A program made the position numbers and the translations under genes. From Vulcanimicrobiota bacterium (GTDB lineage Bacteria; Vulcanimicrobiota; Vulcanimicrobiia; Vulcanimicrobiales; Vulcanimicrobiaceae): DNA of 64,000 nucleotides. Positions 1 through 64,000 of this stretch are shown one piece after another. The stretch spans positions 32,001-96,000 of the forward strand of contig PLCF01000085.1 in the NCBI GenBank assembly GCA_003135555.1, in the 5' to 3' direction. The notes under the pieces are model-generated. The model worked only from the letters and a program-made list of their open reading frames with translations. It was not told the origin of the DNA and searched no databases. The first letter of the stretch is position 1. Every line of letters begins with the position of its first letter.

Positions 1-2
1 GC

Positions 3-1673
<1,671 letters not shown>

Positions 1674-1701
1674 CTCAGTGGCACCATGGGCCGGTGCCGA
1701 A

Positions 1702-1929
1702 TTAGAGGAGGCGTCGCAAGTCTTCGACGTCCAGGCCTGCGCGCGCGAGGATCGCGCGTAGGGTCCCGATCGGGACGTCACGTTTGCCGTGCACGGGGAT
1801 CGATGCGAAGCGGCCATCGTCGTGCTCGAGGATGACGTGCGAACCGCTTTGACGCGCGACGGCGAAACCGGCGCGCTGCAAGGCGCGGACGAGAGCCGGC
1901 CCGCTGGCGGCGGGCATCTTAAGGCTCAC
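1702..1929 (-). CDS. hicA: HicA-family mRNA interferase toxin
   Basis: 75 aa with GF...RQSGSHVIL..H and VPIGTLRAIL motifs. Confidence 0.9.
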   Translation of the reverse strand: MSLKMPAASGPALVRALQRAGFAVARQSGSHVILEHDDGRFASIPVHGKRDVPIGTLRAILARAGLDVEDLRRLL

Positions 1930-1940
1930 GTTGCGGCGTG

Positions 1941-2174
1941 CTATGCGGCGACGCTGACGATTTCGAGCCTGGCGCCATCGGCGTCAGGCTCGGGGACCTC
2001 GAGGCCTCGCTCGCGGCGGTACTCCACCGAAAGCCGGATGGCGTCTTCGGCCATGCGAAGCGCATCGTCCCGGTCTGTCCCGTAGGTTTGAATCTCGGGG
2101 AACGCCGGCACGACGACGCGGACGAGATCATCGTCGGGTTCAAGGAGCACGGCGTACCGAAGCAGGTCAGCCAT
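1941..2174 (-). CDS. hicB: HicB-family antitoxin (short, 77 aa)
   Basis: VVVPAFPEIQTYGTDRDDALRMAEDAI...GLEVP; ATG at 2174; directly upstream of hicA. Confidence 0.88.
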   Translation of the reverse strand: MADLLRYAVLLEPDDDLVRVVVPAFPEIQTYGTDRDDALRMAEDAIRLSVEYRRERGLEVPEPDADGARLEIVSVAA

Positions 2175-2265
2175 GAGACCTGGATTCGACGGCAATGCTG
2201 CCATCCCCGGTCCGTTCGCAGCGAGGGCGCGGGGTTGCTGGGGCCGGGTCGAACGACGACGCACC

Positions 2266-2415
2266 ATGATTACACCCGACCAAGAGATCCAGCTCAAGCA
2301 GATCGCCGCGCAACTCGTCGGCTCGATGCTCGACAACCACAACGGCGACTGGGACGACAAGGAGACGGCGAAAGCGTTCTTGACGATCTACCAAGCCGTC
2401 AAGAACGCAATGTAA
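2266..2415 (+). CDS. Small hypothetical protein (49 aa)
   Basis: MITPDQEIQLKQIAAQLVGSMLD...; GC-rich third positions; fills the gap between two minus-strand genes. Confidence 0.6.
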   Translation: MITPDQEIQLKQIAAQLVGSMLDNHNGDWDDKETAKAFLTIYQAVKNAM

Positions 2416-2429
2416 CAGCCTTCGGCCCG

Positions 2430-3266
2430 TTACCCCCGGCGCTCGAGCAGCGCGTTGGCGTCGGCGTACGAGACGCTGGGCTCACGGGTGAAGGAGAACG
2501 TGCCGCTGTCGCGCAGTTCGTGCGCGATCTCGCGCAGCACCCCCAGCGTGCGGCGCATCACCGACGAACCGACGCTGACGCGCCGTACGCCGAGGCGCTG
2601 CAGCGCGGCTGCGTCAGGGATGGTCGGCCCGGCCAGGACGTTGAGCGGCAGCGCTACCGAAGCAGCGATCCGGCGAATCGTCTCGGCATCGGCGATGCCC
2701 GGCACGAAGACGCCGTCGGCGCCCGCTTTGGCGTATGCGCGCAGGCGTTCCACCGTTGCCTCGAAGCGCTTCGCTGGCGATCCGATGTGCGCGAGATAGA
2801 TGTCGGTTCGCGCGTTGAGGAACACGTCTGGCGCGGCTTCCTTCGCCGCCGCGACGCGCTCCGCCGCCTGCTCGATCGGAAAGACCTCGCTCTCGTACAG
2901 CCCGTCCTCGAGGTTGTAGCCGGCGACGCCGGTCTGTGCGAGCCGCCGCACGAACTGCCCCAGCGACGCGGTGTCGGGAGCGTAGCCGCTTTCGATGTCG
3001 GCTGAGAGTGGCACGTCGAGCGCGTGCACGATGCGCTCGAGCGTCGCGAGGTGCAACTCGATGTCGAGGACGTTTCCGTCTGCGTACCCCAGCGAGTTCG
3101 CCAGCCCCGCGCTCGACGTCGCGACCGCGGGAAAGCCGGCGTCTTCGTAGACGCGGGCCGAGATGACGTCCCAGGCGTTGGGCAGGACGAGAATCGCCGG
3201 CCCCTCGTGCAAGGCCCGAAAGGCGCGCCGCCGCTCGGCCGTCGTCGTCTGATCGAACCCAACCAT
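2430..3266 (-). CDS. Isocitrate lyase/PEP mutase family protein
   Basis: LPNAWD, ATSSAG, ADIESGY, NLEDG, NARTD motifs; GGAGG-like RBS before ATG 3266. Confidence 0.92.
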   Translation of the reverse strand: MVGFDQTTTAERRRAFRALHEGPAILVLPNAWDVISARVYEDAGFPAVATSSAGLANSLGYADGNVLDIELHLATLERIVHALDVPLSADIESGYAPDTASLGQFVRRLAQTGVAGYNLEDGLYESEVFPIEQAAERVAAAKEAAPDVFLNARTDIYLAHIGSPAKRFEATVERLRAYAKAGADGVFVPGIADAETIRRIAASVALPLNVLAGPTIPDAAALQRLGVRRVSVGSSVMRRTLGVLREIAHELRDSGTFSFTREPSVSYADANALLERRG

Positions 3267-3267
3267 C

Positions 3268-8113
<4,846 letters not shown>

Positions 8114-8114
<1 letters not shown>

Positions 8115-8476
8115 CAGCCTTCGAGCACCACGACGGCCGCCGCCGTCGTCGCCGTATGGGTGATCGTGAGATGGATGGCGCGCACGCCGCGCTGCTCGAG
8201 CAGCTTTTCGTAGCCGCCGTAGAGGCGAATCACCGGGCGTCCGCTGCGCTCGTGCGAGACGCCGACCGACTTCCATGGGATCGCGTGACCGAAGGCCTTG
8301 CGCGTCGCCTCCTTCGCGGCGAAGAAGCCTGCCAGCCGCTCCGCCCAGTGGCGTTTGCGCATCGCGTACGCCATCTCTTCGTCGGTGTAGACCTTGCGGG
8401 CGAAGCGCGCGCGCGTCGTCTCGTCGAACGCGTAGCGTTCCACCTCGGCGAGGTCGAGGCCGATCCCGACGATCAT
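8114..8476 (-). CDS. acpS: Holo-ACP synthase
   Basis: MIVGIGLD, FAAKEA, LTITH. Confidence 0.95.
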
Positions 8477-8542
8477 GCTGCGGCCTTCGACCGACGCAGC
8501 GCCAGGACCGCGCGACGCGCGGACCGAAGCCGTGGTACCGGC

Positions 8543-9079
8543 GTGCGCGAGATCAGCATCGTTCCGATCAATGCGATCGACGCAGGATTGCTCACCCGGC
8601 TTGCTTTGTGCCTGGAGGAGCGGTTCCTCGCGACGGCGGCCGTGCGTGCCTCGCTTGCCGTCCCCAAAGGCGCCCTCAATAGCACGCGCGGCCAACTGTT
8701 CTTCGGCTCGCTGGTCGGGCGCCTGACCTCCGCCTACGAAACGCGCGAGGAACTCGTGCTCGGCGTGACCGAGTTCGACCTCTACAAGACGTCGCATCAG
8801 TTCGTCTTTGGATCCTCCAGCGAGACGCAACGCTGCGCGGCGGTGTCGTTGCACCGGCTGCGCTCGGAGTTTTACGGCGACCCGCCCGACGAGAACGCGC
8901 TGTTTCAGCGGCTCTTGAAGGAAAGCGTCCACGAGATCGGCCACGCCCTGGGCCTGCGCCATTGCTACAACGCGCGCTGCGCGATGTACTATTCGGACTC
9001 GGTCTTCGACACCGACAACAAGTACTCGCACTTCTGCGAGACCTGCGAGCGACGCAGCCGAGCGAACCGCCCCGCCTAA
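8543..9079 (+). CDS. Archaemetzincin-family zinc metalloprotease (M54)
   Basis: HEIGHALGLRHC...CAM...FCETC. Confidence 0.9.
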   Translation: MREISIVPINAIDAGLLTRLALCLEERFLATAAVRASLAVPKGALNSTRGQLFFGSLVGRLTSAYETREELVLGVTEFDLYKTSHQFVFGSSSETQRCAAVSLHRLRSEFYGDPPDENALFQRLLKESVHEIGHALGLRHCYNARCAMYYSDSVFDTDNKYSHFCETCERRSRANRPA

Positions 9080-9136
9080 GCGCCTCCTTGGCCTCAAGGG
9101 CGGTCCGCCGTCGTCCGATGCCTGAAAGGACGGAGC

Positions 9137-10708
9137 GTGCGGTGGGCACGTCTCCGATCTCATCCGCTCGTCAGCGAGGGCTCGTTGAGACCGATCCTGG
9201 ACCGTCTGCTCGCCTTGCGCCGCCGCGCCCCGGCCGGAGTGCGCGCCGCCATGGCCGCCGTGGTGCTGGCGGGGCTGGGTGGACTGGCAGCGCTCCTGGA
9301 GCGTGGTGCGGGCGGGACCCCAGGCTCGCTGGCCGCCGGGCTGGGCTTAGCCGCGTGCGGCTTCGTGCTGGTGGTCTGGCTCTGCGACGCCCCGGCCGGC
9401 GGTCCGGCCGCTGATCCTCGGGCGGTCGTGCCGGCCGCCGAAGGCGGGGCCCTCGCGCTGCTCGGCGCCGAGCTGCGGGAGGTCGCGGCCGGAGATCTGA
9501 CCCGGGAATGCACGGTCTCCGAAGGCCCGGTGGCCCAACTCGCGGCCGGACTCAACACGTTCGTCGGCGGGGTCCACGGTTTCGTCGCCGGGATGCGCCA
9601 CGAGGCCGAGCGGCTCGGGGCCGCCGGCTCCGACTTGCACGGTACCGCCGAGTCGTCGCTGGCCGTGATCGAGGGCGGCGCGATCGCCCAAAAACAGCTC
9701 GAGGACGGCATCGTCGAGCAGTCGCGGATCGTCGAAGGCGCGCTGTTCAAGGTGCGCGCGATGACCGACGCGATCACCGAGCTCGCCGGGTCGGCCCAGC
9801 AGCAGACCCGCTCGCTCGACGAGACGGCGATCGACGTCTCGGCGATGTCGGCATCGATCGAAGAAGTCTCGGCTCAGGTCGAGTCGCTGCTCGCCATCTC
9901 GTCGCAGACCACGCAGACCGCCGATCGCGGCGGCGCCGCGATCCACACCATCGTCGACGCGATGGCGACGATCCGCTCGACGATCGAGGACCTGGGCGGC
10001 GACATCCGCCGCCTGGGCGCAAACTCCGACCAGATCGGCGACATCGTCAAAGTCATCGACCGCATCGCCGAGCAGACGAATTTGCTGGCGCTCAACGCCG
10101 CAATCGAAGCCGCCCGCGCGGGCGAGCACGGCCGCGGTTTCGCGGTGGTAGCGTCGGAGATCCGCAAACTCGCCGACGGCAGCGTCCAGGCGACCAAAGA
10201 GATCGCCGGACACATCGGGTCCACGCAGTCGGTCATCGCCCAGGTCACCGAGGCGATGTCGCGGCTCACCGATCGCCTCGAGGCCAGCGTTTCGTCCACC
10301 GACAGCGCGTCGGACGCGCTGCGCGAGATCGTCGCCGCGGTCAAGGACGCGAACCAGCAGATCGGGCAGATCAGCGCCGTCACCCGCTCGATGTCCGAGA
10401 ACACGTTCCGCGTGATCCGCTCGATCGAGGAGATCGCACGGTCGGTCAATGCGAACCTCGCGGCGACCAAACAGATGGCGTCGCACTCCGGCGAGGTGTC
10501 GAGCGCCTTCGATTCCATCACGGCGATTTCGTCACAGAACGCGTCGTCGGTCGAAGTTCTCACCTACGTCAACGCCGAGGTCACGTCGGCCGCGCAGCGC
10601 ATTCTGGGTTCCGTCGATGAGATGAACCAGCACGCATCCGCGATCGACGGCCGGCTCGGCCGCTACACCACCATCGACGACAAGATCACCCAGGAGATCG
10701 TGGTATGA
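9137..10708 (+). CDS. Methyl-accepting chemotaxis protein (start uncertain)
   Basis: [37 protein letters not shown]; two N-terminal hydrophobic segments and a HAMP-like region. Confidence 0.92.
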
Positions 10709-12057
10709 AGCTCGGGTTGCGCACGAAACTCATCGGTACCCTCGTCGGGGCCATCGTCATCTCGTCGGCGATCGGCGCGATCGCCGCGCGCCAGACGATG
10801 GCGACCGACCTCAACGGGCTCGCGACCCAGCAGGTCGGTAGCGGTGCTACCGGTTACGCCGGCTATTGGGACGCCAAGCGCGACCTGGTGAAGCTCCTCG
10901 TCGGCCAAGCCGCGATCAATGAGACGATCCGACGCGGCACCGCCGCGCACGCGCGCAACCTCGACGGTACGCTGACCGAGATCGCGCACCAGGGCGGGCT
11001 CTCGTTCCTCACCATCGTCGACGCGCGCGGCTACGTCGTCGCTCGCGCGACCGGCGGGAAGCCGGGGATGAAGCATCCCTCGCCGCTCGTGAAGCGCGCG
11101 CTGCTGGGCGAGACCGTCCGGACCGCCGCGCGAATCCCGCACGACGAGCTGTTGCCCGAGTTCCTCGAACCGCAGATCGAGTCCACCACCCCGGGCCGCG
11201 AAGGTCTCGTCGAAGGATTGGGGATCGTCTCGGCGGTTCCGATCTCCGACGCCAACGGCCGCACGATCGGCGCGGCCTACGGCGGGATCGTCATAGACCA
11301 CTACTACGACGTCGTCGACCAAGCCGCGCAGGCACTGGGCGGCAAAGCCGCGGTGATCTTCCAAGGCGAGCTCATCTCCAGCTCGCTGACACGGCGCGAC
11401 GGGACCCGGCTCGTGGACGATTCGGCCAGCGACCGCGTCAAGGACCTCACCACGCCCTTCTACGGCACCGACCTCGAAGGCGGCGTCGAGTACCTGGTGC
11501 GCGTCGAGCCGATCTTAGACGATCAGATGCACGTCGTCGCGTCGCGCTGGTTCGGCGTCCCGCTCGCGACCTTTACGCGTATCCAAGAGCACACGCTCGT
11601 TTCGATGCTCGGCTGGAGCATCGTCGGAATCCTGATCGGTCTCGCGATCGCGCTGCCGGTCGTCGGAAGGATCGCCCGCGATCTCGTCGCGCGCAGCCGC
11701 CAGGTGCGTACCTCGGCCCGCGAGCTTTCCGTGGTCATCGTCGGCAGCGAGGTGTCGGGCGATCACGTCGCGCAGACGCGCGCCGCCGTCGAGCGCCAGG
11801 GCGAGCTGCTCATGCAGGCGGCGACCGAAACACATCCTGAAGAGTCTGCACACCGCGTCGCCACGGCGACCGTCCGCGGCGTTTCGGAGAAGATCCTCGC
11901 GGCCTCGGCGCTCAACGCGGAGATCCTGGGCGACGTCGTCGTGATCGACACGTTGGCATCGGAGATGGCCGAGCGGACGCAGCAAGCGGTCGCGCGCGTG
12001 AACGAGCTCAACGACGTGGCGGTCGGTCTCGACGAATTGGTGAACGGCGCGAAGTGA
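10705..12057 (+). CDS. Cache-type sensor membrane protein with short coiled-coil tail
   Basis: TM1, periplasmic region ([13 protein letters not shown]...SAVPISD), TM2, helical C-terminus; ATGA overlap with the MCP gene. Confidence 0.75.
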
Positions 12058-12063
12058 GACGCG

Positions 12064-12279
12064 ATGGCTGACGTCCTGTTGTACTTCGCGTCCAACGCCG
12101 AGACCATGATCGCGACCAAAGCGCTCAAAGACGGCGGCGTCGCCGCGAAGATGATTCCGAAGCCGGCGCACGTTATCGCCTCGGCGAACCTCGCCCTGAG
12201 CGTCGATCCGTCGTTCGAGGCGACCGCGATCGCCGTGCTCGGCAAAGCGAACGTCGCCCTGGGCGGCGTGGTCAAGTAG
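12064..12279 (+). CDS. DUF3343-like small protein
   Basis: LLYFASN...ALK..G...KMIPKP...I pattern, 71 aa. Confidence 0.65.
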   Translation: MADVLLYFASNAETMIATKALKDGGVAAKMIPKPAHVIASANLALSVDPSFEATAIAVLGKANVALGGVVK

Positions 12280-12290
12280 CGGGCAGCGCC

Positions 12291-13127
12291 TCAGCGCACG
12301 ACGCGGGCGTCGGCGAGGTGAACGACCCGTTCGCGCCCCGCGACGTCGACGACGAGGCCGCCGTCGCGGTCCAATCGCAGCGCCGAGCCTTCGAGCACCG
12401 AGCCGTCGGCATCGAGCTGCAAGCGGTAGGGCGTACCGCGCAGCGCGGCGCGCTCTTCCCAGGCGCGCCCAACGTCGTTGGGACGATCGAGCACGTCGGC
12501 CAGCGCGTCCATCGCCGCGAGGATCCCCGCGAGTATCGCTTCACGCTCGGCGTGTAGCGCCGCGTCGGAGAGAAACGCCGGCGGCGGATCGATTTCGGCC
12601 AGCGTGCGTGCCTGCTCCGAGCCGGTTGCGGGCCGGCGCACGTTGAGCCCGATGCCGCAGCCGACGTGCGCGGTCGCGCCGAGCACGCGCGACGTGCACA
12701 AGATTCCCGCGGCCTTGCGAGAGGCGAGATCGAGGTCGTTGGGCCAGCGCAGATCCAGCCGCACGCCGCATCCTTCCTCGACGCCGTCGGCGACGGCCAA
12801 CGCGGTCCAAAACGGGACGCACCACAGCGCGTCGGTCGCCACCGCCGCCGGCAAGATGGTCGTGAACGTCAGCGCGCACCCGGCCGGCGCGTGCCAGCGC
12901 CGCCCGGACTTGCGGCCGCGCCCCGCCGTCTGAAACTCGGCGACCAACGTCGCACCGGCCGCCGACGGATCGCCCAGCAGCGCCGCCGCGTCGTCGTTGG
13001 TGCTGCCGGTCGTGCGTACGTAGCGGACCTCGGCGAGACGCGTGCCGCCGAGCGCAGCGCGCACGCGCGCGGCGTCCAGGAACCCCGACCCATCGCGTCC
13101 GCACGGAGGTGCGTCATCGTCCGGCAC
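12291..13127 (-). CDS. birA: Biotin-protein ligase (no HTH)
   Basis: TGSTN, AEFQTAGRGR, RWPND, KAAGIL, GIGLN; start uncertain. Confidence 0.92.
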   Translation of the reverse strand: MPDDDAPPCGRDGSGFLDAARVRAALGGTRLAEVRYVRTTGSTNDDAAALLGDPSAAGATLVAEFQTAGRGRKSGRRWHAPAGCALTFTTILPAAVATDALWCVPFWTALAVADGVEEGCGVRLDLRWPNDLDLASRKAAGILCTSRVLGATAHVGCGIGLNVRRPATGSEQARTLAEIDPPPAFLSDAALHAEREAILAGILAAMDALADVLDRPNDVGRAWEERAALRGTPYRLQLDADGSVLEGSALRLDRDGGLVVDVAGRERVVHLADARVVR

Positions 13128-13143
13128 GTATAGCCCCTCCGCT

Positions 13144-13599
13144 ATGGCAGTCGAACGGACCTTGATTCTCGCCAAAGGAGACGCGCTCGTGCGCGGCCTC
13201 GTCGGCGAGATCCTCGCGCGCTACGAGCGGCGCGGCTACACGATCCTGGGACTCAAGCTCATGCAGGTCAGCCGGGATCAGGCGCAGCGCCACTACGCCG
13301 AGCACGAGGGGAAGCCGTTCTTCGCGGGCTTGGTCGACTACATCACCGCGACGCCGGTCGTCGCGCTGGTGGTCGAGGGCCACGACGCTATCGAAGGCTG
13401 CCGCGCAACCAACGGCGCGACGAATCCGATCAAGGCCACGCCGGGGACCGTTCGCGGCGACTTCGGGCAGACCGTCGGGCGCAATCTCGTCCACGCCTCG
13501 GACTCCCCCGCCGCAGCCGAGCGTGAGGTCGCGATCTTCTTTCACGACGCCGAGCTGTTCACGCGCGCGCACGCGCTCGCGGCCTGGCTCGCCGAGTAG
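13144..13599 (+). CDS. ndk: Nucleoside diphosphate kinase
   Basis: ERTLIL, HYAEHEGKPFF, GATNP, RNLVHASDS. Confidence 0.97.
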   Translation: MAVERTLILAKGDALVRGLVGEILARYERRGYTILGLKLMQVSRDQAQRHYAEHEGKPFFAGLVDYITATPVVALVVEGHDAIEGCRATNGATNPIKATPGTVRGDFGQTVGRNLVHASDSPAAAEREVAIFFHDAELFTRAHALAAWLAE

Positions 13600-14937
<1,338 letters not shown>

Positions 14938-14944
14938 GGGCTAC

Positions 14945-15016
14945 GGGCCCGTAGCTCAGCGGTAGAGCAGCCGGCTCATAACTGGTCGCGCGCTGGTTCG
15001 AATCCAGCCGGGCCCA
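14945..15016 (+). tRNA. tRNA with CAT anticodon, probably tRNA-Ile2 (lysidine type); CCA not encoded
   Basis: GGGCCCG/CGGGCCC acceptor stem, CTCATAA loop, TTCGAAT T-loop; Ile2 rather than Met inferred from acceptor and loop resemblance. Confidence 0.9.
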
Positions 15017-15033
15017 CGAGCATCGCCTGTCGG

Positions 15034-15108
15034 GGCGCCATAGTCTATCGGTTAGGACGCCGCCCTTTCAAGGCGGAGAGACGGGTTCAATTCCCGTTGG
15101 CGCTACCA
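15034..15108 (+). tRNA. tRNA-Glu(TTC)
   Basis: GGCGCCA/TGGCGCT stem, CCGCC-CTTTCAA-GGCGG arm, encoded CCA. Confidence 0.95.
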
Positions 15109-15112
15109 AACG

Positions 15113-15140
15113 AAGACCCCGTCGCAAGACGGGGTCTTTT
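15113..15140 (+). terminator. Intrinsic terminator after the tRNA pair
   Basis: AAGACCCCGTC-GCAA-GACGGGGTCTT followed by T run. Confidence 0.9.
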
Positions 15141-15206
15141 CTCGGGTCGCGGGCGGGCCGGGTTAGGCAGCCGTGGCAGCGAAATCGCCGCTATGGAACG
15201 GTTCGT

Positions 15207-16202
15207 GTGAGCCCGACCGGATTCGGCGCGAGCAATCCGCGAGCGTCAGTCGTCATGTGCGTTTACAAGGATCTGCGCTTTCTGGGTGAAGCGGTCGGCA
15301 GCATCCTGCAGCAGCATTTCAGCGACTTCGAGTTCATCATCGTCGATGACGGAACGGGCGACGAGACGGTCCAAAGACTCGCGATGCGAGACCCGCGCAT
15401 CAAGGTCGTGGTCAACGAGCGGAACGTAGGCGCAGCCGCTGCGAGCAATCGAGGGATCGCGGAAGCGCAATCCGACATCATCGTTCGCCTGGACGCCGAC
15501 GACGTGGCGGAGCCGACGCATATCGGACGGCTGGTAGCGGACCTGGAGCGAGATCCCGACCTCGGCTTAGTCGGAAGTTCCGTCCGATTCATCGATGAGG
15601 AAGGGCGCCTCCTGGGCGCACAGGGCATGCCCGAAACCGATGTCGACGTGCGGTGGACAATTCTGTTTCACAATCCGTTCTACCACTCGTCGGTCGCCTT
15701 TCGCCGAAGCTGTTTCGAAGCAGCAGGCCCATACAAGGAAAGCGAACTGATCTCCCACGATCATTTCCTCTGGTTTAGTATGCTGGATGTTTGTCGGGCG
15801 CACAACATTGCGGAGCCTCTCTTGCGGTACCGAATAAACCCGCGCGGGCTTACGGGGCAACCTTCGAAGAACCCGCGGGGAAGGACCCATGCCATCCGTG
15901 AAAAGCTGTGGGCGCGTCTGGGGTTGAACTACGATCTGTACGACAATGTCCTCGCCGCGGATATTAGTGGGGTTTTGCGGGGCAACGACATCGAGCCGCT
16001 GCGGCGCGGTCCCGCATACGATCGTATGCTGACGGTGTTACTGCGGTTTGCGGCGATGATGCAACCGCTAGCGCGCGACGAGGACCGCGCCTCGCTGCGT
16101 CGGCTGACTCGGGGTTTGGCCTCACGCGTGCTCGACAGCCCTCCTGCCTTGCCTCACGAGCTGGATCGAGTCATGCGTCTGTGCTCCGCATTGGAGTTGT
16201 AG
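15207..16202 (+). CDS. Glycosyltransferase family 2
   Basis: SVVMCVY, EFIIVDDG, RLDADD, HSSVAFRR. Confidence 0.92.
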   Translation: MSPTGFGASNPRASVVMCVYKDLRFLGEAVGSILQQHFSDFEFIIVDDGTGDETVQRLAMRDPRIKVVVNERNVGAAAASNRGIAEAQSDIIVRLDADDVAEPTHIGRLVADLERDPDLGLVGSSVRFIDEEGRLLGAQGMPETDVDVRWTILFHNPFYHSSVAFRRSCFEAAGPYKESELISHDHFLWFSMLDVCRAHNIAEPLLRYRINPRGLTGQPSKNPRGRTHAIREKLWARLGLNYDLYDNVLAADISGVLRGNDIEPLRRGPAYDRMLTVLLRFAAMMQPLARDEDRASLRRLTRGLASRVLDSPPALPHELDRVMRLCSALEL

Positions 16203-17343
16203 CGGTGCTGCTCAGCCAAGCGATCACGTCGTCGCCGATTCCGAGCACGCGCATGCGGTTCAGCAGCTCGTCACGGTATGCGGCGCCGAGCAGCCAGTGA
16301 TAGTGAAGCAGGACGATGTCGAGCTTCGGCCAACGGAGCTCCCCGTCGCTATCCGTGATCAGGTTCAGCGGCACGTTGTAACGCTCGTCGTACACCAGAA
16401 CGTCGCGGGTGCTCGCATGGATCGCCACGCTCATCGCGGCTTGGCTGGAACCCCACCATTCGCTCGCGTCGAGGCCGACATGACCCGTCGATGCAAAAAC
16501 GGAGACTCCGCTATCGCGTAGCGGCCGCAGGTCGTGCAAGCGGGACTCCTCGAACACGCGACGCACTTCGCGGAAGATACCGAGCGAGCGCCGCGCGATG
16601 CAAAACCCGCCGTTGTAGCTGGCGCGGAGCCGGGTGCCTTCGATGGATGCCGTCACGTACGGCAGCGCGTCCGGCGAGATGCCGGCGATCTCGCTCATCG
16701 AGGACCAGTAGGGGTCGAGCGGGTCCCCGATCCCGGTTGACGCCGAGCCCTTCATGTCGACGGGGCGGACGCCCACGTCCGCGCGGCGGAACGACGGCGC
16801 GCGGACGAAGAGCATGTCGGAATCGAGCAGGACGATGTATGCAGTGTCGAGGTGCGACTCCGCCCAGCTGCCCGTCACGATGCGGTTGATCGTCAGATAG
16901 GGGCTGCCGGTCTCGTTGAGCGGCTCACAGACGTAGCGGCAGCCAAGGTCTGCCAGCCGACGCTCGCTGTGTGCCGAGATGGGATGGATCGGACGCGGAT
17001 TGACCGCGACGATCGGGGAGGTCGCGTAGACGCCTCCGAAACGCCGGATGCTCGCGCACAACACCAAAGCCTGCGCCTCGATCGCGGTACCTTCGATGCA
17101 GCAGACGAACGTGATCTCGTGCGGCTCGATCTCGTCTGACGGCATCAGCTTCACAGCCGGGTCGCAGAGCACGGACCGCGCGTCGCTGCCGAGGCCGCGC
17201 AAGACGGGCTCCCGGGCGTACACGCTGACGAGCAGATCGAGGTCCCAGCCGCGGCGCCGGGATTCATCGACGAGCCCCAGGCCCTCGTAGTACCGGTGCC
17301 CCCCGAAGGTGCTGAGGCGGTGATGCAGCGCGCCGAGTCTCAC
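16171..17343 (-). CDS. Hypothetical GT-A-fold glycosyltransferase-like protein (start uncertain)
   Basis: LLDSDMLF (DxD), YNGGF, YNVPL, LLHYH; 3' end overlaps the GT2 gene. Confidence 0.65.
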   Translation of the reverse strand: MRLGALHHRLSTFGGHRYYEGLGLVDESRRRGWDLDLLVSVYAREPVLRGLGSDARSVLCDPAVKLMPSDEIEPHEITFVCCIEGTAIEAQALVLCASIRRFGGVYATSPIVAVNPRPIHPISAHSERRLADLGCRYVCEPLNETGSPYLTINRIVTGSWAESHLDTAYIVLLDSDMLFVRAPSFRRADVGVRPVDMKGSASTGIGDPLDPYWSSMSEIAGISPDALPYVTASIEGTRLRASYNGGFCIARRSLGIFREVRRVFEESRLHDLRPLRDSGVSVFASTGHVGLDASEWWGSSQAAMSVAIHASTRDVLVYDERYNVPLNLITDSDGELRWPKLDIVLLHYHWLLGAAYRDELLNRMRVLGIGDDVIAWLSSTATTPMRSTDA

Positions 17344-17397
17344 GGTTGGCGGATTCGGCGCTCCGGATAGTGAAGTCCGTTCAATGGCTAGTAGCAA

Positions 17398-17997
17398 ATG
17401 AACCGGGCGCTGATCGTCGTGGGCGGCCTCGTCATCATCGTATTGATCGTGGTGATGGCGCTGGCCGGTACCTATAACCGATTGGTCACGCTCGACCAGG
17501 CGGTCCAGTCACAGTGGGCGCAAGTCGAGAGCGTCTATCAGCGACGCGCCGATCTGATCCCAAATCTCGTCGCGACGGTCAAGGGCGCCGCGAACTTCGA
17601 GAAGAGCACGTACGTCGCCGTCGCGGAGGCGCGCTCGAAGGTAGGTCAGCTCAACCTTGGGAGCGGGGTGCCGAACGACCCCGCCGCGTTCGCGAAGTTC
17701 ACCGCCGCGCAGGACGGCCTCTCGTCGGCCTTGTCGCACCTGCTGGCGGTCGTCGAGAACTATCCCGACCTCAAAGCGACCCAGAACTTTGCGGATCTTC
17801 AAGCGCAGCTCGAAGGGACGGAAAACCGGATCGCCGTCGAGCGAATGCGCTTCAACCAGGCCGCTCAGGCGTTCAATACCACGCGCGACACGTTCCCAAC
17901 CGTGCTCGTCGCGGGCTTGTTCGGGTCGCGCTTCAACGAGAAGGCGTATTTCAAATCGCAGCCGGGTTCCGAGACCGCTCCACAGGTGAAGCTCTAG
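17398..17997 (+). CDS. lemA: LemA family protein
   Basis: N-terminal TM, YQRRADLIPNLV, ENYPDLKA, LEGTENRI. Confidence 0.95.
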   Translation: MNRALIVVGGLVIIVLIVVMALAGTYNRLVTLDQAVQSQWAQVESVYQRRADLIPNLVATVKGAANFEKSTYVAVAEARSKVGQLNLGSGVPNDPAAFAKFTAAQDGLSSALSHLLAVVENYPDLKATQNFADLQAQLEGTENRIAVERMRFNQAAQAFNTTRDTFPTVLVAGLFGSRFNEKAYFKSQPGSETAPQVKL

Positions 17998-18001
17998 CCG
18001 G

Positions 18002-18793
18002 ATGCGCGCCATCCGTTGGCCCCTGGCGCTGGTGATGCTCGTCGGGCTTATGAGTGCGGCGAACGGCGCCGAGGTCTCCATCCCGCCCTCGCCGGCGCAA
18101 TGGGCTACCGACACGGCCGGCTTTCTGAAGCCGCAAACAATTGCGACCCTCGACGCTCGCCTGCGCGCGTATCAAACCAGTACCGGACATCAGGTTCTGG
18201 TCTACGTTGCGCCGACGACCGGTACGACGCCGACCGAGGACTGGACGGTGCGCGCGTTTGCACGCTGGAAGGTTGGGCGCAAGGGGCTCGATGACGGTCT
18301 GATCCTGTTCGTCTTCCCGAACGATCACAAGGTGCGCATCGAGGTCGGCTACGGGCTCGAGCAAACCGTCCCCGATGCGACCGCGGCACGCATCATCCGC
18401 GACGCGATCACGCCCAAGCTTCGCGCCGGACAATCCGACGACGCCGTGTTCGCGGGCGTTGACGCGATTCTCGGCACGATCGGCGGCGAAGCGCGCGGCA
18501 AGGGCGACGTTGCGTCGGTTCCGCGCGCAACGCCGGTGCCGGAGTATTCCGACACCGGTACGGACCCGGTCGGGGTCGCACTCGGCGTCCTGCTGGGCCT
18601 GCTGATCGTGATCGGCGTTGTCGTTACGGTCGCGCGCATGCCTCGCGGACCGTATATCAGTAGCCGCAGCACCGGGTTCGGGCTCTGGAGTCTGCTCTCG
18701 GTGGGCGCCGGCTTCGTGGGCGGCGGCGGCGGCGGCGGATTTTCGGGAGGCGGCGGTTTCTCGGGCGGGGGAGGAGCGACCGGGTCATGGTGA
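18002..18793 (+). CDS. TPM-domain protein (YgcG-like)
   Basis: WKVGRKGLDDG, RIEVGYGLE, Gly-rich GGGGFSGGGGATGSW tail. Confidence 0.92.
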   Translation: MRAIRWPLALVMLVGLMSAANGAEVSIPPSPAQWATDTAGFLKPQTIATLDARLRAYQTSTGHQVLVYVAPTTGTTPTEDWTVRAFARWKVGRKGLDDGLILFVFPNDHKVRIEVGYGLEQTVPDATAARIIRDAITPKLRAGQSDDAVFAGVDAILGTIGGEARGKGDVASVPRATPVPEYSDTGTDPVGVALGVLLGLLIVIGVVVTVARMPRGPYISSRSTGFGLWSLLSVGAGFVGGGGGGGFSGGGGFSGGGGATGSW

Positions 18794-19194
18794 ACGCGGG
18801 GCTGCACCGGTTCGTCGACAAGAAGCGCGTTCGGGAGGCGATCGTTCGGGCCGAAGAAGCGACGGCTGCACCGATCGCGGTTTCGATCGTCCCGCACGTC
18901 CCGGGCGACGTTCATGCTGCGGCGCTGCGTGCTCTCCATCGACGTGGTCTGTCCCGCGCGCCCGATCGCAATGCCGTGCATTTCTTCGTCGTCCCGTCGC
19001 GGCGCGAATTTGCGGTCGTCGGCGACGCGGGGGCCCACGAACGGCTCGGGCAAGACGTGTGGAATAGCGTGGCCGCGACGGTCGAGAAGCATTTTCGCCT
19101 GGGCGATCCGACCGCCGGCTTAGTTGCAGGGATCGAAGAAGTGGGCCGCCATTTGGCACGGCACTTCCCGCGCCAGCCGCCCTCCTCGCGCTAG
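18787..19194 (+). CDS. TPM-domain protein (short)
   Basis: AEEATAAPI, RNAV.F, GLVAGIEEVG..LARHFP; third gene of the lemA operon. Confidence 0.85.
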   Translation: MVNAGLHRFVDKKRVREAIVRAEEATAAPIAVSIVPHVPGDVHAAALRALHRRGLSRAPDRNAVHFFVVPSRREFAVVGDAGAHERLGQDVWNSVAATVEKHFRLGDPTAGLVAGIEEVGRHLARHFPRQPPSSR

Positions 19195-19230
19195 AAGTAC
19201 ACGATCAGCGGCTAGCGCCTTCGGCGAAGC

Positions 19231-19659
19231 TTAGGCCGGCTGGGCCGCGGGCGGCTTGAGCGCGGTGCGGTAGCCCGCATAGACGGCGATCGCATAGAAC
19301 AGCACGTCCATGATGTTGAAGTCGGCGCGCAGCGCGTCTACGGCGAATGCGGGCCGGCGTGCTAACGCGAGCAGCACGACGGCGATCGGATAGTGCTCGT
19401 GCTGCGCGATCGTGACGCCCACGGCGCCCAGATTGCCGAGCACGCAACCCAAGAACGCGACAACGCCGGCGATGACGCCGTCGGCGCGTTCGCGCCCGCC
19501 GCTGAGCGTGCGCATCCCGAGGCCGGCCAAAAAGCCGACGCCCAGCGCCATGTAACCGATCTGATAGCTGGTCGCCGCGGTGATGGCGGCCCAGGCGATC
19601 GCGCCGACGATCGCGCCGGCGATTGCGGCGAGCGTGCCGGCCAGGAGTTTGGGGCTCAT
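19231..19659 (-). CDS. Hypothetical membrane protein
   Basis: 142 aa with about 4 hydrophobic helices. Confidence 0.75.
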   Translation of the reverse strand: MSPKLLAGTLAAIAGAIVGAIAWAAITAATSYQIGYMALGVGFLAGLGMRTLSGGRERADGVIAGVVAFLGCVLGNLGAVGVTIAQHEHYPIAVVLLALARRPAFAVDALRADFNIMDVLFYAIAVYAGYRTALKPPAAQPA

Positions 19660-19719
19660 GAGGGTCTTTTCGAACGGTTGCTCTGCCGGCCCTTCCCAGC
19701 GTGCGGGTGACCTGAGCGG

Positions 19720-21120
19720 CTACGTCGTTGCCGGAACGGGCGCGTTGTCCTCGAGCAGCGCCGTGAGCTTCTTGCGACGCCAAAAACCGTAGTAGTAGAT
19801 CGTCTGGAAGATCAAGCCGCAGCAGAACGCGACGGGATAGGCCACCCACACGCCGCGCAAGCCGTATTTCGGCGCGAGCGCGTAGGCGACCGGGACCTCG
19901 ATCGCCCAGATGGCGATGATCGAGAGCAGCGTCGGCCACACCACGGTGCCGCTCGAGCGCATCAAGCCCGAGAGCACGCTGGTGGTTCCGAAGACCGCGT
20001 AGCTCCACAGCGTGATCGCGAGCAAGTCGTGCGCCGTCGCGATGACCTTGGCGTCGGTGACGAACAGGGTGAGGATCGCGTCGTTGAAGACGTAGACGAG
20101 CCCGATGAGGGCGCCGCAGATCACCCAGTTCAAGCTGATCCCGGCCCGGGCGATGCGCCGCAAGCGGTCGAAGCGCTTGGCCCCGATCGACTGCGCGCCG
20201 AAAATCGAGGATGCGATCCCGATCGAGATCGCCGGGAACTGCACGTACGACACGATCTGGTTCACCGCACCGTACGCCGCGGTCGCCGACGAGCCGAAGC
20301 GGTTGACCAGCGAGATGACGGCGATCTCGGCCAGCGATACCATGACCATTTGCAGGCCGGCGGGGATCCCGATGCGCACCAGCGCCGCCAACAGCTTTGG
20401 TTCGATGTTCATGTGGCGTACGATCGACATGTCCAGCGCGAGCGGGTTCTTCTCGGCCGCCAAGGCGATGAGCAGGTAGGCGAGACCGAAGACATTGGCC
20501 ACGATGTTGCCGACCGCCGCGCTCACGATCCCGAGCTGTGGCAGCCCGAACCAGCCGCGAATGAGCGCCGGCGTCAGGACGAGGATCAGTGCGGTGCTGA
20601 CGATGAGCGACAGGAACGGCGTCCGCGAGTCGCCGGTGCCGCGGACGAACGTCGTGTAGGCGAGGTAGACGAAGAGCAGCGGCAGCGCCAAGAACGTGAC
20701 GTGCGCGTAGGCGAGCGCATCGTCGAAGACGTCCAAGGGCGTGCCGATCAGGTGCAGCAGCGGCGTCAGAAAGAACCAGCTCGCCGCGCCGATCACCGCG
20801 CCCGCGACGAGCGCGACGGCGAGCGTCGTGCCGGCGACCGCCTTGAGCCGCTCCTCGTTGTGGGCGCCATAGGCTTGCCCGATCAGCACCGTGCTGCCGC
20901 TCGCGATCCCGATGAAGAACGCGATCATGAAGAAGAGGATCGGGAAAAGCGACGACGCGGCCGCGAGCGCGCCGACCCCGATGAGCCGCCCCAGGTAGAT
21001 GCTGTTGAGCGTCGCCGACGCCGACTGCAAAATGTTACTGAGCATCAGCGGGACGAGGAAGACCAGCATCGCCTGCCAGATCGGCCGGGAGTCGTCGAGG
21101 GCGAGGCGGCGCTGCTGCAT
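19720..21120 (-). CDS. MATE family efflux transporter
   Basis: About 12 TM segments, RGTGDSRTP, IGIPAGLQ; ATG at 21120. Confidence 0.93.
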   Translation of the reverse strand: MQQRRLALDDSRPIWQAMLVFLVPLMLSNILQSASATLNSIYLGRLIGVGALAAASSLFPILFFMIAFFIGIASGSTVLIGQAYGAHNEERLKAVAGTTLAVALVAGAVIGAASWFFLTPLLHLIGTPLDVFDDALAYAHVTFLALPLLFVYLAYTTFVRGTGDSRTPFLSLIVSTALILVLTPALIRGWFGLPQLGIVSAAVGNIVANVFGLAYLLIALAAEKNPLALDMSIVRHMNIEPKLLAALVRIGIPAGLQMVMVSLAEIAVISLVNRFGSSATAAYGAVNQIVSYVQFPAISIGIASSIFGAQSIGAKRFDRLRRIARAGISLNWVICGALIGLVYVFNDAILTLFVTDAKVIATAHDLLAITLWSYAVFGTTSVLSGLMRSSGTVVWPTLLSIIAIWAIEVPVAYALAPKYGLRGVWVAYPVAFCCGLIFQTIYYYGFWRRKKLTALLEDNAPVPATT

Positions 21121-21182
21121 CCGGGACAGTGTGCCCCATCCGGGGACACCTCTCCCGCGCGGCGAAACCACGTCCGCGCGGC

Positions 21183-21254
21183 GGGCGATTAGCTCAGCGG
21201 GAGAGCAGCTCCTTTACACGGAGAAGGTCGGCGGTTCGAATCCGTCATCGCCCA
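21183..21254 (+). tRNA. tRNA-Val(TAC); CCA not encoded
   Basis: GGGCGAT/ATCGCCC stem, CTCC-TTTACAC-GGAG arm, GGTTCGAATCC. Confidence 0.95.
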
Positions 21255-21388
21255 CATCCGGCATCCGTCCTTGTCACATTGCGACACCCATACATCCGAA
21301 CATCCGAGTCGCAGACATGCGGCCATGCCGATAGGCGTGACATGCGGATATGCGGGCATGCGCACGTCGCGACATTGCGACATGAGTT
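21255..21388. repeat. Degenerate 8-bp-period CATnnnnn array
   Basis: cattgcga, cacccata, catccgaa, catccgag ... catgcgga, tatgcggg, catgcgca, cgtcgcga, cattgcga, catgagtt, mostly in one phase. Confidence 0.75.
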
Positions 21389-21446
21389 TCATCTTGACGG
21401 CGTAACGGGCGCACATGCGCACCGATGTAAATGGCGCTGGCCTTTT

Positions 21447-22121
21447 CTATTTGCTCACTAGGACTCTCGTGAGGTCGAAGAAGCTGTCAGATGGAGCGCC
21501 GCCCGGATACGTCTGTCGCTCCTCGCCTTTTAAGCGCATCTCGGTGATGATGCCGTTCTGGATGGTAACCGCACCGTGTGAACGTCGTCTGATGGTTCCG
21601 CTCACCATCTGCGTTTCGACCTGCCCCATTTGCGACCACGATCCGGCGAACGACACGTCCAGGACGCACCGACGACTCTTCTCGTCGACGCTCGTCACAA
21701 CGACCTGGACTGTTCCCCGATCCCCGAACGTGCTCTGCACCACCGCACCAGACCACTTCGCACCCACCGAAAGGACCGCTGGCGGAGTGCCGAACATTTG
21801 CGCAGTGTAGCCTAACGGAGCGATGCCTTCCGTAACCGGGCCGTCGCCGGAAAGCAGCGTGAGCGTGTCGGTATTCTCGCGGAACTCCCGCGTAGTCTTG
21901 TGCCCTTCCGTGACTGCGTCGACCGAAAAGCGCAAGTTCGGTTGACTGTCGATTGGCTGCGGGAGAATTCTAACCGTCGTGTTGCTTACAATTGTGTGAT
22001 CGAACGGACCCGTGATCCGGCGCCTCGTTTGGAACTGCAGCACTTGGTTAGGTGCGACCTGCGGTACCAGCATCGTCGACGGTGTCGCAAGAGCGAAGAC
22101 GACTGCAGCAAGTCCGAGCAT
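21447..22121 (-). CDS. Hypothetical secreted beta-rich protein
   Basis: 224 aa ORF with hydrophobic N-terminus. Confidence 0.65.
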   Translation of the reverse strand: MLGLAAVVFALATPSTMLVPQVAPNQVLQFQTRRRITGPFDHTIVSNTTVRILPQPIDSQPNLRFSVDAVTEGHKTTREFRENTDTLTLLSGDGPVTEGIAPLGYTAQMFGTPPAVLSVGAKWSGAVVQSTFGDRGTVQVVVTSVDEKSRRCVLDVSFAGSWSQMGQVETQMVSGTIRRRSHGAVTIQNGIITEMRLKGEERQTYPGGAPSDSFFDLTRVLVSK

Positions 22122-22182
22122 GCTAAGACAACTCTCCGTGAGACGGCAATGGGACTTGTGTCAAGTACGGACGCCACGAGAC

Positions 22183-22211
22183 GGGACCTCGGCGTTCGGA
22201 GCCGAGGTCCC
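22183..22211 (-). other. GC-rich intergenic hairpin after the small Cys-rich gene
   Basis: GGGACCTCGGC-7 nt-GCCGAGGTCCC perfect 11-bp stem, no U-tract. Confidence 0.7.
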
Positions 22212-22217
22212 CGAGCC

Positions 22218-22445
22218 TCAGTTGCAACCGGGTGTGCAGTTGATGGTGTACGAGCAGTCCGCATACATCGTTTGCCTGCACGTCCAGCATTGGCCCGCAT
22301 CGTCCGTGTAGGTGTAGTTGTGAACGAACGGCCTCGTCTTGCAGCCGGTGCCACCGTCACACTGGGCCGACGCGGGTTGCGATAAGGCGAAGGCGCCAAA
22401 AGCAATCCCAAGGGCCAGGAACGATTTCAGAAAGTAGGACTTCAT
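22218..22445 (-). CDS. Small secreted cysteine-rich peptide (75 aa)
   Basis: Sec signal ending ASA|Q; mature part has 7 Cys; purine-rich TAAGGGTGAG upstream of ATG. Confidence 0.78.
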   Translation of the reverse strand: MKSYFLKSFLALGIAFGAFALSQPASAQCDGGTGCKTRPFVHNYTYTDDAGQCWTCRQTMYADCSYTINCTPGCN

Positions 22446-22668
22446 ACACTCACCCTTAATAGAGGCGCCTAGGAGGCGCTCGCAAGCTTGCGTCGTAGCC
22501 AATAGTCGCCGCGACGATGGCCAGATTGTGCCTTAATGAGCCAGTCCCTGCTTGCTTTCCCATAGGGAAAAACCGCGCGATGAGCTAACGGCGGGCTAAA
22601 ATTGTTCGAAACTGGCTCCAAGGAGTCGATTTCCGAAACGGTTACCCAAAAACGCTTAGGGTGAGGCG

Positions 22669-25062
22669 ATGAGGCCGATGTTCGCGAGCGCATGCGTCGA
22701 TTGGCTGATGTGTCGGCGGTGGCGCGCAGGCTTGGCACTCCTGCTCGCGGCGGTGTTTTGCGCGTCCGCGCTCGAAGTTGCGCGTGCTGCGCGAGGTTTG
22801 GTTGACGTACGTGTCCTCGTACGAGATGGTGCGACCGGTAAGCCGATTGCCGGTGCACTGATTCGCTTCGAGGCCAAGACCCGGAAGCTGCTCGGGCGCG
22901 CGGACCTCGACGGCGAGGCCCGATTTGTCAGCGTGCCGGCCGGCGACTACGATCTCCACGTCACCGCGCAGGACTTTCAAGATGCGCTCGTCGTCGCCCG
23001 CGTTGACGGCGAAGCGGACTTGACGTTGACGGTCGCGCTGAGAGCCGGATTGCCGCAGATCGGTTCGGTTTCCGCTCGTCGCGACACCGCCGTAGTCACG
23101 GTGTCGCGAGATGCTGCCTCCGCACGCCTGTTTCCGGATTTTGCCGATGTGCTCAACCGACTGGCCGACGCCTCGATTTCGGTTGACCAGTACGGGCGAC
23201 TTGGCGCCGTTTCGTTCGCAGGCAAGGACGCGTCGCTCTCCACGGTCACATTTGACGGCGTCGATCTCTCCGACCCAGTAGCCCGACACGCGATCGACCC
23301 CGATCTGATACAATCTGCCAGGGAAAGCGCGGCGTCGGCGACTCTGGACCTGTTCACGCTTGGGCCGACCCCATGGACCCAGTACGTCGCGGACGATGTA
23401 CTCAGCGGATATCACGGCGCGCGCACGAAGTCAACAGTCCAAACCACCGTCGGGAATGTCGGCGTCGTTGGCGAGTACGCATCGAGCTCGCAGCGAAGCG
23501 CGTTGTACGGCGCGCGCTATTTGGATTCCAGCGGGCTCGACTATGTTCACCGAGGTCGTTTCGCGAGCGATTCGGTGTTGCTGAAGGTGACTGCGCCTCT
23601 CGCGCAACGCGTCACGGCGGAGACGGAGTTTCTGTCCACGTCGTCACGGCAGCAGCCGTCCAGTCCGTATTTTTCTGGAGCGCTTCCAGCGGGAAGCGGC
23701 CCCGGGACCTTCAGTGATTCTTCCTCCACGATCGCGAGGGTCGGAATAACGGCAAATCCGGGCCACTTCTTGGTTCAATCGGGGCTTTCCGTGGTCAACA
23801 CGAACAATGTCACGAACGAACTGGCGCGATACAGCGCAGGGCAGCCCGACCCTCTGTACGCGCAAGTCCGTGGAAGACAAGTGCAGGCGAGCCTCGGCGT
23901 CGTCGACCTCGTGTCCGCTCGCGAAACGCTGAATCTGAATCTCTCCAGCATTGCGAACGACAACCACTTCACTACCGTTGTCCCGCGGTTTCAGCTAGCA
24001 TCACTCGATACTCGTGACTACACGCGCACGACGCGGCTTTCGATCCGTGACGCGCGCAGCTTCTCGTCAGCGCAGCGCCTCCTCTTCGGATTCGACGAGA
24101 GCTTCGACAATCACGGTAACGCGGGTCTGACCGCGACGGCTTCGTTCGACGTCCGAGTCGGCTCGGACGACTTCCGCCTTGGAGTCTCGCACGGAAGGGA
24201 CCTCGCAAGCCGGAGTTCGGCCTCAGCTTTCAGTGATCCACAATCCGCGTCGTACGATTGCGAGAGCGGAACGATCATTGTGGCCGGGCCCAATCAGCAG
24301 CCAACCGCTCCACGGGCCTCGGATCTGCGCCTTGATTGGGTTCACAAAGGTCGTCGTTCAGAGCTCAATGTCGAGGTTGCGCAAACGCTCTACAGCGACG
24401 TCTCCCTGTCGAGCGCCTACGTTCCGATCTCGTCCATTCCGGTCTCGATAGTACCTGCGGGATATGTCGCATCCCTGCTTGGCGCCTTCACCCAGATCGG
24501 CGGTTGCCCAAGCAGCCTTGCGGCACCAAGTCTGTACGTCACCGAGAACATCAGCGGCGCGCAGACGCGTTATGTCACGGCTCGAGTTATCGCTACCACA
24601 CACGTAGGCAGCCGCCTACAGGTGCAGTGGGCGGCGGAAGTGCAACGCGCGACTCTGGTCAGCGCGCCAGCGGTCTTGCTTGGAATCGGGTCGCCATACG
24701 TGCCAGGGGGCCAACTACCAGGTGTGCCGCTGTTTCACGCGACCGCGACGGCCGATCTGCCTTGGCAGAATCGTCGCACGGAGAGCATTCTGAGCTTAGG
24801 CTTTGTTAGCGGCAACAACGAACGCCATCTACCGGCTTATGTACAACTCACTGCCGGGGTCGCACACCGTTTGAGCGAGAACGTAGATGCGTTCCTCATT
24901 TTCGCGAACGCCGGGCACGCCTACGTGGGCCTATTCAACTCCCCGTTGTATGCCCAAGGGGTCCCGACAATCGGCGGCGGAACCCTACGGACCTTCGCCG
25001 CACCCCTCGTGCAGCCGAACGTGCACTTGAACGTCCGAGTAAAGGTCCGCCACGGCGACTGA
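22669..25062 (+). CDS. Carboxypeptidase-regulatory-like domain plus TonB-dependent-receptor-like outer-membrane protein
   Basis: VRDGATGKPIAGA...DGEARF..VPAGDY; plug-like VTFDGVDL; many amphipathic strands; start uncertain. Confidence 0.7.
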   Translation: MRPMFASACVDWLMCRRWRAGLALLLAAVFCASALEVARAARGLVDVRVLVRDGATGKPIAGALIRFEAKTRKLLGRADLDGEARFVSVPAGDYDLHVTAQDFQDALVVARVDGEADLTLTVALRAGLPQIGSVSARRDTAVVTVSRDAASARLFPDFADVLNRLADASISVDQYGRLGAVSFAGKDASLSTVTFDGVDLSDPVARHAIDPDLIQSARESAASATLDLFTLGPTPWTQYVADDVLSGYHGARTKSTVQTTVGNVGVVGEYASSSQRSALYGARYLDSSGLDYVHRGRFASDSVLLKVTAPLAQRVTAETEFLSTSSRQQPSSPYFSGALPAGSGPGTFSDSSSTIARVGITANPGHFLVQSGLSVVNTNNVTNELARYSAGQPDPLYAQVRGRQVQASLGVVDLVSARETLNLNLSSIANDNHFTTVVPRFQLASLDTRDYTRTTRLSIRDARSFSSAQRLLFGFDESFDNHGNAGLTATASFDVRVGSDDFRLGVSHGRDLASRSSASAFSDPQSASYDCESGTIIVAGPNQQPTAPRASDLRLDWVHKGRRSELNVEVAQTLYSDVSLSSAYVPISSIPVSIVPAGYVASLLGAFTQIGGCPSSLAAPSLYVTENISGAQTRYVTARVIATTHVGSRLQVQWAAEVQRATLVSAPAVLLGIGSPYVPGGQLPGVPLFHATATADLPWQNRRTESILSLGFVSGNNERHLPAYVQLTAGVAHRLSENVDAFLIFANAGHAYVGLFNSPLYAQGVPTIGGGTLRTFAAPLVQPNVHLNVRVKVRHGD

Positions 25063-25175
25063 TTGCAGCAAACTCAGAGCATCTTCTTCCGGGGCTTGCG
25101 CAGGTCCGGTTGCCTGGTCGTCCCAGTTCGTCGCTTGGCGGCGAATAGCTGAGCCTGAAACGTTAAGTCCCAGCG

Positions 25176-25243
25176 GGTTACCGCGATTTCGCTGTCGACT
25201 CGGCGGGTTAGGATGATTTGACGGTTATTGTGATAGACCAACA
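25176..25243. repeat. End-like unit, copy 1
   Basis: GGTTACCGCGATTT-16-GGTTAGGATGATTT-3-GGTTATTGTGATA-GACCAACA. Confidence 0.85.
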
Positions 25244-25495
25244 TCCGGCACATGTTGCTATTGCGGCATGTGAGACCGGAGACGATGGGACGGGACTGAC
25301 CACGAACGTCCCTCCATTGCTGCATCCGACGCCGGCATACGTGGCGGAATAGCCGCCATGGGACTTGCTCTGCGCGCTAACGTGGTGCAGACATCCGTGA
25401 GAGTTTCCAAATAGAAATGAAGCCGAATCCAGGAGGGCCAGGCCGCGCCAAGGCGGATTCGAGGGAAGGCCTCGCCCGTTTTTGAATCACACGCC

Positions 25496-26410
25496 ATGCG
25501 CCGATGCTTTGTTCATGTTGGCACGCATAAGACCGGAACGACGTCCGTACAGGCCTTCCTGGCGATGAATCACAGAGCGTTGCTTTCGGCCGGGATTCTC
25601 GCGCCGTTGACCGGGCGCCCGAGTCACTTACCCGACTACCCAAACTTCGGTCATCACAACATTGCATGGGAATTGAACGAGGACCCTCGTTTCCGGCCCG
25701 AGTCGGGAACGTTGAACGAGCTCGTATCGGAGATAGCGCGTGTCGCGTCGCACACAGTAGTTTTGAGTTCGGAGGATTTTGAATACCTTCATGCAAAGCC
25801 GGCGGCCTTGCATGAGCTGGCTCGCGCGTTGTGCGATATTGGTTACGGAATTGAATTCATCGCGTACCTGCGTCCACAAGGTGAATACGCGCAATCGCTA
25901 TATCTTACGTTACTCCTGTTCGGCCTTAACCTGAGTTTTTCGGACTTTCTCGATATAGTACTTCAGCGTGGCGCCTTTACGTTTTCCGAACGTTGGATCT
26001 TCCAATTCGACTACACAAAACTGCTCGATGCTCTTGCTGATGTGGCCGGGCCTTCCGGCATGTCCGTGCGGCGCTATCGCCAGGACGCTGAAGCTAGTCT
26101 CCTACTCGCCGAGTTCGCTTCAATTGTGCAGACCCCAAGCGGAAAGGCGGCGTTCGACCAATTTAACCTGCCCGACCGAATGAATCGTAGAATATCGCTG
26201 GAAACCGCTTGCGAACTCTTAGTAGATAACCAAGATCCGTCGCACCATCGCGAAATACGGGAGGCGGCATCGCCGGGTTCATTTTGGAAAGCTGAGGACG
26301 GAGCCCGACTTCTCGCGCGATTTAGCGCGGAAAATGATGATCTCGCCAAAAAATATGCACTCCACCTTCCAGTCCTTGGTTCTGCCTTTAGCAATGAGCG
26401 TGCGCCTTAG
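25496..26410 (+). CDS. Sulfotransferase-like P-loop protein
   Basis: HVGTHKTGTTSVQ, VVLSSEDF, YLRPQ motifs. Confidence 0.75.
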   Translation: MRRCFVHVGTHKTGTTSVQAFLAMNHRALLSAGILAPLTGRPSHLPDYPNFGHHNIAWELNEDPRFRPESGTLNELVSEIARVASHTVVLSSEDFEYLHAKPAALHELARALCDIGYGIEFIAYLRPQGEYAQSLYLTLLLFGLNLSFSDFLDIVLQRGAFTFSERWIFQFDYTKLLDALADVAGPSGMSVRRYRQDAEASLLLAEFASIVQTPSGKAAFDQFNLPDRMNRRISLETACELLVDNQDPSHHREIREAASPGSFWKAEDGARLLARFSAENDDLAKKYALHLPVLGSAFSNERAP

Positions 26411-27147
26411 CGAGGTTCTTTCCTCCAGTATACGGCGGTCCAATCAACGGTCTCTAGCGGCTCGCGAATCGCGTTTCTGTCCCGATAGTCCTCGACCGCT
26501 TTCGCGCACGAAGGAATCGCGCCGTAATCGTCGACGATACAATACCCTCCGGCACTCACTTTAGGGTACAGTGATTCGAGCGCAATCATCGTTGACTCAT
26601 ACATGTCTCCGTCTAGCCGCAGAAGCGCAAGTTGGCCCATTGGCGCGTCTGGAAGGGTGTCGCGAAACCAGCCTTCGAGAAACCGAACCCGCTCGTCGAG
26701 CAGGCCGTACCGATCAAAAGCCCGTTGCACCTCACCTAGCGGCACAGCAAGTGCTTCAAAGGTCTGCAGCGAATCGCCGGCATCCTCGGGATAACGAATC
26801 GCGTCGGGCGCCGGCAGTCCTGCAAAGGAATCTGCGACCCAAACATACCGGTCGGAAATGCCGTACGCTTGTAAAATGCCGCGCATGAGAATTGCCGCCC
26901 CACCTCGCCAAACGCCGGTCTCGATAAAGTCACCAGGGACTCCCCGACGCAGAGTATCTCGAGCGCAGAATTCCAAGTTATCGAGGCGTTTTGGGCCAAT
27001 CATGGTGTGAGCGCGAACGGGCCAGTGCGGGCCCCTAGGCGTACCGGTTACTAAGACTTCATGGGCGTCATAAATGATATCGAGCAACGATCGTTTCAGG
27101 AGATCGATGTAGAGGGTTACGAGTCGTTCATCGTCGGTGTAGCCCAT
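26407..27147 (-). CDS. TylF/MycF/NovP-family O-methyltransferase
   Basis: PGDFIETGVWRGG, ADSFAG, GWFRDTLP, LRLDGDMYEST, VDDY. Confidence 0.93.
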   Translation of the reverse strand: MGYTDDERLVTLYIDLLKRSLLDIIYDAHEVLVTGTPRGPHWPVRAHTMIGPKRLDNLEFCARDTLRRGVPGDFIETGVWRGGAAILMRGILQAYGISDRYVWVADSFAGLPAPDAIRYPEDAGDSLQTFEALAVPLGEVQRAFDRYGLLDERVRFLEGWFRDTLPDAPMGQLALLRLDGDMYESTMIALESLYPKVSAGGYCIVDDYGAIPSCAKAVEDYRDRNAIREPLETVDWTAVYWRKEPR

Positions 27148-27269
27148 GGAGTCCCCGCGTATCGGTTCGCGTGAAATAGTGGATCACAATTCTGCGTTGG
27201 CCCCGAAGAGGGGTGCTGCCATCCGCCCTGCAGAGGTCAGCCTCATTGATTGTGGCCCACGATCGGGCA

Positions 27270-27337
27270 GGTTAGCGCGATTTCGCCAACGAGCATCTCG
27301 GTTAGGGTGATTTGCGGATTATTGTGATAGACCAACA
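27270..27337. repeat. End-like unit, copy 2
   Basis: GGTTAGCGCGATTT-16-GGTTAGGGTGATTT-3-GATTATTGTGATA-GACCAACA. Confidence 0.85.
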
Positions 27338-27614
27338 TTACGTATCCGAGCATGCACATGCTTTATCCGGCGCGACGCAAACCTGGAAACCATCCGTCGC
27401 GGCGTCGAACTACGAACAGCCTCGTCCCTGAACGCTTTACCGTCGGCGAAATGCGGCTGACGGCGCGCTAGGGGCGACCACCGCAAGGCCGTAATTCGTT
27501 CTATCCAGAAAACTTTTTCGATGCTGCTCCAGTTCGTAATGGGCACGCTAGCCCGTTGAGGCAACGCGCACTTCAGGGTGCAACTATCAGGTCTTCGAAA
27601 ACAGCAGACGTGCG

Positions 27615-27650
27615 CGCTGCTTTATCACGATAACCCTCGTCGCGGTGACT
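27615..27650. repeat. Partial inverted copy of the end-like unit
   Basis: CGCTGCTT-TATCACGATAACC (reverse complement of the terminal box), then a weaker CGTCGCGGTGACT box. Confidence 0.55.
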
Positions 27651-27820
27651 TCGGGCGCTCATGTCGTGCGCCCGCGAAGTCGAACGCTCCTTAGCCGAAG
27701 GCCATTCGATGCACTTTCTGCATGAGGGCCGCATTGTCGAGCTACCGGCTTGCGCCGCGGGTCACCCGGCGGGCTGAGCTAAAGGCTCGACGAGCCGTCG
27801 GGCCGGTTTGGACACCGTTG

Positions 27821-27889
27821 GGTTCGGGCGATTTCGAGCTCGGCCCGCAGGGTTCGGGGGATTTGACCCCTTATCGTGATAGACCAACA
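27821..27889. repeat. End-like unit, copy 3
   Basis: GGTTCGGGCGATTT-16-GGTTCGGGGGATTT-4-CCTTATCGTGATA-GACCAACA. Confidence 0.85.
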
Positions 27890-27932
27890 TCCGAGTTGCG
27901 CAGTGCGATCTTAGAGGGGTGTAGATACGCTT

Positions 27933-29417
27933 ATGGGGTACGCCGGGCCGATCACCAACATCATCGTCGTGATGCTCGAGAACCGCTCGTACGACAACGT
28001 TCTGGGGATGCTGTACGCGCCCGGGAACCCCGCACCGTACGACAGCGCGCCGGCCGGCCAGCTGACGCTGGACGGCCTCCCACCGGACGCGTCCAACGTG
28101 GACCCCGTCACGGGTCTCGCCCTTAACGCTTGGGGTGGTCCCGGCGACTCGCCGACGATCCCCGAGACCGACCCTGGCGAACCGTTCTACGACATGGCGC
28201 AACAGATCCAGGGCGCCGCATTCAAAGAGGACGACAACCCATATTCGTCGAGTGCGACCGCGCCCATGGGCGGCTTCGTGGCGAACTACCGCGCGCAGTT
28301 CGCGGGCGGGCAGACGGCTAGCTCCGCCGGGATCGGGAACGTGCAGAACGCCGTACGCGACGTCATGCATGTCTACACGCCCTGGCTCATGCCGGTAACG
28401 GCATACCTCGCGCGCAACTTCATGGTCTGCGATGCGTGGTTTGCTTCGGCGCCGACGCAGACGTTCGCGAACCGGATGTTCGCGCACTGCGCCACTCCCG
28501 GCGGGTCGAGTACCGAAAGCTTTCTCGACGACTCGCAGTATCTGTTGACCTGGGCGGCAGGCGGGTTTGGGGCGAACAACGTGTTCGCCCAACTCGACGC
28601 CGTGCTCGGCGTGGGTGCTAAGCCGAACTGGAAGGTCTACTTTCACGACTACTCGATCAGCATGGGCCTAGTAAAGTACGTCAACGCGGCCGCCACGAGT
28701 GCGAGCAACATCAATGTTGCCAGCTACGATCAGTCGGACTATCCCGATACGTCGTCCCTGTGGCCCGTCGGCGCGTGGCCCAACACGTTTCTGGCCGACC
28801 TCGCGAACGGGACGTCACCGCCGTACTCGTTCGTCGAGCCGCGCTACAGCAACAGCTATCAGGATCTGCTCGATTCGTCGAAGCACGCCGTTCCCGGCCT
28901 GGCACCGAATTCGAATCATCCGGGGCTGGCGAACTTCACGACGAACGCGCTCCCGAACAACCCGCCGATCAGCGTCGTCAACGGTGAGCTGTTTCTGCTC
29001 GGCCTGTACTCCGCACTGCTCGCGAGTCCGCTGTGGAAAAGCTCGCTGCTCGTCATCCTCTACGACGAGCACGGCGGATTGTACGACCACGTGTATCCGC
29101 CGAGCGTCGCGGCGGCGGCGAGCAGCGCGATCCCGCCCGCGTCGTCTTCCTATGGAAACTTCGCCTTCAACATCTACGGTGGGCGCGTGCCCGCGATCAT
29201 CGTCTCGCCGTTCGTGACGGCCGGGAGCAGGCTGGTCTCGTCGGGTGCCCCGTTCGACCACACGTCGATCATCCGAACCGTCTGGGACTGCTTCAATCTG
29301 GACCAAGGCACGCACGGCGCCGCTTCCATCAACGCGTGGGATCTAAACGCGCCATCGATTCTGACCAAGTGCTCCACGACGATCGTCAACAACCCGCCAA
29401 AACCGCCATCGCTCTGA
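27933..29417 (+). CDS. Phosphoesterase (phospholipase C/AcpA-like) family protein
   Basis: VMLENRSYD, CDAWFAS.P..TFANR, YDEHGGLYDHV.PP, GGRVP, FDHTS. Confidence 0.9.
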   Translation: MGYAGPITNIIVVMLENRSYDNVLGMLYAPGNPAPYDSAPAGQLTLDGLPPDASNVDPVTGLALNAWGGPGDSPTIPETDPGEPFYDMAQQIQGAAFKEDDNPYSSSATAPMGGFVANYRAQFAGGQTASSAGIGNVQNAVRDVMHVYTPWLMPVTAYLARNFMVCDAWFASAPTQTFANRMFAHCATPGGSSTESFLDDSQYLLTWAAGGFGANNVFAQLDAVLGVGAKPNWKVYFHDYSISMGLVKYVNAAATSASNINVASYDQSDYPDTSSLWPVGAWPNTFLADLANGTSPPYSFVEPRYSNSYQDLLDSSKHAVPGLAPNSNHPGLANFTTNALPNNPPISVVNGELFLLGLYSALLASPLWKSSLLVILYDEHGGLYDHVYPPSVAAAASSAIPPASSSYGNFAFNIYGGRVPAIIVSPFVTAGSRLVSSGAPFDHTSIIRTVWDCFNLDQGTHGAASINAWDLNAPSILTKCSTTIVNNPPKPPSL

Positions 29418-29479
29418 CGCCGCACCGGAGGCTCCACCGGTTTCGATCATCGCAACGATTTGCGGGGGCCGCAGCTCGA

Positions 29480-30031
29480 CTACGTTTTCTTGCGCGTATA
29501 TTTGATCTCCACGCCCTTCCACTCCGGGACCGTGCCGAAGCTCAAGTAGCTCGACGCAATCATCGCGTTGGCCGAGATGGGTCCGATGACGGTGCGCTGG
29601 TGCCACGTGTCGGCGCCGATCGGGTAGTCCGCCTTCAGCTCGAACTGCTTCGTCGTCGCGTCGTAGCTGCCGGTCTCGGCGATGCGACTGGTGTTGGTGG
29701 TCGCGATGCGCGTAGCTTCGTACTGGTGCGTAGACGTATTGAAGCCGGTCCACGCGAGGGTCGTGAACGGCGTGCCGTTCAGCACGCCTTCGATCTTCTC
29801 TTCGACGAAGAGCCCGTCGAACAGCGGCCGGATCGTCGACGTGCCCTTGGTCAAAAGACCCGGGCCGCCGGGCCGAAACCAGAACGTCATTTCGACGTCC
29901 CAGGTGCCGACCATCGCGGCGAGGCGCGCATGCTCGGGGTCGGCCGGTGGGGCGGCGTTGGCGGTCGTCGCCGTCGCGATCGCGGTCGCGGCGACGAGTG
30001 CGGCAATCAACCAGACACGTGGACGGTTCAT
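29480..30031 (-). CDS. Secreted DUF1579-like protein
   Basis: Signal peptide, PEHARLAAMVGTWDV, EIKYTRK. Confidence 0.75.
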   Translation of the reverse strand: MNRPRVWLIAALVAATAIATATTANAAPPADPEHARLAAMVGTWDVEMTFWFRPGGPGLLTKGTSTIRPLFDGLFVEEKIEGVLNGTPFTTLAWTGFNTSTHQYEATRIATTNTSRIAETGSYDATTKQFELKADYPIGADTWHQRTVIGPISANAMIASSYLSFGTVPEWKGVEIKYTRKKT

Positions 30032-30157
30032 CGGACAGCAACTCCTCAGGCCACACGAGCATGGGCGTCGACAAAGCTCTCGACGTACGCGTTTTCAACC
30101 GGCGTGCCCTGGCGCAGGGGCAAGGGAACCAGCGGCGTCCTCGATTAAGAGCCTGCC

Positions 30158-31933
30158 ATGAGGCGCGTTGCCTGGCGTCCGGTGCTGCTGGCGATTTGCG
30201 CGCTCGTGGCGCTCGTCCAAGTAGCATCCGTGCTCGACGTGATCGGGATGGGCGGCGCGCCGCCGTGGTGGGGCCGGCTGGGAGCTAGGATCGATGGCGC
30301 CGCGGGACCGGCGCATGTCGTGGTTCGCTCCGTCGAACCCGGGGGCCCGGCTGACCGTGCGGGCCTTCGTCGAGGCGATCTCATCGACATGCGCGCAAAC
30401 TCAGTTGTCGACCGTTTGGCGACGTTGAGTTTAGAGGCGCCGCTCAATGGGCGGCCGCTCGTCCTCGCGGTGCACCGGGGCTCGCTGCAAAAAGAGATTT
30501 CGCTCGTACCGGAGCCGGTTCCGGCTCAGCGATATTGGGACTTCTTGCTCGGTTCGCTGGGGAGCCTCTGGCTGCTGCTCTTTGCAGCTCTGATCGCGTG
30601 GCGCCGCGCCGACGTTCCCCAGATGCGACTGCTCTCGACGTGGTTAACCGTTTTTGTTCTCGTCGGCGCGACGACCGGTTTTGCGGCACCCTGGTCGTGG
30701 CCGTATGTCCTCTTCGGCGTCTTGAGCAGCCTAGCTTTGGCGTTGGTGCTCGCGCTGTGGGCGGCGTTCGCGAGCTGCTTCGCCCAGCCGCTCTCGCGGC
30801 CCCGTCGCATCGCGCAATGGCTGTGTTACGTGTTCGTCGCGATCTCGATCGCGAACTCGGGATTTTGGATTGCCGAAACGATCGACCCGCAGTTCCATCC
30901 GCTCCCGCCGACCCATGGGTTTGGGTGGCTCATTGCGTTTTTGGGCGCACTTGTGATGGCAGTGGTCTGCGGGGTGCTCGCAATTGCCGCATCCCGCGGA
31001 GTGGAGCGCCAGCGAGCGGTGTGGACGATCCTACCGCTAGCGGCCATCTATTGCTACTACACGGTGTTTGCGATTGCAACCTCGTCGTCGTCGTCATCCG
31101 CCGATTCCGATTTCTGGAGCATCGCGGCCAACCTGGTGATCCTCGTCGCTCCGCTCGCGCTGACGTACGCTGCACTCAGCCGCCGGCTGATCGACGTCGG
31201 TTTCTTCCTGAACCGCGCCGCCGTCTTCACCGTCGTTTCGACGATCGTGATCGGGACATTCGTGCTGGTCGAATGGGCTGCGAGCGAGTGGTTCGCACGT
31301 ACCGGTCGCACCGCCGGTACCGTCATCAGCATGGGCGTGGCGCTGGGCCTTGGATTCTCGATGCGCTACATCCACCGCTACGCCGATCGCTTCGTCGACC
31401 GCGTCTTCTTTCGAAAGCGGCATGAGGACGAAGCCGCGCTACGCCGCTTCGCGCACGAATCTTCCTATATCACCGACCGCTCCGTCTTGCTGCAGCGGGC
31501 GGTTCGTGAGGTCAAGGCACACACCGACGCCGCCGATGCGACGATCCTGGTCCAAAATGGAGAAGCGGTGTTTACGTCGGTCGCACAAACCGGCGCTGCT
31601 CTCACGAGCGCTAACGAGAACGACCCCGGCATCCTAGCCCTGCGCGCTTGGCACAAGCCGGTCGACCTGGGGTCGCTCGAGGATTCAGTGCTGCGCGGCG
31701 AGTTCGCTTTTCCGATGGTTTCGCGCGGCACGCTCGTGGGGGTCCTCATCTGTGAGGCAAAGCGCAACGGCGAAAGCTACGCACCCGATGAATCGGCGGC
31801 ACTGCTTGCGCTCGCACACGGCGTAGGCACGGCACTCGACGTCCTTTCCGCTCAACAAGACCGCCCCAACGAAGTCGTGCTCCGCGAGCTAGCCGAATTG
31901 CGTGAGGACGTGAAACGGATGATGCACAAGTGA
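30158..31933 (+). CDS. PDZ + multi-TM + GAF-like membrane sensor
   Basis: VEPGGPADRAGLRRGDLI (PDZ), about 9 TM segments, FPMVSRGTLVGVL...GESYAPDE (GAF-like). Confidence 0.8.
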   Translation: MRRVAWRPVLLAICALVALVQVASVLDVIGMGGAPPWWGRLGARIDGAAGPAHVVVRSVEPGGPADRAGLRRGDLIDMRANSVVDRLATLSLEAPLNGRPLVLAVHRGSLQKEISLVPEPVPAQRYWDFLLGSLGSLWLLLFAALIAWRRADVPQMRLLSTWLTVFVLVGATTGFAAPWSWPYVLFGVLSSLALALVLALWAAFASCFAQPLSRPRRIAQWLCYVFVAISIANSGFWIAETIDPQFHPLPPTHGFGWLIAFLGALVMAVVCGVLAIAASRGVERQRAVWTILPLAAIYCYYTVFAIATSSSSSSADSDFWSIAANLVILVAPLALTYAALSRRLIDVGFFLNRAAVFTVVSTIVIGTFVLVEWAASEWFARTGRTAGTVISMGVALGLGFSMRYIHRYADRFVDRVFFRKRHEDEAALRRFAHESSYITDRSVLLQRAVREVKAHTDAADATILVQNGEAVFTSVAQTGAALTSANENDPGILALRAWHKPVDLGSLEDSVLRGEFAFPMVSRGTLVGVLICEAKRNGESYAPDESAALLALAHGVGTALDVLSAQQDRPNEVVLRELAELREDVKRMMHK

Positions 31934-31961
31934 GGCGAAGCCGCATCCGCGGGATGACCGC

Positions 31962-32717
31962 TCATACCGCGGTCGTCCAAGCTGAGGGATTCTCGACGAG
32001 CGGGAACGCGAAGTCGAACTGCGCTACTCCCCACGTTCCGTCGGAGTGTCGGCGAACCGTCGCTACGGCTGGACTAGACGTGGGGTTGAGCTCGACGGCG
32101 TGGGCCTTGACGAACGGCGTCGCCCACGGGGCGTTCACCGCCGGTTCCCACGTAATGCGAATGCGCGCGGTGACGTCGTTGCGGTATGCTTTCCCGCCCT
32201 TGGACGGGCGCGATGCCCATGCGACGTCGCGGGCGTGCAATCGAGAGAAGCAGAGGTAGGGCCACGCCTCGACGTTGTTGCCAAGGTGGTTGTCTTCGTA
32301 GTAGTACCGCTCGCCCTCGCGGGTGAGGTGGTAGCGGAGCTGGCCGGGAAGCTCGTCTCGCGCGAGCAGACCCAGGCGAGTCAACTCGTCGAGGACGGCC
32401 CCGATTGCGGCCGCGTGGCGATCGTTGGTCCGGGCAGGCAAAACCGCAACCCAGAGGGCCTGGAGTGCAGCGCCCTTGTCGGTCACATCCGCGTTGTAGC
32501 CGGGGAAGTACCCGCGCCAGGGGCGGCTGTCTGGGAACCACCCGAGCGGGACGCACTCATGATACTGCGCGTCGATGGTCGACGCGAACTGCCGCAGCAC
32601 CGGCTGCGGCGCCGGCGCGGGCGCGTTGCCTCGCACGGCGATGACGATCACGTCGAGCAGGATGAGCAGGCCGAGCAGCGCGGGCGGGTTCGTGAGCAGG
32701 CGCCGCAGCGGCGTCAA
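31962..32717 (-). CDS. Hypothetical membrane-anchored protein
   Basis: 251 aa with N-terminal TM and PAPAP linker. Confidence 0.65.
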   Translation of the reverse strand: MTPLRRLLTNPPALLGLLILLDVIVIAVRGNAPAPAPQPVLRQFASTIDAQYHECVPLGWFPDSRPWRGYFPGYNADVTDKGAALQALWVAVLPARTNDRHAAAIGAVLDELTRLGLLARDELPGQLRYHLTREGERYYYEDNHLGNNVEAWPYLCFSRLHARDVAWASRPSKGGKAYRNDVTARIRITWEPAVNAPWATPFVKAHAVELNPTSSPAVATVRRHSDGTWGVAQFDFAFPLVENPSAWTTAV

Positions 32718-32725
32718 CGCGTCCG

Positions 32726-33100
32726 TTAGCCCGCTTTCAGTTGATGGAGACCGACCTTGTTACCCTCGGGATCTTCGAAGAACGCCATGCGACAGCTCGG
32801 ATAGTCGGCGACTTTCTCGTCGGCCGTTTTCGCATGCGTGCGCACGGCCTCGATCGTCGCGTCGACGTCATCGACCTCGAAAACGATGCCGTGATTCGTG
32901 CCGGCCGGCTGGTCGAAGAAGCCTACCGGCAACAAGCTGAACCAGTGATCGTTGCCGATGTCGAATTCGACGAACTCCGGCGCATCCTCGCTCGGATGCA
33001 CGCGCCCGACGCGCAGTCCGAGAACGTCCCGATAGAACCTGAACATCTTCGGCACGTCCGCGGCGGAGTACCACGTATAGGCAACAGATCGTACGGCCAT
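32726..33100 (-). CDS. VOC/glyoxalase family protein
   Basis: FYRDVLGL, IVFEVDDVD, FEDPEGN; AGGAGG RBS. Confidence 0.9.
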   Translation of the reverse strand: MAVRSVAYTWYSAADVPKMFRFYRDVLGLRVGRVHPSEDAPEFVEFDIGNDHWFSLLPVGFFDQPAGTNHGIVFEVDDVDATIEAVRTHAKTADEKVADYPSCRMAFFEDPEGNKVGLHQLKAG

Positions 33101-33157
33101 GCTAGCCTCCTGATGTGACCCTTCGTACCCAGCCCCGCCGATGTCCACACGATCTCT

Positions 33158-34528
33158 TCATGGTAGTGACGGGTTTCCAATTGTCGGCAGACTGCACAGC
33201 GCGTCGGTGTCCCGGCCATCTCTGCGATGCCTACAATAGTTGCGCAACTGCCCGAGTAAATCGCCCGCAGCGTTATCGTAGGAGCGCGGAACGGTCATCG
33301 TTGTCCCTGTATCACCTAATGTGATTCCGGACGTATTGCCCAAGAAATATGTCAAGACATATCCGGCCGTTGTTGCCCCGATGATCGTAGAAAAGGTAGG
33401 TGACATTGACGTTGAAATCGTGGGCGCCGCTTGCACCCACTTCGTCGATTGGTACGTGAGCCATATGCCAATCGGTAGGAACGAGACCCCCGAGCGGTAC
33501 GACTTGCCTTCGGCGTAACCATGCCATACGAGGTTGTTGGGGTACACTGAAGAGGAGGCGGTCGCGTCGGCATCGTCACGCTGGCACTTCAGCAGCGTAG
33601 CGGAGTACTTCACGTACGACCAGCCGCTAACTATCAATAGGGCGAACTGGCCTCCGTTCGTCGTTGTCGATGCATCGATCAGCAGTGCACCATAGGTGCC
33701 GCCCCCGTCGTCACGCGGTGGATCGGCCAAGCATTGGCTATAATAGTTTGACAGCGACCATTGCGTCGCCGGAATAACGAACGCGGGGTCGTCGTGGCCC
33801 GGCGGACTGAGCCGAATCGCAATGTCATAGAGCAGGAGAGCACTGGGATTGTCGATGCCGCCGGTTCCGATAGAAGATGTTGCGGCACCAGAAGTCGCGG
33901 GAGGCGTATTCCCGGCCCCCGTTTGGTTACCGCCGCCGCCCGAATTGCCTCCACCGGTCTGACCGCTTCCGCCTCCGGACCTACCGCCGCCGGACGCCCC
34001 GGCGGAGCCTTGCGAAGAACTCTGCAAGGCGGGGGTCGTTCCTCCAGCAGCCGGAGAGTTCATGATCACGTACAGCACAGGTCTCGTTGCATGAAAGGCG
34101 ACCGTCGGCGGCGGCAGCACCGCGGCCAATGCCGTTTCGGTCGCCACGCAACGTTCGAGTTGATTGAATAGAACGAAAATGTCGGACGCTGTTGGGTTGC
34201 AATCTGCCTGGCCGATGTTCCCGACTTGTGCTTTGATCAAGGACTTCGCAAAGCGCGGAACGGCATCGATGTCGTCTTTGCAAGCGCTGATTCTCGCTAT
34301 TAGAAACGCGCGCTTCTGCTGATCCGTAATTACTAGCTGAGTCGGCGGCGGCGTTGGCGCCGGTGAAGCAACAGGTGAAGCGACTTGAATGAGTTGAAAC
34401 GCGTTGTCTAAACTGCATATCGCCGCGGGCGGCGTCGTGAGCGCTTTCTGCGTATCCGCGATACAAACCGAAGGAATCATCGCGGACGACACCGTGGCGA
34501 AAACGAGAGCGATCCCAATGAATCGCAT
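33158..34528 (-). CDS. Hypothetical secreted protein with Pro- and Gly/Ser-rich linkers
   Basis: Signal peptide, spaced Cys, GGGSGQTGGGNSGGGG; GAGGTG RBS. Confidence 0.7.
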   Translation of the reverse strand: MRFIGIALVFATVSSAMIPSVCIADTQKALTTPPAAICSLDNAFQLIQVASPVASPAPTPPPTQLVITDQQKRAFLIARISACKDDIDAVPRFAKSLIKAQVGNIGQADCNPTASDIFVLFNQLERCVATETALAAVLPPPTVAFHATRPVLYVIMNSPAAGGTTPALQSSSQGSAGASGGGRSGGGSGQTGGGNSGGGGNQTGAGNTPPATSGAATSSIGTGGIDNPSALLLYDIAIRLSPPGHDDPAFVIPATQWSLSNYYSQCLADPPRDDGGGTYGALLIDASTTTNGGQFALLIVSGWSYVKYSATLLKCQRDDADATASSSVYPNNLVWHGYAEGKSYRSGVSFLPIGIWLTYQSTKWVQAAPTISTSMSPTFSTIIGATTAGYVLTYFLGNTSGITLGDTGTTMTVPRSYDNAAGDLLGQLRNYCRHRRDGRDTDALCSLPTIGNPSLP

Positions 34529-34712
34529 AGAGCACCTCACCTCTATCGTGCGTTGGGGAAACGGTCACCGGTGTAGAAACCGCGCATTGGTGAAGCTGAC
34601 GGTTGTTTCCTCCGTTCAGCGGACCGAGGGCCTGAGCGTGATGAGAACGCCGGGGCCTCGATGTTCCGGACTTCTTCGCAGCGACCGGACCAGCCGGCGC
34701 TACCGTATCGGC

Positions 34713-35273
34713 ATGGAGTTATCACACGATGGCCCAACCCCGGTGACGCGCCGAGCCAACCTCGGCAGCCGCTCGCTCCGCGCGGCTCTCGTGCAGAAGC
34801 GGCGCTCCACCGCGGCAGCAACCGATCTCGAAACCGCGATCCCGCATACGACGACCTGGCGGTTCGACTCCGGTGACGCTCACTCGGCGCGTGATTCGCG
34901 CATCGCGCTGACGCACTTCATACGGCGACACGCCGAACCCGGCGCGGACCTGTTCGCGACCGAGTTGATCCTCGGCGAGCTGCTCGCCAATACGGTCGAG
35001 CACGCGCCGGGATTCGTCGAAGTTCTCATCGAGTGGCCCGACGAGCAGCCGACCATCCGCGTCCGCGACGCGGGTCCGGGGTTCAAACTCCCGCGCCCCA
35101 GCCTTCCGGACGACCCGTACGACGAAAGCGGGCGCGGATTGTTCTTGATCCAGTCGCTGGCCCCGGACGTGCGCATCGGCCCCGCGCCGGGTTTCGGAAC
35201 CGAGATCAGCTTGACGCTCCCTGTCTCCCGCACGATGGATTCGCGGGATTTTGCGGCCGTGCGCGCTGCCTAA
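34713..35273 (+). CDS. RsbW-like HATPase (anti-sigma-type) protein
   Basis: ELLANTVEHA, VRDAGPG, ESGRGLFLI; start uncertain. Confidence 0.8.
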   Translation: MELSHDGPTPVTRRANLGSRSLRAALVQKRRSTAAATDLETAIPHTTTWRFDSGDAHSARDSRIALTHFIRRHAEPGADLFATELILGELLANTVEHAPGFVEVLIEWPDEQPTIRVRDAGPGFKLPRPSLPDDPYDESGRGLFLIQSLAPDVRIGPAPGFGTEISLTLPVSRTMDSRDFAAVRAA

Positions 35274-35295
35274 AGGCCGAGGTTTGCGCCCGCCT

Positions 35296-36387
35296 CTACT
35301 CGCGGTGTCCCAACGGGGGCGTGCCGTTGACGAAGGCGGGCGGGTTTCGGTCATCGAGCTCTGCATAGATCGAAAAGGCGCCGCTGCCGAGCCCGGTTAC
35401 GTCGCGATCCGTCGCGTACGTTCCCCCCGGTGCGACATCATCGGGACGCACGGTCAGGACCTGCAGTGCGCCGCCGGCGAGGGTGACGACCTGCGGCGTC
35501 GCGTTCACCAGCTTGACGCTTACCGGCGTGCGAATTCCGGCCAGGCCCCCGATCGCGATATGCACGGAGACGCGTTCGCCGCGCATCAAGCTGGTTTTCG
35601 GCGCGGAAAGCTTCAACGAAATGACGCTGCACGGTGCAATGACGGCGAGGCGGTTTTCGGTTAGCCGGTACTCGCTCGGGCCGGAGACATTCGGTGCCGG
35701 TGCGACGGCGAGTTTGCGCGGCGATTCGGCGAGCATCTCCGCGGGCTGTCCACCAATCGTCAACGTCGTGTTTGCGAGATCGCCATCGAAGGGACCGTGG
35801 ATCGCAAGCGGCTGCCCTGCCACGACGACCTCCGGGAAGCGGAAGTCTTGCGGCTGCGGCGACGTTCCGGGCCGAGGCTGTTGCGCGTGTGCGGAGAGCG
35901 TGACGCGGCCAACGGCCTTGCCCCGCGCATCCCGAAGGATGAGCTGCATGGTCGATGCGGTGTCCGGCACGCTGAACGTGAGGACAACCAGCGGCGTGGC
36001 TAACGCGCGATGCATGCCGCCGTTCGCCTTCCTCAGTCCGGCGTCGACCACGTACCCTTGCAGCACGGAAGCATTGGCACTGCGTTCGGCATCGGTGCGA
36101 CCGGCCGGTTCGGCAATGACCGTGCCGCTGATGGTGTCGCCGGCGGCCATGTCGTCCGGAAGGTTGACGCGAATGGTCCCCGCCGGGACGCTGAACGGCG
36201 TCGAAGTCATACCCGGCGCGGCCCCCGCCGGGCGCCCCGCGGGCGGCCCGCTGCTCTGCGCGGCGCCGCTACCGGCGACCGCAACGCTGCCGGCGATGCA
36301 CGAAATCAGAAAAACGGCGAGCCAACGCTGCGACAAGAGCGTGCCTCCCAACGATCGTCCGCGCCCAGTGTACTCCTCGGTCGCCAC
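35296..36387 (-). CDS. Hypothetical secreted Ig-like beta-rich protein
   Basis: 363 aa with hydrophobic N-terminus and beta-strand-rich body. Confidence 0.6.
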
Positions 36388-36489
36388 CCGGCAAAGACTA
36401 CAGGCTGGACGACGTGTACTTGGGCGTCTCTACCGCGGGGAATTCACGAGCAGGGCGTGGCGCCGGTAGCAGAAAAGCGACCGACCACG

Positions 36490-37245
36490 ATGGTCACGCA
36501 CGCCCTCTCCCGCCGTCTGGCCGCCGAGTTTTTCGGGACGTTCTGGCTCGTGCTGGGCGGATGCGGAAGCGCCGTCCTCGCGGCGGGCTTCCCGAAGCTG
36601 GGCATCGGCTTCGCGGGCGTCGCGTTGGCGTTCGGACTCACGGTGCTGACCGGCGCGTATGCCTTCGGGCCGATCTCGGGGGCCCATTTCAATCCGGCGG
36701 TTACGGTCGGGCTGTGGATCGCTCGCCGCATCCCTTCGCGCGACGTGCCGCCCTACGTCGTGGTCCAGGTGATCGGCGCGATCGTCGCGGCGGGAGTCCT
36801 GTACGCGATCGCGGCCGGCGCACCGGGCTTCAGCACGGCGGGCGGCTTCGCCGCCAACGGTTACGGCGATCACTCCCCGGGGATGTACTCGCTCGTCGCG
36901 TGCATCGTCTGCGAACTCGTCATGACGTTCATGTTCTTGATGGTCATCCTGGGGGCGACCGATGCGCGCGCGCCCGGCGGTTTCGCGCCGCTCGCGATCG
37001 GGCTCGCGCTCACGCTGATCCACTTGATCAGCATTCCGGTCACCAACACGTCGGTGAACCCCGCGCGCAGCACCGGGCCGGCACTCTTCGTCGGCGGTTG
37101 GGCGATCGAGCAACTGTGGATGTTCTGGCTCGTCCCGCTCGTCGGAGCCGCGCTCGCCGGCGCGATCTATCCGCGCGTGTTCGGCGCGCCGGGAATCGCC
37201 CCCGAAAAGCCGGCGCTCGGCGCCGACGGCAGCCCGGCGGGCTGA
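36490..37245 (+). CDS. aqpZ: Aquaporin Z
   Basis: [37 protein letters not shown]. Confidence 0.97.
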
Positions 37246-38727
37246 CTACGGGTGGGCCGCGGCGACCGCGTTCGCCGCGTTGAGCCGCCCCGCGCCCTGA
37301 CGCGTGCTCGAGACGCCGGCGATCGGGTCGGCGGTTTGCTGGAGCAGTTGCAACACGCGTGCCGGCGTGAGCGAGCGCGCTCCGCCGTGAAACGCCTCCA
37401 TCAGCGCGACCGTCCCGGCGACTTGCGGCGTGGCTTGCGAGGTGCCGTTGAACAGGACCCGGCAGACGCCGCCGCTGTTGGTGCAACGATCCGCCGGCAA
37501 CGCCGCGGTGGTGGTCGAATAGCCTTCGATCCAGTGCAGGACGTCGTTGTCGGAAGTCGATGACGCGTCGCCGCCCGGCGCGACGAGCGTCGGTCCGGAA
37601 TTGGAGTAGGACGCGACGGTTTCGGCGACGATCGAGGCATAGAGGTTCGCTGCCGCGTTTTGCACCCCCGACGCTCCGACCGCGACGACGCCGGGATAGG
37701 CGGCCGGAAAATCGGGCTGATTCCCGTCGGTTCCGGGAAAGTCGTTTCCGGCGGCCGCGACGACGACGACCCCTTGGGCGATCGCGAACGCGACGGCATC
37801 CGCTTCGGCCGGATCGTTGCCGCTGCTCTGCGGCGCGCCCAGGCTGAGGCTGATCACCGACGCGCCGTTCGCAACCGCGTCGCGGATGGCGAGCGCTTCG
37901 TCACCGGTGTCGGCGGTCTGACAGTCGCTCGTCGCGGTCGCCGGCGGGAACACCCGGTACGATTGCAGGTGGATCGTGTAGCCGACGCCGGCGAAGCCGT
38001 AGCCGTTGTTCGCGGTCGCCGTCGCGAGGCCGGAGACATTGGTGCCGTGACCGTTGGTGTCTTGCACCGATCCGGGCCCCGTCGCGCGCACCGAGTTGAC
38101 GACGCTCTCGCGCACGTCGAACGTGAGGTCGACGTTGGTCTCGTCGGCGCCGGTGTCGATCACTGCCACCGAGATGTCCGCGCGGCCATGCGTGAGCCCC
38201 CACGCCCCCGGATCGACGTTGGTCCGGGAGAGGTACCATTGGTCGACGTTGTCGAGCAGCGGATCGTTGGCCGACGCGTCGCCGAGCGCGACGCGCACGT
38301 GCAGCGGCTGCACGTCGAGAACGCCGGTGCTGCTCCGCAGCAGGCTCGCCGCCGCCGCGGCGTCGCTCCCCGGCGCGAGCGTGAGAATCCGGCGCGTGAG
38401 GCCGCCCTCGGTGCCTGCATCGACGGAGTCGCCGCCGCGCGCGATCGAATCGATGGTACGAGCCGCGTTCGCCGCGCTTGCACTGCGATACGTCACGTAC
38501 AGACGGTTGGGTGAGATCCACGAACTCGGGGTTCCCGATCCGCGGGCGATTCGTCCGACGGCATTCGGCTCGCGCGCCACGCTCGCACACGTCGACGGTG
38601 CCGCGGTCGGAGCGGGAGTAACCGGCGTCGGAGCCGCGCCGCTGCTGCCGCCGCCTCCGCAAGCGGACAGCACGAGCGCAGCGATGGCGATCGGTGTCGC
38701 TCGGGCGAAGGCGTCTACACGGAGCAT
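37246..38727 (-). CDS. S8 subtilisin-like serine protease, lipoprotein
   Basis: LSAC lipobox; VIDTG, HGTNVSG, AAAGN, GTSQATP. Confidence 0.93.
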   Translation of the reverse strand: MLRVDAFARATPIAIAALVLSACGGGGSSGAAPTPVTPAPTAAPSTCASVAREPNAVGRIARGSGTPSSWISPNRLYVTYRSASAANAARTIDSIARGGDSVDAGTEGGLTRRILTLAPGSDAAAAASLLRSSTGVLDVQPLHVRVALGDASANDPLLDNVDQWYLSRTNVDPGAWGLTHGRADISVAVIDTGADETNVDLTFDVRESVVNSVRATGPGSVQDTNGHGTNVSGLATATANNGYGFAGVGYTIHLQSYRVFPPATATSDCQTADTGDEALAIRDAVANGASVISLSLGAPQSSGNDPAEADAVAFAIAQGVVVVAAAGNDFPGTDGNQPDFPAAYPGVVAVGASGVQNAAANLYASIVAETVASYSNSGPTLVAPGGDASSTSDNDVLHWIEGYSTTTAALPADRCTNSGGVCRVLFNGTSQATPQVAGTVALMEAFHGGARSLTPARVLQLLQQTADPIAGVSSTRQGAGRLNAANAVAAAHP

Positions 38728-38839
38728 GCCGGCCGAGCGTAACGCGTATTTCTGAGGGGAGCGTGAGGTTTGTCGCGTGATCCTAGACACAGAAGGGGAC
38801 GCCTGCGGCGTCCCCTTCGCGGATGTTGCTGCCGCTCGG

Positions 38840-39256
38840 TTACTTCTTGCCGAGTTCGCCGCAGGTCACGTAGACCGGGATCTCTTTGGTCGACTTGTGG
38901 ACGTTGACCGCCAAGCCGCCGGCGACGAGCTGCGACATCGGCACGTCGAGCATCGTCGTCGACATCCCGTCGACGACCGTCGTGAGCGGATACTTCGGTT
39001 TGGGATCGAGCGTGGCGCAGCTGCCGGCGTGGACGTGCGCGGGTTGCGGCACGTCGGTCGGCGCGTTCGCGAGCGCGAGGTCGACGCGCGTCTTGTCGCC
39101 GACGGCGGTCAGCGTCACCGTGCCGAGCTCTCCCGAGCCGTTCTGCGCGGCCAGCGCAAAGATGCGGTGGGGGCCGTCGGCGGCGAGCGCGGGCAGCGCT
39201 ACGGCGAGGGCGGCGATTGCGGCGAGGCCGCCCAGAAAACGGGTGGTACGGATCAC
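38840..39256 (-). CDS. Secreted CHRD/SodC-like small protein
   Basis: Signal peptide, QPAHVHAGSC, AVNVHKS, TCG. Confidence 0.7.
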   Translation of the reverse strand: MIRTTRFLGGLAAIAALAVALPALAADGPHRIFALAAQNGSGELGTVTLTAVGDKTRVDLALANAPTDVPQPAHVHAGSCATLDPKPKYPLTTVVDGMSTTMLDVPMSQLVAGGLAVNVHKSTKEIPVYVTCGELGKK

Positions 39257-39351
39257 GGATACCTCCTAGCTAAGCTCCTTGGCAACTATAGCAAGCTCAT
39301 GATGAGAAAAGCATGAACCGCCTTAAACGCTCTTATCTGTTGCCGTGCCTT

Positions 39352-39384
39352 TGAGACGTTCCTGAGACGGCCTCCCGCTATGGT
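39352..39384 (+). promoter_or_regulatory. Heptamer direct repeat plus -10-like box
   Basis: TGAGACG at 39352 and 39363 (11-bp period), TATGGT at 39379. Confidence 0.55.
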
Positions 39385-39424
39385 CGCGGTGGCGGGTTCC
39401 TTTTCCGACACCGAGGAGGCTCTC

Positions 39425-39616
39425 ATGGCCGTATCCGTCCGTAAGTACGTCGACTGCCGCGAATTTCCCAGCGAGAACAACTGCTCGCTCAAGATCTCCG
39501 GGACCGAGGAAGAAGTGCTGGCCGCGGCGTCCCAGCACGCCGTTGCAAGCCACGGTCACCAGGCCGGCCCCGAGCTCACCGAGATGCTGCGCTCGGGCCT
39601 GCGCGAGGAACGCTGA
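39425..39616 (+). CDS. DUF1059-like small metal-binding protein
   Basis: DCREFPSENNC...EEEV...HAVASHG; GGAGG RBS. Confidence 0.85.
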   Translation: MAVSVRKYVDCREFPSENNCSLKISGTEEEVLAAASQHAVASHGHQAGPELTEMLRSGLREER

Positions 39617-40698
39617 TGGCCGCGGCAACGACGGCGCCCGCGCCTCTGGATGAGGCCAAGCTCAACGCGTTCGTCGGCAAGATGGTCGGCGATGTCGGCG
39701 CGACGCTGACCGGCGCCCTCGTCATCATCGGCGACCGTTTGGGCTTGTACCGCGCGCTGGCCGAGCAGGGACCGCTCACGTCCGAGGCGCTCGCGCAGAG
39801 CACCGGAACGCACGAGCGCTACGTGCGCGAGTGGCTGGCGAATCAAGCCGCCAGCGGTTACCTGGAGTACGACCCGGCGACGCGGCAATTCACCCTGCCT
39901 CCCGAGCACCAGCCGGTGCTCGCCGACGAGACGAGCCCGGTCATGTTGTGCGGGCTCTATCAAATCGCGCAGACGCTCTACGCCGACGAGCCCGCGATCA
40001 CCGACGCGTTCAAGAGCGGTCGCGGCTTCGGCTGGCACGAACACGACTCGCGGCTGTTCGCGGCGACCGAGCGGTTTTTCCGGCCGGGATACAACGCGCA
40101 TCTCGTCGCGGATTGGATCCCGGCGCTCGACGGCGTCGAGGCCAAGCTACGCGCCGGCGCCTCAGTCGCCGACGTGGGCTGCGGGCTGGGCACCTCGACG
40201 ATCGTGATGGCCAAGGCCTTCCCGGCGTCGAAATTCGTCGGCTTCGACTATCACGACGGCTCGATCGCGGCGGCGCGCCGCTCCGCCGAGCGCGCCGGCG
40301 TCGGCGACCGCGTGCGCTTCGAGGTCGCGTCGGCGCAAACGTTCCCCGGCAGCGGCTTCGACTTCATCACCTGCTTCGATTGCGTCCACGACATGGGCGA
40401 TCCGGTCGGCGCGGCGGCGCACATGCGCGCGGCGCTCAAGCCGGACGGCACGTTCATGATGGTCGAACCGTTCGCCAACGACAAGCTCGAAGACAACCTC
40501 AACCCGGTCGGACGCGTCTACTATGCCGCCTCGACCATCTTGTGTACCCCCTCGTCGCTCGCGCAAGAAGTCGGGCTCGGCCTGGGCGCGCAGGCCGGCG
40601 AGGAACGCATGCGGGCCGTCTTCACCCAAGCCGGGTTCACGCAGTTCCGGCGCGCGACCGAAACCCCGTTCAATCTGGTCTTCGAGGCGCGCCCCTAA
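39616..40698 (+). CDS. Class I SAM methyltransferase with N-terminal wHTH (Rv2258c-like)
   Basis: IGDRLGLY, ERYVREWL, DVGCGLG, FDCVHDM, GLGAQAG. Confidence 0.92.
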   Translation: MAAATTAPAPLDEAKLNAFVGKMVGDVGATLTGALVIIGDRLGLYRALAEQGPLTSEALAQSTGTHERYVREWLANQAASGYLEYDPATRQFTLPPEHQPVLADETSPVMLCGLYQIAQTLYADEPAITDAFKSGRGFGWHEHDSRLFAATERFFRPGYNAHLVADWIPALDGVEAKLRAGASVADVGCGLGTSTIVMAKAFPASKFVGFDYHDGSIAAARRSAERAGVGDRVRFEVASAQTFPGSGFDFITCFDCVHDMGDPVGAAAHMRAALKPDGTFMMVEPFANDKLEDNLNPVGRVYYAASTILCTPSSLAQEVGLGLGAQAGEERMRAVFTQAGFTQFRRATETPFNLVFEARP

Positions 40699-40710
40699 CC
40701 TGCCGGTCCG

Positions 40711-43700
40711 TTAGGTCGCTGCCGAGACCGCTTCCGCGACCGCGCGGTTGAACGGCAGCGCCAGATACGCCGCGCGCGTGGCCGCATCGTCGATTGCGGT
40801 CGCGCGTGCGCGCATCACCGAGTTCGCCTGTCGCAACAGCGTGCGCGCCGCGCTGCTGCGGTCGCAGGCGAGCTCGACCTGCGCCGCCGCCCAGAGCCAC
40901 TCGGTCGGCTGCGGCGCCAACTTCGGATTGGTCGCGTAGAGCGTCATGAGCTCGCCCGCGGTGCGCCGCGCGGCGTCTCGATCGCCGGCGCGCACGTAGG
41001 CCTCGGCGAGCGCGCACAGGTTGTCGCCCAACCGCGGCGTCTCACCGGCCGGCCGGCGCAATTCGACCGCGCGGCTGAGGTGCGCGATCGCGTCGGCGTG
41101 CTCGCCCAGCCCGCTCTCCGCGGCGCCGAGCGTCCCCAGGGCGGCCGACTCGAGGTGCTGGGAGTTGATCGCGCGTGCCAGCACCAGCGCTTGGGCCGCG
41201 CAGTCCTTGGCTTGGTCGAGCTCGCCGCGCAGCCGCCGGCAGTAGCTCGAGTCGATGCGCTCGACGCAGGCCACGAACCGCGACCCGATCTCGCCGGCGA
41301 GCTCGCGCGCCCGCGCGTAGAAGTCGATCGCGCGGTCGAGCAGGCCCAGCTCGGTGTGAAACAGGCCGAGGTCGACGAAGATGCTGGCCAATCCGACGCG
41401 GTGTCCGATGCGCTCGTAGATCTCGAGCGCGCGGACGTAGTACGCGTCGGCGTCGGCGACGCGGAACGTGTACACCAGCCCGTTGGCCATCGTGTGCAGC
41501 GCCAGCGCCTCGCCTTCGCGGTCGCCGATCGCGTGGCTGACCTCGTGCGCCTCGGCCGCGAATCGCGACATCGCCGCATAGTCCTGCTGCGCGAGCGCGG
41601 CCCGCGAGAACGCGATGAGCGTCCGCACCAGCGCGCCTTGGTCGCCGTCGGATTGCACCGCGGCGCGCAGCTCGTCCAGCGCGCGGTACGCCTCGTCGAG
41701 CCGGCCTTCGTAGATATAGGTGTCGGCCAAGGCCAGACGCGCGTTGGCGTGCGCGCTGCGGTCGCCGCTGCGCTCGGTGAGCTCGATCAGCTCGCCGAAC
41801 GCCGCGCGCGCCGCGGCGAAGTCGTTGATCGCGCGCCGGTACCGTGCCTCGGCCTCGAGCCAAGCGCCCAGCCGCCGCACGTCGCCCGAGCGGCGCACGC
41901 GCCGTCGCAGCAACGCCAACAAAATGCGCTCGCGCCGCCGGTCGCTGGTGACGTTCGCCAGCGCGATGCGCCGCTCCAGAACGGTGCAAACGGCATCCTC
42001 GTCGTCGATCGCCGCGGCCAGCTGCGCCAGCTCGTCGGCGATGCGCCCCTGCAATTCACGATCGCCGTCGGCCGCGGCGATCCGTTCGCGCAGCAGCAGC
42101 GCCTCGAAGCGCAAACGGCGCGAGGTGCTCAGCGCCAGCACGCGCGCGAGGTGGCGCCCCGCGTCGGCGTTGCCGTAGACCTCGAGCGCGCGCCGTGCCG
42201 CGGCAAGATAGTGCTCCGCGGCGATCTCGGGCTCGCCGCCGCGATCCCAATGCAGCGCCAGCTCGGCCGCGACGTCGTCGCGCCGGTCCGCGTAGAGCGT
42301 CGCCATCACGTGCGCGACGCGGCGGTGCCGGCGCGCGCGCGCGGCGGGTGCGACGTTCTCGTACACCAGCGCCTGGATCAGGTGGTGGCTGAACGCGTAG
42401 TCGAAGCCGCTGCGCGTGCCGCGCTCGGCGACGATGCGGCGATCGATCAGCTCGCCCAGCGCGTCGAGCACGGCAGCTTCGAGCCAACCGGTCGTCTCGC
42501 GCAAGAGCTCGACGTCGAAGCCGCGGCCGATGACCGCCGACACCTCCGCCAACGTCTTCGCCGCGTCGCCCAGCCGGGCCAGACGTGCGGTCAGCACGCT
42601 GCGCAGCGCCGGGGGTACGCCGCCCGCGGGCTCGTCGAGCGACCAGCGGCCGGAGCTGTCGTGCAGCCGTCCGGACTCGCCGAGGTCGCGCAAGATCTCT
42701 TCGAGGAAGAACGGGTTCCCGTCGCTGCGGTCGTGCAGCGTGCGCGCCAGCTCGACCGGATCATCGACCTCGCCGAGCGCGCGAACGAGCGCCTCGACGT
42801 GCTCGCGACCGAGCCGCGCCAGCGCCACGTGCGACGCGGCCCCTTCGCGTTCGAGGTGCCGCCGCAAGGCGCGCAGCTGATGCGCCGGTTCGAGCTCGTC
42901 TTCGCGGTAAGTGGCGACGAGCAGCACGCGGCTGCGCACGCAGCCGCGTGACAGGTGCTCGAGCAAGCTCAGCGTCGCGGCGCCGGCCCAGTGGACGTCC
43001 TCGATGACCAGCACCACCGGCCGGCGCGTCGCGATCGCTTCCCACACCCTGGTGCAGGCCTCGAACAGGCGCAGACGCTCGCGCTCGGGATCGACGGCCG
43101 GCAACGCCGGTACGTCACGCGCGTGCGCGCCGATCGACGGAGCCAACGCCGCGAGCGCGCCCAGCCACAACGGATCGACCGCGACGCCGGCAGTCAACGG
43201 CGCGACGACTCGCAACAATCCCACGAAGGGCTCGTAGGGGATCGTCTCGGGGAAGGTCGTTCCGGCGCCGTACGTCTGCGCGCCGTGCGCCTCGCACTCC
43301 GCCGTGAACTCGCGCACGAGGCGCGTCTTGCCGATCCCGGCCTCGCCACCGACGAGCACCAAACCGCCGTGGCCCGCCGCTGCGGCCTCCCAGCGCTCGC
43401 GCAGGGCGGCCAGCTCTGCGGCGCGTCCGACGAACGGCAACGACGAGATCGTCGCGCCCGGGCTGCGCAGCAACGGCCCTGGCGCCGGCGCGGGCGCCGG
43501 AGCGGCGTCGCGCGCGATCGCTTCGTACACCGCGAGCGTCTCAGCCATCGGGTCGGTTCCCAGCTCGTCGCGCAACGCCTGGGCGAAGCGCTCGTACTCC
43601 GCCAACGCGCCGGCCCGATCGCCGGCTTCGTGGTGCAAGCGGATCAGCGTGCGCAGCACGTCCTCGCGCCACGGATCGTGCGCGAGCAGGCGCACCGCGG

Positions 43701-44208
43701 CGGCGATCGCCGGCGCGTAGTCGCGCGCCGCGCTCAAGCGCGCGATCAGCGTGCCGAGCGTTTGCAGGTACAGCGCGCGCAAACGGGCGCGTTCCGCGTC
43801 GAGCCACTCGTCGTCGACGTCCGCAAGCAGGTCGCCGGCATAGAGTGCGACCGCATCCGCGAGGCGCTGCGGGATCGCCGCGAGGTGCTCGAACTCGGCC
43901 ACGTCGAGCCACAGATCGGCGCGCGGATTCCACTGCAACTGGCCGGCCGATGCCAGCACCCAGGGCTCGACTGCGGCCGGCGGCAACACGGCCTGCAGGT
44001 AGTTGAGGTGACGGCGCAGGTTGGCCCGCGCTTCGTCTTCGCCATCGTCGGGCCACAGGGCGTACGCGACCGCGCGGCGCGGCATCGGCGCCCGCCGGTG
44101 CACGAGCAAGTATGCCAGCAGCGGCACGACCTTGGGCCGACCGGCGACGGAGAGCGGGTCGTCGTCGAGCAACAACCGCGGACGCCCGAACAGGTGAACC
44201 CGCAGCAT
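40711..44208 (-). CDS. SARP/BTAD transcriptional regulator with AAA ATPase and TPR repeats
   Basis: N-terminal wHTH and BTAD (DPWRE), GEAGIGKT, IEDVHW, GNPFFLEE, TPR-like C-terminus. Confidence 0.92.
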   Translation of the reverse strand: MLRVHLFGRPRLLLDDDPLSVAGRPKVVPLLAYLLVHRRAPMPRRAVAYALWPDDGEDEARANLRRHLNYLQAVLPPAAVEPWVLASAGQLQWNPRADLWLDVAEFEHLAAIPQRLADAVALYAGDLLADVDDEWLDAERARLRALYLQTLGTLIARLSAARDYAPAIAAAVRLLAHDPWREDVLRTLIRLHHEAGDRAGALAEYERFAQALRDELGTDPMAETLAVYEAIARDAAPAPAPAPGPLLRSPGATISSLPFVGRAAELAALRERWEAAAAGHGGLVLVGGEAGIGKTRLVREFTAECEAHGAQTYGAGTTFPETIPYEPFVGLLRVVAPLTAGVAVDPLWLGALAALAPSIGAHARDVPALPAVDPERERLRLFEACTRVWEAIATRRPVVLVIEDVHWAGAATLSLLEHLSRGCVRSRVLLVATYREDELEPAHQLRALRRHLEREGAASHVALARLGREHVEALVRALGEVDDPVELARTLHDRSDGNPFFLEEILRDLGESGRLHDSSGRWSLDEPAGGVPPALRSVLTARLARLGDAAKTLAEVSAVIGRGFDVELLRETTGWLEAAVLDALGELIDRRIVAERGTRSGFDYAFSHHLIQALVYENVAPAARARRHRRVAHVMATLYADRRDDVAAELALHWDRGGEPEIAAEHYLAAARRALEVYGNADAGRHLARVLALSTSRRLRFEALLLRERIAAADGDRELQGRIADELAQLAAAIDDEDAVCTVLERRIALANVTSDRRRERILLALLRRRVRRSGDVRRLGAWLEAEARYRRAINDFAAARAAFGELIELTERSGDRSAHANARLALADTYIYEGRLDEAYRALDELRAAVQSDGDQGALVRTLIAFSRAALAQQDYAAMSRFAAEAHEVSHAIGDREGEALALHTMANGLVYTFRVADADAYYVRALEIYERIGHRVGLASIFVDLGLFHTELGLLDRAIDFYARARELAGEIGSRFVACVERIDSSYCRRLRGELDQAKDCAAQALVLARAINSQHLESAALGTLGAAESGLGEHADAIAHLSRAVELRRPAGETPRLGDNLCALAEAYVRAGDRDAARRTAGELMTLYATNPKLAPQPTEWLWAAAQVELACDRSSAARTLLRQANSVMRARATAIDDAATRAAYLALPFNRAVAEAVSAAT

Positions 44209-44260
44209 GAGCACGCATTAGCCGGGCCGCCGCGCTTCCCTGGCGAAGGTTCGAAGCACC

Positions 44261-45181
44261 GTGGAGCAAGCGATCGTCGTCGAGCAGCTCGTAAAGCGCT
44301 ACGGCAAGCTCACCGCGGTCGACGGGATCAGCTTCGCGGTCCCGCGCGGAACGATCTTTGGGTTGCTGGGCCGCAACGGTGCCGGAAAAACGACCACGCT
44401 CGAATGCTGCATCGGCATCGGGCAACCCGCGTCGGGATCGGTGCGCGTGCTGGGCCTCGATCCGACGCGGCCGCGCGACCTGGCGCGGCTGCGCCCGCGC
44501 ATCGGCGTCCAGCTGCAAACCACGTCCTTGCCCGAGAAGGCCAACGTGCGCGAAGTGCTCGAGCTCTACGCCGCCTACTACGGGATTCGCACGCAGCCGC
44601 AAGCGATGGCCGCGCGCGTGGGGCTGGACGGGAAGCTGGACCGCCAGGTCGGCCAGATGTCGGGCGGGGAACAACAGCGCCTGGCGCTGGCGCTGGCCTT
44701 GCAGCACGATCCCGAAGTGCTGTTTCTCGACGAACCCAGCGCCGGGATGGACGCGTTCGGCCGGCGCATCCTCTTCGCCGAGGTCGAGCGGCTCAGAGCC
44801 GCGGGGAAGACGATCGTTCTCACGACGCACTACATCGAGGAAGCCGAGCGGTTGAGCGATCGCATCTGCATGATTCAGCGCGGTCGCATCGTCGCGCAGG
44901 CGACCGCGGCGGAGTTGGTGGCGCAATTCGGCGGCGACGCGACCGTCTCGATCGTCGCCGACGGGTTCGCGCCCGCCGCGCTGGACGGCCTCGGTACCTG
45001 GACGCAAACCGGCGGGCAGTGGAACCTCGCGACGCGCGGCGAGCCCGGGCTCGCGCTGGCGGCGATCGTGACGCAAGCCAACGCGATGGGGGCCAAGATC
45101 GCATCGCTCGACCTGCACCGCCCGACGCTGGAGGACGCGTTCGTCGCCATCACCGGCGAGACGCTCGCGGAGACCGAATGA
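44261..45181 (+). CDS. ABC transporter ATP-binding protein
   Basis: GRNGAGKT, MSGGEQQR, FLDEP, TTH. Confidence 0.95.
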   Translation: MEQAIVVEQLVKRYGKLTAVDGISFAVPRGTIFGLLGRNGAGKTTTLECCIGIGQPASGSVRVLGLDPTRPRDLARLRPRIGVQLQTTSLPEKANVREVLELYAAYYGIRTQPQAMAARVGLDGKLDRQVGQMSGGEQQRLALALALQHDPEVLFLDEPSAGMDAFGRRILFAEVERLRAAGKTIVLTTHYIEEAERLSDRICMIQRGRIVAQATAAELVAQFGGDATVSIVADGFAPAALDGLGTWTQTGGQWNLATRGEPGLALAAIVTQANAMGAKIASLDLHRPTLEDAFVAITGETLAETE

Positions 45182-45921
45182 CGCTGCTGCGAATGTTTGC
45201 GGTCCAGACGAAGATGCACTTCGTGTGGTACTTCCGGCGCGACGGCGAGATGATGTTCTGGACGCTCGCGATGCCGGTGTTCTTCTTGGTCTTGTTCTCG
45301 TTCGCGTTCTCCGACGGGCCCAACGCCCGCTCGTCGTCGTTTCTGGTCCCGGGGATCATCGGCGCGCAGGTCCTCAGCTCCGGATTTTGGGGCGTCGGCG
45401 TGATGCTCGCCACGTTCCGCGAGAAGCACCTGTTGCGGCGGGTGTATCTGACGCCGATGCCGCCGTGGGTGTTCTTCGCGTCGCTGGTGACCTACCGGAT
45501 CGCGCTGCTGGCGACGCAGGCGATCATCCTGATCGCCGCCGGCGGCCTCATCTTCCACGTCCGCATCACCGGTAACCCGCTCGAGATCCTCGCCATCCTG
45601 GTGCTCGGCACCGCGACGTTCGTCTCGCTCGGCACGATCATCGGCGCGCTCGCGCGCACGACCGAGAGCGCGAACAATATCGCCTCGGTGTTGACGGTTC
45701 CGCTGGCGTTTCTGTCCGACGCGTACGTTCCGATCGACCGCTTTCCGCACGCCGTTGCGGCGACGCTGCGGCTGCTGCCGTCGACGCAGTTCATCGACAC
45801 GTTTCGCGACGTCGCGATCGGCGGCGCCGCGTTGTCGCACTACGGCGCGTGGCTGGCCGTGCTGGGCCTGTGGACGTTCGCGGGGATGGCGATCAGCGCG
45901 CGCACTTTTCGATGGGTCTAG
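45178..45921 (+). CDS. ABC-2 type permease
   Basis: About 6 TM segments, LRRVYLTP, YVPIDRFP; ATGA overlap. Confidence 0.9.
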   Translation: MTLLRMFAVQTKMHFVWYFRRDGEMMFWTLAMPVFFLVLFSFAFSDGPNARSSSFLVPGIIGAQVLSSGFWGVGVMLATFREKHLLRRVYLTPMPPWVFFASLVTYRIALLATQAIILIAAGGLIFHVRITGNPLEILAILVLGTATFVSLGTIIGALARTTESANNIASVLTVPLAFLSDAYVPIDRFPHAVAATLRLLPSTQFIDTFRDVAIGGAALSHYGAWLAVLGLWTFAGMAISARTFRWV

Positions 45922-47078
45922 CCGCCGGCGTCGTCGTCGTCGGCGGTGGGGTGATCGGTGCCAGCGTCGCCTATCACTTGGCGGCGCGCGGTGCGGACGA
46001 CGTCCTCGTGCTGGATCGCGCGCGCGGCCCGGGTGCGGGCAGCACGGGACGCGCGACCGGCGGCTTCCGGGTGCAGTTCTCGACCGCCGTCAACGTGCGG
46101 CTCTCGTTGCTCGCGCGCGCGCAGCTCGAGCGCTTCGCCGCGGAGGTCGGCGGCGATTGCGGGTATCGCCCGGCGGGCTATCTCTGGATCGCGGAGACGG
46201 ACGCGCAGCTCGCTTCCCTCCGCGCGGCGCTCGCCGTGCAACGTGGCGCCGGCGTCGAGGACGCGGTCGAAGTCGACGCGCGGACGATCGCGACGCTCAA
46301 TCCCGCGCTGCAAATCGCCGGGATCGCCGGTGGAACCTATTGCCCCAGCGACGGCTTCATCCGGCCCCTGCAGATCCTCGACGGCTATCGGCTCGCGGCG
46401 CAGCGCCGCGGTGTGCGGTTCGACTGGGAAGCCGAGGTCGTGGGATTTCGGCGCGCGTCCGGCGGGGAGATCGTGGCGGTGCAAACGCCGCACGGCGAGA
46501 TCGCGACCGGAGCCGTGGTCAACGCCGCCGGAGCGTGGGCCGGCGGCGTGGCGCAGCTCGCCGGCGTCGACCTTCCGGTCACACCGCTGCGCCGTCAGGT
46601 TGCCGTCACGGTACCGACCGCCGTGCTGCCCGTTGCGATGCCGATGACGCTCTACGCCGGCGACGGCTTTCACCTGCGCGAACGCGATGGGCGCGTGCTG
46701 CTGTTGCTGCCGGCGTCCGGCGCTGCGGATCCGTTCGACGACGCGGTCGACCCGGCGTGGATCGATGCCGTGGTCGCGCTGGCGCGGCGCCGGGTCCCGG
46801 CATTAGCCGCCGTGCCGATCGACCGCGCGGCATGCTGGGCCGGGCTCTACGAGATGTCGCCCGACGGGAACGCGATCCTCGGCGCCCTGCCCGCGGTGCC
46901 GAATCTGTTTCACGCCGCCGGCGCGTCGGGGCACGGTGTGATGCATGCGCCGGCGCTGGGACGACTGCTCGCGGAGATCGTGCTCGACGGCGCGGCGTCG
47001 TCGCTCGCCGACGTCTCGGCGCTGCGCCCCGACCGCTTCGACGCCGCGCGCGCGCCGGCGCAGATCGACCGGCTATGA
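45912..47078 (+). CDS. FAD-dependent oxidoreductase (DAO/sarcosine oxidase beta-like)
   Basis: VVGGGVIG, GSTGRATG, VNAAGAW, SGHGVM. Confidence 0.92.
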   Translation: MGLAAGVVVVGGGVIGASVAYHLAARGADDVLVLDRARGPGAGSTGRATGGFRVQFSTAVNVRLSLLARAQLERFAAEVGGDCGYRPAGYLWIAETDAQLASLRAALAVQRGAGVEDAVEVDARTIATLNPALQIAGIAGGTYCPSDGFIRPLQILDGYRLAAQRRGVRFDWEAEVVGFRRASGGEIVAVQTPHGEIATGAVVNAAGAWAGGVAQLAGVDLPVTPLRRQVAVTVPTAVLPVAMPMTLYAGDGFHLRERDGRVLLLLPASGAADPFDDAVDPAWIDAVVALARRRVPALAAVPIDRAACWAGLYEMSPDGNAILGALPAVPNLFHAAGASGHGVMHAPALGRLLAEIVLDGAASSLADVSALRPDRFDAARAPAQIDRL

Positions 47079-47082
47079 GCGC

Positions 47083-48759
47083 CTAGCGGACCACCAGACC
47101 GGCGCTGAGCGCGCGGCTGGCGTCGGCGCGAAGATAGGACGCCGCGGTGAGCGCGTAGCGTGCGCCCAGCGGAATGCGCACGCTGCCCTCGATGCTGCCG
47201 CCCCGCAACACCAGATCGAACCGCGTCGGCGCGTCCCAGGTGAGCCAGGCGACGTCGCGGTAGAAGCGGCGGCGAATGGTGATCGTGTCGAGCGGTCCGC
47301 CCGGATAGAGCGGCGCGGTCGCATCGAGCATGTCGCCGTCGCGCACCGTCCACGCGCGCACCGAGAGGCGCGGTGCCAACTCCCAGCCCAGCGATGCGGC
47401 GAAGCCGCGGTTCACCGCCGTCGGCGCCAGGTCGCCCTCGGTGTACGACACCACCGACGCTTGCAAGCGGTGATGATCGGAAAACGCGATTCCGAACTCA
47501 CCCAACGATCCCCGGGCCAGCGCGTAGCCGGGGGTGCCCAAGGTGGACGCACCGGCCCCCGCGTGCAGCGTCACGTTGCTGCCCAGCGGCGCGTCGATGC
47601 CCAGCGAGGGCAGCAGCGAGTACGCCGAGCTGGCCCCGTTGCCGTAGTTGTGCTCGTCGCCGTACGCCAGCGCGAGCGCGGCGCTGACGCGCACGACGTT
47701 GCCGCGCGCGGTGCCCAGGACGAGCGCCGCGTCGTGGTGTTGCGCGTCGGCGCTGCCGAAGTTGAGGCGCTCGCTGCGAAACCGGGCCCGTACCGCGATC
47801 GCATCGGGGCCGCGCCCGGTCGCATCGAAGGACGCATCCGCGACGCTCCCGGAGTCGCGCGACGCACCCAGCGCGTCGGCGTTGTCGGTCGTGAGCGCGA
47901 ATCGCGCCGCGATGTCGATGCGCTGCGTCGCCGTGTTGAAGTTGGCGCCGGCACCGGAGTAGTGCACGCCGGGAGCGTCGCCGACCACGGCTACGACGCC
48001 GGCGGTAACCGGGCCGATGACGTCCGAGGCGTGCGCCGCGACGAGCCGGCGCGGGCCGTCGGAATCCCACGAGGTCGCGGCCAGCACCGCGGTGCGCGTT
48101 CCGATCCGCAGCGCGGCGTCGCCGTTGGTCGCCCGCGCCGTGTCGAGCCGGTCGAACAGCCGCGCATCGATCACGCCGCCGCCGCCGCGATCGCCGTACC
48201 ACGGTGCTTCGAGCGCACCGTGCACGTCGAGCGCTCCGATCGCGTGCGCGGGGAGCAGGCTCGTCGTGTCGCCGCCGTCGCCGCGGCGATAGAACGGAAG
48301 CTCCTCGACCGTGGCGACGCCGTGGCCGCGCGAGAGCCAGCGGTCGCTTACGGCCGTCGGAAAGGCCACCCGGTAGGGCACGACGGAGGCGATCGCGGCG
48401 AACGTTCCGGCCGGGAGCGCGGCGATGTCGGCGGCCGTCGGGACGCGGTCGGCCGCCCGGTGGCGGCGCACGATCCCGGCCACCGGCGAACCGTCGGCCG
48501 GGACCGCGATGCGCAGCGGCTCGGCGTTGTCGGCGGTCACCAAAACGGCCGCCGGCCGGGCGGGGGTAGCGAGGGCGAACGTACCGTCGCGGGCCGTGCG
48601 GTCGCGCGCGAGCACCGTTCCCTGGGCGTCGAGGGCCGCGACCCGCGCCCCCACGACGACCGCGCCGTCCTGGTCGCGCAGCGCTCCGACGAGCAGTTCG
48701 TCGGCCGCCGCCGGCGCCTGCGCTCCGCAGGCGAGCAGCGTGACCAGAACCCCTTTCAT
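47083..48759 (-). CDS. Carboxypeptidase-regulatory-like domain plus putative beta-barrel protein
   Basis: GALRDQDGAVVVGARV...TARDGTF; plug-like WYGDRGGGGVI; amphipathic strands. Confidence 0.6.
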   Translation of the reverse strand: MKGVLVTLLACGAQAPAAADELLVGALRDQDGAVVVGARVAALDAQGTVLARDRTARDGTFALATPARPAAVLVTADNAEPLRIAVPADGSPVAGIVRRHRAADRVPTAADIAALPAGTFAAIASVVPYRVAFPTAVSDRWLSRGHGVATVEELPFYRRGDGGDTTSLLPAHAIGALDVHGALEAPWYGDRGGGGVIDARLFDRLDTARATNGDAALRIGTRTAVLAATSWDSDGPRRLVAAHASDVIGPVTAGVVAVVGDAPGVHYSGAGANFNTATQRIDIAARFALTTDNADALGASRDSGSVADASFDATGRGPDAIAVRARFRSERLNFGSADAQHHDAALVLGTARGNVVRVSAALALAYGDEHNYGNGASSAYSLLPSLGIDAPLGSNVTLHAGAGASTLGTPGYALARGSLGEFGIAFSDHHRLQASVVSYTEGDLAPTAVNRGFAASLGWELAPRLSVRAWTVRDGDMLDATAPLYPGGPLDTITIRRRFYRDVAWLTWDAPTRFDLVLRGGSIEGSVRIPLGARYALTAASYLRADASRALSAGLVVR

Positions 48760-48793
48760 GAACGCTTCACGAGCATGGTGTAGCATGGTCGGC

Positions 48794-49027
48794 ATGAGGA
48801 GCTTCGGGCGCTGGGCGATCGCCGGGGTGCTCGCGCTCGGCGCGTGTGCCGGTGCCGCCGCAGGCGCGGAGCTCCTGCTCGACGACCCGGCCTCGCTGGT
48901 CGTCAGCGCGCCTCCTGCGCTGCTCGGGCCCATCAACGAAGGCGGCCGTTCCGGTTGGAACTGCCCGCCCGAACGCGCGGCGCTCGCGCGTACCGCCGCC
49001 GCCGCAGCAGCTCTCCCGCGCGAGTGA
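48794..49027 (+). CDS. Small hypothetical exported protein
   Basis: MRSFGRWAIAGVLALGAC...; ends 1 nt before the TPR gene. Confidence 0.45.
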   Translation: MRSFGRWAIAGVLALGACAGAAAGAELLLDDPASLVVSAPPALLGPINEGGRSGWNCPPERAALARTAAAAAALPRE

Positions 49028-49028
49028 C

Positions 49029-49832
49029 ATGAGGGGCCTGGCCGTCGCGTCGCTGCTCGCGTTCGCCGTGGCGTCCGCGGTAGCATCGGCGCAATCCTAC
49101 CCTGGTCCGGGCGCACCGTCCCGCTCGACCGACGCCCGCACGCTGCTCGAACAGGCGCGCGACCGGGAGGTCCACGAGCGCTTCATGCGCGGGGTAAGCG
49201 CCGAGGAGCGGGGCGACTGGAAGGCCGCGGTCGCGGAGTTCCGGCGTGCCGTCATGCTCGACTTGCCCGAACCGCGCGGCTCGACGGCGCGCTACGACCT
49301 CGCCTTGGCCGAGATGCACGTGGGTCACGCCGACGACGCCGCGACATTGCTCGAGGAGGCGCTCCATCGTGATCCGCGTTTCGCGGCGGCGGCGGCGAAC
49401 CTCGTTGCGGTCCAACTCTTTCGCGGCGACCTGGCGGCTGCGCGCCGCGCCGCCGACCGGTTTTTGGAGATCGCGCCGAGCTCGGTCTTGGCACGTTACG
49501 GGCGCGGCCTGACCGCACTGCGCGCCGGCGACATGGCCACCGCGCGGACCGATTTTCGCGCGCTCATCGACGCCGACCCCGCCTACGCCCCCGCCCATTA
49601 CGATCTCGCGCTGGTAGAGTTGCGCGCCGGACGCGACGAGGCTGCACGCGCCGAGCTCGAGCACGCGCTGGCGCTTTCCCCGGGCTACGCGCGCGCGCGT
49701 TTCGCGCTGGGCACGGTGTTGATGCGCGACGGCCGGCGCGCCGACGCGCGCGTCGCATTCGATCGCTGCGCTCGCGACGCCGCAGATCCGGTGCTGCGCG
49801 CGCTCGCCATCGATCTGCGCGACAAGCTCTAA
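49029..49832 (+). CDS. Secreted TPR-repeat protein
   Basis: Signal peptide; repeated ARYDLA / AHYDLA / ARFALG TPR units. Confidence 0.88.
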   Translation: MRGLAVASLLAFAVASAVASAQSYPGPGAPSRSTDARTLLEQARDREVHERFMRGVSAEERGDWKAAVAEFRRAVMLDLPEPRGSTARYDLALAEMHVGHADDAATLLEEALHRDPRFAAAAANLVAVQLFRGDLAAARRAADRFLEIAPSSVLARYGRGLTALRAGDMATARTDFRALIDADPAYAPAHYDLALVELRAGRDEAARAELEHALALSPGYARARFALGTVLMRDGRRADARVAFDRCARDAADPVLRALAIDLRDKL

Positions 49833-49848
49833 CAGCCGCGGGCCGCTG

Positions 49849-50445
49849 TCAGCCGTGGCGGGACGCGGCGCGTAGGTAGCCCAGCAGCTCGCCGTCGGCG
49901 CTCGTCGAGAGCATCACCAGACGCGCCGGCAGACCGTGCGCGTCGAGGACGTACGCGAACGTGCCGTGGAATTGCCCGTCGAGCCGCGCGACGTTGAACG
50001 CATCGAGCAGCGCGCGGACGTCCGCCGGCCGTCCGCTGGCCCAGCGCCACCGCCCCGCATCGGCGTGAAAGCCGCGCGCCAAGCCGGCCATCGCGATCGG
50101 CGGATCGTGCTCGGGGTCCAGCGTCACGGTGAGCAGGCGCGCATCGATACGACCGCGCCCCAGCGCGGCGGAGAGCCGCGCGAAGAGCGCCTCGGCGATC
50201 GGGCAAGCGTCTCCGCAGCGTGCCGCGACGAAGATCACGGCCGTCGGGCGGCGCAAGTCGCGCAGCGTGAAACGCGCTCCGTTCTGATCGATCAACGGGA
50301 TGTCGCGCGCGTCGCGAGGGACGCCGGCGCCGGCGCGCGCCGGGTGGGCCGGAACCGCCGCCTGCGTCCCCGCCGGAGCCCCGAGCGACGCCGCGAACGC
50401 CACGGCGAGGGCGGCGACTGCCCGCCGGATGCGCTGCGGGAACAT
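49849..50445 (-). CDS. SCO1/SenC family copper chaperone
   Basis: LIDQNG, CGDACP (CxxxC), TLDPEHD, conserved His in FHG; GGAGG RBS. Confidence 0.9.
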   Translation of the reverse strand: MFPQRIRRAVAALAVAFAASLGAPAGTQAAVPAHPARAGAGVPRDARDIPLIDQNGARFTLRDLRRPTAVIFVAARCGDACPIAEALFARLSAALGRGRIDARLLTVTLDPEHDPPIAMAGLARGFHADAGRWRWASGRPADVRALLDAFNVARLDGQFHGTFAYVLDAHGLPARLVMLSTSADGELLGYLRAASRHG

Positions 50446-50494
50446 GGCTACCTCCACCGGTGAGTGCGCATCGGGCTTAGGCTAGGCACGCGCG

Positions 50495-50543
50495 CTGAGG
50501 CGCAGATGAAGCGATCGCCGCGGCGCTTTCAGGAAGTCTTCAC
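50495..50543 (-). promoter_or_regulatory. Putative OmpR-family operator upstream of the SCO gene
   Basis: Minus strand GTGAAGACTTCCTGAAAGCGCCGCGGCGATCGCTTCATCTGCGCCTCAG; near copy at 52137. Confidence 0.7.
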
Positions 50544-50581
50544 ACAACGGAGCTTGCGCGCAGGGAGCGAAACGACGAAGC

Positions 50582-51250
50582 GTGCGCATCCTCGTGATCG
50601 AAGACCAGCGCGAGATCGCCGACGCCGTGCGCGCGATGCTCGAACGGCGCAAGTACGCCGTCGACGTCGCCGGCGACGGTGAGAGCGGCTTCGACATGTT
50701 ACTGCGCGGCACGTACGATGCGGCGATCATCGACGTGGTCCTACCCGGGCGCGACGGTTTTGCGCTGTGCCGCGATGCACGCGCCGACGGAGTCTCCACG
50801 CCGGTCCTCTTTCTGACGGCTCGCGATGCGGTCGAGGACCGCGTGCGCGGTCTCGACGCGGGCGCCGACGACTACCTGGTCAAGCCCTTCGTCGAAGACG
50901 AGCTCGCGGCGCGGTTGCGCGCGCTGCTGCGCCGCGGCGCGCTGCCGATCCACGCCACCCTCGCCGTCGGCGACCTCGTCGTCGACCGCGGTGCGCGTGC
51001 GGTGCGCGTCGCGGGCCGCGAGGTCCCCCTGGGCGCGACCGAGTTTCGGCTCATCGAGTATCTGGCCGCCAACGCGGGGATCGCCGTCACGCGAGCGCAG
51101 ATTCTCGAGCGCGTCTGGGGCGACGATTTCGACGGGTCGAGCAACGTCGTCGACGTCTACGTCAGCGCGGTCCGCAAGAAGCTCAACGCGGTCGGCGCGC
51201 CGAACCGTATCGCGACGGTGTGGGGAGTGGGGTACTCATTGCACTCATAG
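50582..51250 (+). CDS. OmpR-family response regulator
   Basis: RILVIED, IIDVVLPG, GADDYLVKPF, SNVVDVYV, TVWGVGY. Confidence 0.96.
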   Translation: MRILVIEDQREIADAVRAMLERRKYAVDVAGDGESGFDMLLRGTYDAAIIDVVLPGRDGFALCRDARADGVSTPVLFLTARDAVEDRVRGLDAGADDYLVKPFVEDELAARLRALLRRGALPIHATLAVGDLVVDRGARAVRVAGREVPLGATEFRLIEYLAANAGIAVTRAQILERVWGDDFDGSSNVVDVYVSAVRKKLNAVGAPNRIATVWGVGYSLHS

Positions 51251-52140
51251 TCGCGCGGCTGTGCGCATCCTATTTGGCGATCCTGGTCGTCGTGCTCGTC
51301 GTCGTCGACGTCGCCGCGTACCTCTACTTGGCCGCGCACCAGCGCGATCTGCTCCAGCCGATCCTGAGCACGCCCGAAGGCTCAGCCGTCTATGCCGCGC
51401 AGCTGCGCAAGATCGCCTTGGGGCTCGCGCTCGCCGACCTACCGGTGCTCGTCGTCGCCGGCGCGGCGGCTTACGCGCTGGCGCTGATCTCGGTGCGGCC
51501 GTTGGTCGCCGCCCGGGAACGTGAGGCGCGCTTCGCCGCCGAGGCGGCTCACGAGCTGCGCACGCCGCTGGCGCAGATCGCGAGCATCGCGCAGATCGCC
51601 CACGGCACCAACGCCGACGACGCTCTGGCGCGCATCGCGGCGCTGGCGCTCGATGCCTCGGGCACGATCAGCGATCTGCTCGCGCTCGTCCGTGAGGAGC
51701 GCGTCGCGCCCAAGCTCTCGGAGCCGGTCGATCTCGGTGCGCTGGCGCGCTCGGCGGTCGAAGGGTGGCGCCGCGACGGGCTTCGCTACGACCTCACCGC
51801 CTCCGAGCAGTGCTGGGTCGAAGGCGACGAACGGCGCTTGCGGCGCCTGGCCGAGAACTTGCTCGATAATGCCGGGCGGCACGCGCGCACCCAGGTCCTG
51901 GTGCGCGTCGCGCCCGACGGTGCACGCATCGCGCTCAGCGTCGAAGACGACGGGCCCGGGGTTGCACCCGAGTTGCGCGAGCGCATCTTCGAGCGCTTCG
52001 TGCGAGCCGACGACGACGATCGCGGTAGCGGCCTGGGACTGGCGATCTGCCGCGCGATCGCGCGCGCGCACGGCGGCGATCTCGTGCTCGAAGACCGCAG
52101 CCGCTTCGTGGCCCGCCTCCCGAGATTCGAAGTAACGTGA
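51220..52140 (+). CDS. Sensor histidine kinase (start uncertain)
   Basis: Two TM segments, HELRTPL, NLLDNA, EDDGPG, GSGLGL. Confidence 0.92.
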   Translation: MGSGVLIALIVARLCASYLAILVVVLVVVDVAAYLYLAAHQRDLLQPILSTPEGSAVYAAQLRKIALGLALADLPVLVVAGAAAYALALISVRPLVAAREREARFAAEAAHELRTPLAQIASIAQIAHGTNADDALARIAALALDASGTISDLLALVREERVAPKLSEPVDLGALARSAVEGWRRDGLRYDLTASEQCWVEGDERRLRRLAENLLDNAGRHARTQVLVRVAPDGARIALSVEDDGPGVAPELRERIFERFVRADDDDRGSGLGLAICRAIARAHGGDLVLEDRSRFVARLPRFEVT

Positions 52141-52185
52141 AAGCTTTCTGAAGGCGTCGCGCGATCGGCTTCATGCGGCTCTCAG
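52137..52185 (+). promoter_or_regulatory. Putative OmpR-family operator upstream of the cupredoxin-cytochrome operon
   Basis: GTGAAAGCTTTCTGAAGGCGTCGCGCGATCGGCTTCATGCGGCTCTCAG. Confidence 0.7.
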
Positions 52186-52207
52186 GGCCGCAGTCGAGGA
52201 TCGATCG

Positions 52208-52660
52208 GTGCGAATCACTTCGCTCCTCCTTGTCTTGGGATTGGCTGGTTGCACTCCCGGTGCGCCGCCCGCCGGAACCGGGACCGCCGCCGCGGCGACG
52301 ACGATGATCGACGTCTCACTCACGTCGTCGACCGCCGTCGCGACGGCGTTCGGGAGCGCGGGCGGCTTTTCGCCTTCCATCACCACCGTCGCGCTCGGCT
52401 CGACCGTGCGCTTCGTGAACGTCGACTCGTTCGCGCACACCGCATCGTCGTTCGGCGGCGCCGCATTTCCGGCGGCGTCGCCGCTGGGCGCCGCGGCGCT
52501 CACCACCTCGGGCGCGACCCTCTCGGGCGGCTGGACCAGCGGCGCGCTGGGCGCCGGCGATGCGTCGCCGGTGCTAGTCGCCGACAAGCTCGGCACCTAT
52601 CTGTACGGTTGTTTCTTCCACTACGGCGCGCCGATGCGGGGCGCCATCGTTGTGCAGTAG
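52208..52660 (+). CDS. Cupredoxin (type-1 copper) lipoprotein
   Basis: LAGC lipobox; His in AHT; YGCFFHYGAPMRG (C-x2-H-x4-M). Confidence 0.9.
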   Translation: MRITSLLLVLGLAGCTPGAPPAGTGTAAAATTMIDVSLTSSTAVATAFGSAGGFSPSITTVALGSTVRFVNVDSFAHTASSFGGAAFPAASPLGAAALTTSGATLSGGWTSGALGAGDASPVLVADKLGTYLYGCFFHYGAPMRGAIVVQ

Positions 52661-53786
52661 CCGCGCCGCTCTCGCGGCGCTGAGCCTCGCCGCGGTCGCG
52701 GCATTGGCGCCGCAGCCGGCGCACGCGGTCCCGCTGTTCGCGCAGCGCTACAACCTGCAGTGCGGCGCCTGCCATTCGGTGCTGCCCGAGCTCAACGCGT
52801 TCGGCAACGCCTTTCGCGAGCGCGGCTACCGGCTCGACGGCGCGCCCAAGCACGGTACGACGATCGTGGCGCTGCGCGAGCAAGTCGGCTACGTGAAGGA
52901 CCCCACCGACGGAACGACGCGGCGGGTGACGCCAGCGGGTGCGATCCTCGGCGCGGTCGAGGTCGGGCGCGTCGAAGCCTTCGTGCACGAGAGCCTGGGC
53001 AGCGGCGGCGGCCCGTCCTCGCTGTTCTTGGGCTATCTCGCCTACGGCGATGCGCACTCGGGGGTGCTCTATCGGGCCGGATTGATGGAGCTGCCGCTGA
53101 TCCATTCGCCGGGGCAGCGCAACGACACGCTCACGACCTACGGCTACGAAGGGACGCTCACCGGCCTCAACGACCTGTCGCTGGCGACGCCGCGCTGGGG
53201 CTTCGAAGCGGAGCGCAACGTCGGCGCCGGGCGCATCAGCGCGACGCTGGCGGTGGCCAACGGCGGCGGATCGGCCTACGGCGGGAAGCCCGTCTCGACG
53301 GGCCGCTCGGAGTCGTTCGCCGCGCCGGAGCTCGGCCTGTACGCGCGCTTTCCGGTGCTCGACGACGTGCACGTCGGCGTCGACGCGCTCTCCGGCTCGC
53401 GCTCGATCGGGGTGAGCGCCCGGCCGGCGTTCGACGACCGGTACACTCGCCTGGGCACCAACCTCGAGGCGCGCCGCGGACGGCTCGAGTTTCTGGCCGA
53501 GCAATGGTGGGGCCGCGACTTCAACGCCGACGGCGGCGGCAACCGTCTCGACTCGGACGGCGGTTTCGTGCGCCTGCGCTGGCGGCTCGGCTCGCATGCG
53601 TACCTAGGGGTCCGCGAGGACGGCGCCGCGGCGCCGGCGGCGACTCGGTCGCTGCTCTGGTACGCCGAGGCGCACGTGACGCCGCATGCGCGGGTGCTGA
53701 TCCAGCAGCGCCGGACCATCCCCGGCGGCCCCACCACCCTCGAGGGTGCGCTGACCATCGGCATCCCCTGGCCGCGCGGCCAGTGA
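52650..53786 (+). CDS. Cyc2-like monoheme cytochrome c / porin fusion
   Basis: Signal AHA|VPLFAQRYNLQCGACH...PELNAFGNAFRERGY, followed by amphipathic beta strands. Confidence 0.8.
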   Translation: MCSSRAALAALSLAAVAALAPQPAHAVPLFAQRYNLQCGACHSVLPELNAFGNAFRERGYRLDGAPKHGTTIVALREQVGYVKDPTDGTTRRVTPAGAILGAVEVGRVEAFVHESLGSGGGPSSLFLGYLAYGDAHSGVLYRAGLMELPLIHSPGQRNDTLTTYGYEGTLTGLNDLSLATPRWGFEAERNVGAGRISATLAVANGGGSAYGGKPVSTGRSESFAAPELGLYARFPVLDDVHVGVDALSGSRSIGVSARPAFDDRYTRLGTNLEARRGRLEFLAEQWWGRDFNADGGGNRLDSDGGFVRLRWRLGSHAYLGVREDGAAAPAATRSLLWYAEAHVTPHARVLIQQRRTIPGGPTTLEGALTIGIPWPRGQ

Positions 53787-53900
53787 AGGCGCGCGCTCTC
53801 TTAGGCCGTTTCCTGGTATAAGGCGAGCAACCGGAACGAAACCGGCTCGGTGCGCGCGGCGTCGAAGACGATGTCACCGCCCGAACCCTTGGAGCGCCTC

Positions 53901-54686
53901 ATGCTCGCGACACCAGCCCTTCGTTACATCACGGTCGAAGCCGTCGACGGCGTTGCGGTCGTCACGCTGAACCGGCCCGAAAAACGCAACGCGCTCTCGC
54001 TCGATGTCATGGGCGAGCTGATGGCCAGCTTCGAAGCGATCGGCGCCGACCGCACGCTCAAGGTCGTGATCCTGCGCGCGCTCGGGCCGGCCTTCAGCGC
54101 CGGGCACGATCTGCGCGAGATGCTCGATCGCAGCGTCGCCGAGTACCGCACGACCTTCGACGCGTGCGTGCGGCTGATGGAGACGATCCAGACGATCCCT
54201 CAGCCGGTGATCGCCGAGGTCGCCGGGGTCGCCACGGCCGCCGGCTGCCAGCTCGTCGCGACCTGCGATCTCGCGGTGGCGTCCGCCGCCGCGACGTTCG
54301 CCACGCCGGGAGTGAAGATCGGACTGTTCTGCACCACGCCGATGGTCGCGTTGACCCGCGCGATCGGCCGCAAGCGCGCGATGGAAATGCTGCTCACCGG
54401 CACGCCGATCGACGCGGCGACGGCGGCCGACTGGGGCCTGGTGAACCGCGTCGTCGCGTCCGAGGATTTGGAGCGGACGGTGCGCGAGCTGGCCACCGGC
54501 ATCGCGTCGGCGGCCGGGTTCGTCATCGGGCTCGGCAAGGCGGCCTTCTACGCGCAGATCGATCTCGATCAGCCCAAGGCATACGCCTATGCCAAGGAAG
54601 TCATGTCGATGAACGCGCTGGCCGAGGATGCGCAGGAAGGGATGGGCGCGTTCGTCTCCAAGCGCGCCCCGGCGTGGAAATCCTGA
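53901..54686 (+). CDS. Enoyl-CoA hydratase/isomerase family protein
   Basis: TLNRPEKRNAL, FSAGHDL, AAGCQLVATCD. Confidence 0.93.
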   Translation: MLATPALRYITVEAVDGVAVVTLNRPEKRNALSLDVMGELMASFEAIGADRTLKVVILRALGPAFSAGHDLREMLDRSVAEYRTTFDACVRLMETIQTIPQPVIAEVAGVATAAGCQLVATCDLAVASAAATFATPGVKIGLFCTTPMVALTRAIGRKRAMEMLLTGTPIDAATAADWGLVNRVVASEDLERTVRELATGIASAAGFVIGLGKAAFYAQIDLDQPKAYAYAKEVMSMNALAEDAQEGMGAFVSKRAPAWKS

Positions 54687-54699
54687 GAAGCTCGGACCT

Positions 54700-54907
54700 A
54701 CGCATTCCTACGGAGAGCGGTTAAGCACTCTTAACGGTCGGGTAAGGCGACCGCAAGGAATCGCCGCCGCGGCTTCCAATGATGCGTCGTCAGGTGTGTG
54801 GGCCGCGTCTCCAACGGGGATGCTACGAATCGTCGCCCACACCCGGTAGTAGGGCAACCTGCTACGCGACGGCAGTAAGGCCCGCTTCACGGCGGGTCTT
54901 GCTGTTT
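54700..54907 (+). ncRNA. Unassigned structured RNA candidate ending in a long hairpin
   Basis: At least six helices by eye, two GCAA tetraloops, G-U pairs, 13-bp terminal stem. Confidence 0.6.
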
Positions 54908-54927
54908 GTGCGCGAAAGACGCGGCCC

Positions 54928-56904
54928 GTGACCTACCGCCGCCTCTTGCTGGCCGTCCTTGCGATCGGTCTGATCGCATCGTTGTATGTCGCCGCACGGC
55001 GCGAGCGGCACGAGCACCGGGCCAACCGGGTCGAGATCGTGATGGACGACGCCGACTTCGTGTCGCTCGCGCGTTCGTACGCCTACGATCAGCGGGCGTT
55101 TCTCGTCGCGCTGCGGCAGGCCGGGCTGACCTCGCTCGCGGTCCAAGAAGAATTGGGCGGTCAGGTCGCGGTCTCGCCGAGCGCGGCGCTCTACGCCGGA
55201 ACGGCCTTGCTGGCCCAAGCGCGGCTGACCGGGTTCCGCGATCCGGTCTTCGCGCGGCTCGCCGTGCACGGCATCCGCAGCGACGAAGTGTATCTCGTCG
55301 CCTACGATCGCGAGACCAGCGCACGCTACGGCCGCCAGCTCGCGCTCAAGTTTTCGAAGCGCGCGGTGCGCGTGCTGCGCGCCGGCGTTCCGGCGGTGTA
55401 CGCGATCCGCACGCAACCGGATTACTTCGCGACCGTGGGGCTGGGTTTGCCCGGCGACCGCGTCGCGCTCGCGCACGAGCTCGGCCTCAAGCTCGTCCCG
55501 CGGCTGCAGAACGACGAACGCTTCAAGCCGCCGCAGATCGGCGCGCTGCTCGGCGACGCCGTCGAGCACCACGACGCGCACACGGTCGTGTTCTTCGGTC
55601 TGCGCAACCAGGTCGTCGGCTACCCCAACGCGATCGACGCGACCGCCGCCGTCATGCACGCCGCCAAGCTCACCTTCGGAACCGTCGAGACCTACGACGT
55701 CAAGCAGAACCAAGCCGGCAGCGAGGCGCTGGCCAAGGATCTCCCCGACGCGACGGTGCGCGTCCAGGCGATCGCCAAGACCGAACAGGACAAGCTGCGT
55801 CCCGAAGAGATCGTGCAACGCTACGAGCTGGGCGTGCGCGAGCGCAACGTGCGCGTGGTCTATCTGCGGCCGTTCGCGCACCAGTGGGACGAGCGTTCGA
55901 TCGAAGCGTCCAACGTCGAGATCGTCCGGCAGATCGCCGCGGGCGTGCGCGCGGCGGGGCTGCGCGTCGGCTCTGCCTCGCCGTTCGAGCGCTTCGTCAC
56001 CCGGCCGTGGGAGATCGCGCTCGCGTCGCTCGCCGTCCCGGCGATCCTGCTGTTGCTGTTGGCCGAGTTCGGCATCGGCGACCGGCGTTGGCTGGTCGGG
56101 TTTGTCATCGTCGACGTCGCGCTGGTGTTGGCGGGTTTCGCGTTGCACCACGACATGGCGGTCCGCAAGGTCCTCGCCCTGGCCGGCGGGATCGCCTTTC
56201 CGGTGGCAGCGTTCGCGGCGATCGCCCCGGCGTTCGGCGCCGCGCGAGCGAGCTCGACGGGCGGGGCGTTCCTCGACGGCGTGCGCGTCCTGGTCATCGC
56301 CACGTTGGTCGCCCTGTGCGGTGCGCTCGTCGTGGTCGGGCTGCTGTCGACGCCGCTGACGATGACCGAGATCGACCGCTTCAGTGGCGTCAAACTGGTG
56401 TTGGCCGTGCCGCCGCTGGCGTGTCTGCTGCTGTACTTGTTCACGCCGCGCTGGGGCTCCAAGCTCACGCCCACGACGCTGAGCGAAGCGCCGGTGACGG
56501 TGCTGCAACTCGTCGCCGGGCTCGTGCTGCTGGCCGCGGGGTATCTCGTGCTGGCGCGCAGCGGCAACCAAAGCGATATCGCGCCGTCGACGTTGGAACT
56601 CGCGCTGCGCTCGCATCTGAGCACCATCTTGCAAGTGCGGCCGCGCTTCAAGGAGTTCGTCGTCGGCTTCCCCGCCTTGATGCTGCTGCCCGCGCTGGTC
56701 CCGGCCGATCGCGCGCGCTGGGGCTGGCTGTTCGCGCTGGCGATCGGCGTCGGCCTGGCCGACGTGGTCGACACGTTCTCGCACCTGCACACGCACCTCT
56801 CGGTCTCGGTGCTGCGGCTGATCAACGGCGCCGTGATCGGCGTGATCGTCGGTGCGATCGCGATCGTGGCGTACCGCCGCTTCCGCCGTGCCGAGCCCAC
56901 GTGA
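54928..56904 (+). CDS. DUF5693-like membrane protein
   Basis: Large soluble domain (ERNVRVVYLRP), many TM segments, RPRFKEF, VDTFSHLHT; upstream of csaB. Confidence 0.8.
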   Translation: MTYRRLLLAVLAIGLIASLYVAARRERHEHRANRVEIVMDDADFVSLARSYAYDQRAFLVALRQAGLTSLAVQEELGGQVAVSPSAALYAGTALLAQARLTGFRDPVFARLAVHGIRSDEVYLVAYDRETSARYGRQLALKFSKRAVRVLRAGVPAVYAIRTQPDYFATVGLGLPGDRVALAHELGLKLVPRLQNDERFKPPQIGALLGDAVEHHDAHTVVFFGLRNQVVGYPNAIDATAAVMHAAKLTFGTVETYDVKQNQAGSEALAKDLPDATVRVQAIAKTEQDKLRPEEIVQRYELGVRERNVRVVYLRPFAHQWDERSIEASNVEIVRQIAAGVRAAGLRVGSASPFERFVTRPWEIALASLAVPAILLLLLAEFGIGDRRWLVGFVIVDVALVLAGFALHHDMAVRKVLALAGGIAFPVAAFAAIAPAFGAARASSTGGAFLDGVRVLVIATLVALCGALVVVGLLSTPLTMTEIDRFSGVKLVLAVPPLACLLLYLFTPRWGSKLTPTTLSEAPVTVLQLVAGLVLLAAGYLVLARSGNQSDIAPSTLELALRSHLSTILQVRPRFKEFVVGFPALMLLPALVPADRARWGWLFALAIGVGLADVVDTFSHLHTHLSVSVLRLINGAVIGVIVGAIAIVAYRRFRRAEPT

Positions 56905-56905
56905 C

Positions 56906-58021
56906 TTGCGGTTCTTGATCAGCGGCTACTACGGCTTCGGAAATCTCGGTGACGAGGCGCTCTTGGAGGTGATCGTCGAGCGGCTGCGAGCTCGCTGGCC
57001 CGCCGCTGCGGTCGACGTGCTCAGCGCCGATCCGGCGGGGACTGCGCGCAGCTACGGGGTGGAAGCGACCCCGCGCATGGATCTCGGGCGCGTTCGCGCC
57101 GCGATTGGCCGCGCCGACGTCGTGCTCTCCGGCGGCGGCGGCCTGCTGCAGAACGTCACCAGTCTGGGGAGCCTGCTCTACTACGGCGGCGTGATCCGCT
57201 CGGCGATCCGCGCGAGAAAACCCACCATGGTCTTCGCGCAATCGATCGGCCCGCTCGACTTTTGGGGCCGCGCCGTGGTGCGCACGTTCTGCAAGGGGCT
57301 CAGCGCGGCGACGGTGCGCGACGAACGGTCGCGCGCGCTGCTCGGCGAGCTGCTTCCCGGGACACCGGTCGAGCGGACCGCCGATCCCGTCTTTCTCATC
57401 GATCCGGCGCCCGAGCCGCTCGATCTGGCCAGCGAAGGCCTGGGCGATTCCGACGCGCCGCTGGTGGTCGTCGCGGTCCGCAAATGGCAGGGCGCCGAAA
57501 CGACCGCGCGTACGCTGGCGGCGGTCGTCGACCATCTGGCCGCCGTGCACGGCGCGCGCGTCGCCTTCCTCCCCTTCGGCGGCCCGCCCGACGCCGAGGT
57601 CGCTACCACGATCATCCGGCGCTGCGCCTCGACGCCGGTGCTGCTGCCGGACTACCCGCTCGCGCAAGCGGCCCAGGTCGTCGCGCGCGCCGCGCTGGTC
57701 GTCGGGATGCGACTGCACGCGCTGGTCCTCGCCGCGCGATTGGGCGTCCCCTTCCTCGCCATTTCGTACGATCCCAAAGTCTCGGCGCTGCTCGAAGACT
57801 TGCGCTACCCCGCCGGTCCGCTGTTCGTTCCGGGCCGGCCGCCTCCGGCCGCCGACGCGTTGCTGGGGCGCGTCGACGATGCTTGGCGGCGCCGCGACGA
57901 GCTGGCCGCGCATTTGCGCAGCGTCCGCCCCGAAATCGAGCGGCTCGCCGAGCGCAACTTCGACGTGCTTGGCGAACTTGTGACACGCACGACACGCGAG
58001 GCGGCGGGAACCGAGGGCTGA
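56906..58021 (+). CDS. csaB: Polysaccharide pyruvyl transferase CsaB
   Basis: ISGYYGFGNLGDEALL, GGGGLLQ, AQSIGP, VRDERS, GMRLH, YDPKV. Confidence 0.92.
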   Translation: MRFLISGYYGFGNLGDEALLEVIVERLRARWPAAAVDVLSADPAGTARSYGVEATPRMDLGRVRAAIGRADVVLSGGGGLLQNVTSLGSLLYYGGVIRSAIRARKPTMVFAQSIGPLDFWGRAVVRTFCKGLSAATVRDERSRALLGELLPGTPVERTADPVFLIDPAPEPLDLASEGLGDSDAPLVVVAVRKWQGAETTARTLAAVVDHLAAVHGARVAFLPFGGPPDAEVATTIIRRCASTPVLLPDYPLAQAAQVVARAALVVGMRLHALVLAARLGVPFLAISYDPKVSALLEDLRYPAGPLFVPGRPPPAADALLGRVDDAWRRRDELAAHLRSVRPEIERLAERNFDVLGELVTRTTREAAGTEG

Positions 58022-58041
58022 CGCGCGAAGCGGCTGCGACT

Positions 58042-58800
58042 GTGGCGCGGCAGACTCTGACCCTGGGTCGTCTGTTCGATGTCCGCGTAGGCGTGCACGT
58101 TTCGTGGCTCGCCGTGTACGCGTTCATGACGTTCGCGCTGGCGCGTGGCCTGGGCATGCTGCCGCAGCCCGCCGCGTACACCTTCGCGGCGATCTGCGCC
58201 CTGGCGCTCTTCGGCAGCGTGGTCGCGCACGAGCTCGCGCACGCACTCGTCGCGCGCCGCTTCGGGGTGCGCACCAATGCGATCACGCTGTTCCTGTTGG
58301 GCGGCGTCGCCACGCTCGAAGAAGAGCCGGCCTCGCCGCGGGCCGACGCGCTCATCGCACTGGCCGGACCGGCGCTCAGCGCGGCGATCGCGATCCTCGC
58401 GCTGGGCCTGCTCTACGCGCTCGACCGGTTCGCTCCCGGCGGCTCGCTGCGCACCGCGCTGGGCACGCTCGACACCTACGTCGTCATCGCCAACGCCGTG
58501 TTGGCGGTGTTCAACCTCGTCCCGGCCTACCCCATGGACGGCGGCCGCGTATTGCGCGCGATCCTGTGGCGCGGCTCGGGCGATCGGGATGCGGCGACCA
58601 CCACCGCCGCGCGCGTGGGCATCGCGTTCGCGCTGCTGATCGTCTCCGCCGGCGTCTTGGTCGCCGCCGCGACGCACAGCCTCGTCTACGGCTGGTACGT
58701 TCTGCTCGGCGTCTTTCTGTTGCGCCATGGTTGGGCGCAGGAGCGAGCCGCGCGCACCTCGGGGCGCCGCAGCGACGCCGACGTCCCCGCCGCGGCGTAG
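58042..58800 (+). CDS. Site-2 protease (M50)
   Basis: HELAH, ALAGP, FNLVPAYPMDGGR. Confidence 0.93.
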   Translation: MARQTLTLGRLFDVRVGVHVSWLAVYAFMTFALARGLGMLPQPAAYTFAAICALALFGSVVAHELAHALVARRFGVRTNAITLFLLGGVATLEEEPASPRADALIALAGPALSAAIAILALGLLYALDRFAPGGSLRTALGTLDTYVVIANAVLAVFNLVPAYPMDGGRVLRAILWRGSGDRDAATTTAARVGIAFALLIVSAGVLVAAATHSLVYGWYVLLGVFLLRHGWAQERAARTSGRRSDADVPAAA

Positions 58801-58825
58801 GCGGCAGCCCGTGGTCCGCTCGCTC

Positions 58826-59263
58826 GTGAATCGATGCGTCCTCGGCGCCGCGCTCGGCGCCCTCGTCCTCGCCGCGCCGGTGGCGGCGCGCGCGGCGATC
58901 GACCCGTGCTCGCTCATCCCGACGGCGCAGGTTCGAGCGATGACCGGCGGCACGGGCAAGGGGAGTTGGCATCACGCCGTCGGTCACGGCCGCTACGCGC
59001 AGGAGACCTGCCACTACGACGGACCGCTCAAGCGCGCCGTGCTCGTCGCCGTGCATCTCGACGCGCGGCCGTTCGCCACGGTGAAGTCGATGACCAAGCC
59101 GCTCCCCGGCGTCGGCGCCGACGCGATCTACATGGCCGGCCCGACGAGCGTGATCGCGTTCGTGAAGCACGGGCACTACGTCTCGATGAGCTGGAACGCC
59201 GATCCCGGCAAACCGTCGCCGCAGTTTCTCGCGGCCGCGAAGGCGGCAGCCGCGAAACTCTAG
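58826..59263 (+). CDS. Hypothetical secreted protein
   Basis: Signal peptide ARA|A, DPCSL...TC pair, PGVGADA. Confidence 0.7.
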   Translation: MNRCVLGAALGALVLAAPVAARAAIDPCSLIPTAQVRAMTGGTGKGSWHHAVGHGRYAQETCHYDGPLKRAVLVAVHLDARPFATVKSMTKPLPGVGADAIYMAGPTSVIAFVKHGHYVSMSWNADPGKPSPQFLAAAKAAAAKL

Positions 59264-59746
59264 TCCCGCGGGGTTGTGACCTCGGCGCCGACGATAGCCG
59301 AATATGGGAATAGGCGACAATCGCTTAGTGCGGCTTTGCCCGGATCGAGACACTGCTGATTGTCGTGGACCTGACCGTTGCAGGTGGCACGAAGTCCGGA
59401 GGCTGCACGCATGCGAAGACCCAGGCTCTAGGCCGTGCCAAAGCCGATTTAGGAAAGGGTCGCATCTCCCATCACGATGGCGCGATGTTGACCGGGATCG
59501 TTATCGTCGCTGAGGTGCCGTCGCTGCGACTTGCGACCAGTGAAGTCTGCAAGGTCGCTTGGCCGACCGGGACGGTCCAATCCCTTCGGGGGACCTATCT
59601 AGCCACTGAGTCGAAACCACTTCAAGCGGACAATTTGGTGAACAAGTCTCGCGCTAAGTATATGAAAAAACTCTGGCACTTGTGGCCGGATCATCGGATT
59701 TAGTGACAGCACCCGCTTGTCGGCCCCGTTGAGCAGGAGGTGCCTA

Positions 59747-60202
59747 ATGTCTGACGAGAGCTATCCCTTCATCGAGCGAGTGCTCGAGCACTGGAGGGCT
59801 CGTAGGGTGCCCTACCTTCCCGGAGTCGCCAAAGAGCAATTGCAGACGTTTGAGCGAGAGAAGAATCTGCGCTTGCCGGTTGAACTACGTGCTTTCTATT
59901 TGGCAACAAACGGTGTTCGAGTGCCGGGAACCATGGAGGTCGACGACAAGAACTACGACTTCTGGCCACTCGAAAAGCTCCAAGTCGTCGAGGGAGAGCC
60001 ATCAAAGCTCTACTTCGCGGACTTTCAACAGTCAACTTGGACATTTGCGATCGAACTCGAGGGCAATGAGACCGCTAATCCAGGTGCGGTGTACGTCGCT
60101 GACGCTAGGTTCATACCTATTGCGGATTCGTTCGCTGAGTTCATGAATCTATACATTGCGGACGACCCGTTGATCTATCCAATTACCTGGAAGGCGCAGT
60201 AA
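59747..60202 (+). CDS. SMI1/KNR4 (SUKH) family immunity protein
   Basis: FEREKNLRLPVELRAFY...NG, IADSFAEF; AGGAGG RBS. Confidence 0.88.
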   Translation: MSDESYPFIERVLEHWRARRVPYLPGVAKEQLQTFEREKNLRLPVELRAFYLATNGVRVPGTMEVDDKNYDFWPLEKLQVVEGEPSKLYFADFQQSTWTFAIELEGNETANPGAVYVADARFIPIADSFAEFMNLYIADDPLIYPITWKAQ

Positions 60203-60451
60203 CGGTGCACCTTCGGGCCGGGGGAGTTTCGCCACAAATCAGCCCTCTCTAGCGAGATCACTTGGCTGAACCAAAGCGTCGTCGCGGCCACGTTACACTT
60301 AACTGCGATCAGGTCATTAAAATGGCGTTGGAAGAGGCCGGCCTGGGCCGGCTTCTTGGAGTCCCCGCGATAGACGCCCATAACCACATGGATCAACCGG
60401 CCGCTGGGAAGGACGCGCAACCAAAGTAGATATGGCCGCATCGAGCACCCT

Positions 60452-60844
60452 ATGCACCGCCTAGGCTTGGCCCTCCTCGCAGACGTAAGTCTCGCTGCCG
60501 TGCTCTCCGCAGCGCAATTCATGATCTTATTTCAGATACAATTGGCATTCACAGCGGATCATGCCCTGCTCTATTTCGGCTCGCCGTTGGGTTTACTGCT
60601 GGGCCCTGCTTTGTACGTATTATGCCGACGAGGCAAGAAATCAAAACACCGTTTGATCCTTGACGTCGTCGTGGCTGCGGCGGTTCTGCTGCTATTAAGC
60701 GCAATGATTTTGAGCATCGGCCAAGGGATACCGAGTTTTTTCGAGGTGCTCACCTGGCTCGTCCTTCTCAGCCCGGCAGTGCTCGAGGCCGTGGGGCTAA
60801 TTGTTTTGGAATGGCTGATTCGGAAGGGGCGTTCGGGTACCTGA
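60452..60844 (+). CDS. Hypothetical 4-TM membrane protein
   Basis: 130 aa, hydrophobic, AT-richer codons. Confidence 0.6.
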   Translation: MHRLGLALLADVSLAAVLSAAQFMILFQIQLAFTADHALLYFGSPLGLLLGPALYVLCRRGKKSKHRLILDVVVAAAVLLLLSAMILSIGQGIPSFFEVLTWLVLLSPAVLEAVGLIVLEWLIRKGRSGT

Positions 60845-61079
60845 AAGAGCGCGAGCGCCGTCGGCAGCTACGAACCGCTCGACGTGCTTGCGCATCGCTG
60901 AACCTTGGCACGATACGCGGAGAGGTCGCTCGCGTCAGCCTGTGGAGCGGAAGGCTCTGGCGATCGTCGCAGACGGCCGTGAAACCAGCCGCATAGAAGC
61001 AGGAACGGTGGCCAGGACGAGATGCCCATGCAATCAGAACAGGAGCATGTGACGGTCGCGCCCGAACGTGGGCCGTTCC

Positions 61080-63884
61080 ATGTCCGTGCCGCCCGAACGC
61101 GATTATCGCTGGTCCTTGAACCTGCCCAAGACCGAGTTTCCGATGCGGGCCGAGCTCCCCAAGCGGGAGCCGGCTCGCGTGCAGTGGTGGGCCGAACGCC
61201 ACACCTACCTGCGCCGGCTCGAGCAGAACCGGCGCCGCGGCGGTGCGCCCTTCGTGCTGCATGACGGCCCGCCCTATGCCAACGGCGAGCTGCACATGGG
61301 ACATTTTCTCAACCGCGTGCTCAAGGACGCGCTCGTCAAGATCCATCTGCTCGACGGCGAGTACGCCGACTTCGTCCCGGGCTGGGACATGCACGGGCTG
61401 CCGATCGAGCGCGAGACGCTGGCGCACCTCAAGCTCGACTTCCGCCAAGCCGATCCGCTGACGCTGCGCCGCGCGTGCCGTGAGCGCGCGTTGTACTGGC
61501 TGAACCTCCAGCGCGAGCAGATGTTCCGCATGGGCGTCGGCTTCGGGCGCTACGACGATCCGTACATGACGATCGCACCGCAGTTCGAAGCCGCGATCGT
61601 CGAGACGCTGGCCGATCTCGCCGAGAAGGACTACCTCTACAAAGGGCTGCGCTCGACGCTGTGGTGCGTCTACGACGAGACCGCGCTGGCCGAGGCGGAG
61701 ATCGAGTACAAGAACCACACCTCACCCTCGATCTACGTCCGCTTTCGCGCCGGCGACGCGCATCGGCACGCCTTGCTGAGCGCGTTCGGGCTCGACGACG
61801 ACGGGACGCCGCTCTCGATCGCGATCTGGACCACCACGCCGTGGACGCTGCCCGCCAACGTCGCGATCGCGCTGCTGCCCGGCGCAACGTACGGCCTCTA
61901 TCGCGTCGGCGACGAAGACGTGATCGTCGCCGAGAAGCTGGCCTCCGACGTGCTCGCGCGTTTCGGCGCAGGCCCCGGCGTGCTGCGCGCCGAGACCGAC
62001 GCGGCGGCGCTCGAGCGGCTCGCCGTGCGTCACCCGTTCCTGGACCGCGATGCGCTCGTCGTGCTCGCCGAGTACGTCGAGCTCGAGACCGGGACCGGCG
62101 CCGTGCACACCGCGCCCGGCCACGGTGCCGACGACTTCGAGACCGGCGTGCGCTACGAGTTGCCGATCATCAATCCCGTCGATGCCGGCGGGCGGTTCAC
62201 CGCCGAGGCGGGGCCCTACGCCGGACTGCACATCTTCGAGGCCAACGCGCGCATCGTCGACGACCTGCGCGCTTCCGGAGCGCTTATCGCCGGCGAGTCC
62301 TACGAGCATAGCTATCCGCACTGCTGGCGCTGCAAGAACCCGGTCATTTTCCGCGCCACCTCGCAGTGGTTCATCGGGATGGACCGCCGGGAGCTGCGCG
62401 AGCGCGCCGAGCAGGCCGTTCACACGGTCCGCTGGTCGCCCGCGTGGGGCGAGACGCGGATGTCGCAGATGGTCGGCAACCATCCGGAGTGGTGCGTCTC
62501 GCGCCAGCGGGTGTGGGGAACACCGATCCCGTCGGTCGTTTGCACGGCGTGCAACGAGTCGCTGCTCGATCCGCAGCTCGCGCGCAGCTTCGCGACGGCG
62601 ATGCGCGCCCGCTCGTTCGACGAAGGCAACGCGTCGGATCTTTGGTGGACGCAGCCTTGGGAACGCTTCGCACCCCCCGGCCTGGCCTGTCCCGGTTGCG
62701 GCGCTACGGCGTTCGCCAAAGAGTTCAACATCGTCGACATCTGGTTCGAGTCGGGCGTGACGTGGCGCGCCGTGCTCGTCGAGCGCGGCATGAAATTCCC
62801 CGCCGACGCCTACCTCGAGGGCGCCGACCAATACCGGGGCTGGTTTCGCTCGAACCTTATCACCGCGGTCGCGACCCGCGATACCGCGCCCTACGAGAAG
62901 GTCATCTCGTACGGGTGGGTCGTCGACGAGCACGGCCGCGCGATGCACAAGTCGACCGGCAACTACCTCGCCGCCGACGAAGCGATGACCAAGTACGGCG
63001 CCGACTTGCTGCGGCTGTGGACCGCCTCGACCGACGTCTCGGTCGGCGACGTGCGCTTGGGTGCGACGTTGCTCGACAACGTCGCCAACGTCTACCGCAA
63101 CCTGCGCAACCGGCTGCGCTTTCTGCTGGGCCTCGTCGCGGACCTCACGCCCGCGACGCGCGTCGCCCGCGCGAAGATGGAGCCGCTGGACCGGCTCGCG
63201 CTCGCCGCGTTCGACGCGTTCGCCGCCGAGGTCATGGCCCACTATCGGGGCTTCCGCCTGCACGACGCCTACCTGGCGATCCAGCGCTTCGACAAAGAGG
63301 ATCTCTCCGCGTTCTATGGCGACGCGCTCAAGGACCGGCTCTACTCGTCGAGCCGCGACGCGGCGCGCCGGCGCAGCGGGCAGTCGGCGCTCTTCGAGAT
63401 CTTCCGCACGACCTGCGCGCTGCTGGCGCCGATCCTGTCGTTCACCGCGGAGGAGGCGTGGCAGCACCTTTCCGAGGACCTGCGCGGCGCCGACGAATCG
63501 GTGTTCGACCTCTCCTTCCCGCACGTCGACGCGGTCGACGCGGAGTCGCTCGCGGTGTGGAGTGCGCTCAAAGAGCTGCGGGCGCAGGTCGCGGCGAGCG
63601 AAGGCGTGCGCGACTTCGCGCTCGACGCGCACATCGAGGTCGCGCCGCCGTTGTACGACCGGTTCGTCGGACTGGGCGACAACCTGCGCGAGGCGCTGGT
63701 GGTCTCCGCGGTCCGCGGCCTGGGCGCCTCGGCCGACGGTGCGTCACGCGTCGCGCTCTTCCCCGCGGCGGGCGAGAAGTGTCAGCGCTGCTGGAAGTAT
63801 CTCCCGCTGGGGCTCGATCGCGAGCACCCCGCGCTGTGCGCGCCCTGCGCCGCCATCGTGCGCGAGCTGCGCCCGAACGGATAG
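61080..63884 (+). CDS. ileS: Isoleucyl-tRNA synthetase (type 1, C-terminal zinc finger)
   Basis: LNLPKTEFPMR, HDGPPYANG.LHMGH, WTTTPWT, GTGAVH, AMHKS, CQRCW...CAPC. Confidence 0.98.
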   Translation: MSVPPERDYRWSLNLPKTEFPMRAELPKREPARVQWWAERHTYLRRLEQNRRRGGAPFVLHDGPPYANGELHMGHFLNRVLKDALVKIHLLDGEYADFVPGWDMHGLPIERETLAHLKLDFRQADPLTLRRACRERALYWLNLQREQMFRMGVGFGRYDDPYMTIAPQFEAAIVETLADLAEKDYLYKGLRSTLWCVYDETALAEAEIEYKNHTSPSIYVRFRAGDAHRHALLSAFGLDDDGTPLSIAIWTTTPWTLPANVAIALLPGATYGLYRVGDEDVIVAEKLASDVLARFGAGPGVLRAETDAAALERLAVRHPFLDRDALVVLAEYVELETGTGAVHTAPGHGADDFETGVRYELPIINPVDAGGRFTAEAGPYAGLHIFEANARIVDDLRASGALIAGESYEHSYPHCWRCKNPVIFRATSQWFIGMDRRELRERAEQAVHTVRWSPAWGETRMSQMVGNHPEWCVSRQRVWGTPIPSVVCTACNESLLDPQLARSFATAMRARSFDEGNASDLWWTQPWERFAPPGLACPGCGATAFAKEFNIVDIWFESGVTWRAVLVERGMKFPADAYLEGADQYRGWFRSNLITAVATRDTAPYEKVISYGWVVDEHGRAMHKSTGNYLAADEAMTKYGADLLRLWTASTDVSVGDVRLGATLLDNVANVYRNLRNRLRFLLGLVADLTPATRVARAKMEPLDRLALAAFDAFAAEVMAHYRGFRLHDAYLAIQRFDKEDLSAFYGDALKDRLYSSSRDAARRRSGQSALFEIFRTTCALLAPILSFTAEEAWQHLSEDLRGADESVFDLSFPHVDAVDAESLAVWSALKELRAQVAASEGVRDFALDAHIEVAPPLYDRFVGLGDNLREALVVSAVRGLGASADGASRVALFPAAGEKCQRCWKYLPLGLDREHPALCAPCAAIVRELRPNG

Positions 63885-63898
63885 TTCCCGGCGCGTCC

Positions 63899-64000
63899 GC
63901 CCCTGTGACACGCACGTGGCACACCGAACCCGTACGCTCGTGGGGTGGCATATCCGTTACCGGCCGGCATCTCGGGGCTGGTGGACCCCGATGACGAGCC
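63899..64000 (+). ncRNA. Possible 5' half of 6S RNA (cut by window end)
   Basis: CCCTGTG...ACCGAACCCG...GTGGGGTG, complementary to the CACCCAC / CGGGTTC motifs recalled from Bacillus-type 6S 3' strands; 3' half not visible. Confidence 0.4.

Follow-up and report, generated by a model that had tools for sequence, protein, structure and literature searches.

A tRNA-Val gene in the window (the whole stretch of 64,000 nucleotides analysed here) is followed by gene-bearing modules with recognisable ends and no enzyme of their own, which we tentatively regard as non-autonomous, transposon-like elements with terminal inverted repeats and an 8-10 bp target duplication whose target is the 3' end of tRNA-Val, where they stack, and whose movement depends on an enzyme supplied in trans. 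In the window we count three right ends and one left-end relic, along with two modules that bear genes (A, 3.9 kb; B, 2.0 kb). Each of the three repeated units from which the analysis started would be the tRNA-distal (right) end of a cargo module, and a complete module would read 5'-TGCTTTATCAC...(cargo)...GTGATAGACCA-3', its ends being imperfect terminal inverted repeats of roughly 11-23 bp together with two or three subterminal GGTTnnnnnGAT(T/A) boxes. Insertion would take place at a single spot, directly past the last base of tRNA-Val, where 8-10 bp of target would be duplicated; a newer arrival would take the same spot and shove the older modules outward (tRNA, module, module, and so on). 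Such stacking would leave all right ends in one direction and the older left ends to decay. Since no module has an enzyme of its own, movement must be catalysed in trans. The original prediction of modules at this locus was largely right, its TGT terminus was wrong, and its suggestion of a possibly undescribed element family stands.

Repeated units and module layout in the window

The observation that led to this reading is genuine. The word TTATYGTGATAGACCAACAT, searched with up to three mismatches, matched the window at 25225, 27319 and 27871, once in each of three units in the same orientation on the plus strand, and none of 100 shuffles contained any match. The pattern GGTT-N5-GATTT occurred six times, i.e., two boxes per unit exactly 30 bp apart (mean of 0.21 and largest count of 3 in 100 shuffles), and the 16-nt spacers between the boxes were dissimilar among the three units (alignments A1 and A2); both features had been described correctly. 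Box 2 is followed, 17-19 nt on, by the start of a third and weaker box (GGTTATTGTGATAG). Within the whole assembly (hereafter G000; 3.57 Mb, 98 contigs, 84% complete) the paired-box pattern was found in the three units only, and six of the eight single boxes lay inside them. The units are all intergenic, as had been claimed, and are overlapped only by short ORFs or by alternative frames of the phosphoesterase gene. Their location was given correctly, but their ends had to be corrected: comparison with relatives places the end of the element (...GACCA) at 25240, 27334 and 27886, and the ACAT that follows is duplicated target, not element, varying from genome to genome (CAT.. in G009, AGAG.. in G002, TGTC.. 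in G023). Read on the minus strand, the true terminus is TGGTC and not the proposed 8-bp TGT terminus, in which non-conserved target had been included.

Table 1. Features of the tRNA-Val region, with positions in the window.
Feature	Position	Strand	Basis and remarks
tRNA-Val(TAC)	21183..21255	+	ARAGORN, Rfam; 3' end GTCATCGCCCA, the fixed landmark: every insert starts beside the tRNA end
Target repeat, copy 1 (ACATCCGGCA)	21254..21263	+	tRNA discriminator A plus 9 nt; identical 10-mer at 25241-25250
Module A cargo	21264..25175	.	Three ORFs; Pfam and depth in run X4
Junction-like relic (ATACATCCGA / ACATCCGAGTCGCAG)	21285..21318	+	Resembles the unit 3 end plus the sequence after unit 3 (local alignment)
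224-aa ORF, module A	21447-22121	-	ORF list
94-aa Cys-rich ORF, module A	22218-22502	-	ORF list
797-aa CarboxypepD_reg/Plug TonB-receptor-like gene, module A	22669-25062	+	Pfam
Unit 1, right end of module A	25176..25240	+	Box 1, 16-nt spacer, box 2, terminal box ending GTGATAGACCA; R1 76.1 bits
Target repeat, copy 2 (ACATCCGGCA)	25241..25250	+	Identical to the copy 1 10-mer
Module B cargo	25251..27269	.	Two converging ORFs; Pfam
304-aa ORF, module B, family not found	25496-26410	+	Pfam, NCBIfam and PDB searches
TylF-type O-methyltransferase, module B	26407-27147	-	Pfam TylF, 2.4e-97
Unit 2, right end	27270..27334	+	R1 71.7 bits
Possible left-end stub, weak (TGCTTTATCC)	27359..27368	+	24 nt past unit 2; compared with consensus TGCTTTATCAC
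Left-end relic	27609..27663	+	9-nt spacer CGTGCGCGC, TGCTTTATCAC, GATAACCC, GGTGACTT box; alignment A3; R2 match 27618-27663, E 6.9e-4
Unit 3, right end	27821..27886	+	Followed by ACATCCGAG; phosphoesterase start codon 47 nt on; R1 74.6 bits
Phosphoesterase-family gene (PF04185)	27933..29417	+	Pfam, 2.8e-47

The left terminus of module A (TCCGTCCTTGTCAC) bears only a loose likeness to the left end of the family. The sequence of the left-end relic, which directly follows tRNA-Val in G015, G017 and G009, lies 6.4 kb from the tRNA in the window; a candidate tRNA 3' relic ahead of it (27590-27608) was rejected, the similarity being too weak. The left-end relic and unit 3 together delimit a mini-module at 27609-27886. 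The phosphoesterase gene is the first of a further low-GC stretch that extends to about 36 kb and is absent from G009, judging from composition and synteny. The 304-aa product of module B had been called sulfotransferase-like, a label that was not reproduced: the protein had no match in Pfam (E<=1) or NCBIfam and no meaningful one in the PDB.

A structured-RNA or attC reading of the units was dropped, as folding of the three units as single-stranded DNA on both strands gave no attC-like signal (z -0.81 to +0.80), and Rfam recognised tRNAs but no other structured RNA in the window. Mimicry of dif/Xer sites was likewise discarded: neither GTGATA-N11-21-TATCAC nor a looser palindrome occurs anywhere in G000. 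An exact 15-mer scan of 596 Gb of genome contigs returned 120 loci, all by chance and none with upstream boxes, the word being too short; loose 11-mer scans of the genome gave only noise.

Insertions beside tRNA-Val in related genomes and strains

A right-end (unit) model, R1, and a left-end model, R2, were run against relatives, tallies being taken from MAGs that are 53-99% complete. Among 44 genomes of the genus, all nine R1 matches with E<0.01 (three in G000, two in G002, and one each in G009, G023, G017 and G008) lay downstream of tRNA-Val on the same contig, the clustering that had been expected. At E 0.01-0.05, two of the five matches were at the tRNA-Val locus (G015 and a second G023 site, E 0.013). 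The 11 of 14 matches at the locus with E<0.05 bear out the claim that each unit terminates a discrete cargo module linked to tRNA-Val; the other three (G017:C11, G015:C13 and G020:C1) were elsewhere and at chance level, and scatter before core genes was not seen. One further site, in G009:C386, resembles box 2 plus box 3, stands before an aldo/keto reductase gene near a sub-threshold rve fragment, and was set aside because its surroundings are ordinary core genes and its E of 0.2 per genome is that of chance. In this way the genus proved to carry the ends in six species besides that of G000 (seven of the 44 genomes in all), with good matches exclusively downstream of tRNA-Val. A further 150 genomes from the family gave no R1 match, and a strict pattern, searched for in 385 genomes from the class, matched G000 and G009 only. 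The tRNA-Val gene itself was matched at E<=0.001 in 43 of the 44 genus genomes, the best match being at least 90% identical in most.

R2 matched exactly five genomes, all of which also have the right end (G002, G015, G017, G009 and G023), and always 8-9 nt past the tRNA. At complete loci, the insert opens with its left end (TGCTTTATCAC and boxes), 8-10 nt from the tRNA, and closes with the unit as its right end; in one metagenome contig (L205), an entire module of 1.9 kb precedes a further left end. In other species the site is empty: an fpg-like gene abuts the tRNA in G004, G016 and G012, and the insert sits between tRNA-Val and the fpg-like gene in G023 and G015. Presence is patchy even where tRNA-Val is 100% identical, with G003 and G382 empty.

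The two ends of a module carry terminal inverted repeats: TGCTTTATCAC has 9 of its 11 positions in common with TGGTCTATCAC, the right end read in reverse complement (chance about 8e-5), and about 14 of the first 20 nt of the two ends agree by eye. Module ends read TGCTTT... and ...GACCA, and thus TG...CA overall. The right end has three direct boxes; in the usual left end the terminal box is mirrored and the two boxes inside it run in the right-end direction, and only G008 carries a fully mirrored copy. An inversion in G008 gained no backing from the sequence beyond its inverted unit, which has no reverse match to the island of G017. The right end also resembles the 3' end of the tRNA (8 of 11 positions, chance about 0.003).

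The 8-10 nt past the tRNA recur directly after the unit, alike within a genome and different between genomes. In seven genomes, the 9 nt after the tRNA and those after the paired unit agreed at 9, 9, 8, 6, 8, 9 and 6 positions; between genomes, the 9-nt flanks gave a mean of 4.39 and a maximum of 7 (n=54). Taken over its length of 8-10 nt, the repeat scores 10/10 in G000 and G009, 9/10 in G023 and 8/10 in G015. Exact repetition begins with the discriminator base and extends outward, the unit end being a mimic only of the last 11 nt of the tRNA. After units 2 and 3 of the window, the sequence agrees with the tRNA-side sequence at only 5/9 and 6/9. The empty site of G382 holds a single copy of GATGCAAT, which follows the right end in L213; from this pair, and from the fpg-flanked inserts compared with empty sites, the repeated flank is host sequence, present once in empty sites. 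Separate arrivals of the modules, as originally proposed, are supported.

An apparent strain difference in a peat sample affects the same borders. In run X4, a contig with a depth of 36.7 appears to join 21253 to 25241 and to skip 3987 bp, i.e., module A plus unit 1, with 10 letters at the joint that fit either side; the joint is seen in one Logan contig whose shorter side is 25 nt (sides under 30 nt were flagged, and so was the stretch between the two sides). The depth of module A in X4 was 4-12, compared with 26-86 in adjacent bins. Some strains appear to have module A and others to lack it, with the borders precisely where they were predicted, and cargo differs between species, the variation among relatives that had been anticipated. 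Parts of the window that lack contig cover in runs X4 and X6 were left out of the evidence, and the X4 joint is the one same-strain pair of empty and filled sites seen. The same joint would also result from an exact deletion between the two 10-nt repeats.

Candidate enzymes and alternative readings

The flank repeat would result from duplication of the target site by a DDE-type transposase, and the enzyme may recognise the tRNA 3' end owing to its likeness to the right end of the element. Because no transposase with these ends was found anywhere we searched, we only infer its class. The claim that the window contains no recombinase was confirmed and extends to its 285 kb contig, matches to PF00589, PF00665 and PF00239 all being on other contigs. 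In G000 these are four PF00589 genes and one PF00239 gene, on contigs C9, C55, C69 (two genes) and C64. No integrase, rve or resolvase was identified with Pfam and NCBIfam among the window ORFs at 15-36 kb or the 58 + 18 + 12 island ORFs of relatives, NCBIfam had 0 matches for 22 unnamed proteins, and in the examined islands no copy of the ends stood beside recombinase genes, a placement that the original prediction had asked about. R1 and R2 searches of the 44 genus and 150 family genomes, four true metagenome contigs and viral contigs led only to tRNA-Val loci without a transposase gene; in viral contigs the right-end pattern had one chance match, in an AT-rich contig, and the left-end pattern none. 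Some features fit transposon-like modules poorly: PF00665 (rve) has no match in G000 (84% complete) or G017, and its matches in G002, G009, G015 and G023 are on other contigs or more than 260 kb from the locus; the inner boxes of the usual left end are co-directional with the right end rather than mirrored (except in G008); the 8/11 likeness of the right end to the tRNA 3' end is the classic look of an integrase attP; and the flanks of units 2 and 3 match poorly (5/9 and 6/9).

A possible, less probable reading takes the units as attR-type junctions of tyrosine-recombinase islands; CIME-like islands that have lost their integrase would accumulate in a stack by accretion, and an integrase encoded at another locus would move them. 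The boxes would then be arm-type sites, GTGATAGACCA and the tRNA end GTCATCGCCCA core half-sites, TGCTTTATCAC their inverted partner, and the 8-9 nt the overlap region. It accounts for the arrangement of 11 nt, an 8-9 nt spacer and an inverted 11 nt at every junction of tRNA or right end with left end, for the mimicry of the tRNA 3' end (in which GGTT also aligns with the T-loop GGTTCGAA) and for box pairs that are direct on both arms, and G000 has four PF00589 genes, all on other contigs. However, the 8-10 nt repeat lies outside the tRNA in fast-evolving DNA and is completely different between species, so an incoming attP would need to match each host, and the empty sites contain nothing like the TGCTTTATCAC half-site past the spacer. 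In genus genomes with both coordinates, which were compared by eye, no PF00589 gene was near tRNA-Val, the nearest on the same contig being 57 kb away on the wrong side in G010, and none occurred in any examined island. A spacer of 8-9 nt would also be long for tyrosine recombinases. In favour of this reading, insertion is tRNA-linked, fixed in orientation and in tandem, as described for CIME accretion (PMC5704250) and for tycheposons (bioRxiv 10.1101/2020.12.28.424599).

It is rather unlikely that the tRNA-Val 3' end acts as a primary loading site like the integron attI, at which circular modules with a composite site of roughly 170 bp are stacked by an enzyme that no module encodes. Such a composite site (box pair, tRNA-end mimic, spacer, inverted half-site, box pair) is intact at the junctions of right end and left end in L205 and L213. 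That role might fall to a recombinase or transposase, either encoded by the host or domesticated, from a family not recognised by Pfam or NCBIfam, and the locus, if so, would be a cassette platform outside integrons.

We consider it quite improbable that the units are dead relics of an ancient insertion and that nothing more than ordinary deletion, and homologous recombination between short repeats, underlies the present differences. The lack of an enzyme, the decayed left ends of the window and the poor flanks of units 2 and 3 would suit this reading, but the flank repeats are (near-)identical within genomes (10/10 in G000 and G009) and unalignable between species, which argues for events younger than the species; moreover, cargo is unrelated in every genome, and presence is patchy even at 100% identical tRNA-Val (G003 and G382 being empty).

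The leading model of the original prediction, stacked ends of Tn7-like (TnsB/TnsC/TniQ) elements at an attachment site, is now very improbable. It drew on three spaced direct repeats beside the terminus of the right end, one attachment site per genome adjoining a conserved gene, fixed orientation and stacking. In its strict form it failed on three defining features: the transposase (no rve-family gene in G000 or G017, and none near the locus elsewhere), the duplication length (8-10 bp, not 5) and the termini (TGC/TGG, not TGT, ACAT being target); the inner boxes of the usual left end, unlike its terminal box, are not mirrored either, G008 excepted. Least probable of all are operator or promoter arrays, in which a regulator would bind the boxes and control the genes beyond them as a small regulon: spacings of 30 and 18 bp between direct repeats are usual for regulator sites, and in G023, G015 and the first and third units of the window a same-strand gene lies less than 300 nt past the unit, but five of nine genome units (unit 2, G009, G002, G017 and G008) face nothing, a converging gene or the tRNA, sigma-70-like promoters were called in 0 of 3 units (2 promoter-like sites in the region, 2.0 expected), matches before other genes do not exceed chance (for G009:C386, the best of them, E is 0.2 per genome), and the repeated flank and the strain indel are left unexplained.

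Known systems, significance and cargo

Mobile insertion cassettes (MICs of the IS231 group), TIMEs and MITEs have terminal inverted repeats and a target duplication round passenger genes, with no transposase inside. The modules at tRNA-Val share with them the inverted termini, target duplication, passenger genes and lack of an internal transposase, which points to movement in trans. Unlike MICs, they use a single site per genome (the last base of tRNA-Val), in fixed orientation and tandem stacks with cargo of up to 21 kb; their ends bear box pairs and are not mirror images, and no parent element with a transposase was found. Integron cassette arrays consist of recombinase-less units, each with one composite site, inserted unidirectionally at a primary site. 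The modules are similar in their recombinase-less cargo units, single direction and primary site, but the units have no attC-like fold, the modules are multi-gene on both strands, and there is no intI beside the array (and no PF00589 on the contig). Tn7 makes a 5-bp target duplication, has termini 5'-TGT...ACA-3' and carries several mirrored binding repeats in its ends. The modules resemble Tn7-like elements in the spaced repeats of the end, the one attachment site by a conserved gene and the fixed orientation, and differ in the 8-10 bp duplication, the lack of a TGT/ACA terminus and of tnsB/rve nearby, and a usual left end that is mirrored in its terminal box only.

CIMEs (ICESt1 group), as described in PMC5704250, are integrase-less elements that keep both junction sites, stand in tandem at one tRNA-linked site and can be mobilised by a helper. 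The likeness lies in integrase-less tandem elements at one tRNA-linked site; in that account, however, the CIME repeat corresponds to the conserved terminus of the gene used as target, and an integrase-bearing relative is known, whereas the modules repeat 8-10 nt of non-conserved DNA past the tRNA and no such relative was found. Tycheposons of Prochlorococcus, according to their description (bioRxiv 10.1101/2020.12.28.424599), integrate successively at tRNAs and push older elements inward, leaving relics and within-population heterogeneity. The modules likewise form tRNA-linked stacked islands with relics and heterogeneity within a population, but tycheposons, as described there, have a tyrosine recombinase and partial tRNA copies and the modules have neither, only the 8/11 mimic of the last 11 nt of the tRNA.

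The locus offers a clean natural example of the assembly of a tRNA-adjacent genomic-island hotspot, apparently built not by integrase-bearing islands but by short modules, without an enzyme but with recognisable ends, in which co-existing peat strains differ. If found, the enzyme would be either a transposase that targets a tRNA end and makes a long target duplication or an integrase acting on a non-conserved overlap, and either would be unusual. With the ends known, modules can be delimited in MAGs, where island borders are mostly guesswork.

The cargo is the usual mix of a flexible genome and unrelated from genome to genome: a TonB-type receptor-like protein, modification enzymes, a phosphoesterase, an RHS toxin, a STAND NTPase and SocA/Panacea. 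A hidden recombinase as a common island gene was rejected after all-vs-all BLASTP of 928 stop-to-stop frames, which gave only a TPR plus LuxR-HTH protein common to G017 and G023, a Hypoth_Ymh fragment common to G009 and G017, and cargo common to the pairs G023/L198 and G002/L213.

Repeat units and their distribution in relatives

All three units of the original prediction were found in the window sequence, and its gene calls mostly agreed with the ORF and Pfam results, the 'sulfotransferase-like' label being dropped for an ORF with no family match in Pfam, NCBIfam or PDB. The 20-mer TTATYGTGATAGACCAACAT matched three times in the window at up to 3 mismatches (0/100 shuffles matched), and GGTT-N5-GATTT matched six times, two per unit and spaced 30 bp, against a shuffle mean of 0.21. 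In G000, the window's own assembly (3.57 Mb, 98 contigs, 84% complete, 68% GC), only these units carry the paired-box pattern, and six of the eight single boxes also belong to them. The units, none of which folds as DNA, lie within a stretch of lowered GC (56-65% vs about 70%) that starts at tRNA-Val. The hexamer CATCCG occurs 12 times on the plus strand and not at all on the minus strand in 21000-28200 (7.2 kb), with six copies at junction positions (21255, 21262, 21293, 21301, 25242 and 27888), and 42 (+) vs 11 (-) times over the whole window.

Features of the tRNA-Val array and its surroundings in the window
Feature	Position	Strand	Remarks
tRNA-Val	21183-21255		start of low-GC stretch
Flank repeat ACATCCGGCA	21254-21263 and 25241-25250		10/10
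Two adjoining 24-nt repeats	21314-21362		just within module A; based on GACATGCGG
CarboxypepD_reg/Plug receptor-like gene	22669-25062
Unit 1	25176-25240	+	right end
Terminator-like hairpin and T-run	25460-25484		12 nt before ATG of 304-aa ORF, ~220 nt past unit 1
304-aa ORF without family match	25496-26410
TylF methyltransferase	26407-27147	-
Unit 2	27270-27334	+	right end
Possible left-end stub	27359
Left-end relic	27609-27663		R2 E 6.9e-4
28-nt sequence	27773-27800	-	75% complementary to 5' part of tRNA-Val; 20 nt before unit 3
Unit 3	27821-27886	+	right end
PF04185 phosphoesterase	27933-29417
Second low-GC patch	59001-61000		0.56-0.60 against background of about 0.70

Among 385 genomes of the class, only G000 and a congener, G009, match the strict two-box pattern. 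R1, a sequence-only model of the right end built from four units, gave nine matches at E<0.01 across 44 genomes of the genus (three in G000, two in G002, and one each in G009, G023, G017 and G008) and two at E 0.013 (G015 and a second G023 site); the genus tallies take in G366, which is flagged unpublished and on which no claim depends. The loading at tRNA-Val envisaged in the original prediction agrees with this distribution: all listed matches lie downstream of tRNA-Val on its contig (2 kb away in G009, 1.7 kb in G002, 6.7 kb in G015, 9 kb in G017 and 21 kb in G023), and all share its strand but the G008 unit, which is inverted and begins 10 nt past tRNA-Val. Other R1 matches in the genus, at E 0.03-1, were as numerous as expected by chance, and 150 further family genomes gave none at E<=0.001. 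A 19-base pattern scan of metagenomes returned 30 loci including four true relatives (L198, L205, L213 and L206, the last being a contig of G009 itself), and a 15-mer scan of genome contigs gave chance matches only.

The G008 locus (L135, G008:C106, 816-1322) is the smallest version seen, with tRNA-Val, 10 nt, the inverted unit, a 126-aa SnoaL-like gene and the conserved anchor gene in this order; no second end was seen in it. A box2+box3-like sequence where an aldo/keto reductase gene starts in G009:C386 (L231 7719-7757), with an rve-like fragment of sub-threshold score ~1.1 kb away, was rejected as a true unit on its chance-level score and core-gene neighbours. About 320 nt from the G009 unit, on the opposite strand, a sequence resembling a tRNA T-arm and acceptor 3' strand ends in ACCA (G009:C221, L126 1860-1935); neither ARAGORN nor Rfam called a tRNA there, and it is possibly the relic of another attachment site.

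Module ends and host flank repeat

A constant series follows tRNA-Val in five genomes (G009, G023, G017, G015 and G002): 8-9 variable nucleotides directly past the tRNA, then TGCTTTATCAC, which repeats the terminal box of the unit in inverted orientation, then two boxes 30 bp apart in the same direction as in the unit, and a further inverted box about 97 nt on. Within the genus, R2, the model of this left end, matched these five genomes only, so that left and right ends co-occur. The 2.2 kb metagenome locus L205 displays tRNA-Val, spacer, left end, small ORFs (1.7 kb), right end, spacer and the next left end, and the same right-end/spacer/left-end junction is present in L213 and G002. The termini form imperfect inverted repeats, TGCTTTATCAC agreeing with the reverse complement of GTGATAGACCA at 9/11 positions (chance about 8e-5). 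The relic between units 2 and 3 of the window is the left-end sequence that adjoins the tRNA in G015. A diverged left end, TGCGTTATCATGGTAAGCC..GTGACGTC, lies directly past tRNA-Val in G371 (L175; R2 E 0.015, local search), a genome that yielded no right end. The 24-nt repeats within module A, the cargo between tRNA-Val and unit 1, may belong to a different left arm, as its binding array; the strains in peat metagenome runs X2 and X3 have one extra GACATGCG at 21313.

The nucleotides past tRNA-Val recur after the unit, both in the window and in relatives (ACATCGCATC at 10/10 in G009, 9/10 in G023, 8/10 in G015, and GAGCGCTG in G002). In a comparison of 9-mers that allowed one position of slack, paired sites within seven genomes agree at 9, 9, 8, 6, 8, 9 and 6 positions, and 54 between-genome comparisons gave a mean of 4.39 and a maximum of 7. 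It is host DNA that is repeated. An fpg-like gene begins 35-90 nt past tRNA-Val in G004, G016 and G012, with no ends there, and the inserts of G023 (21 kb) and G015 (6.7 kb) are placed between the tRNA and this same gene, which is missing from the 84% complete G000 assembly. In L213, the right end is succeeded by the word GATGCAATG, which also stands at the empty site of G382. After units 2 and 3 just part of the tRNA-side word is present (5/9 and 6/9), which no model so far explains.

The data establish the anatomy of the modules: they have imperfect terminal inverted repeats and subterminal boxes and lack an enzyme of their own, and they stack in tandem, insert at one point only, the last base of tRNA-Val, and are accompanied by host DNA repeated directly over 8-10 nt.

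Array history and strain polymorphism

In its inferred history, the window array runs from the tRNA through a 3.9 kb module A, unit 1, a 2.0 kb module B, unit 2, the possible left-end stub, ~250 nt, the left-end relic, ~160 nt, unit 3 and the phosphoesterase to more low-GC DNA reaching about 36 kb; in G009 just 3.7 kb lie between the same anchors. Units 1-3 differ mutually as much as from the G009 unit, which fits the separate arrivals put forward in the original prediction.

Window DNA is present in peat metagenomes. In X4, a run from the study to which the probable source sample belongs, a contig of depth 36.7 joins 21253 to 25241, with 10 letters fitting both sides, and omits 3987 bp comprising module A and unit 1; the joint is one contig whose shorter side, 25 nt, is under the 30-nt warning level, with 'between' marked as not known. 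Depth over module A in X4 was 4-12 vs 26-86 in adjoining bins; in this run the contigs of module A show no difference from the window, and the deeper ones to the right (records 22-24) diverge from it by 2-6%. An 8.6 kb contig in X2 and X3, collinear with 21229-29843, has small insertions placed precisely at 25240/25241, the unit 1 junction, where an extra CATCCGC-like copy is also seen. An X6 contig tracks the window to 27808, 13 nt before unit 3, and continues into unrelated sequence, which hints at one more breakpoint between strains at the border of a unit.

Enzyme class, known systems and cargo

Two enzyme classes fit the data, a target-duplicating transposase and an integrase, and we lean tentatively toward the transposase because the 8-10 nt that are repeated stem from the host, lack conservation and are wholly different between species. 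A staggered cut by such an enzyme would generate this repeat automatically. The unit end resembles the tRNA end (8/11, chance about 0.003), and a transposase might thereby take the tRNA end for a pseudo-end and insert beside the tRNA. The attP sites of tRNA-targeting elements usually resemble the tRNA end, and this likeness speaks for movement by an integrase, as do the inverted 11 / 8-9 / 11 layout and the direct-orientation box pairs in both arms; however, every incoming element would then need the host's own spacer, and empty sites hold no partner half-site, and we regard an integrase as the less likely of the two. A strict Tn7 reading, the likeness drawn in the original prediction, breaks down over the length of the duplication, the termini and tnsB. 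A reading of the units as operators is unsupported: of the nine units in genomes, five point at no gene, at a converging one or at the tRNA, and promoter calls and the absence of matches elsewhere also speak against it.

Mobile insertion cassettes are non-autonomous transposon derivatives, and the anatomy of the modules is nearer to such derivatives. The repeat family is possibly undescribed, because it has no match in Rfam or among viral contigs and a narrow taxonomic range, a judgement drawn from these and not from the literature. In behaviour, the modules match CIMEs, decayed integrative elements that accrete in tandem (PMC5704250), and tycheposons, where islands are built through successive integrations (bioRxiv 10.1101/2020.12.28.424599).

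That the window holds no recombinase was borne out by Pfam, which gave no integrase, transposase or resolvase in window ORFs from 15-36 kb, in 58 ORFs taken from five related islands, in 18 ORFs of L198 or in 12 ORFs of mini-modules. G000 has four PF00589 genes and one PF00239 gene, all on contigs other than the window's; no PF00665 gene was found in this 84% complete assembly, and no PF00589 gene near tRNA-Val across the genus when match tables were compared by eye. NCBIfam returned no match for 22 unnamed proteins, and no protein common to all islands was found. The cargo of related islands resembles conflict and defence genes, comprising an RHS-repeat protein of 1455 aa that carries an SLT domain in G015, an nSTAND3 NTPase in the metagenome contig L198, HNH and SocA/Panacea proteins in G023, and a Hypoth_Ymh protein in G017, of which G009 has a truncated copy.
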